From Planctomycetota bacterium (GTDB lineage Bacteria; Planctomycetota; SZUA-567; H5-PLA8), in the NCBI GenBank assembly GCA_038227875.1, contig JBBRPR010000066.1, positions 1-45,213 on the forward strand: a stretch of 45,213 bases of DNA. Direction: 5' to 3'. Shown in pieces: positions 1 through 45,213 of the stretch (positions are counted from its first letter, which is position 1; each line of letters opens with the position of its first letter). The notes beneath the pieces are model-generated. The model had not been told where the DNA came from, made no database searches, and saw nothing but the letters and a program-made list of their open reading frames with translations. The translations under genes and the position numbers were made by a program.

Positions 1-57
1 ACAATCTGATTCTATTCCCGCTGCGGCACCGTCACGCGATTCATAACGCCATATATT

Positions 58-1041
58 TTGAGAATCAATCCGCGCCGTTCACACTTTCCCGCGCCGATTT
101 ATCTGAGACTCACAACGCTGAAGTACGTGATTCCCGACACTAATCGTTTGAAAGAATTTAGTGACGCCATAGACGCGATTCGAAATGAAATTGGTCATGC
201 ACCGACCGCCAGCGAAATTGCGGAACACTTGCAGTTAACTCGAGCTGCTGTTTACAAACGACTTACTCCGTTACTTCAAAAAGGTTGGGCGACAATCCAT
301 CAGCTCACCCATGGCGTGAGTCTAAAACTTCCGGATAAATTGCCCGGCAGGCCCCTGTACGACCTACTTTGCACAGCCTGCTGGGAGGAAACGCCAGACA
401 AGCCTAAAAAAGCGGCGGCGAAGCTAAAGAAATACGGTCCCGACGAGCCCATTATTCATGCGTATGGGCGTGACGTCATAGTTATGTACGCGGCGTATGC
501 TGCGTGGGCGACGTACGAGCGCCCAATCACTTGTGCCGAAGTAGGAGCCCTGTTCACCTTTTCAAAAAAGCGAATTGTAAAGGACGGCAGCACTACGCGC
601 ATAAAGGTGGTGGGCGGGCCAAAACTCGGGCAAAGTCTGCTCTCCAAACTTCGCAAGGATGGAGTAATTGATTCGACCAGCCGCGTAATCCGAACACTGG
701 CGGGCGAGAAGTTTGACAATGATCGTTGCTATAAATGTGGCGGATCGCGTTTCGAGGGAGTCGAGTATCTAAAAGAGAAAGTGGATAAGCTTCCGCACGG
801 TATTGAGCGATCGCTACTGCGGTTCTTCATTAAGCATCCAAGGCCTTCCGACGAACAGCGCGTAAAATTTAGACGCCACCTGCTAAAAATCGAACGGGAA
901 CAACTGGATGAGCGCGGCTGGGAGGCAATAATTGCCACAGCGCGATCTGCGGTATTGAAACTATGCGACTCCACTCGCACCGGTCGGGAACCGACCGTGC
1001 GCAAATCATCTCCGGGTAGAAGTTCCTCAAGTAGCCGCTGA
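58..1041 (+). CDS. Hypothetical DNA-binding protein with an N-terminal winged HTH; cargo of the integrated element
   Basis: APTASEIAEHLQLTRAAVYKRLTPLLQKGW resembles a LexA-type wHTH; CYKC motif later; AT-richer than host genes; start codon uncertain. Confidence 0.6.
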   Translation: MRINPRRSHFPAPIYLRLTTLKYVIPDTNRLKEFSDAIDAIRNEIGHAPTASEIAEHLQLTRAAVYKRLTPLLQKGWATIHQLTHGVSLKLPDKLPGRPLYDLLCTACWEETPDKPKKAAAKLKKYGPDEPIIHAYGRDVIVMYAAYAAWATYERPITCAEVGALFTFSKKRIVKDGSTTRIKVVGGPKLGQSLLSKLRKDGVIDSTSRVIRTLAGEKFDNDRCYKCGGSRFEGVEYLKEKVDKLPHGIERSLLRFFIKHPRPSDEQRVKFRRHLLKIEREQLDERGWEAIIATARSAVLKLCDSTRTGREPTVRKSSPGRSSSSSR

Positions 1042-1132
1042 AAAGACGACGCTGACGACCGAGATTGAGCGGTCATAGTCCCAAGCGACCCTAACGATTG
1101 CGTCCCCAACGCTTTCTCGGCGAGGCACTCCT

Positions 1133-2632
1133 TTACTTCAAATCCGCGAAGTCTCGCGGCAGCAGTTTCGCGTAGTGACGCTCGACGGTGCTCGGCTTGT
1201 CTCGCAGGAAGGCAGCGGCCGACTCCAGGCTCTTTGTCTGAACGACGAGGTCCTTGCCACGCGTCCTCCTCAGGCTCCTGCCGTCAAAACGGTCCTTGTC
1301 GATGGACTGCACCTTAGCGATCACTTCACGGAGTTTCTCTAGGTATTCCTTGTCCCACTTCGTCGCCTGCCAGAGCATCAGCGATCTCTCGTGCTCGGAC
1401 GCCGCGACCTTGCGGCGATGCCATTGGGTACGCCGGCCACCACACTCGGTGTGGTCCCGCGGGAATAGAAGTGCGTGGCCCCGGGAGACCCGTCTGGCCA
1501 GGGACTCCTTGCAAGCCTTAACGGTCACGGGAACGGACGCCTCGCTGTCGGGCGTCTTTAGCCGTCGGACAAGAACGGTGCCATGCTTGAGCGGTTCTAC
1601 GTATACATGGGAGATCGCCCTGCCCTTCCTCATTACGTTCTTGGCCTGAAGCATGGGCAACTCCTCTGGCCTGAGCCCCAGGTAATATTGGATTGTCATC
1701 GCGTCGGCCCAGTACTCGCCGACTGTTATAGCGGCGATTTCGAAAAACTTCTCCACTTCCGTCGGAGATAGCCAATACCAGTCGGCTTCGACCTTCGACT
1801 TGGACTGCCTCGCGTTTTCTTTTTCAAGCCACAGGCGAACTGCGCCGCTCCTGTACAGGCCCCCTGAGGAGTGCTCAAGCATCGGGAGAATCATCCCGGT
1901 CGTGTACTGGGTCAGCGTGGTGGGCTGGACGTCCAGACCCCGCAAGTACTCGATGACCTCGCCCGGCATCACCTCCGACACCAGTCTGGACTCGCCGAGC
2001 TTCTTGGCGAATGCCTTCAAGACGTTCTTGATCGTCTTCTTGAATCGGTCCCCGGAGCGCGTCCCTGCGTCGCCATCTCCCTCACCGATGAAATTCTTCC
2101 AGGCCTGCGACAGCGACACCGGCTTAACGCTATCGGCGATGGCGAGCCCCTCTGCGGTCGCGTGCGCCCTGAAGGCGGCCACCTCGTCGGTCAGGTTCCT
2201 TAACTGGGTCTTAGCGTCGTACAATTCCCTTTCGGCGTCATCCAGCCTGGCCTTGAGCGACCTCGCATGCTTGTTGAGCTGGCCGTAGTAGATAATCAGA
2301 TTCAAAAACTCCTTTTGGTGGTCAACGATCGTCATTGGCGCCTTGTACGAGAACCAGTTCTCGGTCAGGTCGTCGACCATTCGATTTGTAAGAGGCCTGA
2401 TGCCGAGCCAGTCGAGGATGATCTTGGGCGTATCGGCAGGCGGATCGTCGAACAGTTTGTTAACGAGCACGAAGGAAAGCTTCTCGGCAAGCTTCTTGGC
2501 GGCCTCCGAATCGCGGGTGAGCGACGACGGAGTCCGCGTCTTGCCGGAGCGGTCCTTGAAAACGATCTTGATGACCTCTCCAGCGTGGTCTATTCTGAGG
2601 GAAACTAATGGATAACCAGACGGAATTTGCAT
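1133..2632 (-). CDS. Tyrosine recombinase/integrase
   Basis: LGLRPEEL (catalytic R), LKT (K), RSLRRT (variant HxxR), VERHYA (catalytic Y); starts about 100 bp from a tRNA 3' fragment. Confidence 0.88.
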   Translation of the reverse strand: MQIPSGYPLVSLRIDHAGEVIKIVFKDRSGKTRTPSSLTRDSEAAKKLAEKLSFVLVNKLFDDPPADTPKIILDWLGIRPLTNRMVDDLTENWFSYKAPMTIVDHQKEFLNLIIYYGQLNKHARSLKARLDDAERELYDAKTQLRNLTDEVAAFRAHATAEGLAIADSVKPVSLSQAWKNFIGEGDGDAGTRSGDRFKKTIKNVLKAFAKKLGESRLVSEVMPGEVIEYLRGLDVQPTTLTQYTTGMILPMLEHSSGGLYRSGAVRLWLEKENARQSKSKVEADWYWLSPTEVEKFFEIAAITVGEYWADAMTIQYYLGLRPEELPMLQAKNVMRKGRAISHVYVEPLKHGTVLVRRLKTPDSEASVPVTVKACKESLARRVSRGHALLFPRDHTECGGRRTQWHRRKVAASEHERSLMLWQATKWDKEYLEKLREVIAKVQSIDKDRFDGRSLRRTRGKDLVVQTKSLESAAAFLRDKPSTVERHYAKLLPRDFADLK

Positions 2633-2639
2633 AGCAATG

Positions 2640-2684
2640 TACCCTTGGACGTACCCTCAAAGTCAATACCCTCGATAATACCCC
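2640..2684. repeat. Four TACCC(T/C) direct repeats, putative integrase arm-type sites
   Basis: Copies at 2640, 2652, 2667 and 2679, two pairs with 12-bp spacing, between integrase start and att core. Confidence 0.5.
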
Positions 2685-2731
2685 CAGTCAAGTCTTTTTT
2701 TGACAGGTACTTATAGAGATTTGAAGACTGC

Positions 2732-2785
2732 CTGTAAATCTGTCAGCGAAAGCTTGCGGGGGTTCAAATCCCTCCCTGCCCACCA
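2732..2785 (+). pseudogene. 3' half of tRNA-Tyr(GTA), att site
   Basis: CTGTAAA anticodon loop, TCTGT, long variable arm, GGGGG-TTCAAAT-CCCTC T arm, CCTGCCC-A-CCA; no D arm or 5' acceptor strand upstream. Confidence 0.9.
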
Positions 2786-2800
2786 CTTAATTTCTTACAG

Positions 2801-4714
2801 TTATTTCACAACCCACCCCTCCTCGACGCTCCACTCGAAGGCAAACGTGTCCGCCCCGATTGTGGCGTATACTACCCCTCCCAATTTTTCCATCACGACC
2901 GGCCCGCAGGGCTCCCCTGATTTCAGGCGCGGGTAGAAGACGGTGACGATACTGTGCGTACTGGCTGGCACTTTGGATTTTACGCTCAGCACATTTACCG
3001 GCTTGATCCAGCCGTCGGGCTTTTCAACGGTGCCTGTCACGTTGTCCGTGGCGAGCACGATGTCCAAGGCGGCTTCGTCCTGCTCGAAGAGCCAACGGTT
3101 GCGCTTCGTCTCGCTGATGGTGCCGTAGGTGTGGAAGCGCAGTTCGACCGGCTGGGCGACGGGCGTGGCGATATCGTCGAGGACGATCCAGTAGCGGCGT
3201 TTGACGAAGACCACTGTGCGCCGCGCGCGCTGCGTTTCGACTTCGTAAGTGCCGTCCGCGTTACCGATCAGCGCTTCGAAGTCCTTGCCTTTCACGGGAC
3301 CGGTCAGTTTACCGGGCTTGCCGTGAAGCTGGCCCTTGTCGCCGATCATCACAGTGTTCTGGCCGCGCGTGGAAATCTCGTAGTACGTGTAGCGCTTGTC
3401 GCCAAAGTAATCGCCGGGATACGGGCGGCTGCCCAGTTCCGGCAAGATGAACGTGTCGCCAATGCCGATGCTGATGGCGTTTAAGTCCAAGTGCGTGTGA
3501 TTGGCGGCGAGCGTGCCGTTTTTGAAAGCCAGGAAGTACGGCGGATCGGGTTGCTTCGCCGCCAGCATGCCCCAGCCGATGGCGTTGAAGGCATGGACGC
3601 CGTCGACCACCGGCGTGTACGGCGTTTTGGCTTCCGGCAGCCACGGCTCGTTGACCGGCCGCCAGAGCAAGGTCAGCGCTTCGGCCGGCCAGCCGCCGGA
3701 TTTTTTGTCGGGTAGCCCGGCGCGGTCCTGGAACCAGATGAAGTCGGGATTCTTGTACTCGCGGCCGAGCAGGTAAAAAATCGGATCGGAGGCGCGGCTG
3801 TTGGAATCGCCGAAGCTCGCGGAGAGCTTCTTTCCGGGATTGAAGACGATGGGAAAGTAGCAGGTCTGCTTGACGCCTTCACGCGCGAAGACATCCGATC
3901 CGAATTTGTTTCCGCAGCGGCGCAGCGCTTCGGCGGCCAGCAGCGCGTAGCGATTGCCGTAGGTCCAGTAGCCCGTGCCTTCGTCCCAGCCGCCATCGTC
4001 GCCGAGATGGTCCCAGTAGGCTTGCATGTCCGGGACGCTCGAAGCCAGCGCCTTGGCCGCGTGGTCAGTCTCCGTCTGCAGCGCGAGCGCCAGCACGGTG
4101 GCTCCGCCGTTGCAGACGGTGTTCCAGTTGTGGTGGCAGGTCGCCCACCAGGCTTTTTTGTCGATGCCTTCGAGAAACGCATCCAGGCCGCGTTTGATGA
4201 CGCCCTCGCGCAGTCGCGTCCGTTCTTCGGGCGTCAGGTCGTTGTAGAGCCAGTCGTAGGCCAGGCCGAAGGTCATGCAGGTTTCGCCGGTCATCAGGTC
4301 GAAGGGCGGCTGGTGCGCGGTGTCGACCCAGATTTTCCAGTGGGTGAGCGCATGGTCGAGCTCCGCGACGGCCGCGTCGCGGTATTTCTTCTCGCCGCTG
4401 AGCGTGAAGGCCATGCAGTAGGTCAGCACGCGCCCCTGAAGTCGTCGCGCGGCTTCGAGGCCCTTGATTTCGCCCGGCGCATCGGGCTCGCCACGCTGGG
4501 AGAGTGAGACGAGCAGCGGCGGGGCTGTGAGCATGAATTCAGCGCGCTCGAAGAGCCGCGCGGTGACGGCTTTCAGTTGCGGATCGGCGGAGCGCGCTTT
4601 GATCGTGGGGATGTCGCTTTTGCTGAATAGGAGGAACGGGTGTACGAGTTCGGCGGCCATAAGCGGGGTTCCGAGGAGGAGGGAAAGGGCGAGCAGGAGT
4701 AGTCGGCGCATCAT
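2801..4714 (-). CDS. Secreted heparinase II/III-family polysaccharide lyase-like protein
   Basis: Signal peptide MMRRLLLLALSLLLG; HNWNTVCNGG, DGGWDEGTGYW and NHTHLDLN motifs. Confidence 0.8.
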   Translation of the reverse strand: MMRRLLLLALSLLLGTPLMAAELVHPFLLFSKSDIPTIKARSADPQLKAVTARLFERAEFMLTAPPLLVSLSQRGEPDAPGEIKGLEAARRLQGRVLTYCMAFTLSGEKKYRDAAVAELDHALTHWKIWVDTAHQPPFDLMTGETCMTFGLAYDWLYNDLTPEERTRLREGVIKRGLDAFLEGIDKKAWWATCHHNWNTVCNGGATVLALALQTETDHAAKALASSVPDMQAYWDHLGDDGGWDEGTGYWTYGNRYALLAAEALRRCGNKFGSDVFAREGVKQTCYFPIVFNPGKKLSASFGDSNSRASDPIFYLLGREYKNPDFIWFQDRAGLPDKKSGGWPAEALTLLWRPVNEPWLPEAKTPYTPVVDGVHAFNAIGWGMLAAKQPDPPYFLAFKNGTLAANHTHLDLNAISIGIGDTFILPELGSRPYPGDYFGDKRYTYYEISTRGQNTVMIGDKGQLHGKPGKLTGPVKGKDFEALIGNADGTYEVETQRARRTVVFVKRRYWIVLDDIATPVAQPVELRFHTYGTISETKRNRWLFEQDEAALDIVLATDNVTGTVEKPDGWIKPVNVLSVKSKVPASTHSIVTVFYPRLKSGEPCGPVVMEKLGGVVYATIGADTFAFEWSVEEGWVVK

Positions 4715-4743
4715 GAGAAGATAGTCCTATGGAACGGGGTTTC

Positions 4744-4771
4744 AATGTTACGGAATGCGACAAAATGTTAC
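4744..4771. promoter_or_regulatory. Three AATG(TT/CG)AC direct repeats with 10-bp period, putative TF site
   Basis: aatgttac-gg-aatgcgac-aa-aatgttac between divergent genes; same motif at 23436-23463. Confidence 0.45.
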
Positions 4772-4882
4772 AGGGGTTGGGGGAGGGGATTGATCTCTCG
4801 GTGGGGCTTCGGACGGGTGAGCTCTGTTCGCGAGGTCGGCACTGGTGAGCGCTCATTTGAAGCGGGGAATGGAGTGTGCTGC

Positions 4883-5437
4883 GTGCGGGATTTTAAACTA
4901 CAGCCTCTGCCGGCTGTTGCCGTTCGCCTGTGTGATGAGCTTGGGGTGGCACCGCGGCTTCGGGCTCATCTCACGCTGGTTCATGATGCGGCGGTGCAGC
5001 TCTGCGATGGGATCGATCGAAAGTGGCCAGCGCTCAGCTATGACCGCGAGGCGGTGCTCATTGGCGCGGCGACGCATGATTTGGGCAAGACGCTGCATCC
5101 CGCGGAATTGGTGGGGCCGGGAAACGAGCATGAAGCGGATGGCCCGGCGCTGCTGATCCGGCACGGGCTGCCGCCGGCTCACGCGCGGTTTGCCGGCACG
5201 CATGGGAAACTCGCGTTGAAGGCAGACGCGACGGTTGAAGATGTGCTCGTGGCGTTGGCCGACAACGCGTGGAAAGGCTCGCGTGGCGAAGCGCTCGAGG
5301 AAGCGGCGGCGAGGAAACTGGCGGAGCTTAGCGGGCAAGAGGCGTGGAACACGTTTAGTGTTCTGGACACGATCCTGCAGAGAATTGCGAAGCACGCTCA
5401 GGCTCGGTTGGATTACCAACAGACATTTGCACGGTAA
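4883..5437 (+). CDS. HD-domain phosphohydrolase
   Basis: AHLTLV...THDLGK...H...THG...LAD pattern; GTG start after GGAG chosen, ORF track starts at 4745. Confidence 0.75.
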   Translation: MRDFKLQPLPAVAVRLCDELGVAPRLRAHLTLVHDAAVQLCDGIDRKWPALSYDREAVLIGAATHDLGKTLHPAELVGPGNEHEADGPALLIRHGLPPAHARFAGTHGKLALKADATVEDVLVALADNAWKGSRGEALEEAAARKLAELSGQEAWNTFSVLDTILQRIAKHAQARLDYQQTFAR

Positions 5438-5445
5438 GTTTGTGG

Positions 5446-5478
5446 GCAAGGGCGGCCGCCTCCGCTACGGTCGCCCTT
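5446..5478. repeat. GC-rich hairpin (REP-like or terminator)
   Basis: AAGGGCGGCCG...CGGTCGCCCTT just after the HD gene stop. Confidence 0.45.
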
Positions 5479-5714
5479 CCAAGCCGAGTGACGGCACCTG
5501 ACGTCACGCGTGCCTAAGCATTCACACCTTCACGGACCAGCAGCTTTGTCCGCGAGATCGGCACGGGTGGGTGAAATCTGTCCAGATTGTTGAGGAAAGT
5601 GACTGTATCGCGGTGTATGGTTTGATGGCTAGGCCAAGATCAGATAGGAATTATTTCGTGCAAGATGTTTTAAAATCATGGTTTAACGGATTGATTCTGT
5701 CTCAAGGGGTTGTC

Positions 5715-6776
5715 GTGGAACGATTTGAAACCATTACCAAGGCGGAGCAGGCGACCAACCATTTGCGCCGCCAGATGCTCACGGGAGTGCTCAAATCCGG
5801 GGAGCGGATTCCGCCGGAACGGACGCTGGCCAAGGAGTATGGGCTCAGCCGCGTGACCATCAATAAGATCACGACCTCGCTGGTGCAGGAAGGGTTGCTG
5901 GAACGCAAAGGACCGCTGGGCACGTTTGTGGTGGGGTTGAACGGGCGGAATTCGACCTTTCAAATCGGATTCCTGATGCAGACGTCCAATCCGCATGAAG
6001 TGAATCCGATTTACGAATCGGTGTTGCGCGCGTTTGTGCGCGCTAGCCACACGTCTCAGGCGCGCGTGGTGTTTGGGATGATGGGCTCGTGGGGGATGAC
6101 GCTGCCGCAGGGGTTCGATCCGCAGAGTCTCGACGCGCTGGTGCTGGCGGGCAGTCCGCCGCCGGGGCAACTGGAGCCGTTCATCCAGGCGCGCAAGCCG
6201 ATGCTGTGGGTGGACGAAGTGGTGGGCGCGGACGAACGGAACCTGGTGGGGACGGACAATTTTGAGGCGGGGCGGATCGCGACGGAACACCTGCTTTCGC
6301 GCGGACGGCGGAAGATCATCGCGTTTGGTTATCCGAAGGGCAGTTACACGGGCTTTGAATTGCGGCTCGACGGCTTCCGTCATGCTCATGCGGCGCGCGG
6401 GATTGAACTCGACGAGCGGCGGATCATCCGCGGGTATTTTTCGCGCGTGGAGCACGTGATTGAAATTCTGCGCAACGTGGAGCGCGACGGGATTGCCTAC
6501 GACGCGGTCTTCGGGCTGGCCGACGTGATCGGGATCTGGAATCTGAGCGCGCTGACGCGGATGGGCAAGCGGGTGCCGGAAGACGTGGCGGTGATCTCCA
6601 TCGACGGACTGCCCACGGGCGAGTGGGCGCATCCGCAACTGACCTCCGTCGCGCAGCCGGTGGATGCGATCGGCGAGCAGGCTCTGGCGCGCGTGATGGG
6701 GATGTTGAAGCTGGGACATCAGAACGAAGGCCCCACGCGCATCGCGCCAAAATTGATTGTTCGTGAATCGACCTAA
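5715..6776 (+). CDS. GntR-HTH / LacI-type sugar-binding transcriptional regulator
   Basis: GERIPPERTLAKEYGLSRVT GntR HTH; DNFEAG, VPEDVAVISIDG, LTSVAQP LacI-type domain; GTG after AAGGGG. Confidence 0.88.
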   Translation: MERFETITKAEQATNHLRRQMLTGVLKSGERIPPERTLAKEYGLSRVTINKITTSLVQEGLLERKGPLGTFVVGLNGRNSTFQIGFLMQTSNPHEVNPIYESVLRAFVRASHTSQARVVFGMMGSWGMTLPQGFDPQSLDALVLAGSPPPGQLEPFIQARKPMLWVDEVVGADERNLVGTDNFEAGRIATEHLLSRGRRKIIAFGYPKGSYTGFELRLDGFRHAHAARGIELDERRIIRGYFSRVEHVIEILRNVERDGIAYDAVFGLADVIGIWNLSALTRMGKRVPEDVAVISIDGLPTGEWAHPQLTSVAQPVDAIGEQALARVMGMLKLGHQNEGPTRIAPKLIVREST

Positions 6777-6822
6777 AGCAGATTTGAACACTGGACATGA
6801 ACTCACACGGGGAGGCGTCAGC

Positions 6823-9800
6823 ATGATCGCGATGCGAACGGCGAAGCGAACTCTGGCAGTTCTGGCAACGGTAGCGACGGTGGCCACGCTGGTTTGTCCG
6901 GCGCGGGCGGCCGACGAAAAACCGGCAAAGCCACCGCGGCCGGAGACGGCGACGCTGAAGAAAAGCTGGATCGACATTCAACCCGTCGATACCAAGGGCT
7001 TGAAAGAAGGCGAAGAGTTCAAGGTCACGGTGAAGTATTTTCTGGATGCGGCGGACAATTGGGGTGATGGCACCGTTCTGTCGCTGATGCCGCTGGGTCC
7101 GTGGGTCGATTGTCCGGACGGCAAGTACGCGACGAAGCGGCAGCACATCATGTATCCGGGGATGTGGGGTCAGGACGCGAAGATTGAACCGGGCGCCGGC
7201 TCGCATGTTTTCACCTTTAAAGTCAGCAAACTCTACAAATACAACGGGATCTTGTGGCTGGCGGCGTTCAAGGGCGGCGATGGCAATAACTGGCCGTGGG
7301 ACATCCGTTCCGGCGGCCCGGAACTGGTCTTTGAAGACAAGTTTTTTCAGCTCACCTCCTCGAAGCCGGGGAGCCTGTTCGTCTACGACGAGCCGGTTGA
7401 GTTGAAGGTCGAATTCACCGACGGTGCAGTGAAGGGCGAGACCAAGACGCTGAAGTACAAGATCACGGACACCAAAGGCGCGGTGGTGAAGACCGGCGAG
7501 CAGGCGATCACCGTCGGCGCGAAGGGCGAATCGACGGCGCTGAAGCTGGACATCAAAGAGCGCGGCACCTTTCTGATCCAGGCTGGAGTTGACGGCTGGG
7601 GCGACCGCGAAGCGTTGTTCGCGCGCATTCCCGACGTGATGAAGATCACCGGCGGCGCGCGGACGCAGTTCGCGGCGACCAACCTGCACACCGACGGCAC
7701 CTGCAAAATCGCACGCATGCTCGGCTTTACCTCCGCACGCCTGTTCATGGACTGGCGGGCGGTGCAGCCGGGGCGCGAGCAGTGGCACTTCGAAGAATGG
7801 GACAAGATCCTGGATGCGAACAAGGCCAACGGCATCGACGCGTGGATCTGCATCACCAATCCGCCGGTGTGGGTGCTGAACTGTCCGGCGTCGAACGTCG
7901 GGTACGAACCGTTCCCCTTTGAGGAAGCGGGCTGGAAGAACAGTGTTGAAACAATGACGGCGCGCTGGAAGGACAAAATGTGGGGTTGGGAATGGCTGAA
8001 TGAAATCGTCCCCGGCGGCAAATCGAAAACGCCCGCGGAAGACTACGCGAAGCTCTGCGCGATCGGCACCGAAGCGGCCAAGCGGGTTAATCCATCACTG
8101 AAAACGCTGATGGCCGGCGGACTGTGGCCGCGGAATTTCCGCAACGACTGTCTGAAGGCGGGCATGGGCAAGGACGTGGACGTGCTGCCGGTGCACTACA
8201 GCGACATGGGCGGCGTGTTGGAGGCGATGGACGATCTGGCGGCGTCGCACAACGAAAAAGTAACCGTCTGGGACGACGAGTCGTCGCACGGCGCTTCGAC
8301 CTGGAACATGCCGAATTCGGAAGTGATGAAGATCACCAGCCAGTCGCAGTGGTTCCTCGACCATTTTCCCGACGAGCTGCAGGCCGGCGCGGAGAAGGTG
8401 ACGTTCTTCGGCGGCTGGACGGATGCGTGCGGCAACTGGACGTGCCTGATGGACGAACGCACGCCCCGTCCGCTCTGCGCGACGCTGGCGGTGATGACCT
8501 CGAAGCTCGCCGGCGCCAAGCCGGTCGGAAAATTCTTTCTTCCGGAGCAGGGAGTTTTCCAGCTCTTCGAAAAGGACGGCAAGTCAATCCTGGTGGCATC
8601 GGCCTCCACGGATAAGGGCGAGAAGATCGAACTGAATTCCGGCAGCGGCAGCCTGACGATCACGGATTACCAGGGCAACGAAACGAGCGTCGCACCGGCG
8701 AACGGAAAGGCGGCGCTGCAGCTTTCCACGATGCCGGTGTTTGTCGAAGGCGGCGATCTGGACATCCTCAAGTCGTACTGCACGGTAAACGTGGGCAACG
8801 GCCGGCAGATCGACCGCTTCCCGAAGACCACGGTGATCAAGGGTCTGGCGGCGAATGTCCAGGTGTCGGTGCGCAACGTTTACGCGAAAGCGATCGAGGG
8901 CACGATCTCGATCGGCACGCCCGAGGGCTGGCCGGCGTCGGAGCGCGCGAGCTTCTCGCTGAAGCCAGGAGCGTCGGAGCATCTGGAACTGCCGATCAAA
9001 CTGACGGACGCGGTGGCGGCCGGCGACTATCAGCTCAAGCTGCAGGTGGAATTCAAAGACGCGGCGCTGCCGAAAACGGAGAAGCCATTTGGCCTGGCGA
9101 TCATCAGCAAGGAACTGGTGGGCAATCTGCTGAAGAACGGCGATTTCGAAGTCGCCGGCGCGACGGAGACGCAGGCGGCGGAATGGGGCGGCAGCAAGCA
9201 GTGCACGCGCCATCCCAGCGGCGGCGGACTGGGGTTGGGGAAGTCGGTGCTGCAGATTGAGAAGGCGGAGAACTACGAATCGATCGGGCAGGGCCTGAAC
9301 CTGCCGCCCGGACAGACGTACCTGTATTCGGCGTGGGTGTGGAACCAGAAGATCGGCGGCGGCAGCAACATCATTCAGACGATGACCGATGGGACGTCGC
9401 GGCCGTTCTACACGCCGGCGGTGTTCATGACCGCGGACAGTTCGGCGACGTGGCATTTGTACTCCTGCAAAACTTCCGCGCCGGCGAACCTGAAGACGAT
9501 CGCGTTTGTGCCGGTGATGAAAGGGCCGGGTGTGGCGCTGTACGACAATCTGCGCGTCTCGCTTTACGAAGGCACCAACTACGCGGCGGAATGTCACAAG
9601 GCGAAAGGCCCGATCAAGATCGACGGGAAGCTGGACGATTGGGACACGCGCTGCCCGATTCCGCTGCTGTGCGAAAATCAGCTCTCGCCTTTCGACAAGG
9701 CCTACAAGTGGACGCCGGAGAACATGAGCGGCGTGGCGTACTTGAACTGGGACGAGAAGTACCTGTACTTCGCCGCGGAAGTGATCGACGACGTCCACGT

Positions 9801-10242
9801 CGCGAAGACGACCGGCGACGAGACGATCAACGGCGACAGCATCGTGCTGGGGATCCATCCGGCCAATCGCGCGACGGGCAAGGACGACAAGGCGTTCGCG
9901 TATTACTTGAGCTCCGCGTCGCCCGGTGGCGGAAGTGGCGCGAGCACGCTCTTCCGGCCCGCGGCGCACAGCGGCGGGTTGTCGACGGGGAACCTGGCGT
10001 GGAATTCATCGGTGTACGAGATCAACATCCACACCGAAGGCAACAAGACAACGTACGAAGTGCGGATGCCGTGGGGAGAACTCGGCGGGATCAACCCGGC
10101 GTTCGGTTCGAAGTTCGGCCTGTCACTGCTGCTCAACGACAACGACGGCAACGGCCGCGCCGCGAGCATGACGTGGGGCGACGGGTTGGTGACCGGTTGG
10201 GCGCCGTCGAACTTTGGAATTGCGACGCTGGTTGGCGAGTGA
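6823..10242 (+). CDS. Large secreted glycoside hydrolase (clan GH-A-like) with accessory Ig-like/CBM domains and a C-terminal CBM9-like domain
   Basis: GGAGG RBS; signal peptide; WEWLNE acid/base motif, VWDDES candidate nucleophile; NLLKNGDFE CBM-like start; IDGKLDDW...YLYFAAEVIDD CBM9-like. Confidence 0.75.
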   Translation: MIAMRTAKRTLAVLATVATVATLVCPARAADEKPAKPPRPETATLKKSWIDIQPVDTKGLKEGEEFKVTVKYFLDAADNWGDGTVLSLMPLGPWVDCPDGKYATKRQHIMYPGMWGQDAKIEPGAGSHVFTFKVSKLYKYNGILWLAAFKGGDGNNWPWDIRSGGPELVFEDKFFQLTSSKPGSLFVYDEPVELKVEFTDGAVKGETKTLKYKITDTKGAVVKTGEQAITVGAKGESTALKLDIKERGTFLIQAGVDGWGDREALFARIPDVMKITGGARTQFAATNLHTDGTCKIARMLGFTSARLFMDWRAVQPGREQWHFEEWDKILDANKANGIDAWICITNPPVWVLNCPASNVGYEPFPFEEAGWKNSVETMTARWKDKMWGWEWLNEIVPGGKSKTPAEDYAKLCAIGTEAAKRVNPSLKTLMAGGLWPRNFRNDCLKAGMGKDVDVLPVHYSDMGGVLEAMDDLAASHNEKVTVWDDESSHGASTWNMPNSEVMKITSQSQWFLDHFPDELQAGAEKVTFFGGWTDACGNWTCLMDERTPRPLCATLAVMTSKLAGAKPVGKFFLPEQGVFQLFEKDGKSILVASASTDKGEKIELNSGSGSLTITDYQGNETSVAPANGKAALQLSTMPVFVEGGDLDILKSYCTVNVGNGRQIDRFPKTTVIKGLAANVQVSVRNVYAKAIEGTISIGTPEGWPASERASFSLKPGASEHLELPIKLTDAVAAGDYQLKLQVEFKDAALPKTEKPFGLAIISKELVGNLLKNGDFEVAGATETQAAEWGGSKQCTRHPSGGGLGLGKSVLQIEKAENYESIGQGLNLPPGQTYLYSAWVWNQKIGGGSNIIQTMTDGTSRPFYTPAVFMTADSSATWHLYSCKTSAPANLKTIAFVPVMKGPGVALYDNLRVSLYEGTNYAAECHKAKGPIKIDGKLDDWDTRCPIPLLCENQLSPFDKAYKWTPENMSGVAYLNWDEKYLYFAAEVIDDVHVAKTTGDETINGDSIVLGIHPANRATGKDDKAFAYYLSSASPGGGSGASTLFRPAAHSGGLSTGNLAWNSSVYEINIHTEGNKTTYEVRMPWGELGGINPAFGSKFGLSLLLNDNDGNGRAASMTWGDGLVTGWAPSNFGIATLVGE

Positions 10243-10263
10243 AGGAAGGACGAGGACTGAGAA

Positions 10264-10293
10264 CAAAACTCCCCGTTTACGCGGGGAGTTTTG
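10264..10293. terminator. Bidirectional intrinsic terminator between convergent genes
   Basis: CAAAACTCCCCG-tttacg-CGGGGAGTTTTG. Confidence 0.75.
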
Positions 10294-10351
10294 CTATCTA
10301 GTAAGGAAGAGCGAAGCGATGCGCCGTAACCTCAGTCCTCAGTCCTATCTG

Positions 10352-10657
10352 TTAGTTGTGTTCGATTGACCAGTCGGAGATGGAGGCTTGGACGCTGGAG
10401 GGGCCGCGCTGGATTTTGACGGCTTCGATTTCGACGGCGAAGACGCTGGAACTGAAGGCGCGCTGGCCGTCTTCCAGCAAGTCGATGATCTTGACCAGGA
10501 CTTCCGGCTGCGGCGGGGTCAGCGGCCTGCTGGAGCCGTCGAGGAGCAGAATGTCGATGCGCGATTTTGAGTTCTCGACGGTGAGCACCACGCCCTGGGC
10601 TTCTTCGCGCTTGGCGTTCACCAGGATCATCGCCAGAAACATGTCGTGTGCTGCCAT
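10352..10657 (-). CDS. Hypothetical protein, 101 aa, last gene downstream of the suf operon
   Basis: GAGAGG RBS, host-like codon usage; no recognisable motif. Confidence 0.6.
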   Translation of the reverse strand: MAAHDMFLAMILVNAKREEAQGVVLTVENSKSRIDILLLDGSSRPLTPPQPEVLVKIIDLLEDGQRAFSSSVFAVEIEAVKIQRGPSSVQASISDWSIEHN

Positions 10658-10690
10658 GGCTTGATTTACCTCTCACCGCGCACGGACATT

Positions 10691-11236
10691 TCAGGTGGCG
10701 CAGCTCTCGTCGGTTTCCGAATGTCCGCTGCCGGCCTGAAAGGCGACGATGCCGTTCTTGAGCGTCGTCCAAGCCAGCGTAGCGCATTTGACGCGCACGG
10801 AGAACTTGCGCACGCCTTCCAGCGCCTCCAGGTCGGGAACTTCCGCCGGCGGCTCGAAGGGCGCTTCGTTGCGCATCATCGCTTTGAAATGGTCGGCGAT
10901 CTTTCCGGCCTCATCGAGCGATTTTCCGGTGACGGCTTCGGTCATCATCGAGGAGCTGGCGATGCAGATCGCGCAGCCTTTGCCGTCGAAGTGAACGTGA
11001 TCGAGCTTGCCGTCCTTGACGTGCCCGTAAATCGTGACGCGGTCGCCGCAGACGGGATTGTTGCCCTTGGTGACGATCTGGGCGTTCTCGAGCGTGCCCT
11101 TGTTGTGCGGCCGCCGGTAGTGTTCGAAGATGACGTCGCGGTAGAGCGAATCGAGGCCGTGCTCTTCCTGATGGGATTTGGGCCCGTGAGGGGAGGGGGC
11201 GTCGTTGCTGCCGAACTTCTTTTCCTGGTCTTCCAC
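10691..11236 (-). CDS. sufU: SUF-system NifU/IscU-like protein
   Basis: LYRDVIFEHYRRPHN, NPVCGD, GCAICIASSS, RVKCATLAW; GTG start after GGAG. Confidence 0.92.
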   Translation of the reverse strand: MEDQEKKFGSNDAPSPHGPKSHQEEHGLDSLYRDVIFEHYRRPHNKGTLENAQIVTKGNNPVCGDRVTIYGHVKDGKLDHVHFDGKGCAICIASSSMMTEAVTGKSLDEAGKIADHFKAMMRNEAPFEPPAEVPDLEALEGVRKFSVRVKCATLAWTTLKNGIVAFQAGSGHSETDESCAT

Positions 11237-11249
11237 AACTTTTGCTCCA

Positions 11250-11585
11250 CTAATCGTCACGTCTGTACTGGTTCTGATCAGGTCCGAAGTACACTTCTCC
11301 GTCGTCGCCTTGCACTTTCGCTTTCAATCGCTTCGCAATCTCCAGCATCTTGCCGATGATCGGACCGTCGGGATTCTTGGTGTAAATGTTGCCGTCACAC
11401 CAATCCAGCCACGGGTCTTCATACTTAGATTTTCCGGACCACAATGCAAAATATTCTCCGTTGTAGCCCGCCAGCTTCAATTCTGCGTCCGATCTAATGA
11501 GAGCCAACCACTCCTCAACCGAAATCTCGCACCCCTCGTTTTCAAACCAATTCTTCGCTCGCGTAATGTGAAGATCGTACCCCAT
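11250..11585 (-). CDS. Small AT-richer hypothetical protein inside the suf operon
   Basis: MGYDLHITRA...KVQGDDGEVY; GAGG RBS; composition differs from neighbours. Confidence 0.7.
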   Translation of the reverse strand: MGYDLHITRAKNWFENEGCEISVEEWLALIRSDAELKLAGYNGEYFALWSGKSKYEDPWLDWCDGNIYTKNPDGPIIGKMLEIAKRLKAKVQGDDGEVYFGPDQNQYRRDD

Positions 11586-11685
11586 GAATGAGACCCTCAC
11601 TTAAGGTTTTGCAGTCTCTTCACTTTCAATTTCATCAAGGTTAGTGCGTCCAACAATTCAAGCGCCTCTTGAGTTTAGGATCTTT

Positions 11686-13014
11686 CTACTTCGAGCTAAA
11701 CCGTTCCCGCACCTTCTCCAGCGCGTTGACCAGCACGTCGATCTCCCGCTCCGTCGAATACAGCGCGACGCTCATGCGGGCGGTGCTGGCGGCGTCGAGC
11801 ACTTCCATCAGCGGTTGCGCGCAGTGATGTCCGGCGCGGATCGCCACGCCTTCGGCGTCGAGAATGTGCGCGATGTCGTGTGCGTGGATGGAGACGCCGT
11901 TAAGTTCCAGCTCGAACGAGATCGCGCCGGAGCGCAGTTCGACGTCGAGCGGTCCGTGGATCTTCAGGCCTTCGACGGCCTGCAACCGCTTGATTGCGTA
12001 GCGGAGCAGTTCCTTCTCGTGCGCGCGCACTTTTTTCATGCCGGCCTTCGTGAGGTAATCGACGGCGGCGGTCATTCCGGCGGTTTCGGCGATGGGCGGC
12101 GTGCCGGCTTCGAAACGCAGCGGCGGATCCTTGTAGGTCGAGCTGTCGACGCGGACTTCTTCGATCATCTCGCCGCCGCCGAGGAACGGGTTCATCTTTT
12201 CCAGCAGATCGTAACGGCCGTAAAGCACGCCCAGGCCGGTGGGTCCGAGCATCTTGTGCGCGGAGAAGCTGTAGAAATCCACGCCCAGCGCGCGAACGTC
12301 GACGGGTAGATGCGGCGCGGCCTGGCAACCATCGACGGCGAAGAGTGCGCCCGCGGCGTGAACTTTGCGCGCGATCTGCGCGATCGGGTTGATCGTGCCG
12401 AGCACGTTGGATACATGAGTCAGTGCGACAATCTTCACCTTCACCGACGCGAGGTAGCGGTCGAGATCTTCGAGCTTTAACGTACCGTCGGGATTCATGC
12501 CGATGGCGCGGATGGTGCAGCCTTTGTCCTTCGCCAGCAGGTGCCACGGCACCAGATTGCTGTGGTGTTCCATCACGCTGACGATGATCTCGTCGCCGGC
12601 CTTCAGGAATTTGCGGCCGTAGCCGTGCGCGACGAGATTGATTGCTTCTGTTGCGTTCTTGGTCCAGACGATCTCTTCGGCGCGTTCGGCGTTGATGAAT
12701 TTCGCGACCTTGCCGCGCGCGCCTTCGTAAATTTCTGTCGCGCGTTCAGCGAGGACATGGAGACCGCGGTGGACGTTGGCGTTGGCGAATTCGTAGTAAT
12801 GGGTCATCGCATCGATCACCTGCTGCGGCTTCTGCGACGTCGCGGCGGAATCGAGGTAGACCAGTGGCTTGCCGTTGACCTTCTGCTGCAGAATCGGGAA
12901 GTCCGCACGGTAGACGTCTGAATTGAGATCGCAGTCATCGCAGAGATCGCAATTGGGGTTGCCCTCCGCGGTCTTCGCCGGCACGCTGGTCGTCTTGCGC
13001 TCTGCTTTAATCAT
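11686..13014 (-). CDS. sufS: Cysteine desulfurase
   Basis: YLDSAATSQKP, SAHKMLGPTG (PLP Lys), RAGHHCAQP (catalytic Cys). Confidence 0.96.
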   Translation of the reverse strand: MIKAERKTTSVPAKTAEGNPNCDLCDDCDLNSDVYRADFPILQQKVNGKPLVYLDSAATSQKPQQVIDAMTHYYEFANANVHRGLHVLAERATEIYEGARGKVAKFINAERAEEIVWTKNATEAINLVAHGYGRKFLKAGDEIIVSVMEHHSNLVPWHLLAKDKGCTIRAIGMNPDGTLKLEDLDRYLASVKVKIVALTHVSNVLGTINPIAQIARKVHAAGALFAVDGCQAAPHLPVDVRALGVDFYSFSAHKMLGPTGLGVLYGRYDLLEKMNPFLGGGEMIEEVRVDSSTYKDPPLRFEAGTPPIAETAGMTAAVDYLTKAGMKKVRAHEKELLRYAIKRLQAVEGLKIHGPLDVELRSGAISFELELNGVSIHAHDIAHILDAEGVAIRAGHHCAQPLMEVLDAASTARMSVALYSTEREIDVLVNALEKVRERFSSK

Positions 13015-13017
13015 GAT

Positions 13018-13335
13018 TTACAGCTCCACTTCGATATTCTCGCCTTCCACGCGGACGGGGTACGTCTTGACGGGCTTCACGGCCGGCAAGGTCAGCGCCG
13101 CGCCGGTCTTCAAATCGAAATGCGCGCCGTGCCAGGGGCATTCGATCACGCATTTTCCATCCTGAACGATCAATCCGCCATCGGCCAGTGACGCGTCGTC
13201 GTGCGTGCAATAGTCGTCGACCGCCAGCAGCGCGCCATCGCAATTGAAGACGGCGATGCGCTTGCCGTTGAGCACCACGGCTTTGCCCGAGCCGGGCGCC
13301 AGATCCGATTTTGCGAACGCTTTCAAAAAGGGCAT
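13018..13335 (-). CDS. Rieske-type [2Fe-2S] ferredoxin
   Basis: CTH...CPWH motifs. Confidence 0.92.
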   Translation of the reverse strand: MPFLKAFAKSDLAPGSGKAVVLNGKRIAVFNCDGALLAVDDYCTHDDASLADGGLIVQDGKCVIECPWHGAHFDLKTGAALTLPAVKPVKTYPVRVEGENIEVEL

Positions 13336-13368
13336 GCCTTGGTTCTCCGACCTTTAAAATTCCCGAGG

Positions 13369-14679
13369 TTAGAAGCTGCCGATGGATGATGCGACCTGTG
13401 ACCCAGCCTGGTAGGCGATCTTACCGTCGATTTCCTTGCGCAGCGGTTCGGTGACGCTTTCCAAGCCGAAGCGCAGAATGACTTCTTCGAAGAATCCGTC
13501 CATGATCATCTTCTTCGCCGAGAACTCCGTCAGACCGCGCGACATCAGGTAGAAGAGGATGGTCGGATCGATCTGACCGGCGGTCGCGCCGTGGGTGCAG
13601 CGAACGTCGTTGGCCAGGATTTCCAGGCCCGGAATCGAATCGATGCGCGCATCGTCGCTGAGCAGCAGCGTGCGATTCTGCTGGTAGGCGTCGGTCTTCT
13701 GCGCTTCGTTTTCCAGGCGGATCATGCCGCGGTAAACGGCGCGCGCCGTATTGTCGAGCGCGCCCTTGAACATCAGGTCGGTGGTGCAGTCCGGCGCGAT
13801 GTGGTGCTGGTACGTATCGAGATGCAATTTCTGCGAACCCGTGCCGTAGTAGATCCCCGACAGAAACGCGTGCGCTTTCGGTTCCAGCATCACGGTGGAG
13901 ATGAACGTTTTCGCCAGCCGCGAACCGAGATGCGCGCTGACGTAGGTCAGCTTGCTGTCGGCGTACTGGTGAGCGCGGTGTGCGCCGATGTTGACGCCGT
14001 TGGGCCCAATGTTCTGAAGCAGAATGTAGCGCAACTTCGCGCCGCGGCCGAGGATGATCTCGGTCTGCGGGCAGACGAACGACTTGTCGTTGAACTGTTC
14101 CTGCTTCGCTTCGTACGATTCGATCACCGTGGCCGATGCGCCTTCTTCAACGACGATCAGGTTGTGCGGATAGACGCCGTCGCTGCCGGCGCGCGTAAAG
14201 AACCGCGCCTGCATCGGCAGTTCGACTTCTACGCCCTTGGGGACGTGGAAAACGTAGCCGCCTTCCCACAGCACCTGGTTGAGCGCGTGAAATTTGCCGC
14301 CGTTGCCGAACTTGTCTTCCTGGCCGGCGGGGAAGACGGTGGTGTTCCAGTATTTCTCCAGCGCCGGAAGCTGATCCTTGCCGGCCTGTTCGGGCGAACC
14401 CCAGAACACGCCGCGCGATTTGGCTTCGTTGGAGAGCGTGCTTAAAACGCTCAGTCCTTCGGCGTGGCCGCGGACGGTGGCGGCATCGAGATCCAGTTCG
14501 CCGAATTCGACGCGGCGCCAGATTTCATCGCGGCGGCCGGGCATTGGCGCTTCGAGGTAATGCTTGAGCGCTTTGATGCGGCGTTCCGTGAGAAACGCGG
14601 GTTCGCCGGACTTCGACGCATGGCGGCCGATGCCTTCGACGGTCAGTGGTGCGGTGCCTTCTGCTAACTCGATTGACAT
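13369..14679 (-). CDS. sufD: Fe-S assembly protein SufD
   Basis: PGLEILANDVRCTHGATAGQID...FYLMSRG. Confidence 0.93.
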   Translation of the reverse strand: MSIELAEGTAPLTVEGIGRHASKSGEPAFLTERRIKALKHYLEAPMPGRRDEIWRRVEFGELDLDAATVRGHAEGLSVLSTLSNEAKSRGVFWGSPEQAGKDQLPALEKYWNTTVFPAGQEDKFGNGGKFHALNQVLWEGGYVFHVPKGVEVELPMQARFFTRAGSDGVYPHNLIVVEEGASATVIESYEAKQEQFNDKSFVCPQTEIILGRGAKLRYILLQNIGPNGVNIGAHRAHQYADSKLTYVSAHLGSRLAKTFISTVMLEPKAHAFLSGIYYGTGSQKLHLDTYQHHIAPDCTTDLMFKGALDNTARAVYRGMIRLENEAQKTDAYQQNRTLLLSDDARIDSIPGLEILANDVRCTHGATAGQIDPTILFYLMSRGLTEFSAKKMIMDGFFEEVILRFGLESVTEPLRKEIDGKIAYQAGSQVASSIGSF

Positions 14680-14719
14680 TGTTGAAAACTATCCTCTTCT
14701 TCTTCGAGAATCGAACGCG

Positions 14720-15172
14720 TCAGGCCTTCCGTACGCGTTGCAAATCGGTCCGGTTGTCCGCCGAGTCGAAATCCTTCCACACGAGGTACGATTCGCGGCA
14801 TTCGTTGGTACACGGCACATTGCGCCGCTTCACTTCGAGGTTCAGATCGTCCCAGCCCTTGCAAATGGAGTTCATCGAACCAGCGTAGACGGTGCTGATC
14901 ACGTTCACCGCCGCGGCCGTAAAAAATTCGAACTCCCCCGGATCGCCCCTTTTTTCACGCACCGGAACACCAATGCGCAGATCCATTCCTTGATCGTGGA
15001 AGTGGTAGATGAACACTTCCGGACCGGCGAGTTCCAGGTTCAACTCACGCGCCTTGGCGAACACCGCCGGCACCGTCTTCTGCGCGTACGGCGGAATCTC
15101 CGGGACACTGCTGAGCTTCTTGCTGGTGCTCAGCAGGAGCAGCGCGGGGATTTGTTTTTCGGCGACGTCCAT
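14720..15172 (-). CDS. GyrI-like small-molecule-binding protein
   Basis: GPEVFIYH...IGVPV...YAGS...CRESYL pattern; 150 aa. Confidence 0.7.
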   Translation of the reverse strand: MDVAEKQIPALLLLSTSKKLSSVPEIPPYAQKTVPAVFAKARELNLELAGPEVFIYHFHDQGMDLRIGVPVREKRGDPGEFEFFTAAAVNVISTVYAGSMNSICKGWDDLNLEVKRRNVPCTNECRESYLVWKDFDSADNRTDLQRVRKA

Positions 15173-15190
15173 GTGAGCTTCTCGGGCGCT

Positions 15191-16624
15191 TTAGCCCACC
15201 GTGCCTTCCATCTCGAGCTCAATCAACCGGTTCATTTCCACCGCGTATTCCATCGGCAGTTCGCGCACCAGCGGTTCGATGAAGCCGGTGACGATCATCT
15301 TCGCCGCTTCGTCTTCCGTCAGGCCGCGGGACATCAGGTAGAAGAGCTGCTCTTCGCTGATCTTGCTCACCGAGGCTTCGTGCTCGACGCTGACCTTGTC
15401 GGCTTCGACTTCGATATACGGGTACGTATCGCTGCGGCTCTTGTCGTCGAGGATCAGCGCGTCGCAGACCACGCTGCTCTTGGAATTTTCAGCGCCGTCC
15501 ATGATCTTGCACAGCCCGCGGTAACCGGCGCGGCCGCCGTCTTTGCTGATCGACTTCGAGGTGATCAGCGACGAGGTGTTCGGAGCGCAGTGCACGACTT
15601 TCGCGCCGGCGTCCTGATGCTGGCCCTTGCCGGCGAACGCGATCGACAGGATCTCACCGCGGGCGCCGGGTTCCATCATGTAGACGGCCGGGTACTTCAC
15701 GGTCAGCTTGCTGCCGATGTTGCCGTCGATCCATTCCATCGTTGCGTCGCGGTAGGCCACGGCGCGCTTGGTGACGAGATTGTAGACATTCGTCGACCAG
15801 TTCTGAATCGTGGTGTAGCGGCAGCGCCCGCCCTTCTTGACGATGATTTCAACCACCGCCGAATGCAGCGAATCGGAGCTGTACACAGGAGCGGTGCAGC
15901 CTTCGACGTAATGCACGGTCGCGCCTTCATCGACGATGATCATGGTCCGTTCGAACTGGCCCATGTTCTTGGCGTTGATGCGGAAGTAGGCCTGGAGCGG
16001 AATGTTGACGTTCACGCCCTTCGGAACATAGATGAACGAGCCACCAGACCAGACCGCGCTGTTGAGCGCCGAGAACTTGTTGTCGGCGGGCGGAATGATC
16101 GTGCCGAAATATTCCTTCACCATGTCCGGGTGCTTTTGCACGGCTTCTTCCGGCGACAGGAAAAGCACGCCGAGGTCTTCCCACTGGCCCTTGAGGTTGT
16201 GGTAGACGACTTCCGAATCGTACTGCGCGCCGACGCCGCCGAGGAACTTGCGTTCGTCTTCGGGGATGCCGAGCTTGTCGTAGGTGTTCTTGATTTCGTC
16301 GGGCACCATGTCCCACGTGTCGTAGGACTTGTCGGTCGGCTTCAGGTAGTAGGTGATGTTGTCGTAGTCGATGCCGGAAAGATCGCCGCACCACGTCGGG
16401 GTGGGCTTCTTCCAGAAAATCTCGAGAGCGCGGAGGCGGAAATCGCGCATCCACTTGGGTTCGTTCTTCTGTTCGGAGATTTCGACGACCGTGTCGCGGG
16501 TCAGCCCCTTCTTGGTGCGGAAGGTGTGCTTCTCCGTTTCGTGGAAGCCGAACTTGTATTCCTTGACGATCTCTCCCGCGGGATTGACTTCCGAAGCGGC
16601 GGGTTCTCGTTTGATCTCAGACAT
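15191..16624 (-). CDS. sufB: Fe-S assembly protein SufB
   Basis: [39 protein letters not shown] after GGAG. Confidence 0.97.
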
Positions 16625-16695
16625 GGTTGTTGCTCCCAAGTTACTGTGCACTTCGATTCAGTTTGAAATTCGATCTCCATCGTCCGACGCCAGCT

Positions 16696-17505
16696 TTACG
16701 CGCTCTTCTTCACGTACGTGGCCTTGATGTAATCGTAGCCCTTCAATTCCAGTTCGTCGACCAGTTCCGGTCCCATGCTGACGCCGATTTTGCCGTCGAC
16801 CAGCAGGTGCGAATGCGTGGGCTTGATGTAGTTGAGCAGGCGTTTGTAATGCGTGATCACCAGCACGCCCATGCCGTGTTCCTTGGCCAGGCGCGCGGCG
16901 CCTTCGCCGACGACCTGGAGCTTGTCCAAGTCGAGGCCCGAATCGGTTTCGTCGAGCATCGCCAGCGTCGGCTGCAGCATCGCCATCTGCAGAATTTCCA
17001 TCTGCTTCTTCTCGCCGCCGGAGAAACCGTCGTTGAGGTAGCGGGTCGCCAGCGTCGGGTCGATCTTCAGCGACTTCATCGCGGCCATCAGCTTCTTCTG
17101 GAATTCCATCACCGAGAAGCCCATTGCCTTGCCGCCGTCTTTATCGGTGGCCTTGACTACCGTGCCGAAAAAGCGGGCCTGGTAGGCAGTGCGCAGGAAG
17201 TTCGCGACCGAGACGCCCGGCACGGAAATCGGCGCCTGGAACGCGAGGAACACACCCGCGCGTGCGCGCGCGTCGGCTTCCATCGCCAGCAGATCGGCGC
17301 CGTCGACGAAGATGCGGCCCTGCGTAATCTTGTAGTTCGGATGTCCCGCGATCGCGTACGCCAGCGTGCTTTTGCCCGTGCCGTTCTGGCCGAGCAGCAC
17401 ATGGACTTCGCCGCGGTTGAGGGTCAGGTTCAACCCCTTCAGGATCGGCTTGTCAGCCACGTTGACGTGCAGGTCTTCGATGACCAATAACGGCTTGTCG
17501 CTCAT
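16696..17505 (-). CDS. sufC: Fe-S assembly ATPase SufC
   Basis: GQNGTGKST, GFSGGEKK, LDETDSGLD, VITHY. Confidence 0.96.
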   Translation of the reverse strand: MSDKPLLVIEDLHVNVADKPILKGLNLTLNRGEVHVLLGQNGTGKSTLAYAIAGHPNYKITQGRIFVDGADLLAMEADARARAGVFLAFQAPISVPGVSVANFLRTAYQARFFGTVVKATDKDGGKAMGFSVMEFQKKLMAAMKSLKIDPTLATRYLNDGFSGGEKKQMEILQMAMLQPTLAMLDETDSGLDLDKLQVVGEGAARLAKEHGMGVLVITHYKRLLNYIKPTHSHLLVDGKIGVSMGPELVDELELKGYDYIKATYVKKSA

Positions 17506-17568
17506 GTTCTCTCCAACTCCCCTTGTTCTTGTCCGCTACTTAGCTCAACTGTGATCGGGTAAATGGGC

Positions 17569-18084
17569 TCAACTGTGATTGGCAATGGTTTGAGCGGTCG
17601 AGCCGCCTTCATTGCCATTGCCCCCTGCTAATGCTACGCCAGCGCCACTGGCCTTGGCGGTAATCCACTGAGCATCGGTGGCACTGTGATTGACAATGTC
17701 CTGCAGTGAAACTTTCTCCAGCACTTCGTTCATCTTCTTTTCGGCTTCGCAGAAGGTGGCAACAATCAGGCACTTGGGTCCGAGTTTGCAGTGCTTGGTG
17801 ACGGCATTGCATTCGTACATGGACGAACTGCCTTCGAAGACCATGGCGATGTCGCGGAGCGTAATCTGAGCCGGGCTGCGGCTGAGCATATATCCGCCAC
17901 GTGAACCGCGGTGCGAACGGAGCAATCCGGACTTCACCAGCTGCTGAAAGATCTTGGCGAGGTACGAGACCGAAACATGCTGCGCCTGCGCGACCTGCTC
18001 CACGGAGAAGTCGGTGATCTCTCCATGCGCGGCCATGTAGAACAGGCTGTCGATAGCCAATTCGGTGCTCTGCGAATATTTCAT
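17569..18084 (-). CDS. Rrf2-family regulator with three Cys, probably Fe-S binding
   Basis: SYLAKIFQQL...SHRGSRGGY; C-x6-C-x5-C; first gene of the suf operon. Confidence 0.9.
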   Translation of the reverse strand: MKYSQSTELAIDSLFYMAAHGEITDFSVEQVAQAQHVSVSYLAKIFQQLVKSGLLRSHRGSRGGYMLSRSPAQITLRDIAMVFEGSSSMYECNAVTKHCKLGPKCLIVATFCEAEKKMNEVLEKVSLQDIVNHSATDAQWITAKASGAGVALAGGNGNEGGSTAQTIANHS

Positions 18085-18125
18085 GTGAACCTCTAGCCAA
18101 CCGAAATAACTACCCCACGCCTACA

Positions 18126-18175
18126 TTTATAGAGCTTCAGTTTCACTCGTCAAGACAATTACGACAATAGTTGTC
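18126..18175 (-). promoter_or_regulatory. Sigma70-like promoter with adjacent palindrome (putative Rrf2 operator)
   Basis: TTGACG (18153-18148), 16 nt, TATAAA (18131-18126); near-palindrome GACAATAGTTGTC at 18163-18175. Confidence 0.55.
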
Positions 18176-18273
18176 CGCGATTAGCGGAATTGGGAATTTG
18201 ATAGGTAGGGCACGTGTGCGGTAGCGCGCGTACCTCAAAGTGACTCGGACCAATTGGTCCGAGTCACTCGACG

Positions 18274-19677
18274 TTAGAACGTTGCATTCCCCGGCGTGCG
18301 CGGGAAGGGGATGGCGTCGCGAATGTTCTGAATGCCTGTCGCATAGACCACGGTCCGTTCGAAACCCAAGCCGAAGCCCGCATGCGGAACCGTGCCGTAG
18401 CGGCGCAGGTCGCGGTACCACCAGTACGCGGCGGGGTCGAGATGCATCTCCTTCAGGCGCTTGTCGAGCATGTCCAGGCGTTCTTCGCGCTGGGAGCCGC
18501 CGATGATTTCGCCGATGCCCGGCGCCAGCACGTCCATCGCGGCGACGGTTTTGCCGTCGTCGTTCTGGCGCATGTAGAAGGCTTTAATTTCCTTCGGGTA
18601 GTTCATCACCACAACCGGGCGCTTGAAGTGTTCCTCGGTCAGGTACCGTTCGTGTTCCGACTGCATGTCGATGCCCCACTTCACGGGGAACTCGAACTTC
18701 TTCCCGCATTTCTCGAGGATCGCGATGGCTTCCGTGTAGTCGATGCGTTCGAAACTGGCCTCGACGAATTTCTCCAGACGCGTGACGCATTCCTTGTCGA
18801 CGCGTTCGACGAAGAACTTCAAGTCGTCCTGGCGTTCGTTGAGCAGCGCTTTGAAAATGTACTTCAGGAAGTCTTCGGCCAAATCGGCGTCGGCGGCGAG
18901 ATCGTTGAACGCCACTTCCGGCTCGATCATCCAGAATTCCGCGAGGTGCCGGCTGGTGTTGCTGTTCTCGGCGCGGAAGGTTGGTCCAAACGTGTAGACC
19001 TTCGAGAGCGCCATGCAGTAGGTCTCGACGTTGAGCTGCCCGGAGACGGTGAGGTACGCAGGCTTGCCGAAGAAGTCCTGCTTGTAATCGATCTCCTTGG
19101 TCTCCGGCACGCGCGGCGGGTTGTTGAGGTCCAGCGTCGAGACTTTGAACATCTGCCCCGCGCCTTCGCAGTCGCTGGCGGTGATGATCGGCGTGTGGAC
19201 CCAGAAGAATCCATGTTCATGAAAGTAGCGGTGCACCGCCATGCTCAGGCAATGCCGCACGCGCGCGACGGCGCCGAAGGTGTTCGTGCGCGAACGGAGA
19301 TGCGCAACTTCGCGGAGGTATTCGAAGCTGTGTTTCTTCGGCTGGATCGGGTAGGTCTCCGGGTCTTCGACCCAGCCGACCACTTCGATGCTCGACGCCT
19401 GAATCTCGACTGACTGCCCCTTCGCCGGCGACTGGATCAGCTCACCATGCGCGATGACGGCGCAACTGGAGGTGAGCTTCTGAATCTCGCTGGCGTAATT
19501 GCTGAGCGTGCTGGGCGCGACGACCTGGATGGGGTCGAAGCAGGAGCCGTCGGTGACGTGAACGAAGGAGACGCCGGCCTTGCTGTCGCGGCGGGTGCGG
19601 ACCCAGCCCTTGACGGTGACGGACGTCCCGACGGGAATCTTGTTGGCGAGGGCATCAGCAATGCGAATCGTGGTCAT
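18274..19677 (-). CDS. asnS: Asparagine--tRNA ligase
   Basis: [43 protein letters not shown]. Confidence 0.97.
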
Positions 19678-19921
19678 GGTTTCGGTAATCCTGGACGGGT
19701 AGATGCGCGGGGGTGCTCAACATGCACCAATCCTCGCCATTCGGGCAAAATCGTCAACAGCAGAGAAATTCGGAATGTCCTTCCGAAAAGCCCACATTCG
19801 GAAGTGGACTGACACAGATGACCGCGTACAACATGCTCCTATCGAGCGAACATTGGAGGGGTCGGTTGCGCACGCGTGCAGCGGGTGGCGGAGTACTGTC
19901 GTTTCGGGTGGGTTTACTATC

Positions 19922-20617
19922 ATGGCAGAGCAGAAAGCGAAGTCCTATCTGTCCATTTCGGCGCATCGCGTCCTTGAAATTAGCGCCATCGTTATTGTTT
20001 TGACGGTCCTGGCCTGTTCGGGCTGGCGCCTGGGACGTGCGCTGCTCGATGGTGGCCCCATTCTATTGGTCCTCGCCGCGATGTTGCTGGGCTACATGAT
20101 GGCCGACTTTGCCTCCGGCGCCGTGCATTGGCTGGCCGACCGTTACGGCACACCGGAGACCCCGGTGCTGGGTCCGAACTTTATTCGTCCTTTCCGCGAC
20201 CACCATGTCTATCCCGATGCGCTGGCCGGGCATTCGTTCATCGAAACCAACGGCAACAACAGCATCGCTTCACTTCCGTTCATGGCACTGTTCTGGCCGC
20301 TGCTCCACGCCGAAGGCGACGACGGCTGGCCGATCATGGGCCTGGCGATGGGCTTTGCGTTTTTCAGCGGCATGTTCATCACCAACCAGATTCACAAATG
20401 GGCGCACATGAAAACCCCGCCCATCTTCGTCCGGTGGCTGCAGCGCTTCCGGCTGATCCTGTCGCCCGATCATCATCGCAAGCATCACACGCCGCCGTTC
20501 AATTCACACTACACGATCACGACTGGCTGGCTGAACGCGCCGTTGAAGACCCTGCGCATCTTCGAGATCGTCGAGTGGTTGCTGCGGCACGTGATCGGAC
20601 TGAAGGCCGGCGAGTGA
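19922..20617 (+). CDS. carF: CarF/TMEM189 (PEDS1)-family membrane lipid desaturase
   Basis: DFASGAVHWLAD, FRDHH, HSFIETNGNN, TNQIHKWAH, HHRKHH, ITTGWLN; several TM segments. Confidence 0.82.
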   Translation: MAEQKAKSYLSISAHRVLEISAIVIVLTVLACSGWRLGRALLDGGPILLVLAAMLLGYMMADFASGAVHWLADRYGTPETPVLGPNFIRPFRDHHVYPDALAGHSFIETNGNNSIASLPFMALFWPLLHAEGDDGWPIMGLAMGFAFFSGMFITNQIHKWAHMKTPPIFVRWLQRFRLILSPDHHRKHHTPPFNSHYTITTGWLNAPLKTLRIFEIVEWLLRHVIGLKAGE

Positions 20618-20621
20618 GTGC

Positions 20622-20652
20622 AATGTCGAATGAAAAATGTCGAATGTCGAAT
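20622..20652. repeat. AATGTCG heptamer repeats, left arm
   Basis: aatgtcgaatgaaaaatgtcgaatgtcgaat; inverted partner at 21003-21024. Confidence 0.7.
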
Positions 20653-20679
20653 CGCATGCGCTCGCGATACGGCGCGTGG

Positions 20680-20970
20680 CTACTTATAGCATCTCATTCT
20701 ATACTTCGATGCGTCATCGCCCAATAGCTCGACTGCTTGTCCTGATCGATCAACTGAAATTATTTTATACAGCGCAGGCCGCCGAACTCTAAATTCTTCA
20801 GCGTAGAACACCGCGACGACATGCCTTTCCCGTTCGACCGCACGTAATTCAGAGCCTAAGACGGTCGCTTTGGGATGCGCGAGCGAAAAGAATGTAATCG
20901 CCTTCTTCTTCGCGGCCCTTGCGGCCGGATAAAATATTCCGATCAATATTCCAATCGGCCGGTAAAACAT
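20680..20970 (-). CDS. Small AT-richer hypothetical protein, 96 aa
   Basis: MFYRPIGILIG...RCYK; AGGA RBS; C-terminal part of the 20680..21726 ORF. Confidence 0.55.
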   Translation of the reverse strand: MFYRPIGILIGIFYPAARAAKKKAITFFSLAHPKATVLGSELRAVERERHVVAVFYAEEFRVRRPALYKIISVDRSGQAVELLGDDASKYRMRCYK

Positions 20971-21002
20971 TTTTCCTGCTCCGCGGCGACCTATCGGCGT
21001 AG

Positions 21003-21024
21003 CGACATTCGACATTCGACATTC
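21003..21024. repeat. CGACATT heptamer x3, right inverted arm
   Basis: cgacattcgacattcgacattc. Confidence 0.7.
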
Positions 21025-21026
21025 CG

Positions 21027-22031
21027 TCACTTCCAGCTCAACGCCACTTCCGGATCCACGTTTCCGCCGCTGACGATCAGGATCACGTCGCCCGGGTCGT
21101 CGGGGTCGGAGAGGATCGCGCCGCTCTGCCATGCGGCGACGGCGACGGCGCCGGAGGGCTCGACAAGGATCTTCATTTCGCGCATCAGGTAATTCAGCGC
21201 GGAGACGACCGCGGCGTCGCTGACGGTCACGATGCCCTGGATGCATTGCTGCAGAATCGGGAAGGTCAGTTCGCCGGGAGTCGTGGACTTCAATCCGTCG
21301 CAGAGCGTTGCAGGCAGATCGATCGCCACGCGTTGTCCGGCGGCGAAGGATTGCTGCGTGTCGTTGCCGGCTTCCGGTTCGACGCCGAGAATCGTGCCGG
21401 AAAAGCCGCGTGCGCGGAGCGCCGCGGACGTTCCGGCCATCAGCCCGCCGCCACCGACAGGACAGGCCACCGCGTAGAGCTTGCGGGTCTTGGTGGGAAT
21501 CGCCATCCACTGGTCCATCACTTCCAGGCCGATCGTGCCCTGTCCGGTGATGATGCGCGCGTCGTCGTAGCTGGGCAGCACGGCGCGGCCTGAAGACTCG
21601 CCGAGCTCGTACGCTTTGGCTTTGCGCTCGTCGACGGTGTGGCCGCAGGTCACGATCTCGGCGCCGAGCTTCTCCATTGACGCGAGCTTCACCGGGTTGG
21701 CGTCTTCGGGGACGACGACCGTACATGGGTATGGTGCGCCCGTTTCTTTGATTCCCAGATCGCGCGACGCGTAGGCGACGGCGGCGCCGTGGTTGCCGGA
21801 ACTGAAGGCGATTACGCCGCGCGCGCGGGCTTCGGGCTCCAGCGAGGTGATGGCGTTGAAGGCACCGCGGACTTTGAACGAGCCGGTCTTCTGCAGGTTC
21901 TCCGGCTTCAGGAAGACGCGCCGGCCGTCGCGTTCAAGCTCTTCTGCGCGCAGCAGCGGCGTGGTGAAGATGTGGGGCTTAATGCGTTGCTGAGCTGCAC
22001 GGAGGTCGTCGCCGGTAGGCTTCCACGTCAT
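21027..22031 (-). CDS. PLP-dependent threonine/serine dehydratase (serine racemase-like), no regulatory domain
   Basis: KPENLQKTGSFKVRGA, SSGNHG, PVGGGGL, VEPSGA, SGGNVD. Confidence 0.9.
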   Translation of the reverse strand: MTWKPTGDDLRAAQQRIKPHIFTTPLLRAEELERDGRRVFLKPENLQKTGSFKVRGAFNAITSLEPEARARGVIAFSSGNHGAAVAYASRDLGIKETGAPYPCTVVVPEDANPVKLASMEKLGAEIVTCGHTVDERKAKAYELGESSGRAVLPSYDDARIITGQGTIGLEVMDQWMAIPTKTRKLYAVACPVGGGGLMAGTSAALRARGFSGTILGVEPEAGNDTQQSFAAGQRVAIDLPATLCDGLKSTTPGELTFPILQQCIQGIVTVSDAAVVSALNYLMREMKILVEPSGAVAVAAWQSGAILSDPDDPGDVILIVSGGNVDPEVALSWK

Positions 22032-22451
22032 GATAAACTCCAAATTGGCAGGGTGGGAGAACGAAGTAATGCTTCTACCACAGAGAGCCAAAGGGCATCA
22101 AGTCACACGTGCAATCTTGGAGTGAGAATACCCATTCGAGACAGCCGCGGAGTGCGGGTAGAGGGCCGAAAGCGATTCCCCGTGTATAAATTCATGAATC
22201 CATCGAATCCGGCGCGAACGGCAAGACCTTTGCTTTCTTATTTTAGTGTAGTGCAAATCCTTCCGGCGCGAGTCGGGTTGAGTCCTTCAACTTGATTCAG
22301 ACCGCATCCCCGCAAGAGTCCCCACCTCAGCGCTCGAGGGCTACCCAGCCAACGAGCGCTTCCTTTTTAACTGAACACATTCTGCACGAGGCATACGGCG
22401 GGATTTAGGCTACGGATTTCAGCCAACGCTTGACTGAAAATGGATCGCCCT

Positions 22452-23186
22452 CTATTTGCGCCCGACAAACGTCAAGCGCTTTGCTCGACTGTTGAACGCA
22501 CCGTGAGACGCCGTATCGAATCCCTGACACGCTGCAAAACCTGCAGTCTCGAAGAGGGTGACCAATTCCCGATAGGTGTACAGTCGAATCGAGACGTTCG
22601 ATTTGGAAACACCTGTGGGTTCAATGAACGTCCACTCGGCATCGATGCGGCCGGCGGCCACGTCCAACTGCCGGTCCTGGAGGATGATGGTCTGGCCTTC
22701 CTGGTGCCAGCCGCGAGCGGTAAAGACCGGCAGGAGCGTTTCCATGCAGTGGGTTTCGATCAGGAACTTCGCGCCAGGCTTCAAGGTGCGGTGGACGGCG
22801 CGCACGAAGCGTTCATTCCCGGCGTCGTCGAAGTACCCGAAGCTTCCGAAGTAGCAAAATGCACCGTCGAACGTGTCCACCCATTGCAAATCGCGCATGT
22901 CGCACTGCTCGAAGGCGATTTTCAAATTCTGTTTCTGAGCCCGCTCCCGGCCGGCGGCGATGACTTTGGCTTCAAAGTCGACGCCGACGACGTGGCAGCC
23001 CCGCAGCGCCAGTTCGCGCGCCAGGCGTCCTTCGCCGCAGGGAACATCGAGCACGCGGTCGCCGGACTTCAAGCCCAGGCACTCCGCGACCCACGTGGCT
23101 TCGACCACGTTCTCGCGCGTCAGCGCCGCTTCAATTTGCGCGTTGGCTGCGATCGGGAAATAGTGCTTCCACCACTCGGATTCCAT
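22452..23186 (-). CDS. Class I SAM-dependent methyltransferase
   Basis: VLDVPCGEGR motif I, CDMRDL, FGSFGYF, LKPG. Confidence 0.9.
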   Translation of the reverse strand: MESEWWKHYFPIAANAQIEAALTRENVVEATWVAECLGLKSGDRVLDVPCGEGRLARELALRGCHVVGVDFEAKVIAAGRERAQKQNLKIAFEQCDMRDLQWVDTFDGAFCYFGSFGYFDDAGNERFVRAVHRTLKPGAKFLIETHCMETLLPVFTARGWHQEGQTIILQDRQLDVAAGRIDAEWTFIEPTGVSKSNVSIRLYTYRELVTLFETAGFAACQGFDTASHGAFNSRAKRLTFVGRK

Positions 23187-23213
23187 AAGCCCCTCGACTC
23201 GATCGATGACCCG

Positions 23214-23323
23214 AGTGTAGTGCCCCCAGTGCCCCCCCTGATTGAAGTTCTTGCTTGGTGCCTTCGGCCGTGCTCTTCGTTGCCCCGGCGCTAAAACTTC
23301 AATCAGTGTGGGGCACTACACTA
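23214..23323. mobile_element. MITE-like element of about 110 bp with terminal inverted repeats
   Basis: AGTGTAGTGCCC...TGATTGAAGTT / AACTTCAATCA...GGGCACTACACT(AG). Confidence 0.55.
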
Positions 23324-23349
23324 GCGTCAATTGCTGCACTGGTCAAAAT

Positions 23350-23377
23350 GACCTCCGGGCCACGTGGCCCGGAGGTC
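23350..23377 (-). terminator. Perfect 28-bp palindrome; possible minus-strand terminator
   Basis: GACCTCCGGGCCAC/GTGGCCCGGAGGTC followed by ATTTT on the minus strand. Confidence 0.55.
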
Positions 23378-23435
23378 TCCCTGTAACATTTGGGGTGACT
23401 TGCACGGGTTGAGGTACCACGGTTCTTCATAGGAG

Positions 23436-23463
23436 AATGTTACAAAATGTTACAGAATGTTAC
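23436..23463. repeat. AATGTTAC x3 with 10-bp period; inverted copy at 23383-23390
   Basis: aatgttac-aa-aatgttac-ag-aatgttac. Confidence 0.7.
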
Positions 23464-23810
23464 GTATTTCCGGGGTTCGGTTATTTTCCGTACAAAAACA
23501 TTGTTGTACGAGCGGGTCCGGTTTTAGATCTCAGGCAGAACCACGAAGCCATACAGAAAGGCACTGCTGACGACGGGACCGAGACGCGGTCGGGCCGGGG
23601 TTAGGGTGACGAATTCGCATGTCAAAGATTAGGACGACATCAATAAATGACAATATACCTTACAATGGGTTTTGGCAAGAATGATTTAGGAATAATGATG
23701 AGAATTTGCGCAAGACGCTTCAGCACGACGATTGAATGCACGGAATGGATACGACTGTTCGCGAGAGCTTCGAAGTCGGATGAACGTACGGCAGGGGTGA
23801 TTCTGTCCTG

Positions 23811-23865
23811 GAGCTTCTTGTTGCTGACGCAACCCGGCCCGAGGGGCCGGGCCACCCCTCGCGGG
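23811..23865. repeat. REP-like element, copy 1
   Basis: GAGCTTCTTGTT, hairpin CCCGGCCC/GGGCCGGG, then CCACCCCTCGCGGG; related copy at 28234-28299. Confidence 0.65.
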
Positions 23866-23905
23866 TTTGGGTTCGATTTCAATGATTCATGACTCAATGA
23901 CTGTG

Positions 23906-23936
23906 GGGCGAGCGCCGATCTCCGGCGCTCGCCCCC
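23906..23936 (-). terminator. Hairpin downstream of the slipin gene
   Basis: GGGGCGAGCGCCG...CGGCGCTCGCCCC; no strong U-tract. Confidence 0.45.
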
Positions 23937-23957
23937 GATTCCCGATTCCCGCCACCG

Positions 23958-25082
23958 TTAGAGCAACTTGATGATCTGGTCGGCCAAACCCTTCTCGCCG
24001 ATCACGACCTTCAGGTTTGCCTTCGCGGTGACTTTCTCGAGTACTTCCAGTTCGCGGAGGCGCATCAGCGTCGGGTTGTTCTCGAGAATCTTGGCGGTGT
24101 TGGCCTGCATCCGCATCGCCGCCGTCTCTTCGCGGCGGACGATCAACGCAGCCTCGGCCGCCTTCTTGGCTTCGGTGACCTTGTTCATCAGGTCCTTCAT
24201 GTCGCCCGGCAGGATGATGTCGCGAATACCCAGCGACAGCACCTCAAGGCCGAATTCCGCCGCGCGCTTCTTGAGGATTCCTTCCAGGCCCGCCGCGACC
24301 GCATCCTTTTCGGCCAGCAACGCATCCAGCTCTCGGGTGCCGATAACGGCCCGGAGTGCGAGCTGCGCTTCGCGGTACAACGCCTGACGGTAATCGTCGA
24401 TCACCGTGATCGCCTTCAACGCGTCGGCGACGCGGTACGTGACAACGGCGTTCAGGCGGAGCGTGACCTTGTCGCCGGTCATGATCTCCTGACCCGAGAC
24501 GTCGGCCGTCTGCTCGCGCAGATCCACCGTGTGGATCTTGATCTTCGCCACGCCCTTCCAGAACGCGTGCGGTCCCGGACGCAGTTCAGTCTGGAACTCA
24601 CCGTCCTTGAAGTACATGCCGACCGATCCCGGCTCGACGGTGTAGACCTCGAGCAACTCCGCGCCCGTGCCCTGCGCGAGGATGTTCAGGTCGATGCGCT
24701 GGAAACGCGGCTCGCGGACGTCGAGCACTTCCGTGCGGACGGTGCGGAACGGCGTCCAGAGTGCATACAAGCCCGGCTTGAGGATCGCGTTGAAGCGGTT
24801 ATCGATCCAGACCAGCGCACGCTGCTCGTCCTTCAAATCCAGGACGAGCGCCTGATCCTGGAGCGCGCCGGACTTGACGATGACGTCGAGGTCCTTGTGC
24901 TTCAGCCACGGATCGCGCAGCGAAACGACGTCAACGCGGATCTTCTGGGACGGATCGAAGAACCAGTGGCGGCCGGCCGTGAGGATGACCTTGAATTCAT
25001 TCTCACGGAAGAGCAAACCACGCTCGTGTTCACCGATGGTGATGCGGCGCATACCGAACATCAATCCCGAGGTCATAACCAT
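23958..25082 (-). CDS. Slipin / SPFH (band 7) family protein, long form with repeated N-terminal beta domains
   Basis: GQEIMTGDKVTLRLN, QLALRAVIGTRELDALL, ANTAKILENNPTLMRLRELE. Confidence 0.9.
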   Translation of the reverse strand: MVMTSGLMFGMRRITIGEHERGLLFRENEFKVILTAGRHWFFDPSQKIRVDVVSLRDPWLKHKDLDVIVKSGALQDQALVLDLKDEQRALVWIDNRFNAILKPGLYALWTPFRTVRTEVLDVREPRFQRIDLNILAQGTGAELLEVYTVEPGSVGMYFKDGEFQTELRPGPHAFWKGVAKIKIHTVDLREQTADVSGQEIMTGDKVTLRLNAVVTYRVADALKAITVIDDYRQALYREAQLALRAVIGTRELDALLAEKDAVAAGLEGILKKRAAEFGLEVLSLGIRDIILPGDMKDLMNKVTEAKKAAEAALIVRREETAAMRMQANTAKILENNPTLMRLRELEVLEKVTAKANLKVVIGEKGLADQIIKLL

Positions 25083-25167
25083 GTTTCACCTGCGCTTTCT
25101 GCGCTACCTTGCGTTCAAAAACGCGTTCAAACCGAACGCGACAAATCAAATTCGAAAAACAGGTCTT

Positions 25168-25401
25168 CGGAGATGGAACGAGCGTGGCCACATGCGGCAA
25201 CGCGGAGCACAACTTGAGTTCCCGCCGACTCCGCCGTCCGCGCGCAGCAGTCGATGCTGGCCGAAGCCATCGACTGCTGCGCGCCTCGCGGCGTTTGGGC
25301 TGAAACTGAATCCGCGTACTGCATAGCGCCGCCGAATGCTGCCGAAGAAGAATCCATGGAGGCCTTCTTCTGTGGCCGGACACATCAGCGTTCCATCTCC
25401 G
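25168..25401 (-). ncRNA. Candidate structured ncRNA of about 234 nt
   Basis: Perfect 13-bp closing stem CGGAGATGGAACG/CGTTCCATCTCCG, inner GGCCACA/TGTGGCC stem, perfect 17-bp hairpin at 25240-25284, GAAGAA/TTCTTC hairpin; begins 9 nt after the tRNA CCA. Confidence 0.65.
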
Positions 25402-25410
25402 TTGACCCCT

Positions 25411-25485
25411 TGGTGGGAATGACGGGAGTCGAACCCGTGACAGCCAGGTTATTAGTCTGGTGCTCTACCATTGAGCTACATTTCC
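25411..25485 (-). tRNA. tRNA-like gene with anticodon AAT (nominally Ile), atypical
   Basis: GGAAATG TA GCTC AATGGTA GAGC A CCAGA CTAATAA CCTGG CTGTC ACGGG TTCGACT CCCGT CATTCCC A CCA; A3:C70 and A31:C39 mismatches. Confidence 0.88.
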
Positions 25486-25516
25486 GGAATGCGAAGCTCC
25501 GTCGTCAGAACCCGTT

Positions 25517-25600
25517 CACGGAACACGCGCTGCCAACTACGGTGAGTAGGGCATGGCGAGCCGCCGGCTTGGAGTACTTCGCACCGCTTGGTGTTCCGCG
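25517..25600 (-). ncRNA. Candidate small structured RNA of about 84 nt
   Basis: Closing stem CGCGGAACAC/GTGTTCCGTG with a G-U pair on the minus strand; internal hairpin TGCCCTAC...GTAGTTGGCA. Confidence 0.45.
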
Positions 25601-25633
25601 CAAATTTCAGCGCGGAACGAATCGATTAACGGA

Positions 25634-25779
25634 GTCATTGGTCATTGGGCATTGGTCATCGGTCATTTTTCATTTACGAGGGGCGTTGTGTCGGATCGAT
25701 TGGCCCGTCTTCCGCTCTCCGTAAATGACCGATGAAAAATGACCAATGACCAATGACCAATGACCAATGCCCAATGACT
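25634..25779. repeat. Inverted arrays of TGGTCAT/ATGACCA heptamers forming a long hairpin
   Basis: gtcattggtcattgggcattggtcatcggtcatt ... aatgaccaatgaccaatgaccaatgaccaatgcccaatgac. Confidence 0.8.
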
Positions 25780-25787
25780 CTGTTTCT

Positions 25788-26333
25788 TCACTTTCGCAGC
25801 GCGTCCCATTCCGTGCGCAGCATGCCCATCGCGTAGGCGTCCCAGTATCGCCCCTCGCGGTAGACTTCCTGGCGCAGGACGCCTTCGCGTTTGAATCCGA
25901 CCTTCTCGTACGTGCGGACGGCGCGCGGGTTGTACTCGTAGACGCGCAGGCTGATGCGGTTGAGGTTCAGCGTCTGGAAGCCGTAGTCCACGATCAGCCG
26001 CGTGGCTTCCGTGCCGTAGCCCTTGTTCCACTCGTCCTTGGCACCGATGCTGATGCCGAACAGCGCGTGCCGGTCTTTCGGGGCGCGGAGATGCAAGTCC
26101 GTCGCACCGATCAGCCGGTCGTTCTCCCTCAGCGCAATGCCGAGACAGATTTCGTTCTCGTTGGTGCCCGGCGTGGCGATGAACTTTTCGACGCTCTCCA
26201 GCCCCAGCGGGCGATAGACCATCAGCGTGCGATTGACATCCGGATCGTTGATGTACGCCTTGAGCACCGGCGCGTCCTCGCGCTCGAGGACCCTTAAGTA
26301 AACTTTCTCACCGATCAAAAATGGCGTCTTCAT
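25788..26333 (-). CDS. GNAT acetyltransferase, RimJ/RimL type
   Basis: EWNKGYGTEA, LNLNRISLRVYEYNPRAVRTYEKVGFKREG; ATG after GAGGAG. Confidence 0.9.
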   Translation of the reverse strand: MKTPFLIGEKVYLRVLEREDAPVLKAYINDPDVNRTLMVYRPLGLESVEKFIATPGTNENEICLGIALRENDRLIGATDLHLRAPKDRHALFGISIGAKDEWNKGYGTEATRLIVDYGFQTLNLNRISLRVYEYNPRAVRTYEKVGFKREGVLRQEVYREGRYWDAYAMGMLRTEWDALRK

Positions 26334-26358
26334 GCGCTCCCGCTCCTCGTGGGGTGTC

Positions 26359-26398
26359 AAAAAAAAAACCTTCCGGGGCTTTGCGGCACCCGGAAGGT
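26359..26398 (-). terminator. Intrinsic terminator of an attenuator in the GNAT leader
   Basis: ACCTTCCGGG-tgccgcaaagc-CCCGGAAGGT followed by a T run, 25 nt before the GNAT start. Confidence 0.85.
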
Positions 26399-26430
26399 CA
26401 TGGACTGCTGAGTTACAGTGCCAAGCTCTT

Positions 26431-26556
26431 CTAGGGTGCCGCCTTTCCGGCCTGATCGCCGGTACCGTTGACGTCTGCGTCATTCGACAACATCGCCGCT
26501 CCGGTTTGCACCGGGATGGGGGACAGCGATTCGAGGTTGTGTTTCCAATGACTCAC
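26431..26556 (-). CDS. Putative leader peptide, 41 aa: MSHWKHNLESLSPIPVQTGAAMLSNDADVNGTGDQAGKAAP
   Basis: AAGGAG then GTG (12-nt spacing; internal ATG alternative); last codons GCGGCACCC are complementary to GGGTGCCGC in the terminator. Confidence 0.6.
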   Translation of the reverse strand: MSHWKHNLESLSPIPVQTGAAMLSNDADVNGTGDQAGKAAP

Positions 26557-26580
26557 GTAAAGGCAAAGCTCCTTTGGTAG

Positions 26581-26612
26581 GACAACTAACCCTGTTGCGG
26601 GTGGGTTGTCAA
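26581..26612 (-). promoter_or_regulatory. Sigma70-like promoter overlapped by an inverted repeat
   Basis: TTGACA (26612-26607), 17 nt, TTAGTT; GACAAC..ACCC/GGGT..GTTGTC dyad. Confidence 0.55.
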
Positions 26613-26640
26613 GAAGGTGGGAGGGAAAAGTGAAAATAGA

Positions 26641-27111
26641 TCATTCCAATATTACGTGCGACGTTGGATTCTTTGCATCGACGAGTAATTGAATAGAAGG
26701 CGAGTGCACGTAATTTTCCGCCTTGGTTGCGGCTACCGAGGTGCGGCTTTCGTAATAGTTGCGATCTACGTTGTAGGTGTACGAAATATTCTTCATTCCT
26801 CGGTATTGAAATCCGCTGACGGATTGGACCCGTCCTGTCACAATCATGCCGCGGCTGTCGAGGTTGCGGGCCTTTAGAAACGAGAACAGCGCCGTCATTC
26901 CACCGATGACGAAAAACATTCCACCCAGAATTAGCGACATGTCGCGGCCTTCGGTATACAGCCTGCCTTCCAGCACTTTCGAGGGTTCGAAAATCACGGC
27001 ACCCGTGATCAGAAAATAGAGCAACTGCGCCGGGCCGATGATGGCGAACACCATTCCGAAACGGAACGGCACGCTGGTAAAGAGCAGTTTTTGCAGGGAC
27101 GGGCGACTCAT
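26641..27111 (-). CDS. Membrane protein with two TM helices and a C-terminal beta domain (DUF3592-like)
   Basis: Two hydrophobic segments, then GMIVTGRV...ISYTYNV; start uncertain. Confidence 0.6.
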   Translation of the reverse strand: MSRPSLQKLLFTSVPFRFGMVFAIIGPAQLLYFLITGAVIFEPSKVLEGRLYTEGRDMSLILGGMFFVIGGMTALFSFLKARNLDSRGMIVTGRVQSVSGFQYRGMKNISYTYNVDRNYYESRTSVAATKAENYVHSPSIQLLVDAKNPTSHVILE

Positions 27112-27247
27112 GGGTTGATTAAACTCCGTGCATAATATTAAAGCGGAGTTGATATCTGAAGGGTTCAACGCGTGCAAGCTTCGGAAGGGTATGGACTCGT
27201 CTACCGATGCGCGGGTATCGAATTTTTGGCGATTAAGCATTGCCGCA

Positions 27248-27943
27248 CTAATTGATTGCCGTCAATCGATCTTGAAAGGCTGCACTGCGATCCGTCATAT
27301 TAATTGTGAGGATTCCGCCAGTCGGGCCTGGATTTAAGATTAGAGATTGCCTGCCGGAGTATTCGTGTTTCGACTTCACTCCAAATAAGTGATGAACGTG
27401 CCCTTGTATAACGACAATCGGACTAAGCTCCTCAATTGTAGTCCGAACGCAGTCATAAGCAGCGTTATTCGCAGGGCTCGAGTCGGCAAGAAAATCGCCA
27501 ATCTTTGCGGGGTAGTGGGATAAAACGATGCAGGCGTCATCGCTACTGAGAGTACTTCGCGCTTTCTGGACAATAGTGTCGCATACTTTTGCCAGATCGC
27601 ATTCCTTTGGAGTGTCACCGTAGGACCGGCCAGAATATCCAACCCCCACAACAAAAAGGTGAGGAGCTACTTCGACTATACACCCTGAAATGTCATGTCC
27701 GCATTGGGCGATCAACGAGGCGGCGGCGTCTCCGTAATCATGGTTCCCCCGCACTAGATAAACTGGAATGGTGCGTTTCTTGGACCAAGCGAGAAGCTTC
27801 TTCTCAGATGCGATCCATGGTCCATCGAGTCCGTAGTTGCAAAAATCGCCACCGTGCAACCAAGCCACGACACCGTGCTCATCAACAACCGGTGGCGCGA
27901 TACCATGAGTATCGGAAAAACAAATGAACTTCACTGTGCTCAT
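27248..27943 (-). CDS. Calcineurin-like metallophosphoesterase
   Basis: SDTHG, GGD, RGNHD, SHYP, GHVH. Confidence 0.88.
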   Translation of the reverse strand: MSTVKFICFSDTHGIAPPVVDEHGVVAWLHGGDFCNYGLDGPWIASEKKLLAWSKKRTIPVYLVRGNHDYGDAAASLIAQCGHDISGCIVEVAPHLFVVGVGYSGRSYGDTPKECDLAKVCDTIVQKARSTLSSDDACIVLSHYPAKIGDFLADSSPANNAAYDCVRTTIEELSPIVVIQGHVHHLFGVKSKHEYSGRQSLILNPGPTGGILTINMTDRSAAFQDRLTAIN

Positions 27944-28233
27944 GAATTATCCGCTTCGCCGAGATAAAATGTCGTCTGGATCTATCCTATCCGAATTCGT
28001 TGCTTCCGGAAGGATTCGTTGCGGTACTCGTGAAGTACATCCATGTCATATTACGTGGTAAGTTGAGACGCGGAGATTAAATGCGCCCGGATCAAAGACG
28101 CCGTGCGACGGTAATTTTAATCAGTTGCGTCGGCGTTGTATTTGCCGCGTTGGGCACGCTAGACGACGCCGTTGCTCACCAAAGGTGAGGCGTGTTCGAG
28201 CGGGCCTTTCTGGACGAGCGAACGCTCGCCCAC

Positions 28234-28299
28234 GAGTTTCTTGTTCGCTGTGCTCACCCACCCGAATTCTTCGAATTCGGGTGGGCCACCCCTCGCGGG
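28234..28299. repeat. REP-like element, copy 2
   Basis: GAGTTTCTTGTT, hairpin CCCACCCGAATTC/GAATTCGGGTGGG, then CCACCCCTCGCGGG. Confidence 0.65.
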
Positions 28300-28326
28300 G
28301 ATTGGCGCGAATCCCGAATCCCGGCG

Positions 28327-29703
28327 CTACTGCCGCTCCGACTTCTCGATCGCTTCTTTCAGCTTCGCCGGATCCATGGCGGGGATTTCGGAGAGGGTTT
28401 TGACGTCCAGGGCGTAGGTCTTCACCGGGGTTTCGCTTTTCACGGGGCCGGAGACGAGCGTCAGTTCAATGCTCTCGGCGCTGCGGGCGGCGGCGGTGAT
28501 GGCGGTGTAGAGGCGGTAGACTTCGTCGGTCAGCGGTGCGCCGGTTTCGGTGTTCTGACTCACGCGCGTGGCGGAGGCGGCGTCGGTGCCGAGCGTCAGC
28601 TTCACGGTGCTGCCGTCGATCTTGACGGCGCGCACGAAGGGCTGGTGCGTGTCCATCGTCAGCGAACCGAATTTCGCAATGAGGCTCAGCAGCAGATCGT
28701 GTTCGGGCTGCGAGAGTTTGCCGTACGTCGTCGCGATCCAGTCGTCGACTCGGGCGTTGAGTCTGGCGATCAGCGCTTTTTCCAGCGGGCCGGGGACGCC
28801 GGCGTTGTTCTTCATCGCGTCGAGTTCCACGCCGCCGATGTAGCGGCGCGCTTCCATCACGCAGCCTTGTTCGAGCAGGTGGTTGACCTGCGCTTCTTCC
28901 GCGGCGGCGACGTGTTGGGTCTGCGCGGAGGCGATGTGCGTGCGCACCCAGACCAGGCCGTACGTGGAGCCGAGCAAAAACGTCAACCCTGCGGCGATGG
29001 CGCTTAAGCGCGCGGTGCCAGAGAGTGTGAAGCCGACGGCGCCGGTCAGGATCGCGATGACCGAGAGCGCGGCGACGACCATCAGCACCTGGCCGGGAAT
29101 GAAGACGGCGGCGATGCCCAGCGCGAGAATGATGGCCCCGCCGACGATCAGCAGCGTCTTCGGGCTGAGTTTGATGACGTTGGCTTTGTTGCGGCGGCCT
29201 TTGACGCAGTTGACGCACAGCAGCATGCCTTCGAGGAGAATGCTGGTGCCTTGAAGGGTGCTCTGCGGTCCCAGGATTTTTCCGCAGGACGTACAGTTCC
29301 ATTTCCCACTGGTGCCGCTGGCCGCGCCGGGCTGAGCGGGCAGCTTCGTGCTGGTGGAAGACGACGGCCGCAGCGGATTCATCGCGGGGATCGAGAAGTT
29401 GCCGGTGGGGCTCATGCGCCCGGACGTACGCGCGGGGGAAATCGGAGCGGGGGCGGGGGTAAGGGGCGGACGCACGCTGCCCGGAGCGGTCGGCAGCGTC
29501 GGCTTAACGGTGGACAGCCGCGCGCTGTTGCGGCGGGTTTCCGCGAATTGGCGTGCGCGCTCGGCGCTGCTCAACGGCGCCGGTAACGGCACCTTCAACA
29601 AGTTCGGCGGAGTTTTGGTCGCGTCGTTCTCGGTTCGCATTTCTTTCGTGCTCCCGTCGTCCGGTCTTCCCGGCTGGTCCTGACTGCCCGTCGCCATCAT
29701 CAT
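28327..29703 (-). CDS. Hypothetical membrane protein: Pro-rich N-terminus, CxxC...CxxC zinc finger, about 3 TM helices, C-terminal domain
   Basis: CTSCG...CVNC; hydrophobic stretch; starts 1 nt after the stop of the preceding gene. Confidence 0.75.
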   Translation of the reverse strand: MMMATGSQDQPGRPDDGSTKEMRTENDATKTPPNLLKVPLPAPLSSAERARQFAETRRNSARLSTVKPTLPTAPGSVRPPLTPAPAPISPARTSGRMSPTGNFSIPAMNPLRPSSSTSTKLPAQPGAASGTSGKWNCTSCGKILGPQSTLQGTSILLEGMLLCVNCVKGRRNKANVIKLSPKTLLIVGGAIILALGIAAVFIPGQVLMVVAALSVIAILTGAVGFTLSGTARLSAIAAGLTFLLGSTYGLVWVRTHIASAQTQHVAAAEEAQVNHLLEQGCVMEARRYIGGVELDAMKNNAGVPGPLEKALIARLNARVDDWIATTYGKLSQPEHDLLLSLIAKFGSLTMDTHQPFVRAVKIDGSTVKLTLGTDAASATRVSQNTETGAPLTDEVYRLYTAITAAARSAESIELTLVSGPVKSETPVKTYALDVKTLSEIPAMDPAKLKEAIEKSERQ

Positions 29704-29704
29704 C

Positions 29705-32700
29705 CTATTGCTGATTGCCCTGATTCACGCACCAGATGGAACGGATCAGTACCCGTTTTTGCGTCTGTGTCGTGCCGGTGTAAATGGCGCTGGGCGTGCG
29801 GCCCGACGGATCGCCATTGGGTGGAACTTGATGAATGTCGCAACCGCGCGAATTGGGGTTGCCGGCGTCCGGGCCGCTCCAGTCGGTGATCGCGGTCAGA
29901 TTCGTGTTCTGCGGATCGAAGGGCTTGCCCGAGACGTTGGGCGGCGAGAGGTACGTGTCGGTGGCATTGCGCTGCATGCCCCATTCGTTCTGCAGGCGCG
30001 TGCCGACTTCGTCGTAATTGCGGCTCTTGAGGAACGTGCAGTTAAAATCCATCGAGGCCAGGTAGCGCGGCTGCGCGGCGCCGCCGTTGTTGGGGTCGGG
30101 ATTGTTAGCGTCCGGCGACGAATCCAGCGCGTTGGCCACCGGGTTCCAGAGGCGCGCGGTCTTGCGACTCATTGGCATTTCGTTCTTGTAGTATTCCCAG
30201 TAGGGGTTCTGCGCTCTGGTCGAGGAATCGGTCTCTTTCAGCACATCCGGCGCGAGTTCCAGCACCACGCCCCACTGATTCCAGGCCACCGGGCGGTGGA
30301 GATCGAAATTCGTGGGATTGGCGCGCACGCTGTCGCCGTCAACGAGCTGCGCGTTGATGATCAGGATGTAATTGGTGGTCGTCGTGGTCAGTTCCGTCGA
30401 GAAACAATCGGGCGAGAAGACGCGCTGGCGTTCGGCGATTTTCAACGGCAGCGCCGGGAGCGCGCCGGGGAGCGACGAGGGCTGCGTCAGGAAATCCAGC
30501 CACGGCCCGGCGGGATCGCGCGGGTTGAATCCGGAAGCGAGCGACGGGTAGTACGTTGCGGCGCTGGCCTTGTTGAAGCTGGCGGCGTTGCGCGGATCGT
30601 ACGGGGACGCGCAATAATCTTTGCCCTTCGCGGAGATGCTCATGGGATTGCCGAAGTGGTCGGTCATCGCCACTTCGCCCCCGGCGGGGAACGACCCGGC
30701 CCAGCGCGAGGCCATCAGCAGTTGCGGATTGTCGCCCCACCAGCCCTGTGTGTTGTTGTTGGCGTAGTGGGAGAGCGAACCGTCGAGATACTTGAACGCC
30801 GGATCGATGGCGTAGAGATCGTCGACGTCTTCCATGCGCGAGACGCCGAGCTTCCACAGTTCGTAGAGCGGATCGCCGCAGCCGTCGGCTCCGGAAGCGG
30901 CGGCGGCGTTGGCATCGGTGTAGGGACGGCAGGCGGCGAAGCGGGCGATGTCCTTGGGCTTGCCCGGCACGACGTTGTCGTAGCAGGCGGCGGCGGTGCG
31001 CATGTCGAGCTTGCCCTGCTTGATCTGCGGCACACCCGATTTGTCGAAGCTGACGCAGCCGTCGGTCTTGTCGGGCCCGAACATCGCCGGATAACCGGCC
31101 GGCAAAGTCGGCGCGGGAGCCGGGCCGACGAACGCGGGGTTGATGTTGTTCTGGGACATCGCGTAGAGATCGTCGCTGACCCAGGTGCGGAAAGTGCTGA
31201 GATCAGTGTTGAAGCGCGTCTTGCTGTAATCGTTAACGGGGCAGTAGTGCTTCACCGGAAATGTGGCGTCGGTTCCGTAGACGCCTGCGTAGGTTCCCGG
31301 ATCGGCCGGAATGTACGGACCATACGGCGCGCCGCCGTGGAGCAGCGCGTTGGGATAGTACTGCGGAAACTTGCGCAGTTCGAAGTAGTGATTGTACGAG
31401 GCCGTGAAGTAGCGGCAGAGCGTCTCCTGATACTGGTAAGCGAGCTTGGTCTTCAGCTGCTCGACCTGCATTTTCTCGGCGGTGCTCAGCGAGGGCCATT
31501 CGGCCTGCGCGTGCTTCCACTGCGGCGGCGCGGAGGTGGTGCTCCAGAACCAGCCGACCTTGACGATGCGGCGGAGCGATTCGATGTTCCAGACGCTTTC
31601 CATCGTGAAGGAATTCGGGCCGTAGGAGTAATCGTAGTAGTAGCCCATCGGCAGGAATTCGCCGCAGTTGTAGCAGGTGTTGACGTTGATCGGGCTGCGG
31701 CCGGTGTCGGGATCGGAGTAGGCCTTGGTCACGAAGCCGGTCATGTACGTGTATTGATTGCCAATGCCCAGTCCAGCCACCACGCCGGTGCAGCCGCCGG
31801 TGTCCGGCGGATCGACGGGGTAGTAATTCTGCGAACCTTTGTAGACGTACGACGCGGGGTGGAAGGCGTTCCAGAACGACGACGCCGGATAGTAGCCGCT
31901 CGACGGCAGAATCGCATGCATGCAGGACATGTCCGGCCCAAACATCGACATCCACGTCGAGTTGGTCGTGGTCCAGTTGTAGGAGACTTCGTTGTCGACT
32001 GGTTCGCCGTGGCTGTAGGTCCAGTCGATGTAGCGGGTGGTGCGGGTGGCGGCGCGCCAGGCATCGTCGTAGCGGATCGGGCAGAGCGTGCTGGCCGAAC
32101 CGCCGCCGGTGTCGCGGCGTTCGCGGCACTGTTCCATGTACGTCTGCCAGCCGGAGTACATTTGCATGCCGTAGGCGTCCATGATCATGTGGCTCATTTG
32201 CGCCTGCGAGGGCATGCAGTCGTCGTTCCAGTCGTTGATGTTGAGGAACGCGTTGGTATCGACGATCTGGACCATGAAGCGCGCGTACAAACCGCCGCCG
32301 GGAATCGTGTCGGCCGGCATGTAGACCCACTGTGATTCGGTGGTGTTGGGCGTGAGCTGATTGAACGGGCGGTTGTACGTCCAGCCTTTGTAGAGCCACT
32401 TCGAGATGCAGTTGTTGAGCAGGTACTGTTCGTTGGGGCGGTACCACCAGTTGGCCGGGCCGACCGCCGTGAAGGAGACCGGCTTGGTGGCGTCGATGTG
32501 ATCGGTGTTGTCCATGGTGTCGGCGGAGATCGACGCGGCCGACCAGTCGATCGCGGACTGGACGAGGTTGACGATGTCGCCCTTGTTGCGCTGTTCGTTG
32601 ACGGCCTGAACTTCGCCGCGCGTGAACGAGAGGAAGCCGACGCAGATCGTCAGCAGCACGGCCAGCAGGCCGATGACGACGAGCATCAGAAAGCCGCCTG

Positions 32701-32746
32701 TGCGCGCGGGCGGAGCGGTCATTTTCGTTCGATTCATCCAACCCAT
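29705..32746 (-). CDS. Large PilX/GspK-like minor pseudopilin, 1013 aa
   Basis: RTGG|FLMLVVIGLLAVLL prepilin-like N-terminus without E5; INVNT motif; Tyr/Trp/Pro/Asn-rich. Confidence 0.75.
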   Translation of the reverse strand: MGWMNRTKMTAPPARTGGFLMLVVIGLLAVLLTICVGFLSFTRGEVQAVNEQRNKGDIVNLVQSAIDWSAASISADTMDNTDHIDATKPVSFTAVGPANWWYRPNEQYLLNNCISKWLYKGWTYNRPFNQLTPNTTESQWVYMPADTIPGGGLYARFMVQIVDTNAFLNINDWNDDCMPSQAQMSHMIMDAYGMQMYSGWQTYMEQCRERRDTGGGSASTLCPIRYDDAWRAATRTTRYIDWTYSHGEPVDNEVSYNWTTTNSTWMSMFGPDMSCMHAILPSSGYYPASSFWNAFHPASYVYKGSQNYYPVDPPDTGGCTGVVAGLGIGNQYTYMTGFVTKAYSDPDTGRSPINVNTCYNCGEFLPMGYYYDYSYGPNSFTMESVWNIESLRRIVKVGWFWSTTSAPPQWKHAQAEWPSLSTAEKMQVEQLKTKLAYQYQETLCRYFTASYNHYFELRKFPQYYPNALLHGGAPYGPYIPADPGTYAGVYGTDATFPVKHYCPVNDYSKTRFNTDLSTFRTWVSDDLYAMSQNNINPAFVGPAPAPTLPAGYPAMFGPDKTDGCVSFDKSGVPQIKQGKLDMRTAAACYDNVVPGKPKDIARFAACRPYTDANAAAASGADGCGDPLYELWKLGVSRMEDVDDLYAIDPAFKYLDGSLSHYANNNTQGWWGDNPQLLMASRWAGSFPAGGEVAMTDHFGNPMSISAKGKDYCASPYDPRNAASFNKASAATYYPSLASGFNPRDPAGPWLDFLTQPSSLPGALPALPLKIAERQRVFSPDCFSTELTTTTTNYILIINAQLVDGDSVRANPTNFDLHRPVAWNQWGVVLELAPDVLKETDSSTRAQNPYWEYYKNEMPMSRKTARLWNPVANALDSSPDANNPDPNNGGAAQPRYLASMDFNCTFLKSRNYDEVGTRLQNEWGMQRNATDTYLSPPNVSGKPFDPQNTNLTAITDWSGPDAGNPNSRGCDIHQVPPNGDPSGRTPSAIYTGTTQTQKRVLIRSIWCVNQGNQQ

Positions 32747-32798
32747 CGCGGCCTCGATTCAAAACTGCACTGGCTGCTCTCGAAAATTCTGACGTTCA

Positions 32799-34004
32799 CT
32801 ACGGCCAGTTGTAAGGCTTGACGCCGTCGTACAGGATCGTCGTCGTTTCACTGTTGCGCGACATGTCGTTGGAGGACGGATTGGCGAACGAGTTGTCGCC
32901 CTGGAACGACGCCGGCAGCTTGGGCATGTACTTCGTGCGGTTGTAGATCGCCGGGGTGTAACTGCCGAGCGCGGCGGTGTAGTAGGCGGTGTCCTGTGCA
33001 TCGGATTTCACGCCGCCGGGACCGGTGCCGGTGGGCAGATGGATCAGCCGGCAGAGCGTCACGGTGCTGCGCTTGTCGCGGTCGCAGACGGTGATCGTGA
33101 CACGCACGGCCTTGGGCATTGGCCAGAAGTAGACGACGTCGTTGTCGGGAACATCGGTGAACTGGCGCGCCGTGTCGTCCCAGTAGGAGACCGCGAGATC
33201 GAGCACCTTGAACTGGCCCAGGCGCCGCTGGCGGTTGTCGCCGACGTCGCCTTTGTAGTAATCGGGCATGCGCGCTTCCTTGCCGGGGCCGAGCGCATCG
33301 GGAATGGCGTCGTAGTGCGTGATGATGTTGCCGCCGCTGCCGCGGAACTGGTCGCCGACGGAGTAGAAGACGAACGCCATTTCCACCTGGCTGACGTCGG
33401 CGAGCTGTCCGGGGCGGTTCCAGCGGTTGCCGGCGTTGTCGGATTCGTAGTCGGCGCTTTCGATCTTGTGCTGGTAGATGAGCGTCGAACGCATCGACGC
33501 GCGCCAGGCTTCCGGGTAGGCGATTAGGCCGCAGGGGTATTGCAGCGGGAACGATTTTCCGCCCGGAAACTGCGTGTAGAGATTGGCGCCCGCGCCGCCT
33601 GCGCCGCCGCCTTCCAGGCGCACGTAGTCCAGCGCATCGGAAAAACGCCGCGACTGCGCGTAAGCCAGGCTGGCAGTGTCGGTGATGCCGGGCGTGAGCG
33701 GCGGCGTGGGGCTGACCGGCGTGAACGTATCGGTGTCCAGCCAGGACGTGCGCTTGAGCGACCAGCGGCCGCCGCGTTCGTTGGCGACGGAGAGCTTTAA
33801 TTCGGATTCGATCAGATCCAGAACGTTGCGCGCGGCTTCGTACACGGCCAGCTTGCGCTCCACGACCTGGACGGTGCGCGTCGAGAGCCGGAAGATCGGC
33901 GCGATCATGGTCATCAGCAGCAGGCTGACGGTGAGGACGACCATCATCTCCACCAGGGTGAAGCCGCGACGAGCCGAATTGTAGTGCGCTGTTGGCATGA
34001 TCAA
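32799..34004 (-). CDS. Prepilin-type protein (PilW/GspJ-like)
   Basis: RRG|FTLVEMMVVL; C-terminal PKAVRVTITV. Confidence 0.85.
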   Translation of the reverse strand: MIMPTAHYNSARRGFTLVEMMVVLTVSLLLMTMIAPIFRLSTRTVQVVERKLAVYEAARNVLDLIESELKLSVANERGGRWSLKRTSWLDTDTFTPVSPTPPLTPGITDTASLAYAQSRRFSDALDYVRLEGGGAGGAGANLYTQFPGGKSFPLQYPCGLIAYPEAWRASMRSTLIYQHKIESADYESDNAGNRWNRPGQLADVSQVEMAFVFYSVGDQFRGSGGNIITHYDAIPDALGPGKEARMPDYYKGDVGDNRQRRLGQFKVLDLAVSYWDDTARQFTDVPDNDVVYFWPMPKAVRVTITVCDRDKRSTVTLCRLIHLPTGTGPGGVKSDAQDTAYYTAALGSYTPAIYNRTKYMPKLPASFQGDNSFANPSSNDMSRNSETTTILYDGVKPYNWP

Positions 34005-34014
34005 CGGGCGTCCC

Positions 34015-34608
34015 TTACAGCTTGCCGTAGGAGAAAAAGAGCTGCGTGAATTTCATTTCCCGCGATGTGGTTTTCATGCGAATGGAGACCGAGACGCGCG
34101 AGAGCTTCAATTTGCCCTGCGTCTTGACGACCACCGGAAAGTAGTAGCCGTTTTGCGGCTGCGGGCCGGTGCCAGGATTGGTCACGTTGTCGACCAGTTC
34201 CGATTCGACCTTCCACTCGTAGCGCTGGATGTCGTCGAAGTACTGGTAGGGCGCGCCGGGGACGGAAGCGAAATCGCGCCAGGGCGCACCGTCGAGCGTG
34301 TTGAACGGTTCCTGCTGCCCCGCGACGTACGAGCCGCTACCGGGCAGGTACGCGCTGCCGGATTGCAGATCCACAGCCGGGTCGACGCGGTCGCGGCGGA
34401 ACTCCGCGAACTTTGAATTCGACAGGTGAATCGCCGCGTCCTGGAAAATCACCCACGTCGCGGAGTTGACGCCCGTCGGCAACGCCGCCAGCACGCCGAG
34501 AATGCCCACCACAAAAATAAACATCGCCAGCAGCACTTCCAGGAGTGTCAAGCCGCGCCGTTGATGGAAATGTGATGCCTTCATCTGCTTTCCACTTTCT
34601 ACTTTCAC
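34015..34608 (-). CDS. Prepilin-type protein (PilV/GspI-like)
   Basis: RRG|LTLLEVLLAMFIFVVGILGVLAALP; start could be a few codons later. Confidence 0.85.
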   Translation of the reverse strand: MKVESGKQMKASHFHQRRGLTLLEVLLAMFIFVVGILGVLAALPTGVNSATWVIFQDAAIHLSNSKFAEFRRDRVDPAVDLQSGSAYLPGSGSYVAGQQEPFNTLDGAPWRDFASVPGAPYQYFDDIQRYEWKVESELVDNVTNPGTGPQPQNGYYFPVVVKTQGKLKLSRVSVSIRMKTTSREMKFTQLFFSYGKL

Positions 34609-34622
34609 GTCTCAAATGTCCG

Positions 34623-35438
34623 TTACTGGTCGATGTACTTCGACAGGTCCGAATTCTTCGTGACCGTGTGCAAGGCTCCCGACGGACCGTACACGCCGGT
34701 GAGCTGATAGGGGAGAATGCGCGGCTTGGACGAGATCAGCCATTCGCCGACCCAGATCAACTGGTGTTCCCCGGTGACTTCATCGAAGACCAGGAGCGTG
34801 TAGTAGGAATTCAGGCCGTCGTACCAGCCGGGCATCGAGCCGATTTTCGAGAAGGTGACGTTGTGGCGCTTCAATTCGCCGTCGGCTGAACGCTGGTAGT
34901 TGGCGGACGGTCCCCAGCCGAACGTGACTTTGATCGGCGAGGTGCTCGTGCGCTTGAACAGTCCGGCAAGGACGCGGATGCCGCCGGGCAGCGGTTCGGA
35001 GACCGGCGAGAGGCAGCGGTCGAGCGTCTCGTACGGATACCACGCGGGGATGCTCCAGGACAACGGGTAGTACGGTCCGTCGTTGGCGCCGACGCCGTCG
35101 ATGCTGCCGTTGGTTTTCACTGTCCACATTTGCACGGAATTGTTCGGCGGCAGCACGCCGGGCGTGGGCGCAACCGGGCAGTGCGTGATGTCGTCGCCGA
35201 AGTAGACGGTGACCATGCGGCGGGAGTTGATTGCTTCCTGCCGCGCGCGGTACAACTGCGCCATCACCACCGAACACGCCTGCTGCAATTTGGAACTGCG
35301 ATCGGTGTGCATCAGGCTGGGAACCGCCATGATCGTCAGCAGTGCGGTGATGAACAACACCAGCAGCAGTTCGATCAGCGTAAAGCCGGAGGCGCGGCCT
35401 GAGCGGTCGATGCGGAAGAGCTGGCCAGACCTGTTCAA
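34623..35438 (-). CDS. Prepilin-type protein (FimT/GspH-like)
   Basis: ASG|FTLIELLLVL...ARQEAI; TTG start after AGAGG chosen, ORF track starts at 35651. Confidence 0.82.
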   Translation of the reverse strand: MNRSGQLFRIDRSGRASGFTLIELLLVLFITALLTIMAVPSLMHTDRSSKLQQACSVVMAQLYRARQEAINSRRMVTVYFGDDITHCPVAPTPGVLPPNNSVQMWTVKTNGSIDGVGANDGPYYPLSWSIPAWYPYETLDRCLSPVSEPLPGGIRVLAGLFKRTSTSPIKVTFGWGPSANYQRSADGELKRHNVTFSKIGSMPGWYDGLNSYYTLLVFDEVTGEHQLIWVGEWLISSKPRILPYQLTGVYGPSGALHTVTKNSDLSKYIDQ

Positions 35439-35640
35439 GGGCGTACCTCTAGGGTGCTGCAGATCTGTCCGGGTTTCGACGCAGACTGCGAATGAATTAG
35501 TGTGAAGTAAGTGCCGCTCCGGATGACTGCACGCGCAGGTAGCGGCTCCGACGAGCGGCACATTCGCATCAAAGAGGAGGGTTTTCAATAAGATAGTTTT
35601 TCGTTGGCACGAGTGTATCCCATTTGTATACTTATGTGTC

Positions 35641-36732
35641 ATGGGTAACATCGAGACCGTACGCTACCGCCAGATCGCCTCCCAAATCTCGGACCGGTTG
35701 AAACGAGAGGAATGGAAACTGGGCGCACAGTTGCCGTCATTGCGGCAATTTGCAGCGGAGTACGACGTCAGCCTGAAGACGATGCAGCGTGTCTTTAAAC
35801 TGCTGCGTACGGAAGGCCGCATCCGCGCGCGGCCGCGCCGCCGCTCCAGCGCGGGAATCGGCGCACCGGCGCTTTCAATCCTGGAAAACAGCATCGCGCT
35901 GGTGCTCAGCCAGGAATTCAACAACGTCCTCATCAGCGAAACCGGCGCGAACGTGGTCTTGCGCGGCTTGACGCGCGGACTGCGGTCGCGAAGCACGGTG
36001 ATCGTGTTGCACGGGTTGCGCTGGCGGCAGGAATTTCCTGCAGGACTGCGCGACTTGCCATTGCTGGGAATCCTGCTCTTCGGACCGTTCAAATATGACA
36101 TTCTTCGGCTCTACGAAGACCTCGGCGTGCCCGCAGTGCTCGTGGACCAGCCGCCGCAGACGTTGAAGCTTCATGCTGTCTCTTTGGATAACTACAATCT
36201 GGCGCGCGATGCGACACTGCGCATGATTGAAGCCGGGCACCGTCGCATTGCGTTTCTGCGGTCGGTGATTTCGTCCATGCGCGACATCGATCCGGACGTG
36301 CGCGAACGCGAGCGCGGATTTCTCGACGCCTGCAAAACGATGGGCCTGAAGTTTCCGCAGGTGCGCGTGTACACCACCTCCACGCTGCCGAGCACCAACA
36401 CGATTCGACAGATGCTGCAGAGCGAACCGCGGTTGACGGCGGTGTTCGCGGCCGACTCGGGTCTTGCGCAGGCCACGGCGCGGATGGCCAAGACCTGCAA
36501 GATTCAAGTCCCGCGCGATCTGAGCATCGTGACGCTGCGCGTCCACGGAGCGATGAAACAAAACTTTTCAGGGCCTGAAATTGACTTCATCCGTCTGGGC
36601 GTGACCGCGTACGAAATCCTGCGCCGCAATCCGCCCAAGCCGACGCAGATTCGCATCAAGGCGCCGTGGAAAAACGGGGACACACTGGTCCGTCCACATG
36701 TTCTACCTGCGCTGAAAAAGGGAAAAGGGTAG
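35641..36732 (+). CDS. GntR-HTH / LacI-type regulator, divergent from the pilin cassette
   Basis: QLPSLRQFAAEYDVSLKT; LDNY, GHRRIAF, VPRDLSI. Confidence 0.85.
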   Translation: MGNIETVRYRQIASQISDRLKREEWKLGAQLPSLRQFAAEYDVSLKTMQRVFKLLRTEGRIRARPRRRSSAGIGAPALSILENSIALVLSQEFNNVLISETGANVVLRGLTRGLRSRSTVIVLHGLRWRQEFPAGLRDLPLLGILLFGPFKYDILRLYEDLGVPAVLVDQPPQTLKLHAVSLDNYNLARDATLRMIEAGHRRIAFLRSVISSMRDIDPDVRERERGFLDACKTMGLKFPQVRVYTTSTLPSTNTIRQMLQSEPRLTAVFAADSGLAQATARMAKTCKIQVPRDLSIVTLRVHGAMKQNFSGPEIDFIRLGVTAYEILRRNPPKPTQIRIKAPWKNGDTLVRPHVLPALKKGKG

Positions 36733-36884
36733 CGTATCCAGCGCACGAGTGCACAAGATTTCGGTCTATTTGCTCATTATTATACAGCAACGTATTGAAG
36801 TCTGCTTTTCACTGTTTACCATCCTTTATTGCTTTTCCGATCACAACAACCCGCACTGACTCCGCTATTGAGTGCCGTGGGATT

Positions 36885-39800
36885 ATGACACAAATCGACG
36901 ACTATGAACTGATCGGCAAACTCGGCGAAGGAGGCATGGGCGCCGTTTACAAGGCGCGCCAAGTCTCCCTTGACCGTGTCGTCGCGCTGAAAGTGCTCGC
37001 GCCGAAGCTCGCCACCAATCCCGAATACGTCACGCGTTTTCTGCGCGAGGCGCGCGCCACGGCGAAGCTCAATCATCCCCATATCGTCGCGGGCATCGGC
37101 GTCGGTTCGGCCGCCGGATACCACTTCTTCGCCATGGAATTTGTCGAAGGCGAAAACTTCAAGCGCCACGTGGAATCCAAGTCGCGCATGTCGGAAGCCG
37201 AAGTCCTGCGCATCGGCGTGGCCATTGGTTCGGCGCTGGCCCACGCTCACGCCATGGGCATCGTTCATCGCGATGTCAAACCCGACAACATTCTTATCGC
37301 CCGCGACGGCACGCCCAAGCTTGCGGACCTGGGACTCGCGAAGGCGGTCGTGGCTGAAGACAGTTCGCTGACACAGTCGGGCATGGCCGTCGGCACACCG
37401 CATTACATTGCGCCCGAACAGGCCAACGGCGAGCCGGACATCGACGGCCGAGCCGATTTGTACGCGCTGGGCTGCACGCTTTACCATGCGGCGACGGGCT
37501 CGACGCCCTTCACGGCCAACACCTCCGCGGCGATCATGGTCAAGCACCTCAATGATCGCATGGCTCATCCGCAATCTCTGCGCGCGGATCTGAGCAACGA
37601 GTTCTGCCTGATCCTCTCGCGCATGGTCGCACGCGATCGGGACGATCGCTACGCCACGCTCGAGGCCGCCGTCGCCGACATGGAAGGCTTGCTGGCGGGA
37701 GAGCAACCGTCCTGCCGGCCGCTGCCTGCCGCGAGGAGCCGCTTCGTGGAATCGACGCGCGCCACCGGCGGTTCATCCACGATGCGGCGCGAACGGGGAG
37801 AGACCCGCCGCCAGGTGCCGGTCGGTTCCGATGACGGACATTCCGGCAGCCGCGAATCGCGCCGTCGCATCGCCGCGCAGAAGCCGGGACATCCCTGGTT
37901 GTGGCCGGGCGTCGCTGCTGGAACATTGGTGTTGCTCGGCGGGCTGGGGTATCTCGTTTCCGGCTCCGGCAAAGCCGTGCCGGAAAAGACGCTCAGCGTG
38001 ATTTCCAACCCAGAACCCGCGCAGGCTCCCGTGGCCGTGCGTCCTTCAACGCCAGCTACTTCGACTGCGTCTGCTGTTCTGGCCCCAGTGGCCTCAATGT
38101 CGGAGAAAGCGCCCGCACTGCCGAGCCTTCCGCTGCCTGCGGTAGCGCCTGCTGCCGTGGCGGAAGTTCGGCCCCCGTCGCCGAGCCCTGCACCTTCGTC
38201 TCCGGTTGCTCCGAAGACAGCTGAACTTCCTCCCACGAGCGCCGAGACCACCGCCGTCTTCGACGGCAAGCTTGAGGGCTGGAAGTTGATGCAGCCGGTG
38301 TGGACCGTGGAAGACGGCGCGCTTGTCGGGCGGGGTACGGCCAACAACGTCGCGATCTGGAAGTTCGGCGCTCTGCTGATGGATTTTGATTTCACGTTCG
38401 ACGCTGAAAGCACTCAGGAATTTCATTTCGGATTCACTGGGGGGCACGTCGCCACGATCTATATTCATCACGACGAGGGCGCCGTGCGCATTACGCGCTA
38501 CAATGAAGAGAACACCGAACTGGCGCGCGCCTCATTGTCGCTGCCGTACGGCAAGCACGCGTGGCGCGTCGTCGCTCATAACGGCACGGTGAAGGTTTGT
38601 GTCGACGGAACGTCCGCCGTCGAAGCGCGCAACGTCGATCTTCTGCCTGCCGGAGCCAAGACTGATCTCTGTTTCTTTGCCAGCCCGCACAGCACACTGC
38701 GCCTCAAAAACCTGTTGGTGCGCGCGCCGTCGGATGCCGTCGCAACGCCGTCACCTGCTCCGACTCCGGAGACAGCACAGAAGCCCGCAGAACTCTCCGC
38801 CGACGCCAAAACTCAGGCCGAGGCGCAAGCCGCCTATGCCGCGTTCGCCGACGACTACCTTGCGCTGATGCGCAAACTCGACGCGAAGGGCGCCGCCGAT
38901 CTCGCCGGCCATGCGGCAAAGATGCCGGTGCTGGCGCCGCTGTCCGGATTGGTGAAACAGGATCAGGCTCTGCTGGAGTTGCTCAATACGTTGCTGGCGG
39001 CCGAAGCCGACGGCGCGCGGAAGCTGACTGACGTGGACGACTTTGAACTGGCCATGGGCCACGGCGCGCCGCAGCACGTCGGACGAAAAACGCCGCTGCA
39101 CGTCGCCAAGGTTGAAAAGGGCGCAATCGTGCTCGATGGCGGCGGCGTGACGCTGCAGACGAACCTTGCGCAACTGAGTCCCGACACGCGCTTCAAGCTC
39201 ATCGCCATGGGCCTTCCAGCCGTGCCGGCCAGCGCCTCGCATGCCTTTCTGGATCTGTTGATGCTGAAAAATTCCGGCGACGCGAAAGGCCTCGCCGCGA
39301 TCCGCACGCAACTGGATGCTGCTCGGAAAAGCGCGTCGTCGTCCGCGCATCCGGATGTCGATGCGGTGGAGCGCTGGGCGCAACTGGTCGAAGACGGCGC
39401 GCAGAACGCCGCAGCCGCCGCGACGTGGCCGCGGCTGAATGCGCAGGCCGAGCAGCAACAGGGGCCGGCGCTCAAGTCAGCCCTCGCGGAATTCGCGCGC
39501 AACTACGACAAGACGCGATTCTATCAATCCCACCGCGCCGAGATCGACGCGCTGAACCGCGGCGCACAGGACGCCGCCGATAGCGCGCTGCCACCCGACG
39601 AGCAGCTCAAACGCCTTTCGGAAAAGCTGAAAGCCGCCAACCCGGATTTCGACGGCGCGATCACACCCACGATTCAGAATGGCAAGATCACGGGTCTGCA
39701 ACTCAGTGCCAAAGGGTTGAAGGACTTGGCGCCGCTGCGGGGCATAACGGGACTGCAGTCGCTTGCTTTAACGCCCGTGCGCGAAGGTTCCGTGCTGACG

Positions 39801-40349
39801 GACGTGAGTCCGTTAAAAGGCTTGCAGCTGACGCATCTTGAAATGTCGTACTCAAAAGTGGCCGACCTGACTCCGCTGCGCGGAATGCCGCTGGTCGTCC
39901 TGGACATCGGCGCGACTCCAGTCGCCGATCTGACGCCGTTAAAGGGCATGCCGCTGGAATCGCTGAATGCGCAGTGCACCCAGGTCGCCGATTTCTCGCC
40001 GCTTCAAGGCGCGCCGTTGCGGCAGCTTCAGTGCTTTGGATGCACGAAACTGGCCGATCTCAAATCGCTGCAGGGGCTGCCGCTGGAAACGCTCAATTGC
40101 AGCTGGAATAGAATCACCGACGTGACGCCGCTTCAAAACATGCCGCTTAAATATTTGAATCTGGAAGAAATCAAGACCGACGATCTTGCGCCGCTGAAGA
40201 ATCTGAAACTCATCACGTTGAAGTTCAGTTACAAACCCGGTGTGTACGACGCATTGTTACGGGATTGGACCGCGCTGGAATACATCAACGCGCTTCCTGC
40301 CGCGGACTTCCGCGCCAAAGCCGCAAACGGCACGTTGACGGGAAACTAA
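36885..40349 (+). CDS. Hanks-type Ser/Thr kinase with a TM helix, lectin-like domain and C-terminal leucine-rich repeats
   Basis: LGEGGMGAVY, VALK, HRDVKPDN, DLGLA, GTPHYIAPE; TM near WLWPGVAAG; repeated DLTPLxGMPL units. Confidence 0.92.
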   Translation: MTQIDDYELIGKLGEGGMGAVYKARQVSLDRVVALKVLAPKLATNPEYVTRFLREARATAKLNHPHIVAGIGVGSAAGYHFFAMEFVEGENFKRHVESKSRMSEAEVLRIGVAIGSALAHAHAMGIVHRDVKPDNILIARDGTPKLADLGLAKAVVAEDSSLTQSGMAVGTPHYIAPEQANGEPDIDGRADLYALGCTLYHAATGSTPFTANTSAAIMVKHLNDRMAHPQSLRADLSNEFCLILSRMVARDRDDRYATLEAAVADMEGLLAGEQPSCRPLPAARSRFVESTRATGGSSTMRRERGETRRQVPVGSDDGHSGSRESRRRIAAQKPGHPWLWPGVAAGTLVLLGGLGYLVSGSGKAVPEKTLSVISNPEPAQAPVAVRPSTPATSTASAVLAPVASMSEKAPALPSLPLPAVAPAAVAEVRPPSPSPAPSSPVAPKTAELPPTSAETTAVFDGKLEGWKLMQPVWTVEDGALVGRGTANNVAIWKFGALLMDFDFTFDAESTQEFHFGFTGGHVATIYIHHDEGAVRITRYNEENTELARASLSLPYGKHAWRVVAHNGTVKVCVDGTSAVEARNVDLLPAGAKTDLCFFASPHSTLRLKNLLVRAPSDAVATPSPAPTPETAQKPAELSADAKTQAEAQAAYAAFADDYLALMRKLDAKGAADLAGHAAKMPVLAPLSGLVKQDQALLELLNTLLAAEADGARKLTDVDDFELAMGHGAPQHVGRKTPLHVAKVEKGAIVLDGGGVTLQTNLAQLSPDTRFKLIAMGLPAVPASASHAFLDLLMLKNSGDAKGLAAIRTQLDAARKSASSSAHPDVDAVERWAQLVEDGAQNAAAAATWPRLNAQAEQQQGPALKSALAEFARNYDKTRFYQSHRAEIDALNRGAQDAADSALPPDEQLKRLSEKLKAANPDFDGAITPTIQNGKITGLQLSAKGLKDLAPLRGITGLQSLALTPVREGSVLTDVSPLKGLQLTHLEMSYSKVADLTPLRGMPLVVLDIGATPVADLTPLKGMPLESLNAQCTQVADFSPLQGAPLRQLQCFGCTKLADLKSLQGLPLETLNCSWNRITDVTPLQNMPLKYLNLEEIKTDDLAPLKNLKLITLKFSYKPGVYDALLRDWTALEYINALPAADFRAKAANGTLTGN

Positions 40350-40357
40350 ATTGGAAT

Positions 40358-40735
40358 TTACGCGTCGCCGATCGACACGTGCTCGCCGCTTTCCAGAACG
40401 CCGTCGATGACGGACTTCAGATGATCCAGATCGAGCGGTTTTTTCAAACAGCAGATGCCGTTGATCTGCGCGTACGAGATGCCCTTGGGGCTTCCGGTTA
40501 GAAGTACAATCCGAATCTCCCGGCGGATGGTCCGGAGCTGTTCGCGAAATGTTTCGAAGGAGATTCCGTTCATGTAATAATCGCAGATCACAACATGCGG
40601 CGAAAATGTGATGACTTTTTCGATGGCCTTGGACCGGTCAGATATGGCTTGCGCATTATAGCCTTCACCAATTAACAGGAGCTCCAACATTTCGCAGGTG
40701 TCAGTATCATCGTCAATTATTAACACACGTTTCAT
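40358..40735 (-). CDS. Single-domain response regulator receiver
   Basis: VLIIDDD, ICDYYM, LTG, KKP. Confidence 0.85.
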   Translation of the reverse strand: MKRVLIIDDDTDTCEMLELLLIGEGYNAQAISDRSKAIEKVITFSPHVVICDYYMNGISFETFREQLRTIRREIRIVLLTGSPKGISYAQINGICCLKKPLDLDHLKSVIDGVLESGEHVSIGDA

Positions 40736-40897
40736 ACCCGTTCCTCCGTTTGGGTAGGTGCTTTTATTACAAGACGGAAAAGTGATTCAATGGGTTTCTG
40801 TTAAGAATTGTAAATAGTTTCAAAAGCAATGACTTACAACCCAATCAATGACCAAAAATAAGGCTATATATGACTGCGCATAGGTGATACTTTTCGC

Positions 40898-42052
40898 TCA
40901 ATTCGCTTGATAAAGTTTACGATGGCCGTCGATGAACGCGTCGAACGAAAAGTGATCGGCGACGTGCCGGCGCGCTGCGGCGCTCTGGCGCGCATGGAGT
41001 TCCGGATCGTTCAACAGCGCCAGCACTTTTTCGGCGATGTGCGCCGGATCGCTGACGCGCGCGAGAAATCCCGTCACGTCGTCGACGACGACATCGCGCG
41101 AGCCCATCACGTCGGTCGCCACGACCGGAACGCCGCGCGCCATGGCTTCCAGCAGCACGTACGGCAGGCCTTCGTAGAGGCTCGACAACACCAGCACGTC
41201 GAACGCCGGGTAGAGCGACTCCGCATCTTCGCGGTGGCCCAGCAACCGGAATCGTTCCGGCGGAAGCTTTAGTTCCACTACGCGCGCGCGCACGGCGTCT
41301 TCGTCGGGTCCGCTGCCGACCAGCACGAAGGTCACGGTCGGATGCTGCCGGATCGCTTCGGCCGCCGCGCGCAGAAAAATGCCGACGCCTTTTTGCGGCG
41401 CCAGGCGCGCCACCATCGCGACACAGGGGGTGCCGGGAGAAAGTTGCAGCGACGCGCGAAGCCGCGCGCGTTCCTCTGGTTCCATCGGCGGCGCCTGTTC
41501 CACGCCGTTGCGGATGACCGTCAGCCGTTCGGCTTCCGCGACGCCGCACGCCAGCGCCTCCGCGCGCTGACCTTCGCCGACGCAAATAATCGAGCGGCAA
41601 TGCCGGCTGGCGTGGCGTTCGATGCTCAAGTACAGCCGCTTCTTCATCCCCATTTCCCATTGAAACGGAAAGACGTGGGGCGTGTGGAATACATTTTCAA
41701 TCTTCAAATGATGCGCCGCTTCGCGTCCGATGATGCCGCCCTTGGAGCCGTGTGTGTGGATGAGGTCGGGCTTGAAATCGCGCAGCAGATCTTTGACGAC
41801 GCCGTACGCGCGCAGATCGTGCATGCCGATCGAGCGTTGAAATTCGGGAACGAGCACAAACTCGAAGCTGGGAAATCGCGCCTTGAACGCGCGCAGTTCG
41901 TCCTGAAATCCCGGCTCGCCGCGATCGCCGAAAATTCCGCGGATGGTCAGTCCTTCCTCCGGCCGCAAAAACACGCGTAGCAACTCGCGCAGATGCTTGC
42001 GCACTCCGCCTTGCGTGGATTCACAGACGTAACACAGGCACCGCGTCGGCAT
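40898..42052 (-). CDS. Glycosyltransferase family 4
   Basis: HTHGSKGG, VARLAPQKG, SLYEGLPYVLLEAMA. Confidence 0.92.
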   Translation of the reverse strand: MPTRCLCYVCESTQGGVRKHLRELLRVFLRPEEGLTIRGIFGDRGEPGFQDELRAFKARFPSFEFVLVPEFQRSIGMHDLRAYGVVKDLLRDFKPDLIHTHGSKGGIIGREAAHHLKIENVFHTPHVFPFQWEMGMKKRLYLSIERHASRHCRSIICVGEGQRAEALACGVAEAERLTVIRNGVEQAPPMEPEERARLRASLQLSPGTPCVAMVARLAPQKGVGIFLRAAAEAIRQHPTVTFVLVGSGPDEDAVRARVVELKLPPERFRLLGHREDAESLYPAFDVLVLSSLYEGLPYVLLEAMARGVPVVATDVMGSRDVVVDDVTGFLARVSDPAHIAEKVLALLNDPELHARQSAAARRHVADHFSFDAFIDGHRKLYQAN

Positions 42053-42234
42053 GGTGTTTGAGTGTACGGCGCTTTCAGCCTTGGTGCGAGCGAAGCGCGC
42101 TGAAGCGCGCGCATGCGCGCTGTAACTGTGTAATGCAGAATCACTTGCGCGTTCTTTTTCTCTGGAATAAACGCGTCCGTTTGCGTACTGTGCATAGACA
42201 GGAATTCAGCTCCGCACGGTGTGTGAGAACGACT

Positions 42235-44148
42235 ATGGCAACGGGCACGCATATCAGCTTGGCAGCAGTCGATACTGGCAAAGAGCTGAACTTATTGCCG
42301 TATCCGCGCCAGGTCATGGTCAAGGGCGCGCCGTTCCGGCCAGCTCCCAGCAGCTACCTTTATCTGTCGCCAGCCGCTCCGCCGAGCGTGCGCCGCCGGG
42401 CTCATGTGCTCTGCCAGCAATTTGAAATGCTCAAGATCCGCACGACGATCGGCAACGGTCCGTCGCTGCAGGCCAACCAGGCGTACTTCACCACGTCCGC
42501 GACGTTTCAAAAGACTGAGCAGATGGAACGGCCGCTGCGCGGCGAAAGTGTCGCGCCCGAAGGTTACCGACTGGCCGTCACCGGCGAAGGCGTGGTGCTT
42601 CACGGCAACGATGAACTGGGACTGCAGCACGCCGGGACGACGCTGCGCCAGTTGCTCGAAGATGGACCGGAAATCCCCGGGTGCGAAATCGAAGATCACC
42701 CGCTGTTGCCCGCCCGTGTGATGCATCTGGATTTCAAAGGCTGGGCGCCGAAGTTCGAGTATCTCAAGCAGGTCATCCGCACCTTCGCGAATTTAAAGAT
42801 CAACGGCATCATCCTCGAATACGAAGGCTACTTCGATTTTCCGTCGCAGCCGGGCCTGGCCTACCACGGCGCGCTGACCCGCGATGAAATGATGGAGCTG
42901 GATATCTACGCGCTGGACCTGGGCGTCACGCTCATCCCGCTGGTGCCGTGCATCGGCAATGCCGGCCACGTCCTGCGCCTGCCGGAGTACGCGACAGTCC
43001 GCGAGCATCCGCAGTACTACCAGCAGTATTGCCCCGTCAATCCCGCGACGCTCGACATCGTCACCGCGATGATGGAAGACCTGGTCGGCACGCACGCCGG
43101 AAAATTCTTTCACATGGGCGGCGACGAGACGCGCCTGCTGGGCACCAATCCCGCCAGCGAGCAGCGCGCCAAGCAGCTCGGCGGACGTGCGGCCTTGTAT
43201 CTGGAATACCTCGGCCGCGTCAGCCGCTACCTGATCCACCGCGGCAAAGCGCCGTTGATCTGGGACGACATGTTCCGCAAGATGAGCGACGAGCAGATCA
43301 AGTGGCTGCCGCCCGACGCGGTGCTCACATTCTGGCAGTACGAAGGCCAGGGCGGCCGCGCCACGCCGGAAATTCTGACGAATCTCGACCGCTACAAGCG
43401 CCTCGGCCGCGCAGTCTGGGGCGCCGCGACGCGCTCACCGGCCGTGCGCTACGATACGTTCGACAATATCGATGCGTGGACGGATGCCGCGGAGATGGGT
43501 TATCTGAACGGCCTTATTACCACCGCATGGACGCGCAATCATTCGCTATCGGCGCTGCTGCCGCCGCCGGAGACCGCGTGGCCGGGCGCGTATTACGCCG
43601 CGGAGCGGGTCTGGTCAGGCTTGAAGAGCGGCCCGGTGCGAACGATGTTCCCGCAGCGCTTCATCGCGCGCATGTTTGGTATAAAGGAGCCGTCGCAGTC
43701 GAACACGCTGTGGGCGGGCTTCGATCATCTCCTGCGCGAAAAACCGCGCCGCGCACGCGAGTACTTCGCCGCCGGCGCAAAGCATGCGTTGCGCAACCGC
43801 GACACGCTCGACTTCCTGCAGCTCTGGTCGGCGATCGGCACGTTTGAGGAATACATCAAGCAGTTCGATACGGAAATCGGCGGCAACTATTCCAATCTGC
43901 AGGCCAACCAGGGCGATCCGTTTCACTGTGGCCGCCTGCGCTGGCGCGTGCAGGACATCAAAACGAAAGTGCCGCTGCTGATGCGCCATTTCACGCAGCA
44001 GGCCCAGCGCATCACCGTCGACGCGATCATCCGCGAGTACCTGGAGTCGCATGTCGCGTACGGTCTCAAGCGGCTGGACGAGATGGAAAGTCTGCTCAGC
44101 ACTTACCCCACGCCGCCGCCGGAATGGCAGCAGCCGGTGGCGCTGTAA
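42235..44148 (+). CDS. GH20-family beta-N-acetylhexosaminidase-like protein, no obvious signal peptide
   Basis: PEGYRL, MHLDFKG, LEYE, FHMGGDE, WDDM. Confidence 0.85.
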   Translation: MATGTHISLAAVDTGKELNLLPYPRQVMVKGAPFRPAPSSYLYLSPAAPPSVRRRAHVLCQQFEMLKIRTTIGNGPSLQANQAYFTTSATFQKTEQMERPLRGESVAPEGYRLAVTGEGVVLHGNDELGLQHAGTTLRQLLEDGPEIPGCEIEDHPLLPARVMHLDFKGWAPKFEYLKQVIRTFANLKINGIILEYEGYFDFPSQPGLAYHGALTRDEMMELDIYALDLGVTLIPLVPCIGNAGHVLRLPEYATVREHPQYYQQYCPVNPATLDIVTAMMEDLVGTHAGKFFHMGGDETRLLGTNPASEQRAKQLGGRAALYLEYLGRVSRYLIHRGKAPLIWDDMFRKMSDEQIKWLPPDAVLTFWQYEGQGGRATPEILTNLDRYKRLGRAVWGAATRSPAVRYDTFDNIDAWTDAAEMGYLNGLITTAWTRNHSLSALLPPPETAWPGAYYAAERVWSGLKSGPVRTMFPQRFIARMFGIKEPSQSNTLWAGFDHLLREKPRRAREYFAAGAKHALRNRDTLDFLQLWSAIGTFEEYIKQFDTEIGGNYSNLQANQGDPFHCGRLRWRVQDIKTKVPLLMRHFTQQAQRITVDAIIREYLESHVAYGLKRLDEMESLLSTYPTPPPEWQQPVAL

Positions 44149-44250
44149 AACGCTGAGTTATGAATGATGAGTTATGAATGGGGCGGCGCAAGCGTTAAGA
44201 ATGAGCGCGAGGACTAGACACAGGAAATTTTCAATGAGATGCGTTAAGCA

Positions 44251-44279
44251 AGGAGCAAGCAAACGGCCGCTTGCTCCTT
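44251..44279. repeat. REP-like hairpin flanked by degenerate heptamer repeats between convergent genes
   Basis: AAGGAGCAAGC...GCTTGCTCCTT. Confidence 0.55.
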
Positions 44280-44331
44280 GACACACAGGCGCGCCGGTCC
44301 ACTCATCAATCATAGTTCATCGTTCCCATCG

Positions 44332-45073
44332 TCACGCCCGCCGCAGCGCGTCGACGACTTTCATCCGCGCGGCCTGGAGCGCCGGCAACAGTCCGCCCAG
44401 AAAGCCCATGAACAGCGCCGTGATCAGCGCGATCAGCAGGATCTGCGGGGTCACGCGGAATTCGAAGGCGGTCTCGGAGAATGTGGTCAGGTTGGTCGTG
44501 CCGGTTTTGATGCCGTCGAAGAAGAGCGAAATTCCACAGCCCACCAGCGCGCCAATGAACGAAAGCACCATCGCCTCCAAAATGAACGCGCCCCAGATCG
44601 ATTCGGGCGAAAAGCCCATCGCCAGCATGCAGCCGATCTCGCGTTTGCGCTGACTGACCGCGGCGTACATCGTGTTCATCGCTCCGACGACCGCACCGAC
44701 GGCCATGATTCCCGCCAGCATGCCGCCCAGCACCGTGATCACACCCGACATCAGCTTCGATTGATCGGAGTAATATTCCGTCTCGGTCTTCGCCATGATT
44801 GTGCGCAGGCGGATGTCGTCGCGGATTTGAATCTTCAATTCGTTGAGCGCCGCGAGAGGGTCGCCCTTGGCGCGGAAGAGCACCGACTGAAACAGATCAC
44901 CGCGGTTGAAGACCGTCTGCATCATCTCCAGGTCGATCCACATCTCCGATTCCAGCGCGCTGCCGTGCGCTTCGAAGACGCCGACGATCTGCCACGGCCG
45001 CTTGCCCGCGACGACGACCTGCCCAAGCTCGAAGCCTTCCAATCGGCGGCTCAGGGAGGAACCAATCACTGCT
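44332..45073 (-). pseudogene. 3' part of a MacB/FtsX-type ABC permease, 5' part displaced
   Basis: NTMYAAVSQRKREIG...LAMGF...LPALQAARM; frame starts mid-periplasmic domain with an in-frame TAG about 60 nt upstream. Confidence 0.75.
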
Positions 45074-45213
45074 TGTAAAGCAACGGCGTATCTAACACGA
45101 AAAACGGCGTTACCAAGCTCCCACAGAACCCCCCTAGGTTGTGTGGGAGGGCAGTAGCGCGGCGTTATTCGCCAAAACAGGCCAATTTAATACCCCAATC
45201 CGACGCAAAAACC
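45074..45213. mobile_element. Probable transposon/IS end
   Basis: Starts with TGT at the gene break; AACGGCGT at 45082 and 45103, CGGCGTTA at 45160; AT-richer, non-coding. Confidence 0.6.

Follow-up and report, generated by a model that had tools for sequence, protein, structure and literature searches.

A conserved slipin-linked RNA element of Planctomycetota as the 3' domain of a larger unit with a tRNA-like module, and its predicted place in translation stress

Between a tRNA-like gene and a slipin gene on a contig of a Planctomycetota bacterium (JBBRPR010000066.1, assembly GCA_038227875.1) lies a stretch of DNA that folds into several stems, which raises the question of whether it encodes an RNA of its own, a part of a larger one, or a control element of the gene that follows. 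The whole stretch analyzed, 45,213 nucleotides in length, is referred to here as the window. An earlier note had described the element as a multi-stem RNA of about 234 nt, and its measurements were reproduced: the perfect 13-bp terminal stem pairs 25168-25180 with 25389-25401, the perfect 17-bp inverted repeat pairs 25240-25256 with 25268-25284, 9 nt separate the element from the CCA of the tRNA, and the slipin ATG (25082) lies 85 nt away. Helices of 7 bp are present in the folds of the element on both strands. When compared with shuffled sequences the folding reached a z of -6.67 on the plus strand and -5.60 on the minus strand, none of 200 shuffles being as good on either one; the sense strand is the minus strand, shared with the tRNA-like gene and slipin. 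A real, conserved structure is thus present, but the limits given to it were too narrow, since the terminal helix runs on past a 3x3 internal loop to 25407/25162.

The earlier note could not assign the element to a known class, and Rfam, at both the gathering and the E-value thresholds, yields only tRNA at the window, and nothing beyond tRNA passes when six further loci are included. Weak matches to gabT, permuted tmRNA and snoRNA models all fall far under the cut-off, and none of the ribozyme families of Rfam is matched by the window, self-cleaving ones included.

A MITE, a REP-like repeat or a chance fold of GC-rich DNA would account for the terminal inverted repeat, and a genuine dispersed repeat does lie 45 nt upstream of the conserved unit; nevertheless we assign this explanation a negligible probability. 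The 9.3-Mb genome holds one copy of the element (next match E 0.15 by blastn and 0.48 by nhmmer), against 152 nhmmer matches obtained in that search for the adjacent repeat, and we therefore conclude that it is not a MITE; many dispersed copies, which the earlier note had named as a finding that would speak against its reading, were not seen. Its position is moreover conserved, with compensatory changes across phyla. The adjacent repeat (25628-25784) is itself palindromic, made of 7-nt units, and is located between the GNAT gene and the RNA.

The element is neither free-standing nor preceded by an ordinary tRNA, as had been supposed; what was taken for a tRNA is itself one module of a conserved unit to which the element also belongs. 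In the window this unit, of about 422 nt, occupies 25583-25162 on the minus strand. A 5' stem module is followed in it by a tRNA-like module, of which the family has one or two, and by a 3' domain, the last and largest part, which corresponds to the element (Table 1). Loci of slipin relatives were fetched (the best 80 of 253, plus loci from 40 related genomes) and 14 of 94 were dropped as duplicates, as a fragment or for too little upstream DNA. The unit profile matched more than 330 nt in 71 of 80 upstream regions, a count that includes the 15 loci that seeded the profile and some loci without the 3' core. The unit is mostly 480-580 nt long in the homologs, because of their longer variable arms.

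Table 1. Coordinates of the features discussed (positions in the window unless a contig is named).
Feature	Position	Strand	Remark
Conserved core of the 3' domain	25186..25343	-	Stacked short helices, near-invariant loop bases
Near-invariant loop bases in the core	25326-25322, 25312-25306, 25218-25214, 25205-25203	-	At least 95% conserved in 99 sequences, these partly chosen by the core motif itself
3' domain, ends corrected	25162..25407	-	Terminal helix with 3x3 loop, three-way junction, conserved core, two variable arms
Perfect 17-bp hairpin, variable distal arm	25240..25284	-	Not conserved as such
Variable side arm at three-way junction	25344..25373	-	Conserved at base only
tRNA-like module (called tRNA-Ile AAT)	25411..25485	-	Corresponds to predicted b7a-tRNA
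5' module, a closed multi-stem whose internal loops are conserved	25490..25583	-	15-pair covariation analysis
Terminator-like hairpin between RNA and slipin	25122..25140	-	Local, not a family feature
Slipin (SPFH/Band-7) gene	23958..25082	-	Pfam Band_7 1.1e-33
GNAT acetyltransferase gene (first in the predicted operon)	25788..26333	-	Inside tRNA array in three relatives
Predicted ribosome-sensing attenuator	26359..26493	-	Leader ORF and terminator hairpin
Leader ORF, 20 codons, ending Pro-TAG	26493-26431	-	Part of predicted attenuator
Terminator hairpin with T-run	26397-26359	-	33 nt after the Pro-TAG of the leader
TTGACA box	26612-26607	-	Upstream of leader ORF
Attenuator copies	window 26359-26612 (-); C25 ~22020-22330 (-); C16 ~53930-54200 (+)		Pro-TAG ORF pattern

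In order to evaluate the fold of the 3' domain we used a structure-blind alignment of 26 sequences, from whose own rows a structure of 47 pairs was drawn using RNAalifold; 91.6% of the cells are paired and 37 pairs show two-sided changes, a result reached by 0 of 500 shuffles, slid pairings giving 34-43%. A tree-based count over 73 other sequences, outside the alignment yet in many cases seen earlier in the profile work and partly selected by motif, returned 106 independent compensatory events at the 47 pairs versus 6-12 when the pairs were slid. Taking all 99 sequences together, 13 of the 47 pairs are individually supported at p < 0.01. In an alignment of 24 newly found matches that was fitted to the core model, pairing holds in 91.5% of the cells and two-sided changes are seen at 11 of 22 pairs. 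On the opposing side, an all-against-all covariation analysis with a tree-based null gave just three significant pairs, none of them in the flagged domain. For the 5' module, 42 sequences supported 15 pairs with 93.5% of cells paired (slid controls 26-48%), 10 of them with two-sided changes. Compensatory changes among homologs, which the earlier note had proposed to look for, were thus found, and by this comparison the fold is kept by them across phyla.

The conserved portion of the 3' domain comprises the terminal helix, the three-way junction and a compact core whose loop bases hardly vary; the covariance model (R1) was built for this core only. The eye-catching 17-bp hairpin, perfect in the window, belongs to a variable arm and lacks conservation: nine of the 17 pairs lie in shared columns, where they are 24-71% paired and none is significantly compensated. 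A scan of the unit for pseudoknots, cross-module pairings and alternative pairings returned none with covariation support.

The tRNA-like module of the window has six of seven acceptor pairs and a CCA, together with mismatches A3:C70 and A31:C39 and an AAT triplet. We parsed it in 58 of 59 homologous loci, approximately where the loops are irregular: 51 of the 58 have at most five contiguous acceptor pairs, CCA is in place in 13, and the anticodon position holds 30 different triplets. Most of the family thus lacks the 7-bp acceptor and the CCA of a functional tRNA, the anticodon is not conserved, and the module is, judging from these sequences, a mimic and not a decoding tRNA. The same figures bear on the proposal, corresponding to the processed slipin partner of the earlier note, that RNase P and RNase Z-type enzymes process the module and release the 3' domain as an RNA of ~246 nt, which we regard as quite unlikely: the acceptor stem and CCA of the window module would suit it, as would the closing helix that each flanking module has of its own, but accurate processing normally requires a full-length acceptor-T helix and the acceptor stems and CCA counts of the homologs do not offer it. 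A tandem pair of tRNA-like modules is found in L006 (3485-3632), L048, L087 and L088; the leading module of L006 and L048 is complete in its acceptor stem and CCA, and the one after it is truncated. Of these types the window retains only the first, more complete one, and most other loci only the second.

We then considered how strictly the RNA accompanies slipin. The core model matched 11 of 41 related genomes, precisely the 11 with a close slipin and each time just upstream of it, nine of these 11 having been in the seed of the model. In a survey of 151 genomes of the phylum, with 17 candidates scored per genome, the core was present in 15, always upstream of slipin, and these are exactly the 15 best of 27 slipin matches; no core match was obtained in the 124 phylum genomes without slipin. 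An RNA-first pattern scan of metagenomes gave at least 119 stretches, of which 80 were fetched and 23 confirmed as copies; slipin lies 200-513 nt downstream in 21 of these, the other two being at contig ends, and no slipin was present in the remaining 57 fetched loci. One of these 57, L170 (~1180-1640), holds a broken copy that ends after the first half of the core, and the 933 nt downstream contain no slipin.

The core was not significantly matched at 13 loci with distant slipins (12 of the 27 phylum slipins and one relative), nine of which keep an upstream tRNA-like unit, so slipin can lack the 3' domain; this and the broken copy count against reading the RNA as a slipin partner. On the other hand it is present beside slipins of only 36% identity on low-GC contigs, among which L176, L183 and L195 combine the 3' core and two tRNA-like arms with a different 5' part. 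Eleven of 21 selected loci were matched, including records titled Desulfobacterota, and ten were not, among them five titled Acidobacteriota; the core also occurs in contigs from viral collections.

This distribution bears on the possibility that the RNA acts alone in a stress tRNA operon, being catalytic, tRNA-binding or an RNA-only assembly similar to GOLLD or ROOL, with slipin merely co-regulated. Near-invariant unpaired bases in a compact core would fit such an activity, and the location in tRNA arrays with embedded tRNA-like units resembles what is described for GOLLD (PMC12286853). We nevertheless judge it distinctly unlikely, as Rfam offers no ribozyme, GOLLD or ROOL match, the scan for pseudoknots and cross-module pairing gave none with covariation support, and an intact copy away from slipin is absent from the 41 and 151 genomes and the 80 metagenome loci.

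A constant place upstream of one gene is equally expected of a cis-regulator, which weighs against reading the RNA as a slipin partner. The RNA could be a cis-acting leader of the slipin mRNA, that is, an autoregulatory slipin site or a stabilizing or processing element that sets slipin output; it is always on the same strand, upstream of slipin and in one copy per genome, and in the window a terminator-like hairpin follows it. A U-rich tail past the terminal helix, seen in 24 of 68 loci versus 3 of 133 control windows, may be counted for such a leader and fits a defined 3' end. The cis-regulator option raised in the earlier note is however less likely, since a conserved terminator and a fixed spacing to slipin are both missing: a terminator hairpin occurs in just 5 of 68 RNA-slipin spacers, and the spacing varies from 41 to 516 nt in the homologs, reaching 1.1-1.7 kb in L021, G171 and G098, with unrelated ORFs or repeats inserted in some loci. 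In addition the operon already carries an upstream attenuator (see below), and alternative pairing has no covariation support. The varied spacing, inserted ORFs, few terminators and U-rich tail favor a self-contained RNA over a switch, and the leader of the slipin mRNA is in our view unlikely. An ORF of the type found in 23S rRNA intervening sequences (four-helix bundle) lies on the opposite strand between RNA and slipin in L046, L071 and L077, and also nearby in L017.

As for the protein, the slipin model (pLDDT 83) has three SPFH1-like beta repeats in tandem, followed by an SPFH2 domain and a coiled coil; a transmembrane helix is missing from the sequence (best 19-residue hydropathy 1.18). 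Its relatives P0002, P0045, P0055, P0066 and others, of 430-890 residues, have several matched stretches, consistent with more than three N-terminal repeats. The order of beta repeats, SPFH shoulder and coiled coil recalls the vault particle, formed by the major vault protein (MVP) and vault RNA, and MVP aligns to slipin residues 3-350 with a Z of 11-12 (rmsd 6-9 Å over 220-262 residues). The best fold match is nonetheless stomatin, which together with other SPFH proteins outscores MVP, and the isolated repeats fit SPFH1 (Z about 6) better than the MVP repeats (Z 3.0-3.6, weak); the N-terminal repeats have no Foldseek match at E 0.001 and no sequence match in the PDB. SPFH1 domains may touch membranes, which together with the weak fit to vault repeats speaks against the slipin-partner reading.

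Three copies of slipin were predicted to pack side by side with a score of 0.58, the best control giving 0.00; the runs shared at least 48% of contacts at a pLDDT of at least 77. Of 30 solved pairs 20 attain the mark used for self-association, as does 1 of 23 single chains; that slipin passes it may come from its likeness to solved SPFH rings.

The genomic surroundings were also analyzed. In the window the GNAT gene, the tRNA-like gene, the element and the Band-7 (slipin) gene follow each other on the minus strand. The unit sits in tRNA arrays or in rtc (RNA repair) operons: in 41 of 61 loci its 5' module comes after a tRNA gene, and 32 of 64 have at least five tRNAs upstream. Within ~4 kb of 71 loci, HNH genes are found at 25 and RtcB, RtcA, RtcR or TROVE at 13, with RtcB adjoining seven and TROVE one. 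That RNA-repair genes are present at only these 13 loci, and not at that of the window, weighs against the slipin-partner reading; in this genome RtcB is encoded on four other contigs. One of its contigs (C59, 20085-29279, L285) carries rtcR divergent from Ro60/TROVE, followed by rtcB and rtcA, and as no RNA was found by an Rfam scan of this rtcR/Ro60 locus, a divergent Y RNA may be missed there. Another (C25, 15917-21842, L284) holds an array of 30 tRNA genes among which a gene for an RNA ligase (PF09414) is embedded; in relatives GNAT, the RNA and slipin are also part of the corresponding array, and the operon therefore seems to be split in this genome.

Upstream of the GNAT gene we found a predicted attenuator, in which an ORF ending in Pro-TAG precedes by 28-33 nt a CCTTCC...GGAAGG terminator with a T-run. 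Three of five matches to this pattern in the genome are attenuator copies, situated before GNAT, before the tRNA array of C25 and before an ABC transporter-DUF1854 gene pair on C16. For the window leader an antiterminator is predicted as the fold of the free RNA (-49.7 kcal/mol), and with the stop codon masked the terminator forms instead (-32.4 kcal/mol); the other two copies adopt the terminator in both folds, with no predicted switch, which counts against the slipin-partner reading. The same hairpin heads the tRNA array that holds RNA and slipin in all seven same-family relatives, with a Pro-TAG leader 29-31 nt ahead of it in five of them, while two loci of another family are without the hairpin and have rtcA downstream.

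A parallel exists in Anabaena, where slipin, rtcB, HNH, GNATs and the tRNA array are described as co-repressed by TrcR (PMC10272220) and the array as induced by translation inhibitors (PMC8421152). Together with an ABC transporter these genes are reported to be under one repressor, to respond to translation stress, and to rise together, the array being otherwise silent, upon translation block or TrcR deletion (PMC8421152, PMC10272220, PMC9938897). Control there is exerted by a DNA-binding repressor, whereas here a leader-peptide attenuator is predicted, and the accessible text of the same three reports mentions no comparable RNA for Anabaena. From the tRNA arrays, the shared attenuator and the Anabaena parallel we infer that the RNA is a member of a translation-stress operon.

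With moderate confidence, then, we read the element as the 3' domain of an RNA that mimics tRNA and would act together with a slipin oligomer during translation stress, its expression and binding being predicted. The earlier suggestion of a new non-coding RNA, or slipin partner, is supported in this by covariation and tight slipin linkage, but not as an entity separate from the tRNA-like module. The three-module structure would likely be transcribed as one non-coding RNA and likely bind an oligomer of the slipin encoded just downstream, producing an RNA-protein particle. Ribosomes stalled on the leader ORF would let transcription pass the terminator, so that the particle is predicted to form when ribosomes stall, aiding tRNA protection or repair. 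Nucleases or ligases that act on tRNA might be met by the elbow and anticodon arm of the tRNA-like module, which would serve as their decoy or landing pad; slipin, or a partner, may bind at the invariant core of the 3' domain, and slipin would form a ring or cage as other SPFH proteins do.

A broader version of this reading, which we regard as tentative and rather doubtful, would see in these loci a widespread bacterial ribonucleoprotein: a modular RNA of ~420-560 nt that includes a tRNA decoy and has a core invariant across phyla, with slipin binding or enclosing it as a ring or cage. Such a particle would be the bacterial equivalent of the vault, induced upon ribosome stalling along with silent tRNA arrays by the Pro-stop attenuator.

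Part of the locus has a precedent. The tRNA-like part and the Band-7 gene are already in print as the predicted b7a-tRNA, a tRNA-like ncRNA beside Band-7 genes in rtcB neighborhoods, presented there as not validated (10.1101/312249). Both share a tRNA-like ncRNA adjoining a Band-7 gene, and RtcB, RtcA or RtcR lie near part of our family. Here however it is one module of a larger unit with conserved 5' and 3' domains, which the accessible part of 10.1101/312249 does not mention, and most copies are in tRNA arrays, the window locus being without rtcB. As far as our literature search reached, most subscription journals lying outside it, there is no account of the 5' or 3' flanking domains, and to that extent the large modular RNA is new.

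In Pelobacter carbinolicus a mutant tRNA (Pcar_R0061) precedes the stomatin-like Pcar_2837, rtcA1 and rtcB (PMC3543383); likewise a tRNA look-alike that cannot be charged stands before a stomatin-like gene, in that case in an rtcR-controlled operon. This layout is matched by L001 and L005, both with the 3' core, whereas the available text of PMC3543383 describes the tRNA-like part only. An SPFH gene is also reported within a Pseudomonas rtc locus (PMC13086221).

YrlA, a bacterial Y RNA that accompanies Ro60 (Rsr), is similar in joining a tRNA-mimic domain to a second structured domain in RNA-repair neighborhoods, and offers a model for the mode of action as a tether between a ring protein and an enzyme (10.1101/312249). 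In our family the partner gene is slipin, TROVE is near a single locus of the 71, and there is no Rfam match beyond tRNA. The slipin-linked RNA is also several times larger than YrlA. Identity with a Y RNA was rejected: Rfam includes Y RNA models and passes tRNA only at the window and six further loci, and Ro60/TROVE is not adjacent, Ro being on another contig in this genome.

GOLLD and ROOL resemble the unit as large structured RNAs near tRNA clusters, sometimes with tRNA units inside and with a conserved 3' region (PMC12286853). They differ in that our unit shows no Rfam match, no pseudoknot was found in it, and it is strictly linked to one protein gene; identity with them was discarded because their Rfam covariance models were unmatched at the window and six further loci. 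A T-box or riboswitch leader was likewise set aside on the basis of the 5 of 68 spacers with a terminator, the spacing of 41-516 nt and the lack of an Rfam match. The match to tmRNA is partial (20.6 bits against a cut-off of 47) and a separate tmRNA is encoded in the genome; in a test for a tag ORF, domain lengths were spread evenly over the three frames (36/28/35). Resemblances to the tRNA-binding bulge of a T-box and to SAM-I, cobalamin and RNase P motifs were dropped as well, since they have no Rfam support and the bases involved pair within the core.

RNA-repair operons and silent tRNA arrays are known in bacteria, and for the RNA that accompanies their Band-7 protein, the predicted b7a-tRNA, the present analysis supplies predicted ends, three modules, a fold backed by covariation with an invariant core that can be mutated, and a predicted inducing signal. 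It thereby becomes testable whether bacteria contain a particle built of RNA and an SPFH protein, a type of protein known for scaffolding membranes; cultured hosts with the locus are represented by L030, L051 and L068.

Finally, the non-coding region that follows slipin in the window (23200-23957) holds more dispersed repeats (100 nhmmer matches), and its 10-nt tandem units recur before rtcB on contig C59.
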